DNA from: a virus
Taxonomy: Duplodnaviria; Heunggongvirae; Uroviricota; Caudoviricetes
Direction: 5' to 3' (one strand)
Virus record (IMG/VR): IMGVR_UViG_2609460218_000014
Coordinates: 1 to 44,080 of that record
Length of the DNA: 44,080 nucleotides
Shown: one piece after another, positions 1 to 44,080 of the stretch
How positions within the stretch are numbered: the stretch's first letter is position 1
Layout: every line of letters begins with the position of its first letter
Notes under the pieces: generated by a model
What the model was told of the DNA's origin: nothing
The model's input: only the letters and a program-made list of their open reading frames with translations
The model's database searches: none
Made by a program: the position numbers and the translations under genes

Positions 1-1
1 G

Positions 2-367
2 GGCAATGAGATTCTTGCCGCTTTGAATACCGAGCAGCAGGCATGGTGTCGGAACCTGGCGGGGGAAACACAGCTTGATCAAGCGGTTATCCTGATTGCA
101 GCCTGTAAAGCCATTGTCACTAACGATTCTGGCCTGATGCATGTTGCGGCGGCGCTCAATCGTCCGCTGGTTGCCCTGTATGGTCCGAGTAGCCCGGACT
201 TCACACCGCCGCTATCCCATAAAGCGCGCGTGATCCGTTTGATTACCGGCTATCACAAAGTGCGTAAAGGTGACGCTGCGGAGGGTTATCACCAGAGCTT
301 AATCGACATTACTCCCCAGCGCGTACTGGAAGAACTCAACGCGCTATTGTTACAAGAGGAAGCCTGA
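2..367 (+). CDS. waaF: ADP-heptose:LPS heptosyltransferase II, C-terminal part (5' end outside window)
   Basis: Open frame from window edge (track ORF 23..367); translation ...ALYGPSSPDFTPPLSHKARVIRLITGYHKVRKGD...LNALLLQEEA matches my recollection of the WaaF C-terminus; immediately upstream of waaC as in E. coli. Confidence 0.8.
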   Translation, partial: GNEILAALNTEQQAWCRNLAGETQLDQAVILIAACKAIVTNDSGLMHVAAALNRPLVALYGPSSPDFTPPLSHKARVIRLITGYHKVRKGDAAEGYHQSLIDITPQRVLEELNALLLQEEA

Positions 368-370
368 CGG

Positions 371-1363
371 ATGCGGGTTTTGATCGTTAAAACATCGTCG
401 ATGGGCGATGTTCTCCATACGTTGCCCGCACTCACTGATGCCCAGCAGGCAATCCCAGGGATTAAGTTTGACTGGGTGGTGGAAGAAGGGTTCGCACAGA
501 TTCCTTCCTGGCACGCTGCCGTTGAGCGAGTTATTCCTGTGGCAATACGTCGCTGGCGTAAAGCCTGGTTCTCGGCCCCCATAAAAGCGGAACGCAAAGC
601 GTTTCGTGAAGCGCTACAAGCAGAGAACTATGACGCAGTTATCGACGCTCANGGGCTGGTAAAAAGCGCGGCGCTGGTGACGCGTCTGGCGCATGGCGTA
701 AAGCATGGCATGGACTGGCAAACCGCTCGCGAACCTTTAGCCAGCCTGTTTTACAATCGTAAGCATCATATTGCAAAACAGCAGCACGCCGTAGAACGCA
801 CCCGCGAACTGTTTGCCAAAAGTTTGGGCTATAGCAAACCGCAAACCCAGGGCGATTATGCTATCGCACAGCATTTTCTGACGAACCTGCCTACAGATGC
901 TGGCGAATATGCCGTATTTCTTCATGCGACGACCCGTGATGATAAACACTGGCCGGAAGAACACTGGCGAGAATTGATTGGTTTACTGGCTGATTCAGGA
1001 ATACGGATTAAACTTCCGTGGGGCGCGCCGCATGAGGAAGAACGGGCGAAACGACTGGCGGAAGGATTTGCTTATGTTAAAGTATTGCCGAAGATGAGTC
1101 TGGAAGGCGTTGCCCGCGTGCTGGCCGGGGCTAAATTTGTAGTGTCGGTGGATACGGGGTTAAGCCATTTAACGGCGGCACTGGATAGACCCAATATCAC
1201 GGTTTATGGACCAACCGATCCGGGATTAATTGGTGGGTATGGGAAGAATCAAGTAGAGTGTCGTTCTACAAGTATGTCTCTTGCAGATTTGCCAGCTCAA
1301 ACCGTTTTTCAAAATTTAAATCTTGAAATAATAACCAATAAGTTGACATCGGAGATAAAATGA
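371..1363 (+). CDS. waaC: ADP-heptose:LPS heptosyltransferase I
   Basis: 330-aa ORF, MRVLIVKTSSMGDVLHTLPALTDA... typical GT9 heptosyltransferase; conserved position between waaF and waaL. One N inside; N's just downstream make the C-terminus uncertain. Confidence 0.85.
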   Translation: MRVLIVKTSSMGDVLHTLPALTDAQQAIPGIKFDWVVEEGFAQIPSWHAAVERVIPVAIRRWRKAWFSAPIKAERKAFREALQAENYDAVIDAXGLVKSAALVTRLAHGVKHGMDWQTAREPLASLFYNRKHHIAKQQHAVERTRELFAKSLGYSKPQTQGDYAIAQHFLTNLPTDAGEYAVFLHATTRDDKHWPEEHWRELIGLLADSGIRIKLPWGAPHEEERAKRLAEGFAYVKVLPKMSLEGVARVLAGAKFVVSVDTGLSHLTAALDRPNITVYGPTDPGLIGGYGKNQVECRSTSMSLADLPAQTVFQNLNLEIITNKLTSEIK

Positions 1364-1454
1364 CCTCAACATTANTTTTTCTCTCTCGAGNAAAAAAAAC
1401 TGGATAGCGTACTGGAACAGAGCTCTCGTATTCTTATTCATTACCACCTATTTT

Positions 1455-2630
1455 TTGGGTGGGATTACAAGGTATAAACATCTTATTGTTATTCTTATGA
1501 CAATAACGACAATCGTCTATCTCTGCAAACGGCCAAAACACTATCTCTCACTATTTAAAACATTTCTTTTTGGTAGTGTTGCCATATTAACTATTGCTGC
1601 ATTGCTGTCACTTCTTCAATCCCCTGATGCAGGTGCTAGCATGAAGGAAATTTTCAAAGCTATTATTGAGAATACTTTACTATGCACAATAGCAATACCG
1701 ATCATATTGAGAGACGAGAAAAGAGAAGATGTCGAAAAAATCGTTTTCTTCTCATTTATTAGTGCGTTGGGCTTACGCTGTTTTTCTGAATTGATTACCT
1801 ATTATAAGGACTATCAACAAGGGATAATGCCATTCGCAGATTATAGACACCGTAGCATTTCTGACTCGATGGTCTTTTTATTCCCTGCATTGTTAAATCT
1901 CTGGCTTATCAAATCAGCAAAATACCGCATTTCTTTTGTGGTTCTAAGCGTTATTTTTATTTTTCTGATATTAGGAACTTTATCCAGAGGGGCCTGGCTT
2001 TCCGTGTTAGTCATTGGATTAATATGGATTCTGATGTTTAAACAATGGAAGTTACTATTAGTAGGAGTAATGGTTGCCATCATTGCATTGTCGGTTATTT
2101 TCACACATAAGGAGATGACCGCAAAGCTAACGTATAAACTTCAACAAACTAATAGTTCTTATCGCTATGCAAATGGTACTCAAGGCAGCGCACTCGATCT
2201 AATATTAGAAAATCCTGTTATTGGTTATGGTTACGGTAACGTTGCATATAAAGATGTCTATAATAAACGTGTCATTGATTATCCAGAATGGACCTTTAGA
2301 CAATCAATAGGGCCACATAATTTTGCGCTATTCATCTGGTTTGGCACTGGTTTATTANGGCTGGTAAGTCTTATGATGCTATACTGTGCAATATTGAAAG
2401 AGTGTATAAAAAATGGCGTCAAGAATAAATATCGCTCACCATATAATGCATATTATATAATCTTACTATCTTTTATAGGTTATTTTGTTATCCGTGGAAA
2501 CGTAGAACAAATTGAACCAAATTTATTAGGCGTTTACGCCGGCTTATTATTAGCGATGAAAAACAAGTNAAAAAATNAAAAAAGGCTGCATAATGCGGCC
2601 TTTTTATTTATTCAAACCAATTATGAATAA
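1455..2630 (+). CDS. waaL: O-antigen ligase (polytopic membrane protein); true start probably downstream of the track start
   Basis: Hydrophobic multi-helix protein, low GC, downstream of waaC and convergent with the core glycosyltransferase operon. Track start is a TTG; N's near the 3' end. Confidence 0.65.
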   Translation: MGGITRYKHLIVILMTITTIVYLCKRPKHYLSLFKTFLFGSVAILTIAALLSLLQSPDAGASMKEIFKAIIENTLLCTIAIPIILRDEKREDVEKIVFFSFISALGLRCFSELITYYKDYQQGIMPFADYRHRSISDSMVFLFPALLNLWLIKSAKYRISFVVLSVIFIFLILGTLSRGAWLSVLVIGLIWILMFKQWKLLLVGVMVAIIALSVIFTHKEMTAKLTYKLQQTNSSYRYANGTQGSALDLILENPVIGYGYGNVAYKDVYNKRVIDYPEWTFRQSIGPHNFALFIWFGTGLLXLVSLMMLYCAILKECIKNGVKNKYRSPYNAYYIILLSFIGYFVIRGNVEQIEPNLLGVYAGLLLAMKNKXKNXKRLHNAAFLFIQTNYE

Positions 2631-3750
2631 CCTCTTCGAATCTTTGAGTTACGCCATCCCAACTGTAGTGATCAAACACAAAGTCCTGACCTTGCTTTGC
2701 AACTGCTGTTAATTCAGGATTCGCTAACGTTTTTAAAATATCGCTGCTTATGGAGTCTGCAGTCATAGGTTCTTTTAAATGGAATCCCGTAGTATTTTCT
2801 TTGACAAATTCCGTCATCCCCCCACGCGTACTCACTAAAACAGGCTTACCAGCACCCATAGCTTCAATTGCCACCATGCAAAATGGTTCCTGGAACTGGG
2901 AAGGAATGACGACTAAATCTGCCAGTGGGTAATAACAATGCATCTTTTCAGGCGGTATGCTTCCTAACATAATGCAACGATCCTTCAAACGTTTTGCAAT
3001 TTCCCTGACATTGCGTTGATATGCACCTTTGTCACTTTTACTCATTTCTGTATAATCACCAATCACAACTAATTTTAAATTTTTGTGAGCAGCGGCCAAT
3101 TTTTCGAATGATTGCATCAACAGCAATATGCCTTTGTCAGGGACGATACGCCCAGCATAAAAAATAATTTTCTCTTCAGGGGAGATATTAAGTTCGCTTC
3201 TAGTGATCGGCTGAAAATTAGATTGATAGGTTTCTAAATCAATTCCATTTGGTACAATCTCAATATCTGCATTTGCTAAATAAGATTGGTAATACTTTTT
3301 CAAGTATAAACTAGGCACTATCATTTTAACATTTTGCTCAAGCAATTTTGGTTCAAATGCATTATGCATATGTATAACCACTCTTGCCTGAGGAGCTCGC
3401 TTACGAATTTGAGTGTATAGCTTCATGCTATTATGAACTACAATAACACTTTCTTTCGTTATAGGAAAATCATGTGCAATATTCAATATTCTCTGTGAAT
3501 ATGGAAGAGGATCAAGTCTTGTCCATTTTTGAAATAACCGCTTATATATGCGACTGAATCCAACCCTATGAATACTACAATTATCATTAACAAAGGTGTA
3601 ATTTGAGTATCCTGGATTTTTGATACAAACAATACGATTTGGAAAATTGGTACGCTGAGCAACCTGATACATCCACGTTTCAACAGCAGCCGCTCCGCGA
3701 GGAGGAATTGAAAAAATAGGAGTAACCGTAAATATTATTTTATCAACCAT
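2608..3750 (-). CDS. LPS core glycosyltransferase, GT4-like family (WaaD/WaaK-like, distal gene of core operon)
   Basis: 380-aa ORF with the C-terminal motif pattern of retaining GT-B glycosyltransferases (...EPFCMVAIEAMGAGKPVLVSTRGG...); last gene of the waaQ operon, 3' end overlaps waaL convergently. Confidence 0.6.
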   Translation of the reverse strand: MVDKIIFTVTPIFSIPPRGAAAVETWMYQVAQRTNFPNRIVCIKNPGYSNYTFVNDNCSIHRVGFSRIYKRLFQKWTRLDPLPYSQRILNIAHDFPITKESVIVVHNSMKLYTQIRKRAPQARVVIHMHNAFEPKLLEQNVKMIVPSLYLKKYYQSYLANADIEIVPNGIDLETYQSNFQPITRSELNISPEEKIIFYAGRIVPDKGILLLMQSFEKLAAAHKNLKLVVIGDYTEMSKSDKGAYQRNVREIAKRLKDRCIMLGSIPPEKMHCYYPLADLVVIPSQFQEPFCMVAIEAMGAGKPVLVSTRGGMTEFVKENTTGFHLKEPMTADSISSDILKTLANPELTAVAKQGQDFVFDHYSWDGVTQRFEEVIHNWFE

Positions 3751-3758
3751 CTCGTATA

Positions 3759-4772
3759 TTAACCTTTCATAACATTATATTTAATTGCTGTAAAAACACC
3801 ATCGAGAAATTTTTTCTGGTAAAGCAAGTGTTTATATTTTTCTTTGTACTCATGTTTTTTAACAGCTTTTTTATAAGGTATATTTCTCCATGGTGATATA
3901 TTATAAATATTACGAAAATAATCTGCAGAGGCGTAGTTCGCCCAATCATGCCATGGCTTAGTTATACCAGTATAATGTATGAAGACAGTGTCATCATTAA
4001 TAAACCGGGTGTAATATTCACTATTTTTTTCTTCAAATTCTGACTTTATAGTATAAATACAATTATATTTTCTCGGTAATATTTTAGCATGATGTAGAAA
4101 CATTAAGTTTAAAATATCTTGATCCGGGTACTTTAATTTTTTTATAATTGACTCATCTGATAATAGATCAAAGAATTTTTCCGTTAGTCTTTGTTTTAAC
4201 CATTCCCGTAAATTAATATACATTACACCAGAGTTAAAATAGCTACCGTTAAAATCCTCATTACACAAACGCTCAGCGCTTTTACTTTGCATAGCATCTA
4301 CATCAATTACCACTGCCCCATATTCATCTTTAAACTCTAATGCTATTAACTCGTTCAATGAACCCTTACAGACGATATCAGCATCAAGATATAATAATGA
4401 ATCCAATCGCGCAGAAAAATAATCAAATGAAAGCAAACGATAATAAATAGATACTGGCCAGATATTTGATTGAGGTAGCGCCTTCAATGGCTCAGAATCA
4501 ATATGATATAATTTAATTACTGTTTGATACTTCGTTGCTAATTGTGATAATAATTCAATATACTCTTTGTCTAAGTAATCAGCGATTATGTGAAAGGTAA
4601 ATTTGTTTTGTTTATTATTTTCAAGAATTGAAGCAATTGAAATCGCAGCCCCAACCTGGTAGTTCTCATCAATACCCCATGAGACATTAAACGTTTCCCG
4701 TTCATCAAGTTTAACGGGGCGCTTGTCCAGTTCAATTATATCTTTAAATTGAGTAAGATGTTTAAAATCCAA
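3759..4772 (-). CDS. LPS core alpha-1,2/1,3-hexosyltransferase, GT8 family (WaaJ-like)
   Basis: 337 aa; GT8 hallmarks (LDADI..., HYTG..KPW) and paralogous to ORF 5531..6538; position after waaY matches R3-type order. Confidence 0.6.
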   Translation of the reverse strand: MDFKHLTQFKDIIELDKRPVKLDERETFNVSWGIDENYQVGAAISIASILENNKQNKFTFHIIADYLDKEYIELLSQLATKYQTVIKLYHIDSEPLKALPQSNIWPVSIYYRLLSFDYFSARLDSLLYLDADIVCKGSLNELIALEFKDEYGAVVIDVDAMQSKSAERLCNEDFNGSYFNSGVMYINLREWLKQRLTEKFFDLLSDESIIKKLKYPDQDILNLMFLHHAKILPRKYNCIYTIKSEFEEKNSEYYTRFINDDTVFIHYTGITKPWHDWANYASADYFRNIYNISPWRNIPYKKAVKKHEYKEKYKHLLYQKKFLDGVFTAIKYNVMKG

Positions 4773-4796
4773 TTTAATTACCCTTCATCATAATCA

Positions 4797-5505
4797 TTAT
4801 TTGCTCTTCAATCCTAGTTTGACTTTTACATCCCTGATTACTTTTTTAATTTTCTTTTTGAATATAAGATATGTATAGCCAAAGTCTTTCAATTCATTTT
4901 TTATATTATAGTGCCGTTCAAGATCAATGCGATCTTTTGCTTTTAAAACAGCGGTTGTTTTTTTACCTGAAAGGTCAATTAGTCTTAAACCTTTTTCGGA
5001 TACTATAAAATTTCCTTTATGAGGATCGCCAGACACCATTCCATGCTGATGCAACTCTTTTATCGATTCTGATAATTGATCCTTCAGATCTTCAGAAATT
5101 TCCAAATACTCATTTAACCCGACACCTTCAATATACTCAATGAGCATAATATAATAATGAGCGAAATTTAATGTTTTACGTTCAGCTAGCAAAAAATAGT
5201 CATTAATTGATTGGATGCCTTCACCACGTACCCGATCGGTTTGATAAATTAAATTTTCATAATAATCNTTTTTTTATGCAAGATTTTAAGAAACGTTCGG
5301 TCATTTTATGCTTTGGCGCATAAACTTTAAGTACAAGAGGTCCACGAGCAGTGTCAATAAGAATGACTTTAGTATCATCAATAGAACGAAAAACTTTTAA
5401 TGTTTTAACCCTGCAAGTTAAAAAGTCATTTAGAACTTGCTCATAAAAGGGATCATTATCTTTTATGAAAACTTTCAACCCATTTATCGTTTTATTATAT
5501 ATCAT
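4797..5505 (-). CDS. waaY: LPS core heptose II kinase WaaY; apparent frameshift between two track ORFs (4797..5192 and 5257..5505)
   Basis: Both fragments read as one small kinase-like protein; the break coincides with an N in a poly-T run near 5268, so probably a sequencing artefact. Confidence 0.65.
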
Positions 5506-5530
5506 AATGAATTATTTTAACCTTAAATCT

Positions 5531-6538
5531 TTAGAAGCATTTTTCTTTATAATACTTTAAATAATTAAAAATGCCTGCCATATAATGCTTTTGTTTAAAT
5601 TTATGTTTTGCACAATACCGATACTGATTGCTATTTACAGGTTTAAGTAAATCTTCTTTACTCCACGGAGAAGCTGCTTTGGCGATCAAAAAACTACGTG
5701 ACACCGGATAGTCAGCCCACTCATGCCAGGGTTTTGTAGGTCCCACATAGTGTATAAACACGGTGTCATCATTGACTGGATTATCAACTTTGTCTTTTAA
5801 TTCATAGTTAATACTATATCGGGTATTATATCTCTCCGAAATAAACTTCACTTTACCATTCAATAATACATTCAGTACATCTTGATCAAGGTGGGTGATT
5901 TTACTTACCCAATCTGGGTCACGCAACATTTCAATAGCTTTTGACGAAATGTTATTTAGATTCCACTCATCAATATTTATCAGTAAAAAACCAGCATTGA
6001 AATATCCAGAAGCTAACTGTGGTGTAGTTAATACCGAGGCTCGATTTTGCCACCATTCAACATCTCTTTCAGCTACAACTGCGGCAATTTCATTAGTAGA
6101 AAATTGATAATCTAAGAGTTCTTTAATACTACCCTTGCAAGCAATATCTGCATCAAGATATAGTATTTTTTCATGTTTATGATAGAAATAATCTGCAATT
6201 ATAAATCGAAAATATGTTGCGTAAGTCCAGTTTTTCGTGCTTGGTAATGACTTCAGCTTATCACAATTGATAACATAAATATTAATTCTTGAATTATATT
6301 GTTTTGCTAAATCAGAAAAATATAATTTGTCTTTATCACTGATATAATCTGTGAAAACATGAAATTCACAAGAGATTTCTCTATTGTTTAATAGAATAGA
6401 TGCGATGGCTACACCACATCCAAAAAGAAAATTTCTGTCAATACCAAATGCTATATCAAGAGTATTTTTAGATCTTATATTTTGATAATGAAAATTATAC
6501 TCAAAAAGGATGATGTCACTATCATTGAGTTGAGACAT
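5531..6538 (-). CDS. LPS core hexosyltransferase, GT8 family (WaaI/WaaO-like)
   Basis: 335 aa; GT8 motifs (YLDADIACKGS, HYVGPTKPW); immediately downstream of waaP. The waaS/waaB genes of K-12 are absent. Confidence 0.6.
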   Translation of the reverse strand: MSQLNDSDIILFEYNFHYQNIRSKNTLDIAFGIDRNFLFGCGVAIASILLNNREISCEFHVFTDYISDKDKLYFSDLAKQYNSRINIYVINCDKLKSLPSTKNWTYATYFRFIIADYFYHKHEKILYLDADIACKGSIKELLDYQFSTNEIAAVVAERDVEWWQNRASVLTTPQLASGYFNAGFLLINIDEWNLNNISSKAIEMLRDPDWVSKITHLDQDVLNVLLNGKVKFISERYNTRYSINYELKDKVDNPVNDDTVFIHYVGPTKPWHEWADYPVSRSFLIAKAASPWSKEDLLKPVNSNQYRYCAKHKFKQKHYMAGIFNYLKYYKEKCF

Positions 6539-6580
6539 ATTTATTCTGTATCCAAAATTTTGGCAAAAATAAGTTACGGG

Positions 6581-7387
6581 TTACAACGATTTTCGAATCG
6601 TTCTTTCCCTGATTTTTGTGGCTTTTGCTTCTGCTTGCAACAGCAGTCCTTGTTCCTGCTTGAGAATGTCTTTAAGCGGAGCGGCAAAATACACCTTCAT
6701 AAACCGCCAGATATCCCGCTGAGTCAGGCCAATATTCATCGAAGAAAAATAAAGTCCAATAAGATCTTTATCGCGCCAACGACGTGGAACTCGCGTGCGA
6801 AGCTGCGCCCGGTGCAGGTCAATTACCGAAATTTTTAACTCCTCTTCCTTACCGGAAAAAGGCAAGTGCAGCAGGAAATGACAGATATAACAGTCACGGT
6901 GATTAATGCCCGCAGCATGCATATCGCGCACCATCGTCGCGACACGCTTAATAAGCATACGCTTTACGCGAACATCTGGTGGGTTGGTCGCCCAGTCAGC
7001 ACAGTAATCTTCCAGACTTATGGTTGGTGTCAGATCTTCGGTAATAATAAACGAGGTTCTGGTCAGCGGATTCATGCCTTTTTCGCCGAATGCCACCCCA
7101 TACATAGTATCAACGCCGACATCCCGCAGTCGATGAATCGCATTCCATTCGCGGTCTGCGCCTAATACTGGCATCCGCAATGAGAGTAAATTTTTGATTA
7201 TCTCTTTCAGGGTCGTGCCGCGATGCCATTTGAGAAAATAGCTTTTTCCCGCCATTTCAAAGCGCAGAGTACGGCGAGTTTCCAGTTCACGAAATATCTC
7301 ACCCTGCAAGGTTTTAACTTCCTCAAAAGGATCTTTACCGCGCCATAACGTGGCAAACGGCTCTTTAAGTTCAACCATCCAGACCAC
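6581..7387 (-). CDS. waaP: LPS core heptose I kinase
   Basis: 268-aa ORF ...[21 protein letters not shown]... matches WaaP as I recall it; sits between waaG and the GT8 gene. Confidence 0.85.
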
Positions 7388-8484
7388 CCGTTATGATATC
7401 CGCCGCTTTCTCTGGCAGACTGTATAAATCTTGTGTATCAGCATAATGTCGCGCATTTTCCGCCCAGGCCTGGCGCAATGAAGATTGCGTTAACGCTTTG
7501 CGTAAAATCTCATTCAATGTTTCCTGGCGGAATGGCTCAGCAATAGCCTCGCCGCAATTGGCCTCGACAATATAAGGCGCATAGCCACAAACGGCTGTTG
7601 TTAGTACCGGTAATCCTGCAGTAATCGCTTCCAGCAGCACAATTCCCGCCGCTTCCTGGTAGGCAGGATGCAGTAATAAATCCGCCGCCGCCATTAATTC
7701 CGAGACATCATTGCGCCCCGAGAAGAAGTGAACATTACTGCGCACGCCGCGTTTTTCTGCCAGCGCCTCAAATTTTCGCGGTTTATCCTGCCCAACAACA
7801 TATAGCAATGTGTTGTGGCGCAGCGAATCCGGTAAAGAAGCAAGTGCTTCAATGGAACGATCGACACCTTTACGCGTGAAGTCTGAACCGACCTGCAACA
7901 ATAAATATTGTTGTTCGGTTATTCCATTCTTCTTACGGAAGATTTCACGGCTATTGGCTGGCTGCTGGCTATATTTACGATCAGGATAAATCCCCGGTGG
8001 CAGAATATGAAAACGCTCCGCTTCAGTCTGATAATGTTTCTGGAAATCGGCGATTTGCTTATCTGTCAGCATCAGCAGCTGTGTCGGCTTGCCCTGTTCG
8101 AAGGTTGCCCGCTCAAAGGCGGCATAATGGCGATAACGTGACGTCAGGCGATAGAAAAAGCCTTTCTCCTGCGCTACTTTCTCGGCATAACAAACATCAG
8201 CGGCATAATAAACGTCCAGCCCCGGCATTTTGTTGAATCCAACGACTTTATCGACGGGATGTTCGCGTAAATGTTTTTGCACCCAGGTAAAATACTCCGC
8301 ATTGCGCCCGTGATTGGTATGCGATTTAACCGGCACTTTGATCAGTTCAAATACATCAGGCATTCGNCTTCCCACGACTGGGTATAAACCCGAACATGAT
8401 GACCTCGGGCGGCGACTGTCTGAGCAATACGCATAAAATCGCGCTGCAAACCGCCAAAGGGAAAATATTTATATAAACAAAAAG
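7371..8484 (-). CDS. waaG: LPS core glucosyltransferase I
   Basis: Track ORF 7371..8375 is WaaG-like; an N at 8367 breaks the frame, and the upstream part translates as [41 protein letters not shown], the WaaG N-terminus, giving a start near 8484. Confidence 0.85.
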
Positions 8485-8490
8485 CAACGA

Positions 8491-9550
8491 TCATAACGAC
8501 GTACCTGTCGTGGAGGAGGGCAGTAATTTATCGACAGCAGCAATGACATCTGCCGCCGGAATAACCGAAAGATACATCTCATTTCGGTCACGCTGATCGC
8601 GCGTTGGCATTTCCCGGTAATCTCCCGCCCAGAATTGAATCATGTTATTTGACCAGGGACGCCAGAAAATATGGTCTGTCGCACCAAACAGCGATATCAG
8701 CGGCGTATTAACTGCAGCGGCAATATGCGCCGGTGCGGAATCAACGCCAATAAACAGCTGCGCATGATCGATTAACGCACCAAGTTCCGGGAAGGTCACC
8801 TTTCCAGCCAGCGCCGTTACTGGTGGCGTCTGGCATCCCTGCGCAATTTCATTGACGCAGGCCAGATCGTCTTTATCCGGGCCGGACGTCAGAACGACTT
8901 CATAACCACGAGCATGTAAGGCATCAATCACAGCGGAAAACTTGGCGTTGTCCCAGCATTTGAAGATTTGCCGCGCCGTAGGTTGGATAACCACATAATT
9001 TTGTCCAACACCAGCGTGATCAAGTTCGCGACGCATACGTTTCCAGCTTGCAGGCGGGTAACTCATGGTTGTCTGCTTCACCAACGAATCAAGTCCCAAT
9101 GGTGTCAGCACGGATAAGTTACTTTCCACCACATTTCCACCCTGCAACGGCACCAAATGGGTGAAACTTTTACGCCAAAAAGCAGACTGCCGATGATGAT
9201 AATCCTGGGAAATTTTCACACGAGCATTTAATAAGCGAACCAGTATAGCAACCATCCATTGATCGGTAAGATTGACGATAAGGTCATACTTATTGGCACG
9301 TAATACCTTGATGAGATGAAAAAAGTTGGCAATTTTTTCTGAGGCTTTTGCNTTTTTTATTTTTTATGCCGTAGAGCGCGTTAATCTCTGGATTTTCAGA
9401 CAGGATCGGGATGGTGTCCTGATAAAGCAGCACATCGATTTTTGCGTCAGGGTAATTTTTTTTCAGCGAACTAATGACGGGAGTAGTTAATAACATATCC
9501 CCATGAAAACGCATCTTAATGAGCAAAATTCTTCGAAATGGCTTATCCAC
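8491..9550 (-). CDS. waaQ: LPS heptosyltransferase III; split into two track ORFs (8491..9255, 9290..9550) by an apparent frameshift
   Basis: N-terminal fragment MDKPFRRILLIKMRFHGDMLLTTPVISSLKKNYPDAKIDVLLYQDT is a typical GT9 N-terminus; break coincides with an N in a T-run at 9352. First gene of the operon, divergent from waaA. Confidence 0.75.
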
Positions 9551-9599
9551 AAGTAACTCTTTTTGTTGAGATTATCCGATTAAGGTGAAGCAGAAAAAG

Positions 9600-9611
9600 C
9601 ACGCTACCGCC
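9600..9611 (-). promoter_or_regulatory. ops element (RfaH recruitment site, part of JUMPstart) in the waaQ operon leader
   Basis: Plus strand reads cacgctaccgcc, the reverse complement of GGCGGTAGCGTG, in the untranslated leader upstream of waaQ. Confidence 0.75.
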
Positions 9612-9962
9612 CCAGGCTCAACAGCTACCTGAATACTGATACCGCACTGATATTGACGCGCTAGTGTATCACTTCTTTCGCGGCAATCCGACCCGAATGA
9701 TTTTTAAGCACATTGTTGATTTTCAATAAAGAAATCAATCAAATAAAATCATTAGCAACCATATTCTTTCACTGTTGCTCTGCGATTCCTTCCTGCACGT
9801 ACAGCAGAAATCAATGAATCGCATAAAAATACAAAAAAAGTATAGATGTTCAGCAAGAATTGGCGGGTAAATTGCTATTTAAGTCAAAAACGGGAAAAGT
9901 AATGGTAAAGCCACAGCTAAATACATAGAATCCCCAGCACATCCATAAGTCAGCTATTTACT

Positions 9963-11727
<1,765 letters not shown>

Positions 11728-11765
11728 CGTTTATGCCGGATGGTATGCCATCCGGCGCGCATGAA

Positions 11766-12575
11766 TTACTTCTGGCACTGCCGACAATAAAACGTTGCCC
11801 GCTGCGCATGTTTAGTCGCCACAATCGGCGTACCGCACACCCGACACGGCTCACCTTTTCGCCCGTAAACCTGCAATTCCTGAGCGAAATAGCCCGGTTT
11901 ACCATCACTTTGCAGAAAATCTTTCAGCGTTGTACCACCCTGCTCAATCGAACGCAGCAACACCGCTTTAATCACCCGAGCTAACAATTCACACTCTGCC
12001 AGCGACAGTGATGACGCCAGCCGATCCGGATGGATCCCCGCCGCAAACAGTGATTCGCTGGCATAGATATTCCCTACCCCTACCACCAGCTTGTTATCCA
12101 TCAGCCACGGTTTAATCGCCGTTTTTTTCTTCGCGCACTTCTGATGCAGATACTCACCATTGAAATCGTCGCTAAGCGGCTCCGGTCCAAGATGGGTCAG
12201 CACATTATGNCCTTCCAGCTCTTTGGTCCACAGCCAGGCACCAAAGCGGCGCGGATCGGTGTAGCGCAGCACTTTGCCGTTGCTCATCACCAAATCCACA
12301 TGGTCATGCTTTTCAGGGGGAAGTTCTTCTGGAAGGATGCGCAGGCTGCCAGACATCCCTAAATGAATGATAATCCAGCCCTCAGGCAGCTCCAGCAGCA
12401 GATATTTAGCCCGCCGCTGCACGCTAAGCACTGGTTGGTCGCTTAAACGGTAGATCTCTTCTGAAACCGGCCAGCGCAAGCGTCCGTTGCGCACCACTGC
12501 ATGAAGAATGGTTGCACCAACGAGATGCGGTTCTATGCCGCGGCGGCTGGTTTCAACTTCGGGTAATTCAGGCAT
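11766..12575 (-). CDS. mutM: Formamidopyrimidine-DNA glycosylase
   Basis: Track ORF 11766..12602; the conserved N-terminus MPELPEVE begins at residue 10; C-terminal zinc finger CRVCGTPIV...CRQCQ. Confidence 0.9.
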
Positions 12576-12635
12576 AGCATCTCCAGGAATGAACAGATGC
12601 AATCAATATGGGGGTAAGCAGATAACAAAAAACCC

Positions 12636-12662
12636 CGCCGGAGCGAGGTTTTTCGTTACATC
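12636..12662 (-). terminator. Probable intrinsic terminator downstream of rpmB-rpmG
   Basis: GC-rich imperfect hairpin (ccccgcc/ggcgagg region) flanked by an A-run and a T-run, just 3' of rpmG on the minus strand. Confidence 0.45.
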
Positions 12663-12672
12663 AAAGCGAGAA

Positions 12673-12843
<171 letters not shown>

Positions 12844-12860
12844 TTATTTCCTCTAAGTAC

Positions 12861-13118
<258 letters not shown>

Positions 13119-13313
13119 TTAGCTCGAGCTTCGTATGGGGTATTGGCGCCTCGTCAGGCTTTACAGCCCGGTCATCGCAGTTCTATGTGAACTCTCGATT
13201 GCCAGGCCCAAATGCCAAACCCGAGATTCTCAAAGGTGGCGTAGTATACGCTGACTCAGCGATGTGCTCAAGTCCCGAACAGACAAAGATCCCGAAGGAT
13301 CGCGCATAGCGGG

Positions 13314-13988
13314 TTAAATCCAGCCGCGTTCGGCAAAAGAAACATACTCTCCACGCCCAATCACGATATGGTCGAGCACGCGTAAATCCATGAACTGACA
13401 ACTCTTTATTATCCGTTCAGTAATGAGTTTATCCGCTTTACTGGGTTCAGCACAACCCGAAGGATGATTATGTGCAAGGATCAGCGCCGAGGCGTTTATT
13501 TTTATCGCTTCGCGGATAATTTCCCGAGGATGGACTTCAACATGGTTTAGCGTGCCGGAAAAAAGACGGCTATGCGTTATAACCCGGTGTTGGGAGTCGA
13601 GAAAGATCACCATAAAGATCTCCCGCTCCTCACCCGTGAGCTGGCTTTGTAAAAATTCCCGCGTCATCTCCGGGCTGAGTAAAGGGCTTTCTTCACGCAT
13701 CCGCACGTTGTAGTAACGTCGCGCCAGTTCAGCAATCCCCTTTAACTGGGCAAATTTCGCTACGCCAATTCCATGAACACCACTAAATTGTTCATATTCA
13801 GAGGTTAACAAGCCATAAAGAGAGCCGAAATTCTCCAGCATCTCTTTTGCCAGGGTTAATACATCTTTACCGCGCGTTCCGGTACGCAGAAATAGCGCCA
13901 GCAGCTCGACATCCGTTAAGGCGCTAATACCAAACTTCAGCATTTTTTCGCGCGGCATCAACAGCTGTGCATTGTTTTTCACCTTCAC
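13314..13988 (-). CDS. yicR: UPF0758/RadC-family JAB-domain protein
   Basis: 224 aa with the JAMM motif ...[11 protein letters not shown]...; conserved position upstream of rpmB. Confidence 0.85.
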
Positions 13989-14153
13989 CTCCTTTGTGGT
14001 GCTCGCATCCTGTCATAGTCGTTCCGTTAAATCGACGGCCAGTTTTCAATCCTGGAAAGAGCCTCGCAAAGTGAATCTCAGGTGAAGGCACGACAACAAA
14101 AGTATTGTGATAAAATCGCCAACTTCTGGTGTCACCCAACAGGAAAAATCATC

Positions 14154-15374
14154 ATGAGCCTGGCCGGTAAAAAAATCGTTCTCGGCGTTAGCGGCGGTAT
14201 TGCTGCCTATAAAACCCCTGAACTGGTGCGTCGTTTGCGCGATCGCGGGGCCGACGTCCGCGTAGCCATGACCGAAGCGGCAAAAGCCTTTATCACCCCA
14301 CTTAGCTTGCAGGCGGTTTCTGGTTATCCCGTTTCCGACAGTCTGCTGGACCCGGCAGCCGAAGCCGCTATGGGCCATATTGAGCTGGGTAAATGGCTGA
14401 TTTAGTGATTCTCGCCCCTGCCACGGCAGATTTGATTGCCCGTGTTGCTGCCGGAATGGCGAATGACCTGGTATCGACGATTTGTCTGGCTACACCTGCG
14501 CCTGTAGCCGTGCTCCCCGCCATGAACCAGCAGATGTACCGTGCCGCTGCCACGCAGCATAATTTAGAGGTGCTTGCTTCCCGTGGTTTGCTGATCTGGG
14601 GGCCAGACAGTGGCAGTCAGGCTTGTGGTGATATCGGCCCAGGGCGAATGCTCGATCCATTAACCATTGTGGATATGGCGGTAGCGCATTTTTCGCCCGT
14701 CAACGACCTGAAACATCTGAACATTATGATTACCGCCGGCCCGACGCGTGAACCGCTCGATCCGGTGCGTTATATCTCTAATCACAGCTCCGGCAAGATG
14801 GGTTTTGCTATCGCCGCCGCCGCTGCCCGTCGTGGCGCGAACGTCACGCTGGTATCAGGTCCGGTTTCACTACCGACGCCACCGTTTGTTAAACGTGTTG
14901 ATGTGATGACCGCGCTGGAAATGGAAGCCGCCGTGAATGCTTCTGTACAGCAGCAAAATANTTTTTATCGGTTGCGCCGCCGTGGCGGATTATCGCGCAG
15001 CTACCGTGGCCCCAGAAAAAATCAAAAAGCAGGCCACGCAGGGTGATGAATTAACAATAAAAATGGTTAAAAACCCCGATATCGTCGCAGGCGTTGCCGC
15101 ACTAAAAGACCATCGACCCTACGTCGTTGGATTTGCCGCCGAAACAAATAATGTGGAAGAATACGCCCGGCAAAAACGTATCCGTAAAAACCTTGATCTG
15201 ATCTGCGCGAACGATGTTTCCCAGCCAACTCAAGGATTTAACAGCGACAACAACGCATTACACCTTTTCTGGCAGGACGGAGATAAAGTCTTACCGCTTG
15301 AGCGCAAAGAGCTCCTTGGCCAATTATTACTCGACGAGATCGTGACCCGTTATGATGAAAAAAATCGACGTTAA
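14154..15374 (+). CDS. coaBC: Bifunctional phosphopantothenoylcysteine decarboxylase/synthetase; broken into three track ORFs by apparent single-base frameshifts
   Basis: Track ORFs 14082..14405, 14393..15046 and 14937..15374 together read as contiguous CoaBC; restoring one G in a GGG run near 14395 and correcting a T-run with an N near 14961 gives one ORF. The gene is essential, so these are sequence errors. Confidence 0.85.
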
Positions 15375-15810
15375 GATTCTGGACCCGCGCGTTGGGAAGG
15401 AATTTCCGCTCCCGACTTATGCCACCTCTGGCTCTGCCGGACTTGACCTGCGTGCCTGTCTCGACGACGCCGTAGAACTGGCTCCGGGTGACACTACGCT
15501 GGTTCCGACCGGGCTGGCGATTCATATTGCCGATCCTTCACTGGCGGCAATGATGCTGCCGCGCTCCGGATTGGGACATAAGCACGGTATCGTGCTTGGT
15601 AACCTGGTAGGATTGATCGATTCTGACTATCAGGGCCAGTTGATGATTTCCGTTTGGAACCGTGGTCAGGACAGCTTCACCATTCAACCTGGCGAACGCA
15701 TCGCCCAGATGATTTTTGTTCCGGTAGTACAGGCTGAATTTAATCTGGTGGAAGATTTCGACGCCACCGACCGCGGTGAAGGCGGCTTTGGTCACTCTGG
15801 TCGTCAGTAA
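15352..15810 (+). CDS. dut: dUTP diphosphatase
   Basis: 152 aa, [39 protein letters not shown]..., canonical Dut. Confidence 0.95.
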
Positions 15811-15916
15811 CACATACGCATCCGAATAACGTCATAACATAGCCGCAAACATTTCGTTTGCGGTCATAGCGTGGGTGCCGCCTGGCAAGTGCTTATTTTC
15901 AGGGGTATTTTGTAAC

Positions 15917-16513
15917 ATGGCAGAAAAACAAACTGCGAAAAGGAACCGTCGCGAGGAAATACTTCAGTCTCTGGCGCTGATGCTGGAATCCAGCGATGGA
16001 AGNCAACGTATCACGACGGCAAAACTGGCCGCCTCTGTCGGCGTTTCCGAAGCGGCACTGTATCGCCACTTCCCCAGTAAGACCCGCATGTTCGATAGCC
16101 TGATTGAGTTTATCGAAGATAGCCTGATTACTCGCATCAACCTGATTCTGAAAGATGAGAAAGACACCACAGCGCGCCTGCGTCTGATTGTGTTGCTGCT
16201 TCTCGGTTTTGGTGAGCGTAATCCTGGCCTGACCCGCATCCTCACTGGTCATGCGCTGATGTTTGAACAGGATCGCCTGCAAGGGCGTATCAACCAGCTG
16301 TTCGAGCGTATTGAAGCGCAGCTGCGTCAGGTATTGCGTGAAAAGAGAATGCGTGAGGGTGAAGGTTACACCACCGATGAAACCCTGCTGGCAAGCCAGA
16401 TCCTGGCCTTCTGTGAAGGTATGCTGTCACGTTTTGTCCGCAGCGAATTTAAATACCGCCCGACGGATGATTTTGACGCCCGCTGGCCGCTAATTGCCGC
16501 GCAGTTGCAGTAA
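15917..16513 (+). CDS. slmA: Nucleoid occlusion factor SlmA (TetR family)
   Basis: In-frame ATG within track ORF 15875..16513; [24 protein letters not shown]... with HTH and TetR-like C-terminal domain. Confidence 0.9.
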
Positions 16514-16518
16514 TATGA

Positions 16519-16542
16519 CGCCGGATGACTTTTCATCCGGCG
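16519..16542. terminator. Bidirectional hairpin terminator between convergent slmA and pyrE
   Basis: Perfect inverted repeat ccggatga-cttt-tcatccgg with flanking G/C pair, between the two stop codons. Confidence 0.6.
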
Positions 16543-16549
16543 AGTTTCT

Positions 16550-17191
16550 TTAAACGCCAAACTCTTCGCGATAGGCCTTAACCGCCGCCAGATGTTCCGC
16601 CATTTCCGGCTTCTCTTCCAGATAGGCAATCAGATCTTTCAGGGTGATGATAGAGATCACTTTGCAGTTGTAATCACGCTCAACTTCCTGAATCGCCGAA
16701 ATCTCGCCGCGCCCCCGTTCCTGACGATCAAGCGAAATCAATACGCCAGCAAGCGTCGCGCCATTAGCCTGAATAATCTCCATCGATTCGCGAATCGCCG
16801 TTCCGGCGGTGATCACATCATCTACCAGCATTACGCGTCCTTGTAACGCGCTACCAACCAGATTGCCGCCTTCACCGTGGTCTTTTGCCTCTTTGCGGTT
16901 AAAGCAGTACGGCAGGTCAAGGTCATGATGCTCCGCCAGCGCCACGGCGGTAGTGGTCGCAATCGGGATCCCTTTGTAAGCAGGGCCAAACAGCAGATCG
17001 AACTCAATGCCAGAATCCACCAATGCTTCAGCGTAAAAACGGCCTAACAGTGCCAGGTCGCGCCCGGTATTAAACAGCCCGGCGTTGAAGAAATANGGGC
17101 TTTTGCGCCCGGATTTCAGCGTAAACTCGCCAAACTTTAACACCTGCTTGCTAAGCGCAAATTCAATAAACTGGCGCTGATATGGTTTCAT
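16550..17191 (-). CDS. pyrE: Orotate phosphoribosyltransferase
   Basis: Track ORF 16550..17206; real start at [31 protein letters not shown]...; PRPP-binding motif [14 protein letters not shown]. Confidence 0.95.
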
Positions 17192-17222
17192 GCCTTCGCT
17201 CCTCATCTTACTTTTCTACAGA

Positions 17223-17250
17223 CNAAAAAAAAGGCGACTCATCAGTCGCC
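17223..17250 (-). terminator. pyrE attenuator / rph-pyrE intercistronic intrinsic terminator
   Basis: Hairpin ggcgact-catc-agtcgcc followed, in the minus-strand sense, by a run of 9 T's (contains an N); lies between rph stop and pyrE start. Confidence 0.7.
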
Positions 17251-17257
17251 TTAAAAA

Positions 17258-17974
17258 TCAGTTTGCCAGCGCCGCCTTCTGCGTCGCTACAATGGATTCG
17301 ATTCCCCCTCGGGCCAGCGCCAACAAGGTGAGTAGCTCTTCATGGGTGAACGGCTCGCCTTCTGCCGTCCCCTGCACTTCAATGATGCGCCCGTCTTCGG
17401 TCATCACTACGTTCATGTCGGTCTCTGCGGCTGAGTCTTCAACGTATTCCAGATCGCAAATTGCTTCACCGTTTACAATACCGACAGAAACTGCGGCTAC
17501 CATCCCTTTCATCNGGTTGGTTTTCAGCTTGCCGTTTTCCACCAGCTTCTGTAGCGCATCTGCCAGCGCCACGCAGGCACCCGTAATCGACGCGGTACGC
17601 GTGCCACCATCAGCCTGAAGCACGTCGCAGTCCAGCGTAATGGTGAACTCACCCAGCGCTTTCAAATCTACTGCCGCGCGAAGAGCACGGGCGATCAGAC
17701 GCTGGATTTCCATTGTGCGTCCACCCTGCTTACCTTTCGCCGCTTCACGAGCGTTACGGGTGTGGGTAGAACGTGGCAGCATGCCGTACTCTGCGGTGAT
17801 CCAGCCCTGGCCCTGACCTTTCAGGAAGCGCGGCACGCCTTCTTCAATAGAGGCGGTACACAACACTTTGGTATCGCCAAATTCGACCAGCACCGAGCCT
17901 TCTGCATGTTTTGTATAGTTACGAGTCAGGGTAACGGGACGCACCTGATTATTGCTACGGCCTGCTGGACGCAT
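17258..17974 (-). CDS. rph: Ribonuclease PH, apparently full length
   Basis: Track ORF 17258..17998; [39 protein letters not shown]... intact to the C-terminus, unlike the K-12 rph-1 frameshift allele. Confidence 0.9.
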
Positions 17975-18100
17975 ATTGAAATCTCCGGCTTGAAACAAAT
18001 GTGGCTGCGCATTATACGGACTTCCGGCGGTTATTCCTATCCTGACAAGGCATCGATGGCTATAATCCTTCCACCTCTCCTTTTATAAACAGGAACGTCT

Positions 18101-18964
18101 ATGATCCGCAGTATGACCGCCTACGCCCGGCGTGAAATCAAGGGTGAATGGGGGAGCGCAACCTGGGAAATGCGCTCGGTAAACCAGCGTTATCTGGAAA
18201 CTTACTTTCGTCTGCCGGAGCAGTTCCGTAGCCTTGAACCTGTCGTTCGCGAGCGTATTCGTTCTCGCCTGACGCGCGGTAAAGTGGAATGTANCCTGCG
18301 CTATGAGCCAGATGTTAGCGCACAAGGTGAGCTGATCCTCAATGAAAAACTGGCTAAACAGCTGGTAACTGCCGCGAACTGGGTAAAAATGCAGAGTGAC
18401 GAAGGGGAAATCAACCCGGTTGATATTCTGCGCTGGCCGGGCGTGATGGCAGNCCAGGAGCAGGATCTCGACGCCATTGCCGCTGAAATTCTCGCGGCGC
18501 TGGATGGTACGCTGGACGACTTTATTGTCGCGCGCGAAACCGAAGGTCAGGCACTGAAAGCATTGATCGAGCAGCGTCTGGAAGGCGTCACCGCCGAAGT
18601 GGTCAAAGTCCGCGCCCATATGCCGGAAATCCTGCAATGGCAGCGTGAGCGTCTGGTCGCGAAGCTGGAAGATGCTCAGGTTCAGTTGGAAAACAACCGT
18701 CTGGAGCAGGAGTTGGTTCTGCTGGCACAACGAATTGACGTTGCCGAAGAACTGGACCGCCTGGAAGCGCATGTCAAAGAGACCTACAACATTCTGAAGA
18801 AAAAAGAAGCCGTTGGTCGTCGTCTGGACTTTATGATGCAGGAATTCAACCGCGAGTCGAACACTCTTGCGTCGAAATCTATCAATGCCGAAGTGACAAA
18901 CTCCGCCATCGAGCTGAAAGTGTTGATTGAGCAGATGCGCGAGCAGATTCAGAACATTGAGTAG
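18101..18964 (+). CDS. yicC: YicC-family stress-induced protein
   Basis: 287 aa, MIRSMTAYARREIKGEWGSATWEMRSVNQRYLE...; conserved neighbour of rph. Confidence 0.9.
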   Translation: MIRSMTAYARREIKGEWGSATWEMRSVNQRYLETYFRLPEQFRSLEPVVRERIRSRLTRGKVECXLRYEPDVSAQGELILNEKLAKQLVTAANWVKMQSDEGEINPVDILRWPGVMAXQEQDLDAIAAEILAALDGTLDDFIVARETEGQALKALIEQRLEGVTAEVVKVRAHMPEILQWQRERLVAKLEDAQVQLENNRLEQELVLLAQRIDVAEELDRLEAHVKETYNILKKKEAVGRRLDFMMQEFNRESNTLASKSINAEVTNSAIELKVLIEQMREQIQNIE

Positions 18965-19004
18965 CGTATCACCTCATATCATTCAGAATCACCAACCAGA
19001 AGAA

Positions 19005-19028
19005 GCCCGCTAATCACGGGCTTTTTTC
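19005..19028 (+). terminator. Intrinsic terminator of yicC
   Basis: Hairpin gcccg-ctaatca-cgggc followed by tttttt. Confidence 0.7.
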
Positions 19029-19140
19029 ATATCACAAAGTTGCAGTTAGCATCATAAAAGCGCATATTTCTCGTGTACCCAATAGTGTCCCTATGAGGCA
19101 GAGGCATTAAGTAGATAGGGTACGCAACCAATGAGGTGAT

Positions 19141-20396
19141 ATGGGCAAGCTAACAGACATTCAGATCAAGGCCTGGATAAAGGCCGGAACAAGGTTCGAG
19201 GGTAAATCGGACGGTAACGGTTTATATTTGCGCTATCGCACTACTGACACGTCCCCATCATGGCGTTTCCGCTACCGCTTCGCTGGCAAGCCTCGTGTTA
19301 TGACAATTGGCGCGTATGGCGTTATCTCACTGGCTAAAGCCGGGAGATCACCCGAGAGCTGGCTGCTCGTGTTTCTCTGGGGTATGACGTTGCCGGTGAG
19401 AAGCAGGAGCGAAAAGCCGCATTAAAAGCCCAGTTGGAAGCCGACCAGCATGACAAAACAGTGTCCGAAGTAGCTGAAGACTATTTTAAGAAGAAAGTAC
19501 TGGGTACATGGAAACACCCCGACATCCTCCGCCGTCGTCTGGCGAAAGACATTAATCCTCGCATAGGTCAGAAAAAGGTTAAGGACGTCAAACCCCGAGA
19601 TATTGATGCCTTGCTTCAGGCCATCTTAAAACGTGGTGCGCCATCTATTGCTAATGACGTCTTGCGCTGGATACGTCGTATCTTTGACCATGCGATCAAG
19701 CTGGGGATGATTGAGGTTAACCCCGCTGCTGCCTTTGATATGAGTGACGCGGGCGGTAAGGAAACATCTCGTGAACGTTGGTTAACCAGGCAGGAACTGG
19801 TTCAATTCTTTGAAGCCATGCGAATGGCAAAAGGCTTTAGTCGTGAGAACGAGTTAACTCTAAAGCTGCTGCTGGTCACTTGCGTGAGAAAGATGGAACT
19901 GTGCGCCGCACGCTGGAGCGAGTTCGATTTAGCCAACGGCATTTGGTACTTACCGGGCGAACGCACAAAGACAGGCGACGGGATTGATATTCCACTGCCA
20001 AAACAGGCTATCGAATGGTTGGAGGAGCTGCGCCTTCTCTCTTGTAACAGCAAATGGGTATTACCTGCGCGAAAACAACAGCATCGCATGATCCCCCATA
20101 TTCAGGAAAGCACCCTACCCGTTGCGCTGGCGAAGGTTAAGCATGAGATGCCTGGTGTACCGAACTTCACTATTCACGACCTTAGGCGCACCGCACGCAC
20201 CCATCTCGAAGCGTTAGGTGTGAATCCCATTGTTGCTGAGCGTTGCCTTAATCACCGCATCAAAGGCGTCGAGGGCATCTACAACCGTCACCAATATTTA
20301 AACGAACGGCGGGAAGCGCTGGCCATGCTGGGCAACCTGATGGAAGCCTTAGAGCGTGGCGAGGAATACAACGTTCAACCATTGAGGAAAGCATGA
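19141..20396 (+). CDS. Tyrosine integrase, P4 family (arm-binding N-domain plus catalytic domain); frameshifted in this sequence
   Basis: Track ORFs 19141..19425 and 19434..20396; N-terminus KLTDIQIKAW...GNGLYLRYRTT...WRFRYRFAGK and C-terminal HDLRRTARTHL...YNRHQYLNERR are typical. One missing C in a CCC run near 19337 would restore ISLAKAREITRELAARVSLGYDVAGEKQERKAA and a single ~418-aa ORF. Confidence 0.85.
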
Positions 20397-20433
20397 TGAT
20401 TCAGTGGATAGGTTTTCAATATTGTTTTTTTGC

Positions 20434-20546
20434 CTGTCCCACGCGTCCCATCTGTCCCGTTTTGTAAAGATAAAATAAATTCAATCAGTTACGAACACTA
20501 ACATGGGACAAAACACGGGACAGGACGGGACAAATTTTTCTGTCCC
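20434..20546. repeat. Array of about 7 GGGACA/TGTCCC hexamer repeats in both orientations (putative protein-binding sites)
   Basis: Three TGTCCC-type copies at about 10-bp spacing (20434-20459), an AT-rich spacer, then three GGGACA copies at 10-12 bp spacing and an inverted pair gggacaaatttttctgtccc (20527..20546); lies between int and orf179. Confidence 0.6.
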
Positions 20547-20586
20547 GTCCTCAAATTGAATAAACAATAACCGATAAGGGCAATAA

Positions 20587-21126
20587 ATGAATGATAACAA
20601 CAGTGTCCCAACGATTACGCTTCATGACCCTAAGCCGTGGTATGAGGTAGACCCATTGGTAATAAATGCTATGGAACTGACCGGCGCATCATATGAAGAA
20701 CTTAACGCCGGGGTATCTCTGTGCGTTGACGTTTGGGACGCCGATAGTCCAAATACTTTCCTTATAAATTGCAGGATCAAATGGGTTAAATACACATATG
20801 ACCTCACAGGTTTCGCCATTGCTCGTTATTTTTGGACTAACCCTGAGAAAGACACCCTGCTAAGTGAGGTAGTTACTACTGAATATCAGCGTAGGAGAGA
20901 ATCTCTTGAGCTGGAGATAAAAAAGGAGCGGGAAAAGAACGCCGGTTACGGGAAAACAAACCCGAAAAAAGATGAGATTATTGAAGAGTTTAAATTGTGG
21001 AAAGAAAAATACCCACAAGGCAGTTGTAAACAATTTCATCAACAGCTAACACGGCAAACAAAAAGAGGGGAAAAAGTCCCTTCAGTTAGAAGCATACAAG
21101 ACTGGACGAAAATACTGCGCAATTAA
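20587..21126 (+). CDS. Hypothetical protein (179 aa), island-encoded, no family recognised
   Basis: ORF with a good SD (aaggg 8 nt upstream of ATG); acidic N-half, lysine-rich charged C-half (EIKKEREKNAGYGKTNPKKDEIIEEFKLWKEKYPQ); located between int and alpA. Confidence 0.55.
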   Translation: MNDNNSVPTITLHDPKPWYEVDPLVINAMELTGASYEELNAGVSLCVDVWDADSPNTFLINCRIKWVKYTYDLTGFAIARYFWTNPEKDTLLSEVVTTEYQRRRESLELEIKKEREKNAGYGKTNPKKDEIIEEFKLWKEKYPQGSCKQFHQQLTRQTKRGEKVPSVRSIQDWTKILRN

Positions 21127-21197
21127 AAACAACTGCGCAATTAGCTCGGTATCCTCTCAGTACGTCGCAAATAGACGCGTTCACAGAGGAATTAAAT

Positions 21198-21392
21198 ATG
21201 AAAAATGATTTTCCCTTATCTGGCTACGTTCGCCCTTCTCGGGTGAGCGAATTCCTAGATATAAGCCCGGCCACAATGTGGCGCTGGGCAGCAAAGAGTG
21301 AGTTTCCAAAAAGCCGTAAGCTGAGTTCCCGCGTAACAGTTTTTGATGCCGCAGAAATCAGACGTTGGCTGGCGGCGAAAAGTGCAGATTAA
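21198..21392 (+). CDS. alpA: AlpA-family transcriptional regulator / excisionase-like winged-helix protein
   Basis: 64 aa; VRPSRVSEFLDISPATMWRWAAKSEFPKSRKLSSRVTVFDAAEIRRWL matches the AlpA signature; SD gagga upstream. Confidence 0.85.
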   Translation: MKNDFPLSGYVRPSRVSEFLDISPATMWRWAAKSEFPKSRKLSSRVTVFDAAEIRRWLAAKSAD

Positions 21393-21407
21393 TGGAGGTG
21401 GTGAGTT

Positions 21408-21884
21408 ATGAGCTTAATCGCTGAGATTCAAACGGCAGCATCNGGTAAGTGGCCTGCCGTGTTACGTGCTTTAGGCGTCGACGTGCCTGAAAAGCAGGCG
21501 CACATCCCTTGTCCCGTATGTGGCGGCAAAGACCGGTTTCACTTTAAACACGACGATGTAGGTTCGAGTTACTGCCGGGGGTGTAATAAGTGGCGCGACG
21601 GATTACAGCTAGCTCGAGATTGTGGGGCCTCTGTTTCTCAGATCGCCAATGCCGCTGGAATAAACACAACGCGCCACGCGCCGCTAGGCAGGCGAAAGGT
21701 CAGCTTGCCACCACACACAACTGCGTTACTGGCTGGGAAGCAGAAATTAAGGGAGCAGGGTGCAGAATGGATAAAAGTGTGGCTGGACTGTCAGGAGGCA
21801 GCAATTTTATGGCACGAATATGAAAAAAACGGCAGCCCCTTTGAGGAGAGCCGCCGTCTTTATGGACTACATAGACAACTTTAA
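21408..21884 (+). CDS. Primase-type zinc-ribbon protein (Cys-X2-Cys-X17-Cys-X2-Cys), no catalytic primase domain evident
   Basis: 158 aa; CPVCGGKDRFHFKHDDVGSSYCRGC as in primase-helicase zinc-binding domains; strong SD ggaggtg; start overlaps alpA stop. Confidence 0.7.
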   Translation: MSLIAEIQTAAXGKWPAVLRALGVDVPEKQAHIPCPVCGGKDRFHFKHDDVGSSYCRGCNKWRDGLQLARDCGASVSQIANAAGINTTRHAPLGRRKVSLPPHTTALLAGKQKLREQGAEWIKVWLDCQEAAILWHEYEKNGSPFEESRRLYGLHRQL

Positions 21885-21892
21885 TTCTTTGC

Positions 21893-21916
21893 GCTTCCCG
21901 GTTGCCCCCGGGAAGC
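21893..21916 (+). other. Perfect 9-bp stem hairpin between the zinc-ribbon gene and the helicase gene
   Basis: gcttcccgg-ttgccc-ccgggaagc with no following T-run; in the 56-bp gap between the two genes. Confidence 0.4.
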
Positions 21917-21940
21917 AAAACAACAAGGGACATAATCACC

Positions 21941-23377
21941 ATGTCAGAGAATACTGTAACTCACCTACCTCTCAAGTCAACCATGAAAGAACCGGTGTCC
22001 GGTGCGCCAGCACAGGCGGCTAAGTATGATTCTATGCCGCTGGCAAAGATGCAACCCGGCGAACGCATCGCCGCGTTTGTTGCAAAGACTGGCCGTTATT
22101 CACTTCATCGGGCAAGTGATACCTTGTACCGTTTTGATGGTGCTATCTGGCGGGCAATCAGCGATTCAGCTGTGAAAAGTGATTTAGCAGACTTCTACAT
22201 GACCCGCGGCTTTCAACCCGGTGCCAGTGTCTTTGAAAGCGACGCGCGAGCGCTGAAGATATATTCATCGACCAAACAATCTCCAGAGATGGCGGAACCA
22301 AAAGCCGGGGTAATCGCCTTTGCCAACGGCGTTTACTCAATCATAGACGGTTCATTTTCCAGCCATTGTGCGGAAAACTGGTTGCGCTCACATAACGGCA
22401 TAGACTATGCAGCAGCACTCCCCGGAGAGACACTGAGCGGCAGTGCCCCACATTTTAGCAAGTGGCTAGCGCACAATGCCGGTAATGATGAAGCGAAGGC
22501 CAAGCGGATACTGGCGGCTCTGTATATGGTTCTGACTCATCGCTACGAATGGCAGCTATACGTTGAGGTAACTGGCAAAGGTGGTAGCGGTAAGAGTGTA
22601 TTTATGTCTCTGTGCAGATTGCTATCAGGGGAAGACGGCTCAAAGGCTACAACCTTACACGCGCTGCGCGACTCAATGGCTCTAGAAACATTGATTGATG
22701 CCAGGCTCATTACCATGAGTGATCAGCCCGCATATAGCGGCGATTGTGCGAATTTAAAAGCCATTACCGGCGGTGACTCCATTTTCATCAATCCCAAGTA
22801 CAAGAAGGGGTTCGATGCGAAAATTAACGCCGTTGTAGTCGTGGCTAACAACGAACCTGCTGTATTTACTGAGCATAACGGGGGCATATCCCGCCGCCGG
22901 GTACTGTTTAAGTTTGGTGAACCGGTAGAAAGACCTGACCCTGAGTTTATGGCGAAGATAAAAACTGAATTGCCGGTAATCGTGCGTCACTTGCTCAAGG
23001 AATTGGATGATACTACCGCAAAAAGTCTGCTCATCCAGCAACGAGACTCAGAGGAATCGTTTGACGCTAAAGCGGAGGCCAGTAGCATTTACTCCTTCGT
23101 TAAACACCTGGACCCACTGCCAGCGCCTACAGGTATGCGCATGGGTGGCAAGGCATCATCCTCAAACGCGGAGCGGCCCAGAGAGTTCCTTTACCATGCG
23201 TATTTGGCATTTATGCAATACAACGGGTTCCAGAATCCACTTTCGGTTCTGAAATTCAGGCAAGCTGTTATTGCGATAATGAAAGAGCGCGGGCACGAGT
23301 TCGCGGATAAAAGGGACTCCGTTGGTCTCCGCTACAACGTGGAGTTGGCCGAATCAGCCAGCGAATGGCTTCCGTAA
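21941..23377 (+). CDS. SF3 (D5/P4-type) replicative helicase / NTPase, the C-terminal domain family of phage-plasmid primases
   Basis: Track ORF 21902..23377; likely start MSENTVTHLPL; Walker A VTGKGGSGKSVF, Walker B-like LITMSD, sensor-like VVVVANNEP; directly upstream of the iteron region. Confidence 0.8.
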   Translation: MSENTVTHLPLKSTMKEPVSGAPAQAAKYDSMPLAKMQPGERIAAFVAKTGRYSLHRASDTLYRFDGAIWRAISDSAVKSDLADFYMTRGFQPGASVFESDARALKIYSSTKQSPEMAEPKAGVIAFANGVYSIIDGSFSSHCAENWLRSHNGIDYAAALPGETLSGSAPHFSKWLAHNAGNDEAKAKRILAALYMVLTHRYEWQLYVEVTGKGGSGKSVFMSLCRLLSGEDGSKATTLHALRDSMALETLIDARLITMSDQPAYSGDCANLKAITGGDSIFINPKYKKGFDAKINAVVVVANNEPAVFTEHNGGISRRRVLFKFGEPVERPDPEFMAKIKTELPVIVRHLLKELDDTTAKSLLIQQRDSEESFDAKAEASSIYSFVKHLDPLPAPTGMRMGGKASSSNAERPREFLYHAYLAFMQYNGFQNPLSVLKFRQAVIAIMKERGHEFADKRDSVGLRYNVELAESASEWLP

Positions 23378-23397
23378 CATACTTTCAACATTAAAAG

Positions 23398-23425
23398 CTG
23401 GGGCGCATGATTGCGCCCTTTTTTA
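23398..23425 (+). terminator. Intrinsic terminator after the helicase gene
   Basis: gggcgca-tgat-tgcgccc followed by tttttt. Confidence 0.7.
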
Positions 23426-23466
23426 ATTCCATCGATAGATCAGAATATTTAGNTTTTTTTATGAAA

Positions 23467-23690
23467 GTCCTACATGTCTTACACCAAATGAAATTAAATT
23501 ATATATAACAATAAATTAGATAATGTAGGACCTTAAAAATATCCTACACAGGTCCTACATAACTCCTGCACTCGAAGCCTCGTAGTGTAGGGTTTAAGGA
23601 AGCCCCTCGCCAGTCCTACACAAGTCCTGCACTTTCTAACAAATTGTTTTAAATGATTTTTTTAATGGAGAATGTAGGAGTGTAGGACAT
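23467..23690. repeat. Iteron cluster (about 8 copies of GTCCTACA / TGTAGGAC in both orientations) next to an AT-rich stretch: putative island replication origin
   Basis: Copies at about 23467, 23523, 23543, 23552, 23585, 23613, 23672, 23681; preceded by an AT-rich segment (23440-23520); no ORF of 60 aa or more on either strand between 23378 and 24087. Confidence 0.6.
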
Positions 23691-24195
23691 GAAGGACTTT
23701 CCAGGAAAAACTATATTTTGAATATTTGAGCCTAAAAAATGGACACCCTTGCGCTACGCGCCGCTAGGCAGGGAAAGTGGTTTTCATAACATGTATTTAA
23801 CAATCGCATTCCCATTCGGAACCAGCGGGCCGGAATGATCCTGATACAGGCGTTCAGCATGGAGTGAGAATCAACGTTTTTTGATGCCCTACTGACCCCA
23901 GATTAATCTTTGGTCGGTAGCGGGAAGCCTTCGTTCTGGTCAGGGTAATGTCAGGGTGATGCTTACGTTTTATGACTATTTTAGTTAGCAATAGTTAGCA
24001 ACCTACTCAAATCAAAACTTCTCAAAGTTAATTCCTAAAACGAAAAAGCCCCCACATTTCTGTAGGGGCCGTTTCGTCATTCTGCGCTTGATGGTCGGAA
24101 GGATGGCCGACAAATATATACTATCTCTTTATGTACTCACGAACCAGTACGATAGTACAATAAGCCGTCAATTCTTCAAAATGATGGTGATAGCG

Positions 24196-24588
24196 ATGAA
24201 CGAAGTAGATTCAATTCTGGCCGAGCAGAAAAGAGCCGCAGAACAACGCCGCTTGGCTAATGAGAAGAAGCGCCATCCATCCGGCCTGTACGCCGTTGGT
24301 GATGGGTGGTATGTGAAGCAAATCGAAGAGCTTCACTCCCCGCTTGGTCTTAGCAAGGTGGTTCTGGTAAGCCCTGATGATGTTTGTGTGAGATATCAGC
24401 GCCAATATGGCAAAGCACTCACCACTGACAAATTGAAGGAATGGAGCAGGGACGGGAACTTCCCTTTGCCGCGCTCTATTAATGGGGTTATCGGTTGGGA
24501 ATCGAATGTTGTGACCAATGGCCTGAATGAACTGAGCAAAGCAGCCGGTCGAGGTTATACCAGTATTACACGAGGGTTCGCACGATGA
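24196..24588 (+). CDS. Hypothetical protein (track ORF 24088..24588, 166 aa; likely start at MNEVD giving about 130 aa), first gene of cargo cassette
   Basis: Protein-like composition; SD-like ggtgat upstream of the internal ATG; stop overlaps the next ORF start (ATGA). No family recognised. Confidence 0.5.
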   Translation: MNEVDSILAEQKRAAEQRRLANEKKRHPSGLYAVGDGWYVKQIEELHSPLGLSKVVLVSPDDVCVRYQRQYGKALTTDKLKEWSRDGNFPLPRSINGVIGWESNVVTNGLNELSKAAGRGYTSITRGFAR

Positions 24589-24782
24589 GCAAAGAATCTG
24601 TAATGGCGGCATTGAGAAAGGCGCGTGAAGGCAATATCTTTGGCGGTACTGGTCAGGCCGAATTTAACAAAAATTTTTACGCTGGCCGCGTCACCAAAAC
24701 AGATGGTGTTAGTAAGACCGACAGTAACGAGCCGATGAACCAAAAGGCATTTAATGCCCGGTTCTATGCGGGGAAATCATGA
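24585..24782 (+). CDS. Hypothetical small protein (65 aa) with internal duplicated N-x-x-F-Y-A-G-[RK] motif
   Basis: ATGA overlap with the upstream ORF and SD gaggg; NKNFYAGRV and NARFYAGKS repeat within the protein. Confidence 0.5.
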   Translation: MSKESVMAALRKAREGNIFGGTGQAEFNKNFYAGRVTKTDGVSKTDSNEPMNQKAFNARFYAGKS

Positions 24783-24841
24783 CTGAGGCATATGCGCTCT
24801 GTGTGATGCTGTACTGCTACCTGATGCTTATCTGCCCGTAA
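24779..24841 (+). CDS. Possible 20-aa hydrophobic Cys-rich peptide (MTEAYALCVMLYCYLMLICP)
   Basis: Start overlaps the ORF65 stop (ATGA), SD-like gggga upstream, followed by a hairpin terminator. Too short for any compositional statistics. Confidence 0.3.
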   Translation: MTEAYALCVMLYCYLMLICP

Positions 24842-24860
24842 CCTTCCCTCACTGCCAAGC

Positions 24861-24884
24861 GCCGCCGAAAGGCGGTTTCTTTTG
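24861..24884 (+). terminator. Putative short intrinsic terminator/attenuator after the coupled ORFs
   Basis: ccgcc-gaaa-ggcgg (GNRA-type loop) followed by tttcttttg. Confidence 0.4.
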
Positions 24885-24901
24885 ACCTGATGGAGTCTGT
24901 C

Positions 24902-25183
24902 ATGCTGAATGTGAACCGCTTGCCCAACAGCACCCGCCTACAGATTGCCGCCGCTATTGCTGAAGAGGTTTACGCGCTGGATCTGGATGATGAGGCGTTA
25001 ATTCATGAGCTGCGTCGTTATGGATTCAGCCAGGCTTATGCGGAAGCAATGACTTTCAGATTTATGACGCCAGCCTTTGAAATCGCAGATCCACGGCGCG
25101 AACGTAAAACAAAAATGCCAGCGCCCACCTCTCANCCCGAATGGGTTTTTGTTGATAATGTTTTAATGAAGATCACGGCGTGA
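24902..25183 (+). CDS. Hypothetical protein (track ORF 24890..25183, 97 aa; likely start at MLNVNRL)
   Basis: SD ggag 9 nt upstream of the second ATG; contains one N; last ORF before the island's right end. No family recognised. Confidence 0.5.
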   Translation: MLNVNRLPNSTRLQIAAAIAEEVYALDLDDEALIHELRRYGFSQAYAEAMTFRFMTPAFEIADPRRERKTKMPAPTSXPEWVFVDNVLMKITA

Positions 25184-25382
25184 CTTACACAAAATTACAA
25201 TTGGTCATAAATCACACAATAAAAATTGTAATCCCTGTAAATCCATGTACCCATACGTGTACACAAGCAAAACAAGAAAAACAAAAATCATTTAAATATC
25301 AATACATATAACCCACAATTCAATATTCAGATTCAATATTGAGTAACTCGTAACACTAATTCTTACTTTTCAGCCTTCACAA

Positions 25383-25416
25383 ATGCCGCCCACTCAAACA
25401 GAGCGGCATTTTTCTT
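25383..25416 (+). terminator. Putative intrinsic terminator near the right end of the island
   Basis: atgccgc-(13-nt loop)-gcggcat followed by tttttct. Confidence 0.4.
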
Positions 25417-25503
25417 CCCCGCAACTTCAATTCTGTTTTGCGTGCCTGCTCCAGATTTTGCGATGTTTTTTTGCCCAGCACACTGAGAACGTGAGATACT
25501 CAC

Positions 25504-25523
25504 AACTGTATATAAATACAGTT
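25504..25523 (+). promoter_or_regulatory. LexA (SOS) box in the dinD promoter
   Basis: aactgtatataaatacagtt, a perfect palindrome matching the CTGT-N8-ACAG LexA consensus, about 45 bp upstream of the dinD start. Confidence 0.85.
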
Positions 25524-25566
25524 ACAGATTTACTTTCTTTGCAATCGATATCACATGGAGTGGGCA

Positions 25567-26391
25567 ATGAACGAACATCATCAACCTTTTGAAGAAATAC
25601 GGCATTATGGCACTGAAGGGCAAGAATTTTGGTCAGCTAGAGAATTGGCACCGTTACTGGATTATCGGGACTGGCGCAATTTTCAAAAGGTACTGGCCCG
25701 CGCGACTCAAGCGTGCGAAGCCAGCAATCAAGCTGCATCTGACCATTTCGTTGAAACCACCAAAATGGTTGTATTAGGTTCAGGGGCTCAACGAGAACTT
25801 GAAGATGTTCATCTCTCCCGCTATGCCTGTTACCTGGTAGTACAAAACGGCGACCCTGCGAAACCGGTTATTGCGGCAGGGCAAACTTATTTTGCTATCC
25901 AGACCCGACGGCAGGAGCTGGCTGACGATGAAGCTTTCAGGCAACTTCGTGAAGACGAAAAGCGTCTTTTTCTGAGAAATGAATTGAAAGAACATAACAA
26001 ACAATTGGTTGAGGCAGCGCAGCAAGCTGGGGGAGCGACAGCTATCGATTTCGCCATATTTCAGAATCATGGTTACCGGGGGCTGTATGGTGGATTAGAT
26101 CAGAAAGCTATTCATCAGCGGAAGGGGCTGAAAAAGAATCAGAAGATCCTGGATCATATGGGTTCAACAGAACTGGCGGCTAATCTCTTTCGAGCTACCC
26201 AAACAGAAGAAAAACTCAAGCGGGATGGCGTGAATTCAAAACAGCAAGCAAACACCACACACTTTGACGTGGGTCGCAAGGTGAGGCAAACCATTCAGGA
26301 ACTTGGCGGAACCATGCCTGAGGAGTTGCCGACCCCGCAGGTCAGCATCAAGCAGTTGGAAAACAGTGTAAAAATTACAGAGAAGAAATAG
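25567..26391 (+). CDS. dinD: DNA damage-inducible protein D
   Basis: Track ORF 25555..26391; MNEHHQPFEEIRHYGTEGQEFWSARELAPLLDYRDWRNF... matches DinD as recalled; LexA box upstream. Confidence 0.9.
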   Translation: MNEHHQPFEEIRHYGTEGQEFWSARELAPLLDYRDWRNFQKVLARATQACEASNQAASDHFVETTKMVVLGSGAQRELEDVHLSRYACYLVVQNGDPAKPVIAAGQTYFAIQTRRQELADDEAFRQLREDEKRLFLRNELKEHNKQLVEAAQQAGGATAIDFAIFQNHGYRGLYGGLDQKAIHQRKGLKKNQKILDHMGSTELAANLFRATQTEEKLKRDGVNSKQQANTTHFDVGRKVRQTIQELGGTMPEELPTPQVSIKQLENSVKITEKK

Positions 26392-26681
26392 CAGAAACTA
26401 AAAACTCTTTTTGTTGATTGAGACACCCGATGCGTAAGCCAAGGTCCAGGTGCAGTGAACACAATGGCTAAATATTGCACCTTTCTTTTCCCCCCTCAGT
26501 TTTAACCTATTTTTTCTTATGCATTTTCTCAGACAAGAAGTCAGAAGAATGCATCTCTGCTACAGAAAATAGCGATTTCACATAACTACAAGTTATCAAT
26601 TTCCCCTCACCTTAAAAAATCTCAATCGTGACAATGCGCACAAATCGCTACCCTGCCAGACAGATTTTTAGGGAGAGAACC

Positions 26682-29858
<3,177 letters not shown>

Positions 29859-29912
29859 ACCTGATTTCAGTATCATGCCCAGTCATTTCTTCACCTGTGG
29901 AGCTTTTTAAGT

Positions 29913-30188
29913 ATGGCACGCGTAACTGTTCAGGACGCTGTAGAGAAAATTGGTAACCGTTTTGACCTGGTACTGGTCGCCGCGCGTCGCGCTCGTCAGA
30001 TGCAGGTAGGCGGAAAGGATCCGCTGGTACCGGAAGAAAACGATAAAACCACTGTAATCGCGCTGCGCGAAATCGAAGAAGGTCTGATCAACAACCAGAT
30101 CCTCGACGTTCGCGAACGCCAGGAACAGCAAGAGCAGGAAGCCGCTGAATTACAAGCCGTTACCGCTATTGCTGAAGGTCGTCGTTAA
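29913..30188 (+). CDS. rpoZ: RNA polymerase omega subunit
   Basis: 91 aa, [31 protein letters not shown]... Confidence 0.95.
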
Positions 30189-30206
30189 TCACAAAGCGGG
30201 TCGCCC

Positions 30207-32315
30207 TTGTATCTGTTTGAAAGCCTGAATCAACTGATTCAAACCTACCTGCCGGAAGACCAAATCAAGCGTCTGCGGCAGGCGTATCTCGTTGCACGTG
30301 ATGCTCACGAGGGGCAAACACGTTCAAGCGGTGAACCCTATATCACGCACCCGGTAGCGGTTGCCTGCATTCTGGCCGAGATGAAACTCGACTATGAAAC
30401 GCTGATGGCGGCGCTGCTGCATGACGTGATTGAAGATACTCCCGCCACCTACCAGGATATGGAACAGCTTTTTGGTAAAAGCGTCGCCGAGCTGGTAGAG
30501 GGGGTGTCGAAACTTGATAAACTCAAGTTCCGCGATAAGAAAGAGGCGCAGGCCGAAAACTTTCGCAAGATGATTATGGCGATGGTGCAGGATATCCGCG
30601 TCATCCTCATCAAACTTGCCGACCGTACCCACAACATGCGCACGCTGGGCTCACTTCGCCCGGACAAACGTCGCCGCATCGCCCGTGAAACTCTCGAAAT
30701 TTACAGCCCGCTGGCGCACCGTTTAGGTATCCACCACATTAAAACCGAACTCGAAGAGCTGGGTTTTGAGGCGCTGTATCCCAATCGTTACCGCGTAATT
30801 AAAGAAGTGGTGAAAGCCGCGCGCGGCAACCGTAAAGAGATGATCCAAAAAATCCTCTCTGAAATCGAAGGGCGTTTGCAGGAAGCGGGAATACCGTGCC
30901 GCGTCAGTGGTCGCGAAAAGCATCTTTATTCGATTTACTGCAAAATGGTGCTCAAAGAGCAGCGTTTTCACTCAATCATGGACATCTACGCTTTCCGCGT
31001 GATCGTCAATGATTCTGACACCTGTTATCGCGTGCTGGGCCAGATGCACAGCCTGTACAAGCCGCGTCCGGGCCGCGTGAAAGACTATATCGCCATTCCA
31101 AAAGCGAACGGCTATCAGTCGTTGCACACCTCGATGATTGGCCCGCACGGCGTGCCGGTTGAGGTCCAGATCCGTACCGAAGATATGGATCAGATGGCGG
31201 AGATGGGTGTTGCCGCGCACTGGGCTTATAAAGAGCACGGCGAAACCAGTACTACCGCACAAATCCGCGCCCAGCGCTGGATGCAAAGCCTGCTGGAGCT
31301 GCAACAGAGCGCCGGTAGTTCGTTTGAATTTATCGAGAGCGTTAAATCCGATCTCTTCCCGGATGAGATTTACGTTTTCACACCGGAAGGGCGCATTGTC
31401 GAGCTGCCTGCCGGTGCAACGCCCGTCGACTTCGCTTATGCAGTGCATACCGATATCGGTCATGCCTGCGTGGGCGCACGCGTTGACCGCCAGCCTTACC
31501 CGCTGTCGCAGCCGCTTACCAGCGGTCAAACCGTTGAAATCATTACCGCTCCGGGCGCTCGCCCGAATGCCGCTTGGCTGAACTTTGTCGTTAGCTCGAA
31601 AGCGCGCGCCAAAATTCGTCAGTTGCTGAAAAACCTCAAGCGTGATGATTCTGTAAGCCTGGGCCGTCGTCTGCTCAACCATGCTTTGGGTGGTAGCCGT
31701 AAGCTGAATGAAATCCCGCAGGAAAATATTCAGCGCGAGCTGGATCGCATGAAGCTGGCAACGCTTGACGATCTGCTGGCAGAAATCGGACTTGGTAACG
31801 CAATGAGCGTGGTGGTCGCGAAAAATCTGCAACATGGGGACGCCTCCATTCCACCGGCAACCCAAAGCCACGGACATCTGCCCATTAAAGGTGCCGATGG
31901 CGTGCTGATCACCTTTGCGAAATGCTGCCGCCCTATTCCTGGCGACCCGATTATCGCCCACGTCAGCCCCGGTAAAGGTCTGGTGATCCACCATGAATCC
32001 TGCCGTAATATCCGTGGCTACCAGAAAGAGCCAGAGAAGTTTATGGCTGTGGAATGGGATAAAGAGACGGCGCAGGAGTTCATCACCGAAATCAAGGTGG
32101 AGATGTTCAATCATCAGGGTGCGCTGGCAAACCTGACGGCGGCAATTAACACCACGACTTCGAATATTCAAAGTTTGAATACGGAAGAGAAAGATGGTCG
32201 CGTCTACAGCGCCTTTATTCGTCTGACCGCTCGTGACCGTGTGCATCTGGCGAATATCATGCGCAAAATCCGCGTGATGCCAGACGTGATTAAAGTCACC
32301 CGAAACCGAAATTAA
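30207..32315 (+). CDS. spoT: Bifunctional (p)ppGpp synthetase/hydrolase
   Basis: 702 aa; HD domain (HDVIEDT), RelA/SpoT synthetase, TGS and ACT regions; starts at a TTG (LYLFESLNQ...) as known for spoT. Confidence 0.95.
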   Translation: MYLFESLNQLIQTYLPEDQIKRLRQAYLVARDAHEGQTRSSGEPYITHPVAVACILAEMKLDYETLMAALLHDVIEDTPATYQDMEQLFGKSVAELVEGVSKLDKLKFRDKKEAQAENFRKMIMAMVQDIRVILIKLADRTHNMRTLGSLRPDKRRRIARETLEIYSPLAHRLGIHHIKTELEELGFEALYPNRYRVIKEVVKAARGNRKEMIQKILSEIEGRLQEAGIPCRVSGREKHLYSIYCKMVLKEQRFHSIMDIYAFRVIVNDSDTCYRVLGQMHSLYKPRPGRVKDYIAIPKANGYQSLHTSMIGPHGVPVEVQIRTEDMDQMAEMGVAAHWAYKEHGETSTTAQIRAQRWMQSLLELQQSAGSSFEFIESVKSDLFPDEIYVFTPEGRIVELPAGATPVDFAYAVHTDIGHACVGARVDRQPYPLSQPLTSGQTVEIITAPGARPNAAWLNFVVSSKARAKIRQLLKNLKRDDSVSLGRRLLNHALGGSRKLNEIPQENIQRELDRMKLATLDDLLAEIGLGNAMSVVVAKNLQHGDASIPPATQSHGHLPIKGADGVLITFAKCCRPIPGDPIIAHVSPGKGLVIHHESCRNIRGYQKEPEKFMAVEWDKETAQEFITEIKVEMFNHQGALANLTAAINTTTSNIQSLNTEEKDGRVYSAFIRLTARDRVHLANIMRKIRVMPDVIKVTRNRN

Positions 32316-32321
32316 TGTTTT

Positions 32322-33010
32322 ATGAACCCAACACGTTATGCACGCATCTGCGAAATGCTCGCCAGGCGGCAGCCTGATCTGACCGTCTGCATGGAGCAGG
32401 TCCACAAACCTCATAACGTTTCTGCGATTATTCGTACCGCAGATGCCGTTGGCGTACATGAAGTTCACGCCGTCTGGCCTGGTAGCCGCATGCGCACCAT
32501 GGCTTCGGCAGCGGCGGGTAGTAACAGCTGGGTACAGGTGAAAACACACCGCACCATTGGCGATGCCGTCGCTCATCTCAAAGGCCAGGGCATGCAGATT
32601 CTGGCAACCCATCTTTCTGATAACGCTGTCGATTTCCGCGAAATTGATTACACTCGCCCGACCTGCATTTTGATGGGACAGGAGAAAACGGGCATCACGC
32701 AGGAAGCATTGGCCCTGGCGGATCAGGACATCATCATTCCGATGATCGGCATGGTGCAGTCGCTGAATGTTTCCGTTGCCTCAGCCTCATTCTTTACGAA
32801 GCCCAGCGTCAGCGGCAAAATGCAGGCATGTACCTGCGTGAAAACAGCATGTTGCCGGAAGCAGAGCAACAACGCCTGTTGTTTGAAGGCGGCTATCCGG
32901 TGCTGGCGAAAGTCGCAAAACGCAAAGGCCTGCCTTATCCCCACGTCAATCAGCAAGGCGAGATCGAAGCTGATGCCGACTGGTGGGCTACTATGCAGGC
33001 TGCAGGGTAA
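32322..33010 (+). CDS. trmH: tRNA (Gm18) 2'-O-methyltransferase; C-terminal third out of frame (apparent frameshift near 32790)
   Basis: Track ORF 32322..33080 matches TrmH for about 155 aa then diverges; the true C-terminus (...YLRENSMLPEAEQQRLLFEGGYPVLAKVAKRKGLPYPHVNQ...) is in the separate track ORF 32828..33010. Probable sequencing error. Confidence 0.8.
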
Positions 33011-33015
33011 GTGCC

Positions 33016-35097
33016 ATGAAAGGTCGCCTGTTAGATGCTGTCCCACTCAGTTCCCTAACGGGCGTTGGCGCAGCACTTAGTAACAAACTGGCGAAAATCA
33101 ACCTGCATACCGTGCAGGATCTACTCTTACACCTTCCCCTGCGCTACGAAGATCGCACCCATCTCTACCCCATCGGAGAACTACTGCCGGGCGTTTATGC
33201 CACGGTGGAAGGCGAAGTGCTGAACTGCAATATCTCCTTCGGCGGTCGGCGGATGATGACCTGCCAGATCAGCGACGGTTCCGACATCCTCACCATGCGC
33301 TTTTTCAATTTCAGCGCGGCAATGAAAAATAGCCTGGCGGCGGGCCGCCGTGTACTGGCTTATGGCGAAGCAAAGCGCGGTAAATATGGTGCGGAGATGA
33401 TCCACCCGGAATACCGCGTGCAGGGCGATCTCAGCACGCCAGAATTACAGGAAACGCTCACGCCGGTTTATCCAACAACGGAAGGCGTAAAGCAGGCCAC
33501 GCTGCGTAAATTAACCGACCAGGCGCTGGATCTGCTCGACACCTGCGCCATTGAAGAACTCCTGCCGCCGGAACTGTCACAAGGAATGATGACGCTACCG
33601 GAAGCGTTGCGCACTTTGCACCGCCCGCCACCGACGCTACAGCTTAGCGATCTGGAAACCGGGCAGCATCCGGCGCAACGTCGTCTGATTCTGGAAGAAC
33701 TGCTGGCGCACAACCTCAGCATGTTAGCCTTACGTGCCGGAGCACAGCGTTTTCATGCCCAGCCGCTGAGCGCCAATGACACGCTGAAAAATAAACTCCT
33801 CGCCGCCTTACCGTTCAAGCCAACGGGCGCACAGGCACGCGTAGTGGCGGAGATCGAGCGCGATATGGCGCTGGATGTGCCGATGATGCGTCTGGTGCAG
33901 GGCGATGTAGGTTCCGGTAAAACGCTGGTCGCCGCCCTCGCCGCGTTGCGTGCGATTGCCCACGGCAAACAGGTAGCATTGATGGCACCAACCGAATTAC
34001 TCGCCGAGCAGCACGCCAATAACTTCCGCAACTGGTTTGCACCGCTCGGTATCGAAGTGGGCTGGCTCGCCGGTAAGCAGAAAGGTAAAGCACGGCTGGC
34101 ACAGCAGGAAGCCATCGCCAGCGGTCAGGTGCAGATGATTGTCGGTACACACGCCATCTTCCAGGAACAGGTGCAGTTTAACGGCCTGGCGCTGGTGATT
34201 ATCGACGAACAGCATCGTTTTGGCGTGCATCAGCGTCTGGCATTGTGGGAGAAAGGCCAGCAGCAGGGCTTCCATCCGCATCAGTTGATCATGACCGCCA
34301 CGCCGATCCCCCGCACGCTGGCAATGACTGCGTATGCCGATCTCGATACCTCGGTGATAGATGAGCTGCCGCCAGGCCGCACGCCAGTGACTACGGTCGC
34401 TATTCCTGATACCCGCCGTACCGACATCATTGACCGCGTGCACCACGCCTGCATAACTGAAGGTCGTCAGGCATACTGGGTTTGTACGTTGATTGAAGAG
34501 TCGGAATTGCTGGAAGCGCAGGCGGCGGAAGCTACCTGGGAAGAGTTGAAACTGGCGCTACCAGAGTTGAACGTTGGCCTGGTACACGGGCGGATGAAAC
34601 CTGCCGAGAAACAGGCGGTGATGGCGTCGTTTAAACAAGGTGAGCTACACCTGCTGGTTGCCACAACCGTTATTGAAGTCGGCGTTGATGTGCCTAACGC
34701 CAGTCTGATGATTATCGAAAACCCGGAGCGTCTGGGTCTGGCGCAGTTACACCAGCTGCGCGGGCGCGTAGGTCGTGGCGCGGTGGCTTCTCACTGCGTG
34801 CTGCTCTACAAAACGCCGCTTTCTAAAACGGCGCAAATTCGCCTGCAAGTGCTGCGCGACAGTAACGACGGTTTTGTGATTGCGCAAAAAGATCTGGAGA
34901 TTCGCGGCCCTGGCGAATTGTTAGGCACGCGTCAGACGGGTAATGCTGAATTTAAAGTGGCGGATTTACTGCGCGATCAGGCGATGATCCCGGAAGTTCA
35001 GCGCCTGGCACGCCATATTCACGAACGTTACCCACAACAGGCAAAAGCCCTGATAGAACGCTGGATGCCGGAGACGGAACGTTACTCGAATGCGTAA
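33016..35097 (+). CDS. recG: ATP-dependent DNA helicase RecG
   Basis: Track ORF 32983..35097; MKGRLLDAVPLSSLTGVGAALSNKLAKI..., Walker A GDVGSGKT, DEQH box. Confidence 0.95.
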   Translation: MKGRLLDAVPLSSLTGVGAALSNKLAKINLHTVQDLLLHLPLRYEDRTHLYPIGELLPGVYATVEGEVLNCNISFGGRRMMTCQISDGSDILTMRFFNFSAAMKNSLAAGRRVLAYGEAKRGKYGAEMIHPEYRVQGDLSTPELQETLTPVYPTTEGVKQATLRKLTDQALDLLDTCAIEELLPPELSQGMMTLPEALRTLHRPPPTLQLSDLETGQHPAQRRLILEELLAHNLSMLALRAGAQRFHAQPLSANDTLKNKLLAALPFKPTGAQARVVAEIERDMALDVPMMRLVQGDVGSGKTLVAALAALRAIAHGKQVALMAPTELLAEQHANNFRNWFAPLGIEVGWLAGKQKGKARLAQQEAIASGQVQMIVGTHAIFQEQVQFNGLALVIIDEQHRFGVHQRLALWEKGQQQGFHPHQLIMTATPIPRTLAMTAYADLDTSVIDELPPGRTPVTTVAIPDTRRTDIIDRVHHACITEGRQAYWVCTLIEESELLEAQAAEATWEELKLALPELNVGLVHGRMKPAEKQAVMASFKQGELHLLVATTVIEVGVDVPNASLMIIENPERLGLAQLHQLRGRVGRGAVASHCVLLYKTPLSKTAQIRLQVLRDSNDGFVIAQKDLEIRGPGELLGTRQTGNAEFKVADLLRDQAMIPEVQRLARHIHERYPQQAKALIERWMPETERYSNA

Positions 35098-35143
35098 AAG
35101 GCGGCAGTGAGAAGACCGCCATTTCAGGTTACCCTACCTTCCT

Positions 35144-35223
35144 GCCGGATGCGATTCATCACCCTACAAATTCAATAAATTATGAATCAATACGCAGGCT
35201 TGATAAGCGAAGCGTATCAGGCA
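35144..35223. repeat. REP-like extragenic palindromic elements between recG and gltS
   Basis: gccggatgcg...cctac and ggcttgataagcgaagcgtatcaggc resemble E. coli REP/BIME units; intergenic between convergent genes. Confidence 0.45.
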
Positions 35224-35265
35224 TTTGTCTTTGTTGCGGCGGCACTTCTACCGCCGCTTCATCGG

Positions 35266-36471
35266 TTAACCGGCAAAAATCGGCAACATTAAATACAGCT
35301 TAATCACCAGCGCATTGACGATATCGATAAAGAACGCACCGACCATCGGCACCACCAAAAACGCCATGTGCGACGGGCCAAAGCGTTCAGTGATCGCCTG
35401 CATGTTGGCGATTGCCGTTGGCGTTGCACCGAGGCCAAAACCACAGTGACCCGCAGCCAGCACTGCCGCATCGTAGTTTTTGCCCATCATGCGCCAGGTA
35501 ACGAAGATGGCATACAACGCCATGAAGATGGTCTGTACCACCAGAATCGCCAGCATCGGCAGCGCCAGCGAAGCCAGCTCCCACAGTTTCAGCCCCATCA
35601 GCGCCATCGCCAGGAACAACGACAGGCTTACGTTACCCAGCACGGATACCGCACGCTCAAAGACGCGGTAAAAGCCCATCATTGACAGACCGTTGCTCAG
35701 AATCACGCCAACAAACAGTACACAGACGAAGGTCGGCAGTTCAAAAGCAGTGCCAGCCAAAAGTTGCGCAACAATTTTCCCCACCGTCAGGCAGATAGCA
35801 ATCAGCGCGATAGTTTCAATCAGCACCAGCGAGGTGATCATGCGGCCCACATCCGGCTTTTCAAACGCCGTCGGGACTTCCTGGTCATCCGGAATACCGT
35901 TCGGCGTGGTGGAGTGTTTCACCAGATAGCGCGCCACCGGACCGCCAATCAAGCCGCCCAGCACCAGACCGAACGTTGCACAGGCCATCGCCACTTCCGT
36001 CGCATTGGTGAAGCCATAACGTTCAATGAACAATTTACTCCACGCAGCGCCCGTACCGTGACCGCCGGAAAGCGTAATAGAACCGGCCAACAGCCCCATC
36101 AGCGGATCAAGCCCTAACAGGCTAGCCATACCAATGCCAATGGCATTTTGCATCACCAACAGACCAACAACCACAATCAAGAAGATGCCAACCACACGCC
36201 CACCGGCACGCAAACTGGCAATGTTGGCGTTCAGGCCAATGGTGGCGAAGAAAGCCAGCATTAACGGATCGCGCAGGGACATATCAAAGTTGACTTCCCA
36301 GCCCATGCTTTTTTTCAGTACCAGTAGCGCTAGCGCCACCAACAAACCACCCGCAACAGGTTCCGGTATGGTGTATTTCTTCAAAAAGGAGACGGAATGG
36401 ACCAACTTACGCCCGAGCAGCAACGTCAGCGTTGCGGCAACAAGCGTTGCTAAAGTATCGAGATGAAACAT
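35266..36471 (-). CDS. gltS: Sodium/glutamate symporter
   Basis: 401-aa polytopic membrane protein MFHLDTLATLVAATLTLLLGRKLVHSVSFLKKYTIPEPVAGG..., as GltS. Confidence 0.9.
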   Translation of the reverse strand: MFHLDTLATLVAATLTLLLGRKLVHSVSFLKKYTIPEPVAGGLLVALALLVLKKSMGWEVNFDMSLRDPLMLAFFATIGLNANIASLRAGGRVVGIFLIVVVGLLVMQNAIGIGMASLLGLDPLMGLLAGSITLSGGHGTGAAWSKLFIERYGFTNATEVAMACATFGLVLGGLIGGPVARYLVKHSTTPNGIPDDQEVPTAFEKPDVGRMITSLVLIETIALIAICLTVGKIVAQLLAGTAFELPTFVCVLFVGVILSNGLSMMGFYRVFERAVSVLGNVSLSLFLAMALMGLKLWELASLALPMLAILVVQTIFMALYAIFVTWRMMGKNYDAAVLAAGHCGFGLGATPTAIANMQAITERFGPSHMAFLVVPMVGAFFIDIVNALVIKLYLMLPIFAG

Positions 36472-36750
36472 AGTTACTCCTTTGTATCCGCATCACTCTT
36501 TCATACTCGTCATACTTCATCGCGCAGTGGCAACCTCATGAACTATGACGGGTATCGAGTTATGCTTTCCTGGGTCAAATTCTCAGCTGTTAATGAACAA
36601 ATGGCATGGATTTTAAGCAGAAAAATACCAAAAGTTATATAAAAAAGTGCATTTATCTCATTTAAATATTTAGATGAGGATGTGGCAAACGTTTGCTTTT
36701 CTCTTTCGGTCAGCTAAAATGCCCGCTTTGCTACCACGGGATTGTTTTCG

Positions 36751-38142
36751 ATGTCTGTTTCCACCCTCGAGTCAGAAAATGCGCAACCGGTTGCGCAGAC
36801 TCAAAACAGCGAACTGATTTACCGTCTTGAAGATCGTCCGCCGCTTCCTCAAACCCTGTTTGCCGCCTGTCAGCATCTGCTGGCGATGTTCGTTGCGGTG
36901 ATCACGCCAGCGCTATTAATCTGCCAGGCGCTGGGTTTACCGGCACAAGACACGCAACACATTATTAGTATGTCGCTGTTTGCCTCCGGTGTGGCATCGA
37001 TTATTCAAATTAAGGCCTGGGGTCCGGTTGGCTCCGGGCTGTTGTCTATTCAGGGCACCAGCTTCAACTTTGTTGCCCCGCTGATTATGGGCGGTACCGC
37101 GCTGAAAACCGGTGGTGCTGATGTTCCTACCATGATGGCGGCTTTGTTCGGCACGTTGATGCTGGCAAGTTGCACCGAGATGGTGATCTCCCGCGTTCTG
37201 CATCTGGCGCGCCGCATTATTACGCCGCTGGTTTCTGGCGTTGTGGTGATGATTATCGGCCTGTCGCTAATTCAGGTTGGGTTAACGTCCATTGGCGGCG
37301 GTTACGCAGCCATGAGCGATAACACCTTCGGCGCACCGAAAAATCTGCTGCTGGCAGGCGTGGTCTTAGCCTTAATTATCCTGCTTAACCGTCAACGTAA
37401 CCCTTACTTACGCGTGGCCTCACTGGTAATTGCGATGGCGGCCGGATATGCGCTGGCGTGGTTTATGGGCATGTTGCCAGAAAGCAACGAACCTATGACG
37501 CAAGAACTGATTATGGTGCCAACGCCGCTCTATTACGGTCTTGGCATTGAATGGAGTCTGCTGCTGCCGCTGATGCTGGTCTTTATGATCACTTCGCTGG
37601 AAACCATTGGCGATATCACGGCGACCTCTGACGTTTCCGAACAGCCAGTGTCCGGTCCGCTGTACATGAAACGCCTGAAAGGCGGCGTGCTGGCAAACGG
37701 CCTGAACTCGTTTGTTTCGGCGGTGTTTAACACCTTCCCGAACTCCTGCTTCGGGCAAAACAACGGAGTGATCCAGTTGACTGGTGTTGCCAGCCGCTAT
37801 GTCGGTTTTGTCGTCGCGCTGATGTTGATCGTGCTGGGTCTGTTCCCGGCAGTGAGCGGTTTTGTACAACACATTCCAGAACCGGTTCTGGGCGGCGCAA
37901 CGCTTGTAATGTTTGGCACCATCGCCGCCTCCGGTGTGCGTATCGTTTCTCGTGAGCCGCTGAACCGTCGGGCGATTCTGATTATCGCGCTGTCGCTGGC
38001 GGTTGGTCTGGGCGTGTCTCAGCAGCCGCTGATTTTGCAGTTTGCCCCTGAATGGCTGAAAAACCTGCTCTCCTCCGGGATCGCCGCGGGCGGTATTACT
38101 GCCATCGTGCTGAATCTGATTTTCCCACCAGAAAAACAGTAA
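36751..38142 (+). CDS. xanP: Xanthine permease (NCS2 family)
   Basis: Track ORF 36742..38142; [34 protein letters not shown]... NCS2 transporter. Confidence 0.9.
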
Positions 38143-38262
38143 TTCACTGGCGGCGGTAAGATAATTACCGCCGCAGTCTCACCTCTTTAACCATTCCCGC
38201 CTTGAGGATTGCGCGTAAATCGTGCATAACTCCCTTATGTGCATTTCACGGGATGGAAGACC

Positions 38263-39972
38263 ATGAAATTTATTGGGAAGCTGCTTCTCTACATTCTCAT
38301 CGCTCTGTTAGTGGCGATCGCTGGCCTCTATTTTCTTCTGCAAACCCGCTGGGGAGCAGAACATATCAGCGCATGGGTTTCCGAGAATAGCGACTATCAT
38401 CTGGCCTTCGGGGCGATGGATCACCGTTTTTCCGCGCCATCTCATATCGTGCTGGAGAACGTCACGTTTGGTCGTGATGGCCAGCCCGCGACCCTGGTGG
38501 CCAAAAGTGTCGACATTGCGCTAAGCAGTCGGCAACTGACCGAACCACGCCATGTCGATACCATCCTGCTGGAAAACGGGACGCTGAATCTCACCGACCA
38601 GACCGCGCCGCTACCGTTCAAAGCCGATCGTCTGCAACTGCGTGATATGGCGTTTAATAGCCCGAATAGCGAATGGAAACTGAGCGCGCAGCGGGTAAAT
38701 GGCGGCGTAGTTCCGTGGTCACCAAAAGCCGGTAAAGTGCTGGGTACGAAGGCGCAGATTCAGTTTAGTGCCGGATCGCTTTCGCTCAATGATGTTCCTG
38801 CCACCAATGTACTGATTGAAGGCAGTATTGATAACGATCGCGTTACGCTGACTAACCTGGGTGCCGACATCGCCCGCGGGACATTAACCGGAAACGCGCA
38901 GCGTAACGCCGACGGCAGCTGGCAAGTGGAAAACCTGCGCATGGCGGATATACGTCTACAAAGCGAAAAATCGCTAACCGACTTCTTTGCGCCATTACGC
39001 TCTGTCCCGTCGTTGCAGATTGGTCGCCTGGAAGTGATCGATGCTCGTTTGCAAGGTCCGGACTGGGCGGTGACCGACCTCGATCTCAGCTTGCGCAACA
39101 TGACCTTCAGTAAAGATGACTGGCAGACACAGGAAGGCAAACTGTCGATGAACGCTAGCGAGTTCATTTATGGTTCGCTGCATTTATTTGACCCGATTAT
39201 AAACACGGAATTTTCCCCGCAGGGCGTAGCGCTGCGCCAGTTCACCAGNCGCTGGGAAGGGGGTATGGTCAGAACGTCAGGGAACTGGCTGCGTGACGGG
39301 AAAACGTTGATCCTTGATGATGCGGCAATTGCCGGGCTGGAATATACCTTGCCGAAAAACTGGCAACAGTTGTGGATGGAAACGACACCCGGTTGGTTAA
39401 ACAGCCTGCAACTGAAGAGATTTAGCGCCAGCCGCAATCTGATCATTGATATCGACCCTGACTTCCCGTGGCAGCTCACCGCGCTCGATGGTTACGGTGC
39501 CAACCTGACGCTGGTTACCGATCATAAATGGGGCGTCTGGAGTGGCTCGGCGAATCTGAATGCCGCCGCCGCGACATTCAATCGTGTTGATGTTCGTCGC
39601 CCGTCGCTGGCGCTGACCGCCAACAGCAGCACGGTGAATATCAGCGAACTGAGTGCATTTACTGAAAAAGGCATTCTGGAAGCCACCGCCAGTGTTTCAC
39701 AAACGCCACAACGTCAGACACATATCAGCCTGAATGGACGCGGTGTGCCGGTGAATATTTTGCAACAGTGGGGATGGCCTGAATTACCGTTGACTGGCGA
39801 CGGCAATATTCAGCTTACCGCCAGTGGCGATATTCAGGCCAATGTCCCGTTGAAACCTACGGTTAGCGGGCAATTGCATGCCGTGAACGCCGCAAAGCAG
39901 CAAGTGACTCAAACCATGAATGCTGGCATCGTTTCCAGCGGTGAAGTTACATCGACGGAGCCGGTGCGGTAA
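38263..39972 (+). CDS. yicH: AsmA-family protein
   Basis: Track ORF 38239..39972; N-terminal signal anchor MKFIGKLLLYILIALLVAIAGLYFLL then a long periplasmic domain. Confidence 0.85.
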   Translation: MKFIGKLLLYILIALLVAIAGLYFLLQTRWGAEHISAWVSENSDYHLAFGAMDHRFSAPSHIVLENVTFGRDGQPATLVAKSVDIALSSRQLTEPRHVDTILLENGTLNLTDQTAPLPFKADRLQLRDMAFNSPNSEWKLSAQRVNGGVVPWSPKAGKVLGTKAQIQFSAGSLSLNDVPATNVLIEGSIDNDRVTLTNLGADIARGTLTGNAQRNADGSWQVENLRMADIRLQSEKSLTDFFAPLRSVPSLQIGRLEVIDARLQGPDWAVTDLDLSLRNMTFSKDDWQTQEGKLSMNASEFIYGSLHLFDPIINTEFSPQGVALRQFTXRWEGGMVRTSGNWLRDGKTLILDDAAIAGLEYTLPKNWQQLWMETTPGWLNSLQLKRFSASRNLIIDIDPDFPWQLTALDGYGANLTLVTDHKWGVWSGSANLNAAAATFNRVDVRRPSLALTANSSTVNISELSAFTEKGILEATASVSQTPQRQTHISLNGRGVPVNILQQWGWPELPLTGDGNIQLTASGDIQANVPLKPTVSGQLHAVNAAKQQVTQTMNAGIVSSGEVTSTEPVR

Positions 39973-40024
39973 ACATCAATCTCGCCGGGTACGACTCAGA
40001 CGTACCCGGCATTCCATCAATAGA

Positions 40025-42343
40025 TTACAACGTAATTGTCAGCGCATTCCCTTGAGGCTTCACCCCCAGCCCCTGCTCACTTTCAGCCTGCGAACCGTCT
40101 TGCAGACCATTTACTTTCACAACATTGCGCAGGCACAGTGTCCAGTTCTTCGCCTCGCCCGCACCAGTCACAGTAATCGTGTTGCCAGTACGTGCTGCTT
40201 TTAAAGTAAAGATCACCGATCCGTCAGCAGCGGGCACTTCACAGACGGCTTCATGCCCGTCTTGCAGATTAAAGAGGTGGAATGCCGTGCCTTCGTGCCA
40301 CACGTAATCGGGACGTTGATCGTTGTTGCCCAGCGCCAGTAGAGTGTTATCACGCACATAAACGGGCAGACTCAGGAAGCCGTGCTGCTGTTTATGCCAG
40401 CGACTACCGTCGAGTTCATCGTTGTGCCACAGGTGTGTCCAGCGACCTTCCGGCAGGTAGAACTGCACATCGCCCGCTTCAGTGAACACCGGCGCAACCA
40501 TCACGTTGTCGCCTAACATGTATTGACGGTCAAGGTAATCACAAGCCGGATCGTCCGGGAACTCCATCATCATGGCCCGCATCATCGGCGTACCCCGCGC
40601 GTTCGCACGCGCAGCTTCACGATACAGATACGGCATCATGCGGCATTTCAGTTGCGTGAAGAAGCGCACCACATCACAGGACTCATCATCGTAGGCCCAC
40701 GGCACACGATAAGATTTGCTACCGTGTAAACGGCTATGGCTGGAGAGCAAACCAAACGCGCACCAGCGTTTGTAAACGTGCGCCGGAGCGGTATTTTCAA
40801 AGCCGCCGATATCGTGGCTCCAGAAGCCAAAACCTGAAAGGCCAATAGACAAACCACCGCGCAGGCTTTCCGCCATTGATTCGTAGTTAGCGTAACAATC
40901 GCCACCCCAGTGTACCGGGAATTTCTGCGCACCGACGGAGGCCGAGCGGGCAAACAAGACAGCTTCTTCCTCACCAACGGTGTCCTTGAGCACGTTCCAC
41001 ACCAGTTCGTTGTAGATGTACGCATAATGGTTATGCATTTTCTGCGGATCGGAACCGTCAAACCACTGAACATCAGTTGGGATACGTTCGCCAAAGTCGG
41101 TCTTAAAGCAATCAACGCCCATCGCGACCAGACCTTTCAGTTTGTCGGCGTACCATTTGCAGGCATCCGGATTGGTAAAGTCATAAATCGCCAGACCTGG
41201 CTGCCATTTATCCCACTGCCATAGCGAACCGTCCGGGCGTTTGAGTAAATAGCCTTTCTCTTGTAACTCTTTAAAGACGGGGGATTTTTGACCGATATAG
41301 GGGTTAATCCAGACGCAGATTTTCAGCCCTTTCGCTTTCAGGCGGCGGATCATCCCTTCCGGGTCAGGGAAAGTCAGCGGGTCCCACTCAAAATCGCACC
41401 ACTGGAAGGCTTTCATCCAGAAACAGTCAAAGTGGAAAACATGCAGCGGCAGATTGCGTTCCGCCATACCATCGATAAAGCTGTTTACCGTCGCTTCGTC
41501 GTAGTTGGTGGTAAATGAAGTGGTTAGCCACAGGCCGAAGGACCACGCGGGCGGCAGCGCCGGACGACCAGTAAAGCGGGTATAACGATCAAGTACCGCT
41601 TTCGGCGTCGGGCCGTCGATAACAAAGTATTCGAGATATTCACTCTCAACGCTGAACTGCACTTTGGAGACTTTCTCCGATCCCACTTCAAAAGAGACAC
41701 ACTGGGGATGATTGACCAGTACCCCATAACCACGGTTAGTCATGTAGAACGGGATATTTTTATACGCCTGTTCAGTACTTGTGCCGCCGTCCCGGTTCCA
41801 GGTCTCTACCGTCTGGCCATTGCGCACCANGGCAGTAAAGCGCTCTCCCAGACCGTAAACTGTTTCGCCAACGCCAAGATCAAGCCGCTCAAACATATAA
41901 TTGCGTTGATTATTCGTGTCCTGCACGTAGCCATTATTTTTCACCTGACTACCGGTAATACGTTCGCCGTTGCGCAGAAAATCCAGTGACCAGAACTCAC
42001 CTTTGCTGACACGCGCACTTAAGTTGCCACTTTTAAACTCAGCATAACGTTCTGTGTTTTCGATTGTGACCTTCACGTCCTGCAAAATATTGAGCGGATA
42101 ATGAGGACCGTTATTCAGCGCCCCCTGAAAATGCTCAATCCGCACACCGACAATACCTTCCTGTGGGGAGAAAAAGCGCAGCGTAAATAAAGGCGTATCA
42201 AGCTGCCAGGTACGTTCACGCACATCACGGGGGGCAGCATAGACCACCATTTCATTATCCTGCTGTTCAACCTCGAACACCTGAAGCGGGTGAATCAAAT
42301 TGAGGCCAGGTTGAATCAACCAGTTTCCATCGCTAATTTTCAT
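40025..42343 (-). CDS. yicI: Alpha-xylosidase (GH31)
   Basis: 772 aa; GH31 catalytic region (...WINPYI..., ...KTDFGE...); conserved partner of yicJ. Confidence 0.9.
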
Positions 42344-42352
42344 TGCCGTTCC

Positions 42353-43735
42353 TTAGTTCTGCACTTCTTGAGAGGTGAATTGTTGCTGGCAACGGCGTTT
42401 ACCCTGAGCCAGCTGTTCCATAACGGTTTTCAGATTGTGCGTCGTGAGTGAGTAGTAGCGTTTAGCGATAATCGCGCTCAGCAAATAACAGATCGCCGGA
42501 ACAATCGTGAATAGCGCAATAATGATGCTAATCGTGGCGCTGTTCTGCGCTTTTTCTGCCGCATCATATCCGCCATAAGCCAGCATCCAGCCGATAAGAG
42601 CGCCGCCGAAGGCCAACCCCAGTTTGAGCACAAACAGCGTGCCAGCAAAACTGATCCCGGTCAGGCGTTTACCATTGCACCACTCGCCGTAGTCGACGGT
42701 ATCGGACATCATTACCCACTGGATAGGTGTCACCAGTTGATGCAACACACCAATCACGAAGATGAAGACAAACATAGTGATGCTGGCCTGCATGGGAACA
42801 AAGAACATCGCGAGGCTAATCACTGCCAGCAGGGCGTTCGTCCACCAGAAGATAGTGACTTTACATTTCCAGTCGGTCAGAGGTTTTGCCAGTGCGGAAC
42901 CAATCAGGTTACCCACGCAATAAGTGGTGAGAAAAGCGACAAACACTTCCGGCGTGCCCAAAATCCATGTGACGTAATACATCATCGCCCCACCGCGTAC
43001 GCACACCGCCAGGATATTGAAAATGGTTAGTAAACCGACAATCCGCCACTGGTCGTTTTGCCAGATATCACGTAAATCTTCCCGCATAGACGTTGTTGTA
43101 GGTGGTGCTTCAACGCGTTCTTTAGTGGTGAAGAAACAAAATGCCAGCATCATGAATGCCACCACGGAAAGGACCGCGATACCGCCCTGGAAACCGAGTG
43201 GTTTATTATCACCGCCAATTAAATTAACCAGTGGCATCATCAGAACAGTAGAAAGCATGCCTCCCGCGGTCGCCAGCACAAAACGCCAGGATTGCAGCGA
43301 GATACGCTGAGTCGGGTCATTGGTGATTACACCACCCAATGCGCAGTAAGGGATATTGACGACGGTATAAAGTAAGGTAAGTAGGGTGTAAGTAATTGCT
43401 GCATAGATCATTTTGCCGTTCATACTGAGATCTGGCGTGCTATAGGCCAGTACACAGACGATCCCGAATGGCAGTGCGCCAAACAGTACCCACGGACGAA
43501 ATTTACCCCAGCGAGAGCGCGTTCGATCGGCCAACAACCCCATGCAAGGATCGGAAATCGCATCCAGTGCACGAGCGACCAAAAACATGGTTCCGACAAA
43601 TCCGGCAGGAATGCCAAAAATATCGGTATAAAAGAACATCATATATAACATTACGTTATCGAAAATAATGTGGCTGGCGGCGTCTCCCATGCCATAACCA
43701 ATTTTCTCTTTAACGGACAACACTTCACTCTTCAT
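42353..43735 (-). CDS. yicJ: GPH-family glycoside/cation symporter (putative xyloside transporter)
   Basis: Track ORF 42353..43792; MKSEVLSVKEKIGYGMGDAASHIIFDNVMLYMMFFYTDIFGIPAGFVGT..., 12-TM MFS/GPH transporter. Confidence 0.85.
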   Translation of the reverse strand: MKSEVLSVKEKIGYGMGDAASHIIFDNVMLYMMFFYTDIFGIPAGFVGTMFLVARALDAISDPCMGLLADRTRSRWGKFRPWVLFGALPFGIVCVLAYSTPDLSMNGKMIYAAITYTLLTLLYTVVNIPYCALGGVITNDPTQRISLQSWRFVLATAGGMLSTVLMMPLVNLIGGDNKPLGFQGGIAVLSVVAFMMLAFCFFTTKERVEAPPTTTSMREDLRDIWQNDQWRIVGLLTIFNILAVCVRGGAMMYYVTWILGTPEVFVAFLTTYCVGNLIGSALAKPLTDWKCKVTIFWWTNALLAVISLAMFFVPMQASITMFVFIFVIGVLHQLVTPIQWVMMSDTVDYGEWCNGKRLTGISFAGTLFVLKLGLAFGGALIGWMLAYGGYDAAEKAQNSATISIIIALFTIVPAICYLLSAIIAKRYYSLTTHNLKTVMEQLAQGKRRCQQQFTSQEVQN

Positions 43736-43920
43736 CTGCTTTTCCTTGATGCTATAGGGGTGCTGAGACCGATAACGCATTTTGTAAACCATCCCTGTGA
43801 GAGCGAATATTCCGATATCTGGTTATTAATTTATGATTCTTGTTTTATGTGATCGTGGTAGCGTTAATTCCGCTCATATATCATTGTAAAATATGGGTTT
43901 TATATGAACTATAATGCTTT

Positions 43921-44080
43921 GGTAATGACTCCAACTTATTGATAGTGTTTTATGTTCAGATAATGCCCGATGACTTTGTCATGCAGCTCCACCGATTTTG
44001 AGAACGACAGCGACTTCCGTCCCAGCCGTGCCAGGTGCTGCCTCAGATTCAGGTTATGCCGCTCAATTCGCTGCGTATAT
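43921..44080 (-). mobile_element. IS1 right end, truncated by the window edge (terminal inverted repeat plus 3' end of insB)
   Basis: Plus strand ggtaatgactccaacttattgatagtgttttatgttcagataatgcccgatgac... is the reverse complement of the IS1 terminus as I recall it (...CATTATCTGAACATAAAACACTATCAATAAGTTGGAGTCATTACC). Confidence 0.9.

What the first reader, a model, noticed from the sequence alone, without database searches (positions are those of the whole stretch)
24088..25183. Cargo cassette of uncharacterised small ORFs downstream of the putative ori: candidate helper-interference or anti-phage module
After the iteron region the island carries only small ORFs of about 130, 65, 20 and 93 aa. 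The first three are chained by ATGA stop/start overlaps, implying translational coupling and stoichiometric co-expression, and are followed by a hairpin. I recognise none of them. In satellites the post-ori position holds helper-exploitation and defence cargo, so this is the most likely site of a novel system in the window.
Basis: inference. Interest (0 to 1): 0.8.

Follow-up and report, generated by a model that had tools for sequence, protein, structure and literature searches.

The report
Conserved end-module of mini phage-satellite islands
The four small genes are real, but they are the one constant part of a family of tiny satellite-like islands in E. coli and its relatives rather than swappable cargo, so they probably serve the island's own spread, and no known protein resembles them.

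Summary
ORFs of 130, 65, 20 and 93 aa lie at 24196-25183, the first three joined by ATGA overlaps, with a hairpin before the fourth. All four are under purifying selection (dN/dS 0.07-0.34).

The 'variable cargo / defence hotspot' reading is not supported. The window holds a 6.4-kb island (integrase, AlpA, primase-helicase, iterons) inserted in the 3' end of yicC. The same ORF1-ORF2-ORF3-hairpin-ORF4 set ends every related island I could retrieve, in E. coli, Citrobacter, Kluyvera, Shimwellia, Atlantibacter and Salmonella. Integrase, attachment site, AlpA and replication module all differ among these islands. The truly variable slot lies upstream, between the iterons and ORF1, and is empty here.

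The protein families are tiny and orphan, with no Pfam, PHROG, NCBIfam, PADLOC or PDB match. ORF1 shows a weak AlpA/Xis-type winged helix-turn-helix. ORF4 is a three-helix bundle followed by a tail. A 27-nt hairpin sequence is the most conserved element of the module.

Best reading: this is the helper-interface module, probably for packaging or late functions, of a PICMI/PICI-like mini-satellite family. That function is inferred, not shown.

The parts
18945..25350 (+). Whole island (about 6.4 kb), inserted in the 3' end of yicC. Order: int (frameshifted here), a 179-aa ORF, AlpA-type HTH, primase Zn-ribbon, DUF5906/P4-type helicase, iterons, then the four-gene end module.
   Evidence: Annotated twin locus L001. 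NCBIfam primase_Cterm hit. Island-free E. coli genomes match only from window 25328 onward, and that match overlaps their yicC 3' end.
24047..24070 (-). Terminator-type hairpin on the minus strand, just upstream of the ORF1 promoter region. It is kept in diverged islands with a different stem sequence.
   Evidence: Each allele folds into a strong hairpin followed by a U-run on the minus strand.
24077..24113 (.). Conserved non-coding block (CTGCGCTTGATGG...) between that hairpin and the ORF1 promoter. Its role is unknown.
   Evidence: Alignment A8.
24166..24190 (+). Likely ORF1 promoter -10 box and ribosome-binding site. The -10 is TACAAT here and TGGTATAAT in relatives. The ribosome-binding block ATGGTGA is invariant.
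   Evidence: The promoter assignment is an inference from a consensus.
24196..24588 (+). ORF1, 130 aa, basic (pI 9.5). It has an N-terminal helix, a conserved core and a central AlpA/Xis/PrtN-like winged helix-turn-helix (about residues 57-101).
   Evidence: Family alignment. dN/dS 0.08-0.16. AlphaFold2 pLDDT 56, with helices at 60-71 and 77-86. hhalign against AlpA: probability 80%, E 1.4e-5. One family member hits PrtN at E 0.16. Only 5 hits among 1.84 billion representative proteins.
24585..24782 (+). ORF2, 65 aa, basic (pI 9.9). It has an N-terminal helix and two copies of the motif Q-x-x-[FY]-N-x-x-F-Y-x-G. Its start overlaps the ORF1 stop as ATGA.
24779..24841 (+). ORF3, a 20-aa hydrophobic, Cys-rich micropeptide (MTEAYALCVMLYCYLMLICP), with an ATGA overlap onto ORF2.
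   Evidence: Three alleles, all 20 aa and all with the overlap. dN/dS about 0.3. GRAVY +1.55.
24857..24883 (+). Invariant 27-nt element AAGCGCCGCCGAAAGGCGGTTTCTTTT. It forms a GNRA-loop hairpin plus T-run and looks like a terminator. It is the longest invariant run in the module.
   Evidence: Flanking synonymous sites are saturated. The element is absent from IMG/VR contigs and gives no significant match in the phage records.
24902..25183 (+). ORF4, 93 aa. It has a very conserved N-terminal three-helix bundle (residues 9-55), a variable basic/proline linker, and a conserved C-terminal W-V-F-V-D-N-V-L beta-hairpin.
25184..25350 (.). AT-rich right arm of the island plus attR, which carries the displaced original yicC 3' end.

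Best explanation
**What it is**
- ORF1-ORF2-ORF3, the hairpin and ORF4 form the conserved end module of a family of very small islands (6.4-8.5 kb).
- These islands carry int, AlpA and a primase, resemble PICMI/PICI satellites, and occur in Enterobacteriaceae.
- The module stays while integrase, attachment site, AlpA, replication genes and the genes in the middle are exchanged. I therefore read it as the part that connects the island to its helper.

**Proposed working (inferred)**
- After the helper triggers excision and replication, a weak promoter at about 24166 gives one mRNA. ORF1, ORF2 and ORF3 are made from it in coupled amounts.
- ORF1 binds DNA through an AlpA/Xis-type winged helix-turn-helix, the same broad fold class used by lambda Nu1 and by PICI Rpp proteins.
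- ORF2 is its small partner.
- Together with ORF4 they mark island DNA for the helper's packaging machinery, or switch on or divert helper late functions. This follows the logic of Rpp or of a satellite TerS.
- ORF4 lies behind the invariant hairpin, so it is made only on read-through or from its own start.

**Shown**
- The genes are real and under selection.
- The module is constant and its alleles reassort.
- The families are orphan.
- The hairpin is invariant.

**Inferred**
- The satellite lifestyle.
- DNA binding by ORF1.
- Any role in packaging or late functions.
For: **The module is constant**
- It is present in all retrieved relatives at two attachment sites. These relatives carry DUF5906, Toprim+DUF927 or DUF3987 replication modules.
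- In E. coli complete genomes, 33 carry the close integrase, 33 carry the ORF4-attR junction, and 33 carry ORF1 through ORF4.

**Selection and reassortment**
- All four genes are under purifying selection.
- Alleles of ORF1, ORF2 and ORF4 reassort independently, as expected for parts that each must be kept.

**Link to packaging**
- Larger relatives place a DUF5681 gene just upstream of ORF1.
- In phages, DUF5681 homologues sit at genome ends or two genes before the large terminase. Some are annotated as small terminase. This makes the region a packaging zone.

**Link to phage-derived elements**
- ORF1-ORF2 also occur with DUF5681 on a 13.3-kb circular element that carries tape-measure-like and tail genes.

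**ORF1 fold**
- The ORF1 profile aligns to AlpA's recognition helix and wing: probability 80%, E 1.4e-5.
- AlphaFold2 places two helices at the same position.

**Architecture**
- Size and gene order parallel PICMI115, which is 6,110 bp with int-iolg-alpA-up1-prim-up2 (PMC10803314).
- They also parallel Gram-negative PICIs, where Rpp and cos lie after the ori (PMC6739421; the 2022 preprint on helper-embedded satellites).
Against: **No evidence of a helper or of packaging**
- All metagenome and genome copies found are integrated.
- No phage in 50,697 records or in IMG/VR shares the proteins or the 27-mer.

**No link to Rpp or lambda packaging**
- There is no sequence relation to RppC or any other solved structure.
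- The island has no lambda-type cosN.

**The ORF1 fold call is weak**
- No Pfam hit passes threshold.
- The model has pLDDT 56.
- The fold search was uninformative.

**Precedents point the other way**
- In PICMIs the genes in the equivalent position are dispensable for transfer, and one is a defence gene.
- Islands at yicC in other bacteria are mobilised by conjugation, not by phages.
Confidence: 0.45

Rival explanations
1. The module is an anti-phage defence or helper-interference system. The cassette would protect the host, or cripple the helper, and would not be needed for island transfer. It would be constant only because this island family happens to be built around it.
For: In PICMIs the slot between primase and att is a defence hotspot, and up2 there is a new defence gene that is dispensable for transfer (PMC10803314). 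The allele diversity and reassortment seen here also fit an arms race. The orphan status of the proteins is typical of new defence genes.
Against: There is no PADLOC hit. The slot is not variable, because the same four genes end every relative, while the truly variable slot lies upstream. ORF4's N-terminal domain is under very strong purifying selection, with dN 0.04-0.10 against a saturated dS. There are no enzymatic or sensor domains. The proteins are 20-130 aa.
Confidence: 0.2
2. The module is regulatory. ORF1 would be a second AlpA/PrtN/Xis-type factor: either a transcription activator or repressor of island or helper genes, or a directionality factor acting at the neighbouring attR. ORF2 to ORF4 would be its modulators. 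It would not be a packaging device.
For: ORF1 shows AlpA-like similarity and a weak PrtN hit. A second AlpA-family gene at the far end of PICI EcCIMP1 can stand in for the helper's excisionase (PMC11773190). yicC-specific SGI1-like elements carry an RdfM-like directionality factor next to attR (PMC8409611). ORF4 alleles track the attachment site.
Against: The module is 56-73% identical between islands whose integrases share only 25% identity and whose AlpA proteins share 21%. It therefore does not co-diverge with the recombination module. ORF1-ORF2 also occur on an element with a different recombinase and no ORF4.
Confidence: 0.15
3. The module is for stability or addiction. It would be a small toxin-antitoxin-like operon that keeps the island in the chromosome. 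ORF3 would be a hydrophobic membrane toxin, or ORF2 a toxin, and ORF1 a DNA-binding antitoxin or autoregulator. It may include an antisense RNA.
For: The operon is tight with ATGA overlaps. ORF3 is a 20-aa hydrophobic peptide (GRAVY +1.55), similar in size to known small membrane toxins; that comparison is from my own knowledge. A conserved minus-strand terminator lies just upstream of ORF1 and could end a small antisense or divergent RNA.
Against: No toxin or antitoxin family is hit. The gene sizes and the order of three or four genes do not fit a standard type. In one relative the ORF3 stop codon is lost without loss of the other genes (L017). No minus-strand promoter is conserved in the window's allele.
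Confidence: 0.1
4. The island is a conjugatively mobilised element rather than a phage satellite. The module would encode relaxosome accessory proteins that bind a nearby origin of transfer and recruit a helper plasmid's relaxase.
For: The 3' end of yicC is the classic target of Vibrio mobilisable islands and of SGI1-like elements that ride on SXT/R391 or IncC elements. Some of these replicate (PMC8409611). Small DNA-binding accessory proteins beside a cis site would fit ORF1 and the invariant hairpin.
Against: There is no MobI, relaxase or mating-pair gene hit. No plasmid shares the non-coding DNA. The only plasmid hit is a 13.3-kb non-mobilisable element with phage tail genes. Relatives carry a phage-type DUF5681 gene. 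The architecture matches PICI/PICMI.
Confidence: 0.1
5. The ORFs are spurious: chance reading frames in non-coding island DNA.
For: They have no database family. ORF2 and ORF3 are very short.
Against: Frames, lengths and overlaps are conserved across alleles with saturated synonymous divergence. dN/dS is 0.07-0.34 for all four. They recur in six genera.
Confidence: 0.01

Closest known systems
PICMI (phage-inducible chromosomal minimalist islands of Vibrionaceae; PICMI115, PMC10803314)
   Same: Both are about 6 kb. Both have an int, AlpA and primase core and unidirectional genes, with a few small unknown genes between the primase and the attachment site. Neither has capsid or terminase genes. 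In the yhbW-site relatives, a gene overlaps the integrase stop, like PICMI's iolg.
   Different: The host family differs, and the attachment sites are yicC or yhbW-ubiV rather than fis. The end genes have no detectable similarity to any known family. The end genes here are constant across the family, whereas the PICMI slot is variable and holds defence systems. No helper or packaging data exist here.
Gram-negative PICIs with Rpp (EcCICFT073 RppA, RppC; PMC6739421)
   Same: The order int-alpA-primase-ori is followed by a small post-ori gene set. Rpp is a small protein (144-153 aa) with a winged helix-turn-helix that retargets the helper's small terminase. ORF1 is 130 aa with a putative winged helix-turn-helix.
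   Different: There is no sequence match to RppC in the PDB searches. The putative DNA-binding motif is central in ORF1, not N-terminal. The island has no lambda-type cosN. It is half the size of a PICI and has no capsid gene.
AlpA / Xis / PrtN (HTH_17-type) winged-helix proteins
   Same: ORF1 residues 76-110 align with AlpA's recognition helix, the G-x-F-P-x-P turn and the wing. One family member weakly hits PrtN.
   Different: ORF1 is twice as long, with extra N-terminal and C-terminal parts. It does not reach any Pfam threshold. The island already has a canonical AlpA beside int.
Mobilisable genomic islands and SGI1-like elements at the 3' end of yicC (PMC8409611)
   Same: They share the target gene and the restoration of its 3' end. 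They also have small ORFs immediately upstream of attR.
   Different: Those elements are 23-37 kb and carry mpsA, traG, traN and sgaC. They are mobilised by IncC or SXT. None of those genes is present here.
P4-like satellites
   Same: Both have a P4-type primase-helicase (TIGR01613 hit), a tyrosine integrase and a small helper-manipulating operon.
   Different: No homologue of psu, delta, sid, epsilon or the cos region was detected. No C4/isrK RNA was found.

Membership tests
Rpp (redirecting phage packaging) proteins of Gram-negative PICIs | Sequence homology to RppA, RppB or RppC | tested here: not met
   Single-sequence and profile searches of all PDB chains, which include RppC, gave nothing below E = 0.5. 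Pfam and PHROG gave no hit.
Rpp (redirecting phage packaging) proteins of Gram-negative PICIs | N-terminal winged helix-turn-helix followed by a C-terminal coiled-coil dimerisation region | tested here: inconclusive
   The AlphaFold2 model is of low confidence (pLDDT 56). The helix-turn-helix lies at residues 60-86 and a long helix lies at the N terminus, so the order is reversed.
Rpp (redirecting phage packaging) proteins of Gram-negative PICIs | Island carries a lambda/phi80-type cos site (cosN conserved) | tested here: not met
   No GGGCGGCGACCT-like site, allowing up to 2 mismatches, lies inside the island. The count of hits in the window is as expected by chance.
Rpp (redirecting phage packaging) proteins of Gram-negative PICIs | Binds the helper's small terminase and blocks helper packaging | not testable with these tools
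   This needs two-hybrid or pull-down assays and phage titres.
AlpA/Xis/PrtN-type (HTH_17) winged-helix DNA-binding proteins (ORF1) | Pfam HTH_17, Phage_AlpA or PrtN match above the curated threshold | tested here: not met
   The window protein gives no family hit. One of 9 members hits PF11112 at E = 0.16.
AlpA/Xis/PrtN-type (HTH_17) winged-helix DNA-binding proteins (ORF1) | Profile-profile similarity over the recognition helix and wing | tested here: met
   hhalign of the ORF1 family against the island AlpA proteins gives probability 80% and E 1.4e-5 over 35 columns. The controls, ORF4 against AlpA and ORF4 against ORF1, give probability below 1%.
PICMI | Small island (about 5-7 kb) with an int, alpA and primase core and no morphogenesis genes | tested here: met
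   for the 6.4-kb island.
PICMI | Integration next to fis; Vibrionaceae hosts | tested here: not met
   This island integrates in the yicC 3' end of Enterobacteriaceae.
PICMI | Packaged as concatemers in full-size capsids of a (virulent) helper | not testable with these tools
   No virion-derived or circular copy was found.
PICMI | The slot between primase and att is a variable accessory or defence hotspot | tested here: not met
   ORF1 to ORF4 are constant. Only the stretch between the iterons and ORF1 varies.
Gram-negative PICI | int, alpA and pri-rep followed by ori, all in one direction | tested here: met
Gram-negative PICI | Packaging or morphogenesis genes (terS, rpp, capsid) after the ori | tested here: not met
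   None is recognisable in the window island. A DUF5681 gene, a possible small terminase, is present only in larger relatives.
Known anti-phage defence systems | Match to a PADLOC model or defence-associated domain | tested here: not met
   The best PADLOC E-values are 0.03-0.04, on ORF2 only.
Conjugatively mobilised islands at yicC (MGI / SGI1-like) | MobI, MpsA, TraG, TraN or SgaC homologues, or an RdfM-like gene | tested here: inconclusive
   No Pfam or NCBIfam hit to these genes was found in the island. RdfM itself could not be compared because no sequence was at hand.

The most novel reading that the evidence does not exclude
The four genes and the invariant 27-nt hairpin would form a previously unknown, self-contained helper-hijacking device. 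It would let a 6.4-kb island with no terminase, capsid or cos-like sequence be packaged by an as-yet unidentified enterobacterial phage. It would define a new family of minimal satellites across at least six enterobacterial genera. In this reading, ORF1/ORF2 recognise the hairpin element on island DNA and ORF4 couples it to the helper machinery.
Probability: 0.2. Interest if true: 0.8.

Novelty: new variant of a known kind. Interest (0 to 1): 0.55.

Why it matters
**What it could show**
- If the module is the helper interface, it would show how the smallest class of satellites in E. coli and its relatives gets itself packaged. These islands have no recognisable packaging gene.
- The same question was left open for the Vibrio PICMIs, where no cos or pac site and no redirecting gene was found.

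**A practical marker**
- The module gives a sequence marker (ORF1, ORF4 and the 27-mer) for finding these islands.
- Such islands are annotated only as 'hypothetical proteins' in the records examined.

**If it is a defence or stability device instead**
- It would still be a new one, because its proteins have no known relatives.

**Testability**
- The cassette is only 1.1 kb and sits in a genetically tractable host.

Tried and rejected
**Family and structure searches that found nothing**
- Pfam, PHROGs, NCBIfam and PADLOC scans of all four ORFs gave nothing significant.
- PDB searches with single sequences and with profiles gave nothing.
- An exhaustive HMM search of 1.84 billion representative proteins with the ORF1 profile found only the family itself, 5 hits.
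- The ORF1 structure model was too poor (pLDDT 56), so its Foldseek PDB search was meaningless.

**Searches for a helper or a shared cis site**
- No lambda cosN lies in the island.
- The cassette has no DNA similarity to phages.
- The only plasmid match is one 13.3-kb element.
- tblastn of ORF1 against phages gave one spurious hit inside an AdhE-like gene.
- The 27-mer has no exact match in IMG/VR contigs and gives only non-significant partial matches (E ≥ 0.3) in phage records.
- Rfam found no family in the island.

**Specific homology ideas rejected**
- ORF1 is not related to the gene between DUF5681 and the large terminase in phages.
- ORF1 showed no match to lambda Nu1.
- ORF4 is not related to AlpA or to ORF1.
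- The ORF1-like hit in a Clostridia genome lies in the C-terminal part of an unannotated 415-aa ORF and is a short-motif coincidence.

**Search for an excised or packaged form**
- All 11 metagenome contigs showed either the integrated form with chromosomal flanks or island fragments, with no attP junction.
- One 8.45-kb contig spans exactly one island, but it ends in a 30-nt inverted repeat with no terminal overlap, so it is not evidence of a circle.

**Other ideas dropped**
- The high nucleotide identity in the 5' half of ORF4 is not a hidden cis site. dS there is 0.5-2.8, so it reflects protein constraint.
- The 166-aa TTG-start version of ORF1 is rejected, because the upstream part is not conserved as coding.
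- An MT836812 'phage' of 8.7 kb carrying DUF5681 turned out to be an unrelated high-GC phage fragment.
Full report
**1. What is in the window**

The region lies in an E. coli chromosome segment. A near-identical annotated copy is in strain 30EVA2, at 98.6% identity over 23380-25560. There the gene order is slmA-pyrE-rph-yicC, then an island, then dinD-yicG-ligB.

The island carries these genes in order:
- a tyrosine integrase
- a 179-aa hypothetical protein
- an AlpA-type helix-turn-helix protein
- a primase zinc-ribbon protein
- a DUF5906/P4-type primase-helicase (TIGR01613, E 1.4e-23)
- iteron-like GTCCTACA repeats at about 23454-23710
- the ORFs of the finding

Island-free E. coli genomes match the window only from 25328 onward, and that match overlaps their yicC 3' end. 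The island therefore spans about 18945-25350 (6.4 kb). It is inserted in the 3' end of yicC and supplies a replacement end. There is no tRNA in the window.

**2. The observation**

One correction applies. The ORF listed from the TTG at 24088 (166 aa) really starts at the ATG at 24196 (130 aa).
- Homologues of 130-134 aa begin there.
- An ATGGTGA block 5-11 nt upstream of that ATG is invariant.
- The sequence further upstream has insertions, deletions and little conservation.

ORF4 starts at the ATG at 24902, giving 93 aa.

**3. The ORFs are genes**

I compared the window allele with two diverged alleles: L003 (E. coli, another attachment site) and L012 (a Citrobacter-type island).
- dN/dS is 0.10-0.16 for ORF1, 0.13-0.34 for ORF2, about 0.3 for ORF3 and 0.07-0.20 for ORF4.
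- dS is often above 1 or saturated.
- The 20-aa ORF3 exists as three alleles: MTEAYALCVMLYCYLMLICP, MIGTFALCALCFCWLMALRP and M[MT]EAYALCLMTYCYLMVYRP.
- All three are 20 codons long and all start in an ATGA overlap with ORF2.

The 'spurious ORF' rival is excluded.

**4. The module is constant, not variable cargo**

Counts in 5,426 complete E. coli genomes:
- 37 carry some part of the module.
- 27 + 6 carry ORF1 through ORF4.
- 33 carry a close full-length copy of the integrase.
- 33 carry the ORF4-attR junction.
- The accessions listed for these three groups overlap.

Among these islands, similarity to the window often begins only at about 23752, 23881 or 24234. This is because the replication modules differ, for example Toprim+DUF927 in L004.

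A second island group sits between yhbW and ubiV.
- Its integrase is only 25% identical and its AlpA only 21% identical to the window's.
- Its replication module is DUF3987/YfjI or Toprim+DUF927.
- It ends with the same ORF1-ORF2-ORF3-hairpin-ORF4 set, at 56-73% amino-acid identity.

Carriers include E. coli, Citrobacter, Kluyvera, Shimwellia, Atlantibacter and Salmonella.

What varies is the stretch between the replication gene or iterons and ORF1:
- nothing, as in the window
- a 138-aa ORF
- that ORF plus a TM2-domain protein
- TM2, a 137-aa ORF, DUF5681 and two ORFs of 52-62 aa

Alleles of ORF1, ORF2 and ORF4 reassort.
- L006 has ORF1 at 98%, ORF2 at 51% and ORF4 at 88% identity to the window.
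- L017 has ORF1 at 98% and ORF4 at 68%.

So each gene is retained while recombination shuffles variants.

ORF1-ORF2 without ORF4 also occur elsewhere:
- on an IS5-bounded fragment (L002, L010)
- on a 13.3-kb circular element, NZ_CP055032.1, that carries VapE, toprim, a tyrosine recombinase, ParA, DUF5681, a tape-measure-like gene and a tail gene

**5. What the proteins look like**

None matches Pfam, PHROGs, NCBIfam, PADLOC or PDB sequences. The families are very small.

| Family | Result of homologue search |
|---|---|
| ORF1 | 15 clusters at 90% identity |
| ORF1 | 5 hits among 1.84 billion representative proteins |
| ORF4 | 14 clusters |
| ORF2 | 20 clusters |

*ORF1* (pI 9.5) has a variable N-terminal helix and a strongly conserved core: RHPSGLY..GDGW ... 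SPLGLS..LVSP[DE][DQ]VC.RY.RQYGK.LT...LK.W...GNFPLPRS.NGV.GW.
- A profile-profile comparison aligns residues 76-110 with the recognition helix, the G-x-[FLM]-P-K turn (GNFPLP in ORF1) and the wing of the island AlpA proteins. Probability is 80% and E is 1.4e-5.
- AlphaFold2 puts helices at 60-71 and 77-86, but overall confidence is low (pLDDT 56).
- One family member weakly hits PrtN (E 0.16).
- I therefore call ORF1 a probable AlpA/Xis/PrtN-type winged-helix DNA-binding protein, with moderate confidence.

*ORF2* (pI 9.9) has an N-terminal helix and two copies of the motif Q-x-x-[FY]-N-x-x-F-Y-x-G.

*ORF3* is a hydrophobic, Cys-rich 20-mer (GRAVY +1.55).

*ORF4* has three parts.
- A confidently modelled three-helix bundle covers residues 9-55, with pLDDT 87-91.
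- A variable basic/proline linker follows.
- A conserved C-terminal beta-hairpin ends the protein.

**6. Cis elements**

The longest run that is invariant among the three diverged alleles, over the whole 1.3-kb module, is the 27-nt AAGCGCCGCCGAAAGGCGGTTTCTTTT at 24857-24883.
- This is the hairpin plus its T-run.
- The next longest invariant run is 11 nt.
- Neighbouring synonymous sites are saturated, and a plain terminator can tolerate compensating stem changes. This argues for sequence-specific recognition as well.
- What recognises it is unknown.
- It has no exact match in IMG/VR contigs and no significant match in phage records.

Upstream of ORF1 there are three further features.
- A minus-strand terminator-type hairpin lies at 24047-24070. 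It is retained in all alleles with a different stem sequence.
- A conserved block, CTGCGCTTGATGG, follows it.
- A -10-like box follows that: TACAAT here and TGGTATAAT in relatives.

A small minus-strand RNA is possible but not shown.

**7. Why I favour a helper-interface role**

- The architecture matches the Gram-negative PICIs and the Vibrio PICMIs.
- In PICIs the post-ori zone holds packaging functions.
- In the larger relatives of this family, the gene just upstream of ORF1 is DUF5681.
- Phage homologues of DUF5681 lie at genome ends or two genes upstream of the large terminase. Some are annotated as small terminase.
- A module that is kept while everything else is exchanged, and whose alleles diversify and reassort, is what one expects of the part that must fit a shared helper.
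- The winged-helix class proposed for ORF1 is the one used by lambda Nu1 and by Rpp.

All of this is inference. I found no helper, no packaged or circular form, and no shared cis site with any phage.

**8. Rivals**

- *Defence or interference cargo.* The PICMI precedent supports it: up2 is a defence gene that is dispensable for transfer. The constancy of the module and the absence of any defence signature weaken it here.
- *A purely regulatory or directionality role.* The AlpA-like motif fits. So do the precedents of a second AlpA in EcCIMP1 and of RdfM next to attR in yicC elements. Against it, the module does not co-diverge with the integrase.
- *An addiction module.* The tight operon and the hydrophobic micropeptide suggest it. 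Nothing else does.
- *Conjugative mobilisation.* The yicC target suggests it. The phage-type neighbours and the lack of any transfer gene argue against it.

**9. Verdict**

- The finding is real and its proteins are unknown to every library tried.
- It is the conserved signature of a family of mini-islands rather than a cargo slot.
- I did not find it described in the papers I searched. Searches by protein accession returned nothing.
- I rate it as a new variant of a known kind (PICI/PICMI-type satellites), of moderate to good interest.
- The mechanism is still open.

Noticed in passing
window 24047-24113 (minus strand): A strong terminator-type hairpin with a U-run on the minus strand lies just upstream of the ORF1 promoter. 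It is retained in diverged islands with a different stem sequence and is followed by a conserved block (CCATCAAGCGCAG on the minus strand). It could be the 3' end of a small divergent or antisense RNA. No conserved minus-strand promoter was found in the window's allele.
   Followed up: partly
window 19141-20396: The island integrase is frameshifted near codon 67 relative to its 418-aa relatives. One base is missing in a C/G run, giving AKAGRSPES instead of AKAREITRE. The window also has N bases at three places in the island. This is either an assembly error or a decaying copy.
   Followed up: partly
window 18940-18965 and 25328-25350: The island integrates in the 3' end of yicC and supplies a substitute end. 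The same gene is targeted by Vibrio mobilisable islands and by SGI1-like elements (PMC8409611).
   Followed up: partly
L011 (NZ_CP142070.1, yicC site): About 50 E. coli genomes carry a different, larger (about 12.5 kb) PICI-like island at the same yicC site. It has a distant integrase, AntA/B, Icd-like, TOPRIM-DUF927, SSB and PerC genes, and two copies of dinD flank its right end. The annotation shows no obvious ORF1-ORF4 set, but this was not checked by tblastn.
   Followed up: no
L019 (NZ_CP055032.1, 13,291-bp circular 'plasmid' of Shigella flexneri): This small circular element combines VapE, toprim, a tyrosine recombinase, ParA and an Arc-family protein with a tape-measure-like gene, a tail gene and DUF5681, and also carries ORF1-ORF2. 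IS5-bounded fragments of it are inserted in a prophage tail region (L002) and in caiC-fixA (L010).
   Followed up: partly
L033 (Kosakonia phage Kc259, 1466-4177) and L034 (Escherichia phage sortregn): DUF5681 proteins in phages sit at genome ends, two genes upstream of the large terminase and portal. Some Burkholderia phage records call them small terminase. The family may be an unrecognised small terminase or packaging accessory protein.
   Followed up: partly
window 24585-24782 (ORF2): ORF2 carries a duplicated 11-residue motif, Q-x-x-[FY]-N-x-x-F-Y-x-G, which is conserved in all alleles. The window copy lacks three residues (ARE) of a short AREARE repeat that most relatives have.
   Followed up: no
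L003 2264-2944; L012 5203-5382: In the yhbW-site islands, the gene after int overlaps the integrase stop by 8 nt. This recalls the 'integrase-overlapping gene' iolg, which PICMI115 needs for excision. The window island instead has a separate 179-aa ORF with no known relatives.
   Followed up: no
L037 ends / L035 1418 and 9869: The yhbW-site island is bounded by a perfect 30-nt inverted repeat (GACAAACTGACATTACTGACAAAAGCCCCC). This is unusual for an integrase-borne island, and it breaks assemblies exactly at the island ends.
   Followed up: no
window 23889-24004: The empty 'variable slot' of this island holds a 32-bp imperfect palindrome (23889-23920) and two tandem duplications (GTCAGGGTAAT/GTCAGGGTGAT and TAGTTAGCAA x2). 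These are shared with the Kluyvera and Shimwellia copies but not with other alleles.
   Followed up: no

Follow-up and report, generated by a model that had tools for sequence, protein, structure and literature searches.

Background

Several small hydrophobic proteins of the enterobacterial inner membrane, such as KdpF, CydX, AcrZ and MgtS, are encoded by mini-ORFs located within operons. Type I toxins may be equally short: the Ibs toxins are 18-19 aa long, while translation of hok depends on an overlapping upstream frame, mok. Short ORFs may also act in cis, as leader peptides; one of them, TnaC, ends with the residues Arg-Pro. TnaC is the 24-aa arrest leader of tnaCAB: its action requires a UGA stop and RF2, and involves the masking of a Rho site (PMC8450073). 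Among mobile elements, the PICIs of Gram-negative bacteria, such as EcCICFT073, are typically 12-15 kb long (PMC6092414, PMC6739421).

The locus described here may be compared with all of these systems. It contains a 20-codon ORF, which comparison of diverged homologs indicates to be a real, previously unannotated gene, to be placed among the small hydrophobic peptides produced from translationally coupled mini-ORFs. The micropeptide is the fourth conserved component of a four-gene module, otherwise uncharacterised, carried by a small satellite-like island.

The micropeptide gene and its neighbours

The window analysed is the whole 44,080-nt stretch of IMG/VR record IMGVR_UViG_2609460218_000014, and is a segment of E. 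coli chromosome. The features surrounding the micropeptide gene are reported in Table 1. Its ATG (24779-24781) overlaps the TGA of ORF65 (24780-24782), generating an ATGA at 24779-24782. The overlapping start, the 20-aa ORF and the GNRA-loop hairpin followed by a T-run, all described in an earlier note on this DNA, were confirmed. The same note located the ORF at the end of a cargo operon: this did not hold, as ORF93, with a Shine-Dalgarno (SD) sequence of its own, follows the hairpin, and the module is a conserved core, not cargo.

Table 1. Features of the micropeptide locus in the window
Feature	Position	Strand	Description
yicC	18101..18964		flanks the island
ORF130	24196..24588	+	first gene of the 3' module; start common to 9 aligned homologs
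ORF65	24585..24782	+	65 codons; conserved C-terminus ...FNxxFYAGK[S/A]; homologs are "hypothetical protein" in RefSeq
SD-like G-run GGGGAAA	24770..24776	+	within the final ORF65 codons; predicted anti-SD pairing ends 4 nt 5' of the micropeptide ATG
Micropeptide gene	24779..24841	+	20 codons plus TAA; product MTEAYALCVMLYCYLMLICP; Pro-stop end
Spacer CCTTCCCTCACTGCCAAGC	24842..24860	+	pyrimidine-rich, G-poor; between stop and hairpin
Hairpin	24861..24883	+	intrinsic-terminator-like; GCCGCC-GAAA-GGCGGT (24861-24876), then TTCTTTT; consensus terminator scan
SD of ORF93 (GGAG)	24892..24895	+	6 nt 5' of the ATG; kept in all alleles
ORF93	24902..25183	+	93 aa; starts 60 nt after the small-ORF stop; homolog alignments
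dinD	25555..26391		flanks the island

The sequence upstream of the micropeptide ATG is able to pair with the anti-SD in all nine alleles considered below, with duplex energies ranging from -3.8 to -8.5 kcal/mol; the corresponding values are -2.1 kcal/mol, on average, for random 20-mers from the window, and -3.4 kcal/mol for ORF65 homologs not followed by the small ORF. The SD-like G-run is 4-5 nt away from the ATG in most alleles. The small ORF and ORF93 are in the same frame in the window (positions 24779 and 24902 both being 2 mod 3), where the TAA at 24839-24841 is the only stop separating them.

As to the neighbouring genes, the longest reading of ORF130 is 166 aa, from a TTG at 24088, the conserved start being M37 of that reading. 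In ORF93, a basic disordered linker joins a three-helix domain, at the N-terminus, to a C-terminal beta-hairpin; in its AlphaFold2 model, pLDDT is about 90 for residues 9-55. No significant fold match was found for this model, similarity to HTH folds being non-significant. ORF130, ORF65 and ORF93 have no sequence match in Pfam, PHROG or PDB; a sequence search of the island's three small proteins against solved structures, which should cover the deposited RppC, was negative up to an E value of 1.

Host island and distribution of the module

The island, about 6.4 kb long, is located between yicC and dinD, which we take to be adjacent in E. coli K-12, the strain usually employed for small-protein mapping. 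Its genes are, in order, a tyrosine integrase (split in the window by a 1-nt deletion near 19340), a 179-aa ORF, an AlpA-type HTH protein, a zinc-ribbon primase fragment and a D5/DUF5906 helicase; these are followed by a gap of about 800 nt and then by ORF130, ORF65, the micropeptide gene, the hairpin and ORF93. The gap contains no conserved ORF, and features direct and inverted GTCCTACA iterons. The traits by which PICIs are recognized (PMC6092414) are all found: an int-alpA-pri/rep-ori layout, unidirectional organization, no structural or lysis genes and an att site of its own. The two island flanks share no exact direct repeat of 10 nt or more.

The module formed by ORF130, ORF65, the micropeptide and ORF93 follows replication modules of three kinds (D5/DUF5906; toprim plus DUF927; DUF3987/YfjI) and occurs at two chromosomal sites, yicC/dinD and beside ubiV. 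Since the module recurs across replication modules and sites, the small ORF is neither variable cargo nor the end of an array. Carriers are about 38 of the 5426 complete E. coli genomes, an example being E. coli 30EVA2 (NZ_CP138419.1); the module is also present in Kluyvera, Shimwellia and Citrobacter. Phage records do not contain it, and ORF93 is absent from plasmid records. The module is the core of a family of PICI-like satellites, a term which does not imply helper induction or packaging.

Conservation of the reading frame

A single 20-codon ORF is not, by itself, above chance, as 143 ORFs of 20 aa or longer overlap the 9 kb around it. A rival reading is that the frame is kept for reasons unrelated to the peptide, such as a benefit of ribosomes moving on beyond the ORF65 stop (mRNA stability, for instance) or constraints at the nucleotide level, the peptide being irrelevant or untranslated. 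The allele set was built from the DNA located 5' of every reachable ORF93 homolog, and corresponds to about five independent lineages; species-representative genomes, metagenomes, viral contigs, and phage and plasmid records were also scanned, with few further alleles gained. Nine distinct, diverged alleles were obtained, from E. coli, Citrobacter and metagenomes (Table 2).

Table 2. Peptides encoded by the nine small-ORF alleles
Allele	Peptide
Window	MTEAYALCVMLYCYLMLICP
L003	MMEAYALCLMTYCYLMVYRP
L022	MTEAYALCLMTYCYLMVYRP
L010	MTEAYAACALLYCYLIVIRP
L026	MTEAYAACALLYCCLMVMRP
L012	MSEANAFCVLLYCLLMLIRP
L018	MIGTFALCALCFCWLMALRP
L016	MDIAAALLAYCWLMTVRP
L024	MDIAAALLAYCWLMAVRP

Nucleotide identity over the small ORF is 65% on average for the nine alleles taken in pairs, with a minimum of 53%, and ranges from 56 to 78% relative to the window allele: it is equal to or below that of the flanking genes. 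All nine alleles are 18-20 codons long, start with an ATG overlapping the upstream stop, in one of two architectures (ATGA or TGATG), and end with Pro-stop, the stop being TAA in six and TGA in three. Amino acids are kept through different codons: Pro20 is encoded by CCG, CCC or CCT, Arg19, present in eight of the nine alleles, by all four CGN codons (CGC, CGG, CGT, CGA), and Ala6 and Leu15 by several synonymous codons each. Variability at the three codon positions is 21/16/30.

When substitutions are summed over pairs, pS is 0.67 and pN 0.30, with a pN/pS of 0.44 (JC-corrected dN/dS 0.22). The two shifted frames, both interrupted by stops, score 1.29 and 1.26, and none of 2000 column shuffles of the alignment (mean 0.88) produced a value as low as the observed one. 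For the neighbours, pN/pS is 0.32 for ORF65 (pS 0.57; seven alleles) and 0.25 for ORF93 (pS 0.65), decreasing to 0.11 over the first 55 codons of the latter. The synonymous divergence of the small ORF thus matches that of the flanking genes, and synonymous sites are nearly saturated. The other five frames contain stops in some alleles.

These comparisons indicate that a genuine protein-coding micro-gene occupies 24779-24841, and that purifying selection acts on its amino-acid sequence. The earlier note had left room for a chance ORF, and had proposed synonymous versus nonsynonymous change in homologous islands as a check: the frame turned out to be clearly conserved, and a chance origin is rejected on this basis. 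A translated spacer, or a non-functional ORF, also becomes very improbable. The disrupted alleles found in several genomes, described below, and the failure of any annotation pipeline or protein collection to call the gene would fit such an origin, which does not explain, however, a selection specific for this frame, nor the persistence of hydrophobicity, length, Pro-stop and start overlap in spite of near-saturated synonymous sites. An RNA or antisense constraint does not account for them either, as the ORF carries no conserved RNA structure and no antisense frame stays open in all alleles.

None of the seven 20-aa alleles is present among the called proteins of a collection of about 15 billion sequences, and in RefSeq the small ORF is uncalled in every carrier genome examined. 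Such absence is expected, because gene callers seldom report ORFs under about 30 codons; a gene of this size was missed by standard annotation, yet passes the same evolutionary tests as its neighbours. No paper was found by a full-text literature search with the peptide sequence.

Disrupted copies of the gene are of two kinds. A 1-nt deletion (GCGCTC -> GCCTC) shortens the reading frame to 8 codons (MTEAYASV-stop). It was found in 6 of 36 complete E. coli genomes, two of them checked by sequence and four inferred, as their 130-nt match is shortened in the same way, and also in three other assemblies, on differing ORF65 backgrounds. The new TGA overlaps an internal ATG (TGATG), from which the downstream frame reads MLYCYLMLICP-stop. 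In two single-sample assemblies, P0001 and L014, the TAA is instead changed to CAA (stop -> Gln), generating a 134-aa fusion with ORF93. The existence of frameshifted and fused copies shows that the full-length peptide is dispensable, at least in the short term.

The fusions, and the coincidence of the two frames in the window, might suggest that the small ORF is an N-terminal extension of ORF93, produced by stop-codon read-through. Depending on the allele, however, its frame relative to ORF93 is 0, 1 or 2, and the gap between the two genes ranges from 58 to 71 nt; the fused product would require translation through the terminator hairpin, and the fusions are single-sample variants. Because relative frame and spacer length vary, the small ORF is an independent coding unit, not a part of ORF93: read-through is ruled out as a general mechanism, and such an extension is extremely improbable.

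Properties of the peptide

Every allele encodes an uninterrupted, uncharged hydrophobic core of 14-15 residues, with a mean Kyte-Doolittle value of 1.5-2.4. Charged or amide residues occur at 1 of 133 core positions, compared with 28 of 131 and 27 of 140 in the other frames, and variable core positions swap only among V, L, I, M, A, T, C, Y, F and W. A core of 14-15 residues is short for a full membrane span.

At the N-terminus, an acidic residue is found at position 2 or 3 in all alleles but L018, the pattern being Met-x-(Glu/Asp). Residues M1, A6, C13, L15 and P20 are invariant, and Y12, M16 and R19 nearly so. The C-terminal half is the most conserved, and features the contiguous motif Y-C-x-L-M-x-x-R-P-stop. 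Eight of the nine alleles end with Arg-Pro; the window allele, although the commonest one, ends with Cys-Pro, a Cys replacing the otherwise conserved Arg19.

Size and hydrophobicity had prompted the comparison, in the earlier note, with small membrane toxins or regulatory leader peptides. That likeness stands as far as size, hydrophobicity and the conserved start/stop overlap are concerned, while neither an antisense-RNA partner, nor a match to a toxin family, nor an alternative RNA structure was found. A type I membrane toxin of the Ibs, Ldr or Hok kind, acting as an abortive-infection or killing effector, would be a specific version of the membrane-peptide model discussed below. The core, hydrophobic in every allele, and a size close to that of Ibs are in keeping with it, and the presumed reliance on a translated, overlapping upstream frame recalls mok/hok. 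Against this reading, a search of six alleles against Pfam and NCBIfam, up to an E value of 10, gave no match, small-toxin families included, and the opposite strand of the locus lacks signals for an antisense RNA: consensus scans, which are weak evidence, detected nothing resembling a promoter or a terminator on the minus strand of 24779-24900. In addition, the gene is co-directional with its neighbours inside an operon, instead of forming a stand-alone toxin-antitoxin cassette, and frameshifted and fused alleles are tolerated. A toxin of this type is, on balance, doubtful. An antisense gene or RNA was rejected too, on the basis of the same scans and of the absence, on the opposite strand, of a frame open in all alleles.

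Spacer and hairpin downstream of the gene

The hairpin located about 20 nt 3' of the small-ORF TAA is composed of 6 pairs, 5 of which are G-C, closed by a GNRA loop; its distance from the stop is typical for a gene followed by its own terminator. From the stop to the conserved motif flanking the hairpin, 17-29 nt are found, C-rich in all alleles. When eight alleles were analyzed by RNAalifold, the hairpin was the only conserved RNA structure, none being predicted over the small ORF. One of its pairs, C:G elsewhere, is U:A in two sequences, both sides having changed; the loop, where it changes from GAAA to GCAA, stays GNRA. The hairpin also marks a mosaic boundary, L018 and L037 having the same small-ORF allele but different ORF93 leaders. 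Between the U-tract and the SD of ORF93 there are only 6-9 nt: no promoter fits in this interval, so that transcripts of ORF93 would have to pass the hairpin.

An ORF positioned directly 5' of a terminator-like hairpin, and of a gene with no room for its own promoter, might function as a leader or arrest peptide in cis. The YCxLMxxRP chain would slow termination at the Pro-stop, and the delayed ribosome, located on the C-rich spacer and 17-29 nt before the hairpin, would modulate terminator read-through or ORF93 translation, the peptide having no function after its release. A precedent is TnaC, where peptidyl-tRNA-Pro held at the stop controls a terminator located just downstream (PMC8450073). 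Several observations point in this direction: the Pro-stop is invariant and Arg19 almost so, in spite of the three and four codons used for them; conservation is concentrated in the C-terminal half, within a contiguous motif; where an element has neither ORF93 nor the hairpin, its ORF65 homolog is not followed by the small ORF either; and the deletion allele could still yield MLYCYLMLICP-stop, by re-initiation at TGATG.

Other results do not agree with such a role. There is no conserved antiterminator, the hairpin being the only conserved helix, and a single-sequence fold of the region is unremarkable (z = 0.41). Pairing between the SD of ORF93 and the pyrimidine tract after the stop is predicted for 5 of 8 alleles, when a generic downstream sequence is used; with the real downstream sequences, however, the mean pairing probability is 0.39, versus 0.32 for composition-matched shuffled spacers (p about 0.33). 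A ribosome at a stop codon protects about 12-15 nt downstream, and the variable gap of 17-29 nt places the hairpin beyond its steric reach. As both TAA and TGA are used as stops, the site is not RF2-specific. Finally, uniformly hydrophobic variable positions, with a single polar residue out of 133, are not needed by a peptide acting in the ribosomal tunnel. A leader peptide is, therefore, unlikely, if still to be reckoned with.

A more specific version, in which the (R/C)-Pro-stop would act as a nascent-chain sensor, stalling termination ahead of the intrinsic terminator and gating ORF93 read-through or translation, appears quite improbable. If it were true, the gate could be sensitive to a state of the membrane or of translation that is altered on helper-phage infection, and late gene expression of the satellite would be tied to ribosome behaviour, not to a protein regulator.

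Further candidates were considered. Classical attenuation was rejected: this mechanism, of the trpL/hisL type, finds no conserved alternative hairpin in the eight alleles analyzed by RNAalifold, and no excess folding energy. Masking of the SD by the post-stop pyrimidine tract, of the ermC/secM-secA type, is predicted in some alleles, though not above the composition-matched control, and appears improbable. A known RNA family was not found, as Rfam has no match over the small-ORF site.

Proposed role of the micropeptide

The best reading of the locus, and a reasonably probable one, is a translationally coupled, hydrophobic membrane micropeptide acting in trans, of which the toxin would be a sub-case. 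The main reason to prefer a membrane-acting peptide is that hydrophobic character is conserved, beyond particular residues. Ribosomes finishing ORF65 would re-initiate at the overlapping ATG, and the peptide would thus be made together with ORF65. It would then insert into the inner membrane, forming one short helix, and might act in trans, its target being, for instance, a membrane protein or the integrity of the membrane, while the satellite goes through its induced cycle. The hairpin would end or attenuate the ORF130-ORF65-micropeptide transcript, ORF93 being presumably expressed only from read-through transcripts.

The module is all that this satellite of about 6.4 kb has beyond its integration and replication genes, and must therefore hold its means to exploit or resist the helper phage. 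The presence of a membrane micropeptide in it would suggest a step directed at the envelope: exclusion, killing or the timing of lysis, for instance. A Pro-stop leader preceding a terminator would instead represent a compact regulatory device.

Comparison with known systems

Type I toxins such as Ibs, Ldr and Hok resemble the micropeptide in size and hydrophobicity, and hok/mok also in the overlapping upstream frame. Unlike them, the micropeptide shows neither signals for an antisense RNA, as in the pairs Ibs/Sib, Hok/Sok, Ldr/Rdl and TisB/IstR, nor a family match, and is embedded in a conserved multi-gene module.

The resemblance with TnaC concerns the general layout: a short ORF with conserved amino acids and a Pro-stop, then a pyrimidine-rich stretch and a terminator, located before the next gene. 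The differences are more detailed. The micropeptide ORF stops with TAA or TGA, and is followed by a C-rich spacer of only 17-29 nt and by a terminator-like hairpin of the intrinsic type, with a U-tract; it would start by coupling to an upstream gene, not at the start of the transcript, and its product is uniformly hydrophobic.

The host island, a putative satellite, differs from PICIs in its size, less than half the usual one. It shares with them the integrase, AlpA, the primase/helicase, an iteron-bearing ori, a short rightward module of small genes and a site unused by prophages.

As to KdpF, CydX, AcrZ and MgtS, the micropeptide is set apart by its length of 18-20 aa, at the extreme low end, by the absence of any sequence relationship, and by its location on a mobile satellite-like island instead of a housekeeping operon. 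It is similar to them in being a very short hydrophobic peptide, predicted to form a single helix, encoded by a co-directional gene which abuts or overlaps its neighbour and, like theirs, usually goes unannotated.

Organization of the conserved module

The ORF130-ORF65 pair also exists by itself in other loci compared with the window, where neither the micropeptide nor the hairpin nor ORF93 accompanies it (see the table). One such pair is carried by a 13.3-kb circular Shigella 'plasmid' (NZ_CP055032.1), which also features parA, a baseplate-like gene and an integrase; another copy sits within caiC, as an insertion, and a further one is found on an IMG/VR contig. Judging from this occurrence, the pair is a module separable from the rest, for which a phage-plasmid ancestry is possible.

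In two independent assemblies, the micropeptide stop is changed from TAA to CAA: the product is a 134-aa in-frame fusion, in which the micropeptide is joined to ORF93 through the translated hairpin region. Such a fusion is possible only in alleles where both frames coincide.

RefSeq start calls for ORF130 differ among genomes, with products ranging from 130 to 161 aa. The conserved start is an ATG, giving 130 aa, while a 166-aa reading begins at a TTG not common to the homologs. ORF65 is 65 aa long in the window, versus 68 aa (KAREAREG) in most relatives: the window gene is one copy short of a 9-nt direct repeat, GCGCGTGAA, and the length difference is an in-frame repeat-slippage polymorphism.

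Positions of the described features, in the window or, where a locus is named, in other loci compared with it
Feature	Position	Strand	Remark
Gap without conserved ORF	23378-24195		between helicase gene and ORF130
GTCCTACA copies	23454-23710		upstream of ORF130
Short tandem repeats	23939-23960; 23982-24001		within gap
Terminator-like hairpin	23400-23419	plus	one bound of gap
Terminator-like hairpin	24070-24047	minus	other bound of gap
STnc410 match	23304-23448		weak
ORF130 conserved start	24196		ATG
Extra stretch of 166-aa reading	24088-24195		TTG start
ORF65 repeat	24621 region		GCGCGTGAA
Integrase	19141-20396		two ORFs
Integrase deletion	near 19340		C-run
Undetermined base (N)	25136		within ORF93
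ORF130-ORF65 pair alone	L005 6612-7207; L038 1473-2068; L009 3001-3201
Micropeptide-ORF93 fusion	L014 ~2878-3294; L025 3001-3405 (P0001)		TAA to CAA
Extra genes of larger relatives	L018 465-764; L039 86-385; L041 3503-3802		between replicase and module

A putative replication origin

The helicase gene and ORF130 are separated by about 800 nt, where at least 8 copies of GTCCTACA, both direct and inverted, are present along with short tandem repeats. This gap is probably the iteron-type replication origin of the satellite. The 3' end of the helicase gene and its terminator are covered by a match to STnc410, an enterobacterial sRNA family from Rfam, which scores below the gathering threshold (24.5 bits vs 50; E = 0.015).

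State of the island and its flank

The integrase is split into two ORFs, of 94 and 320 aa, by a 1-nt deletion, as seen by reference to the intact 418-aa gene of E. coli strain 30EVA2. This deletion, together with the N within ORF93, points to either a draft-quality sequence or an immobilised, decaying element.

Upstream of dinD, about 272 nt of E. coli sequence (25328-25599) are shared, at 95.6% identity, with two Campylobacter phage records (MG065686.1, MG065691.1); contamination or chimeric assembly of those records is the likeliest source of the match.

Comparison with larger relatives

In larger relatives of the island, additional genes separate the replicase from the conserved module. They encode a TM2-domain membrane protein and a DUF5681 protein, the latter accompanied by a partner of 52-54 aa. 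The window island is a minimal version, devoid of these genes.
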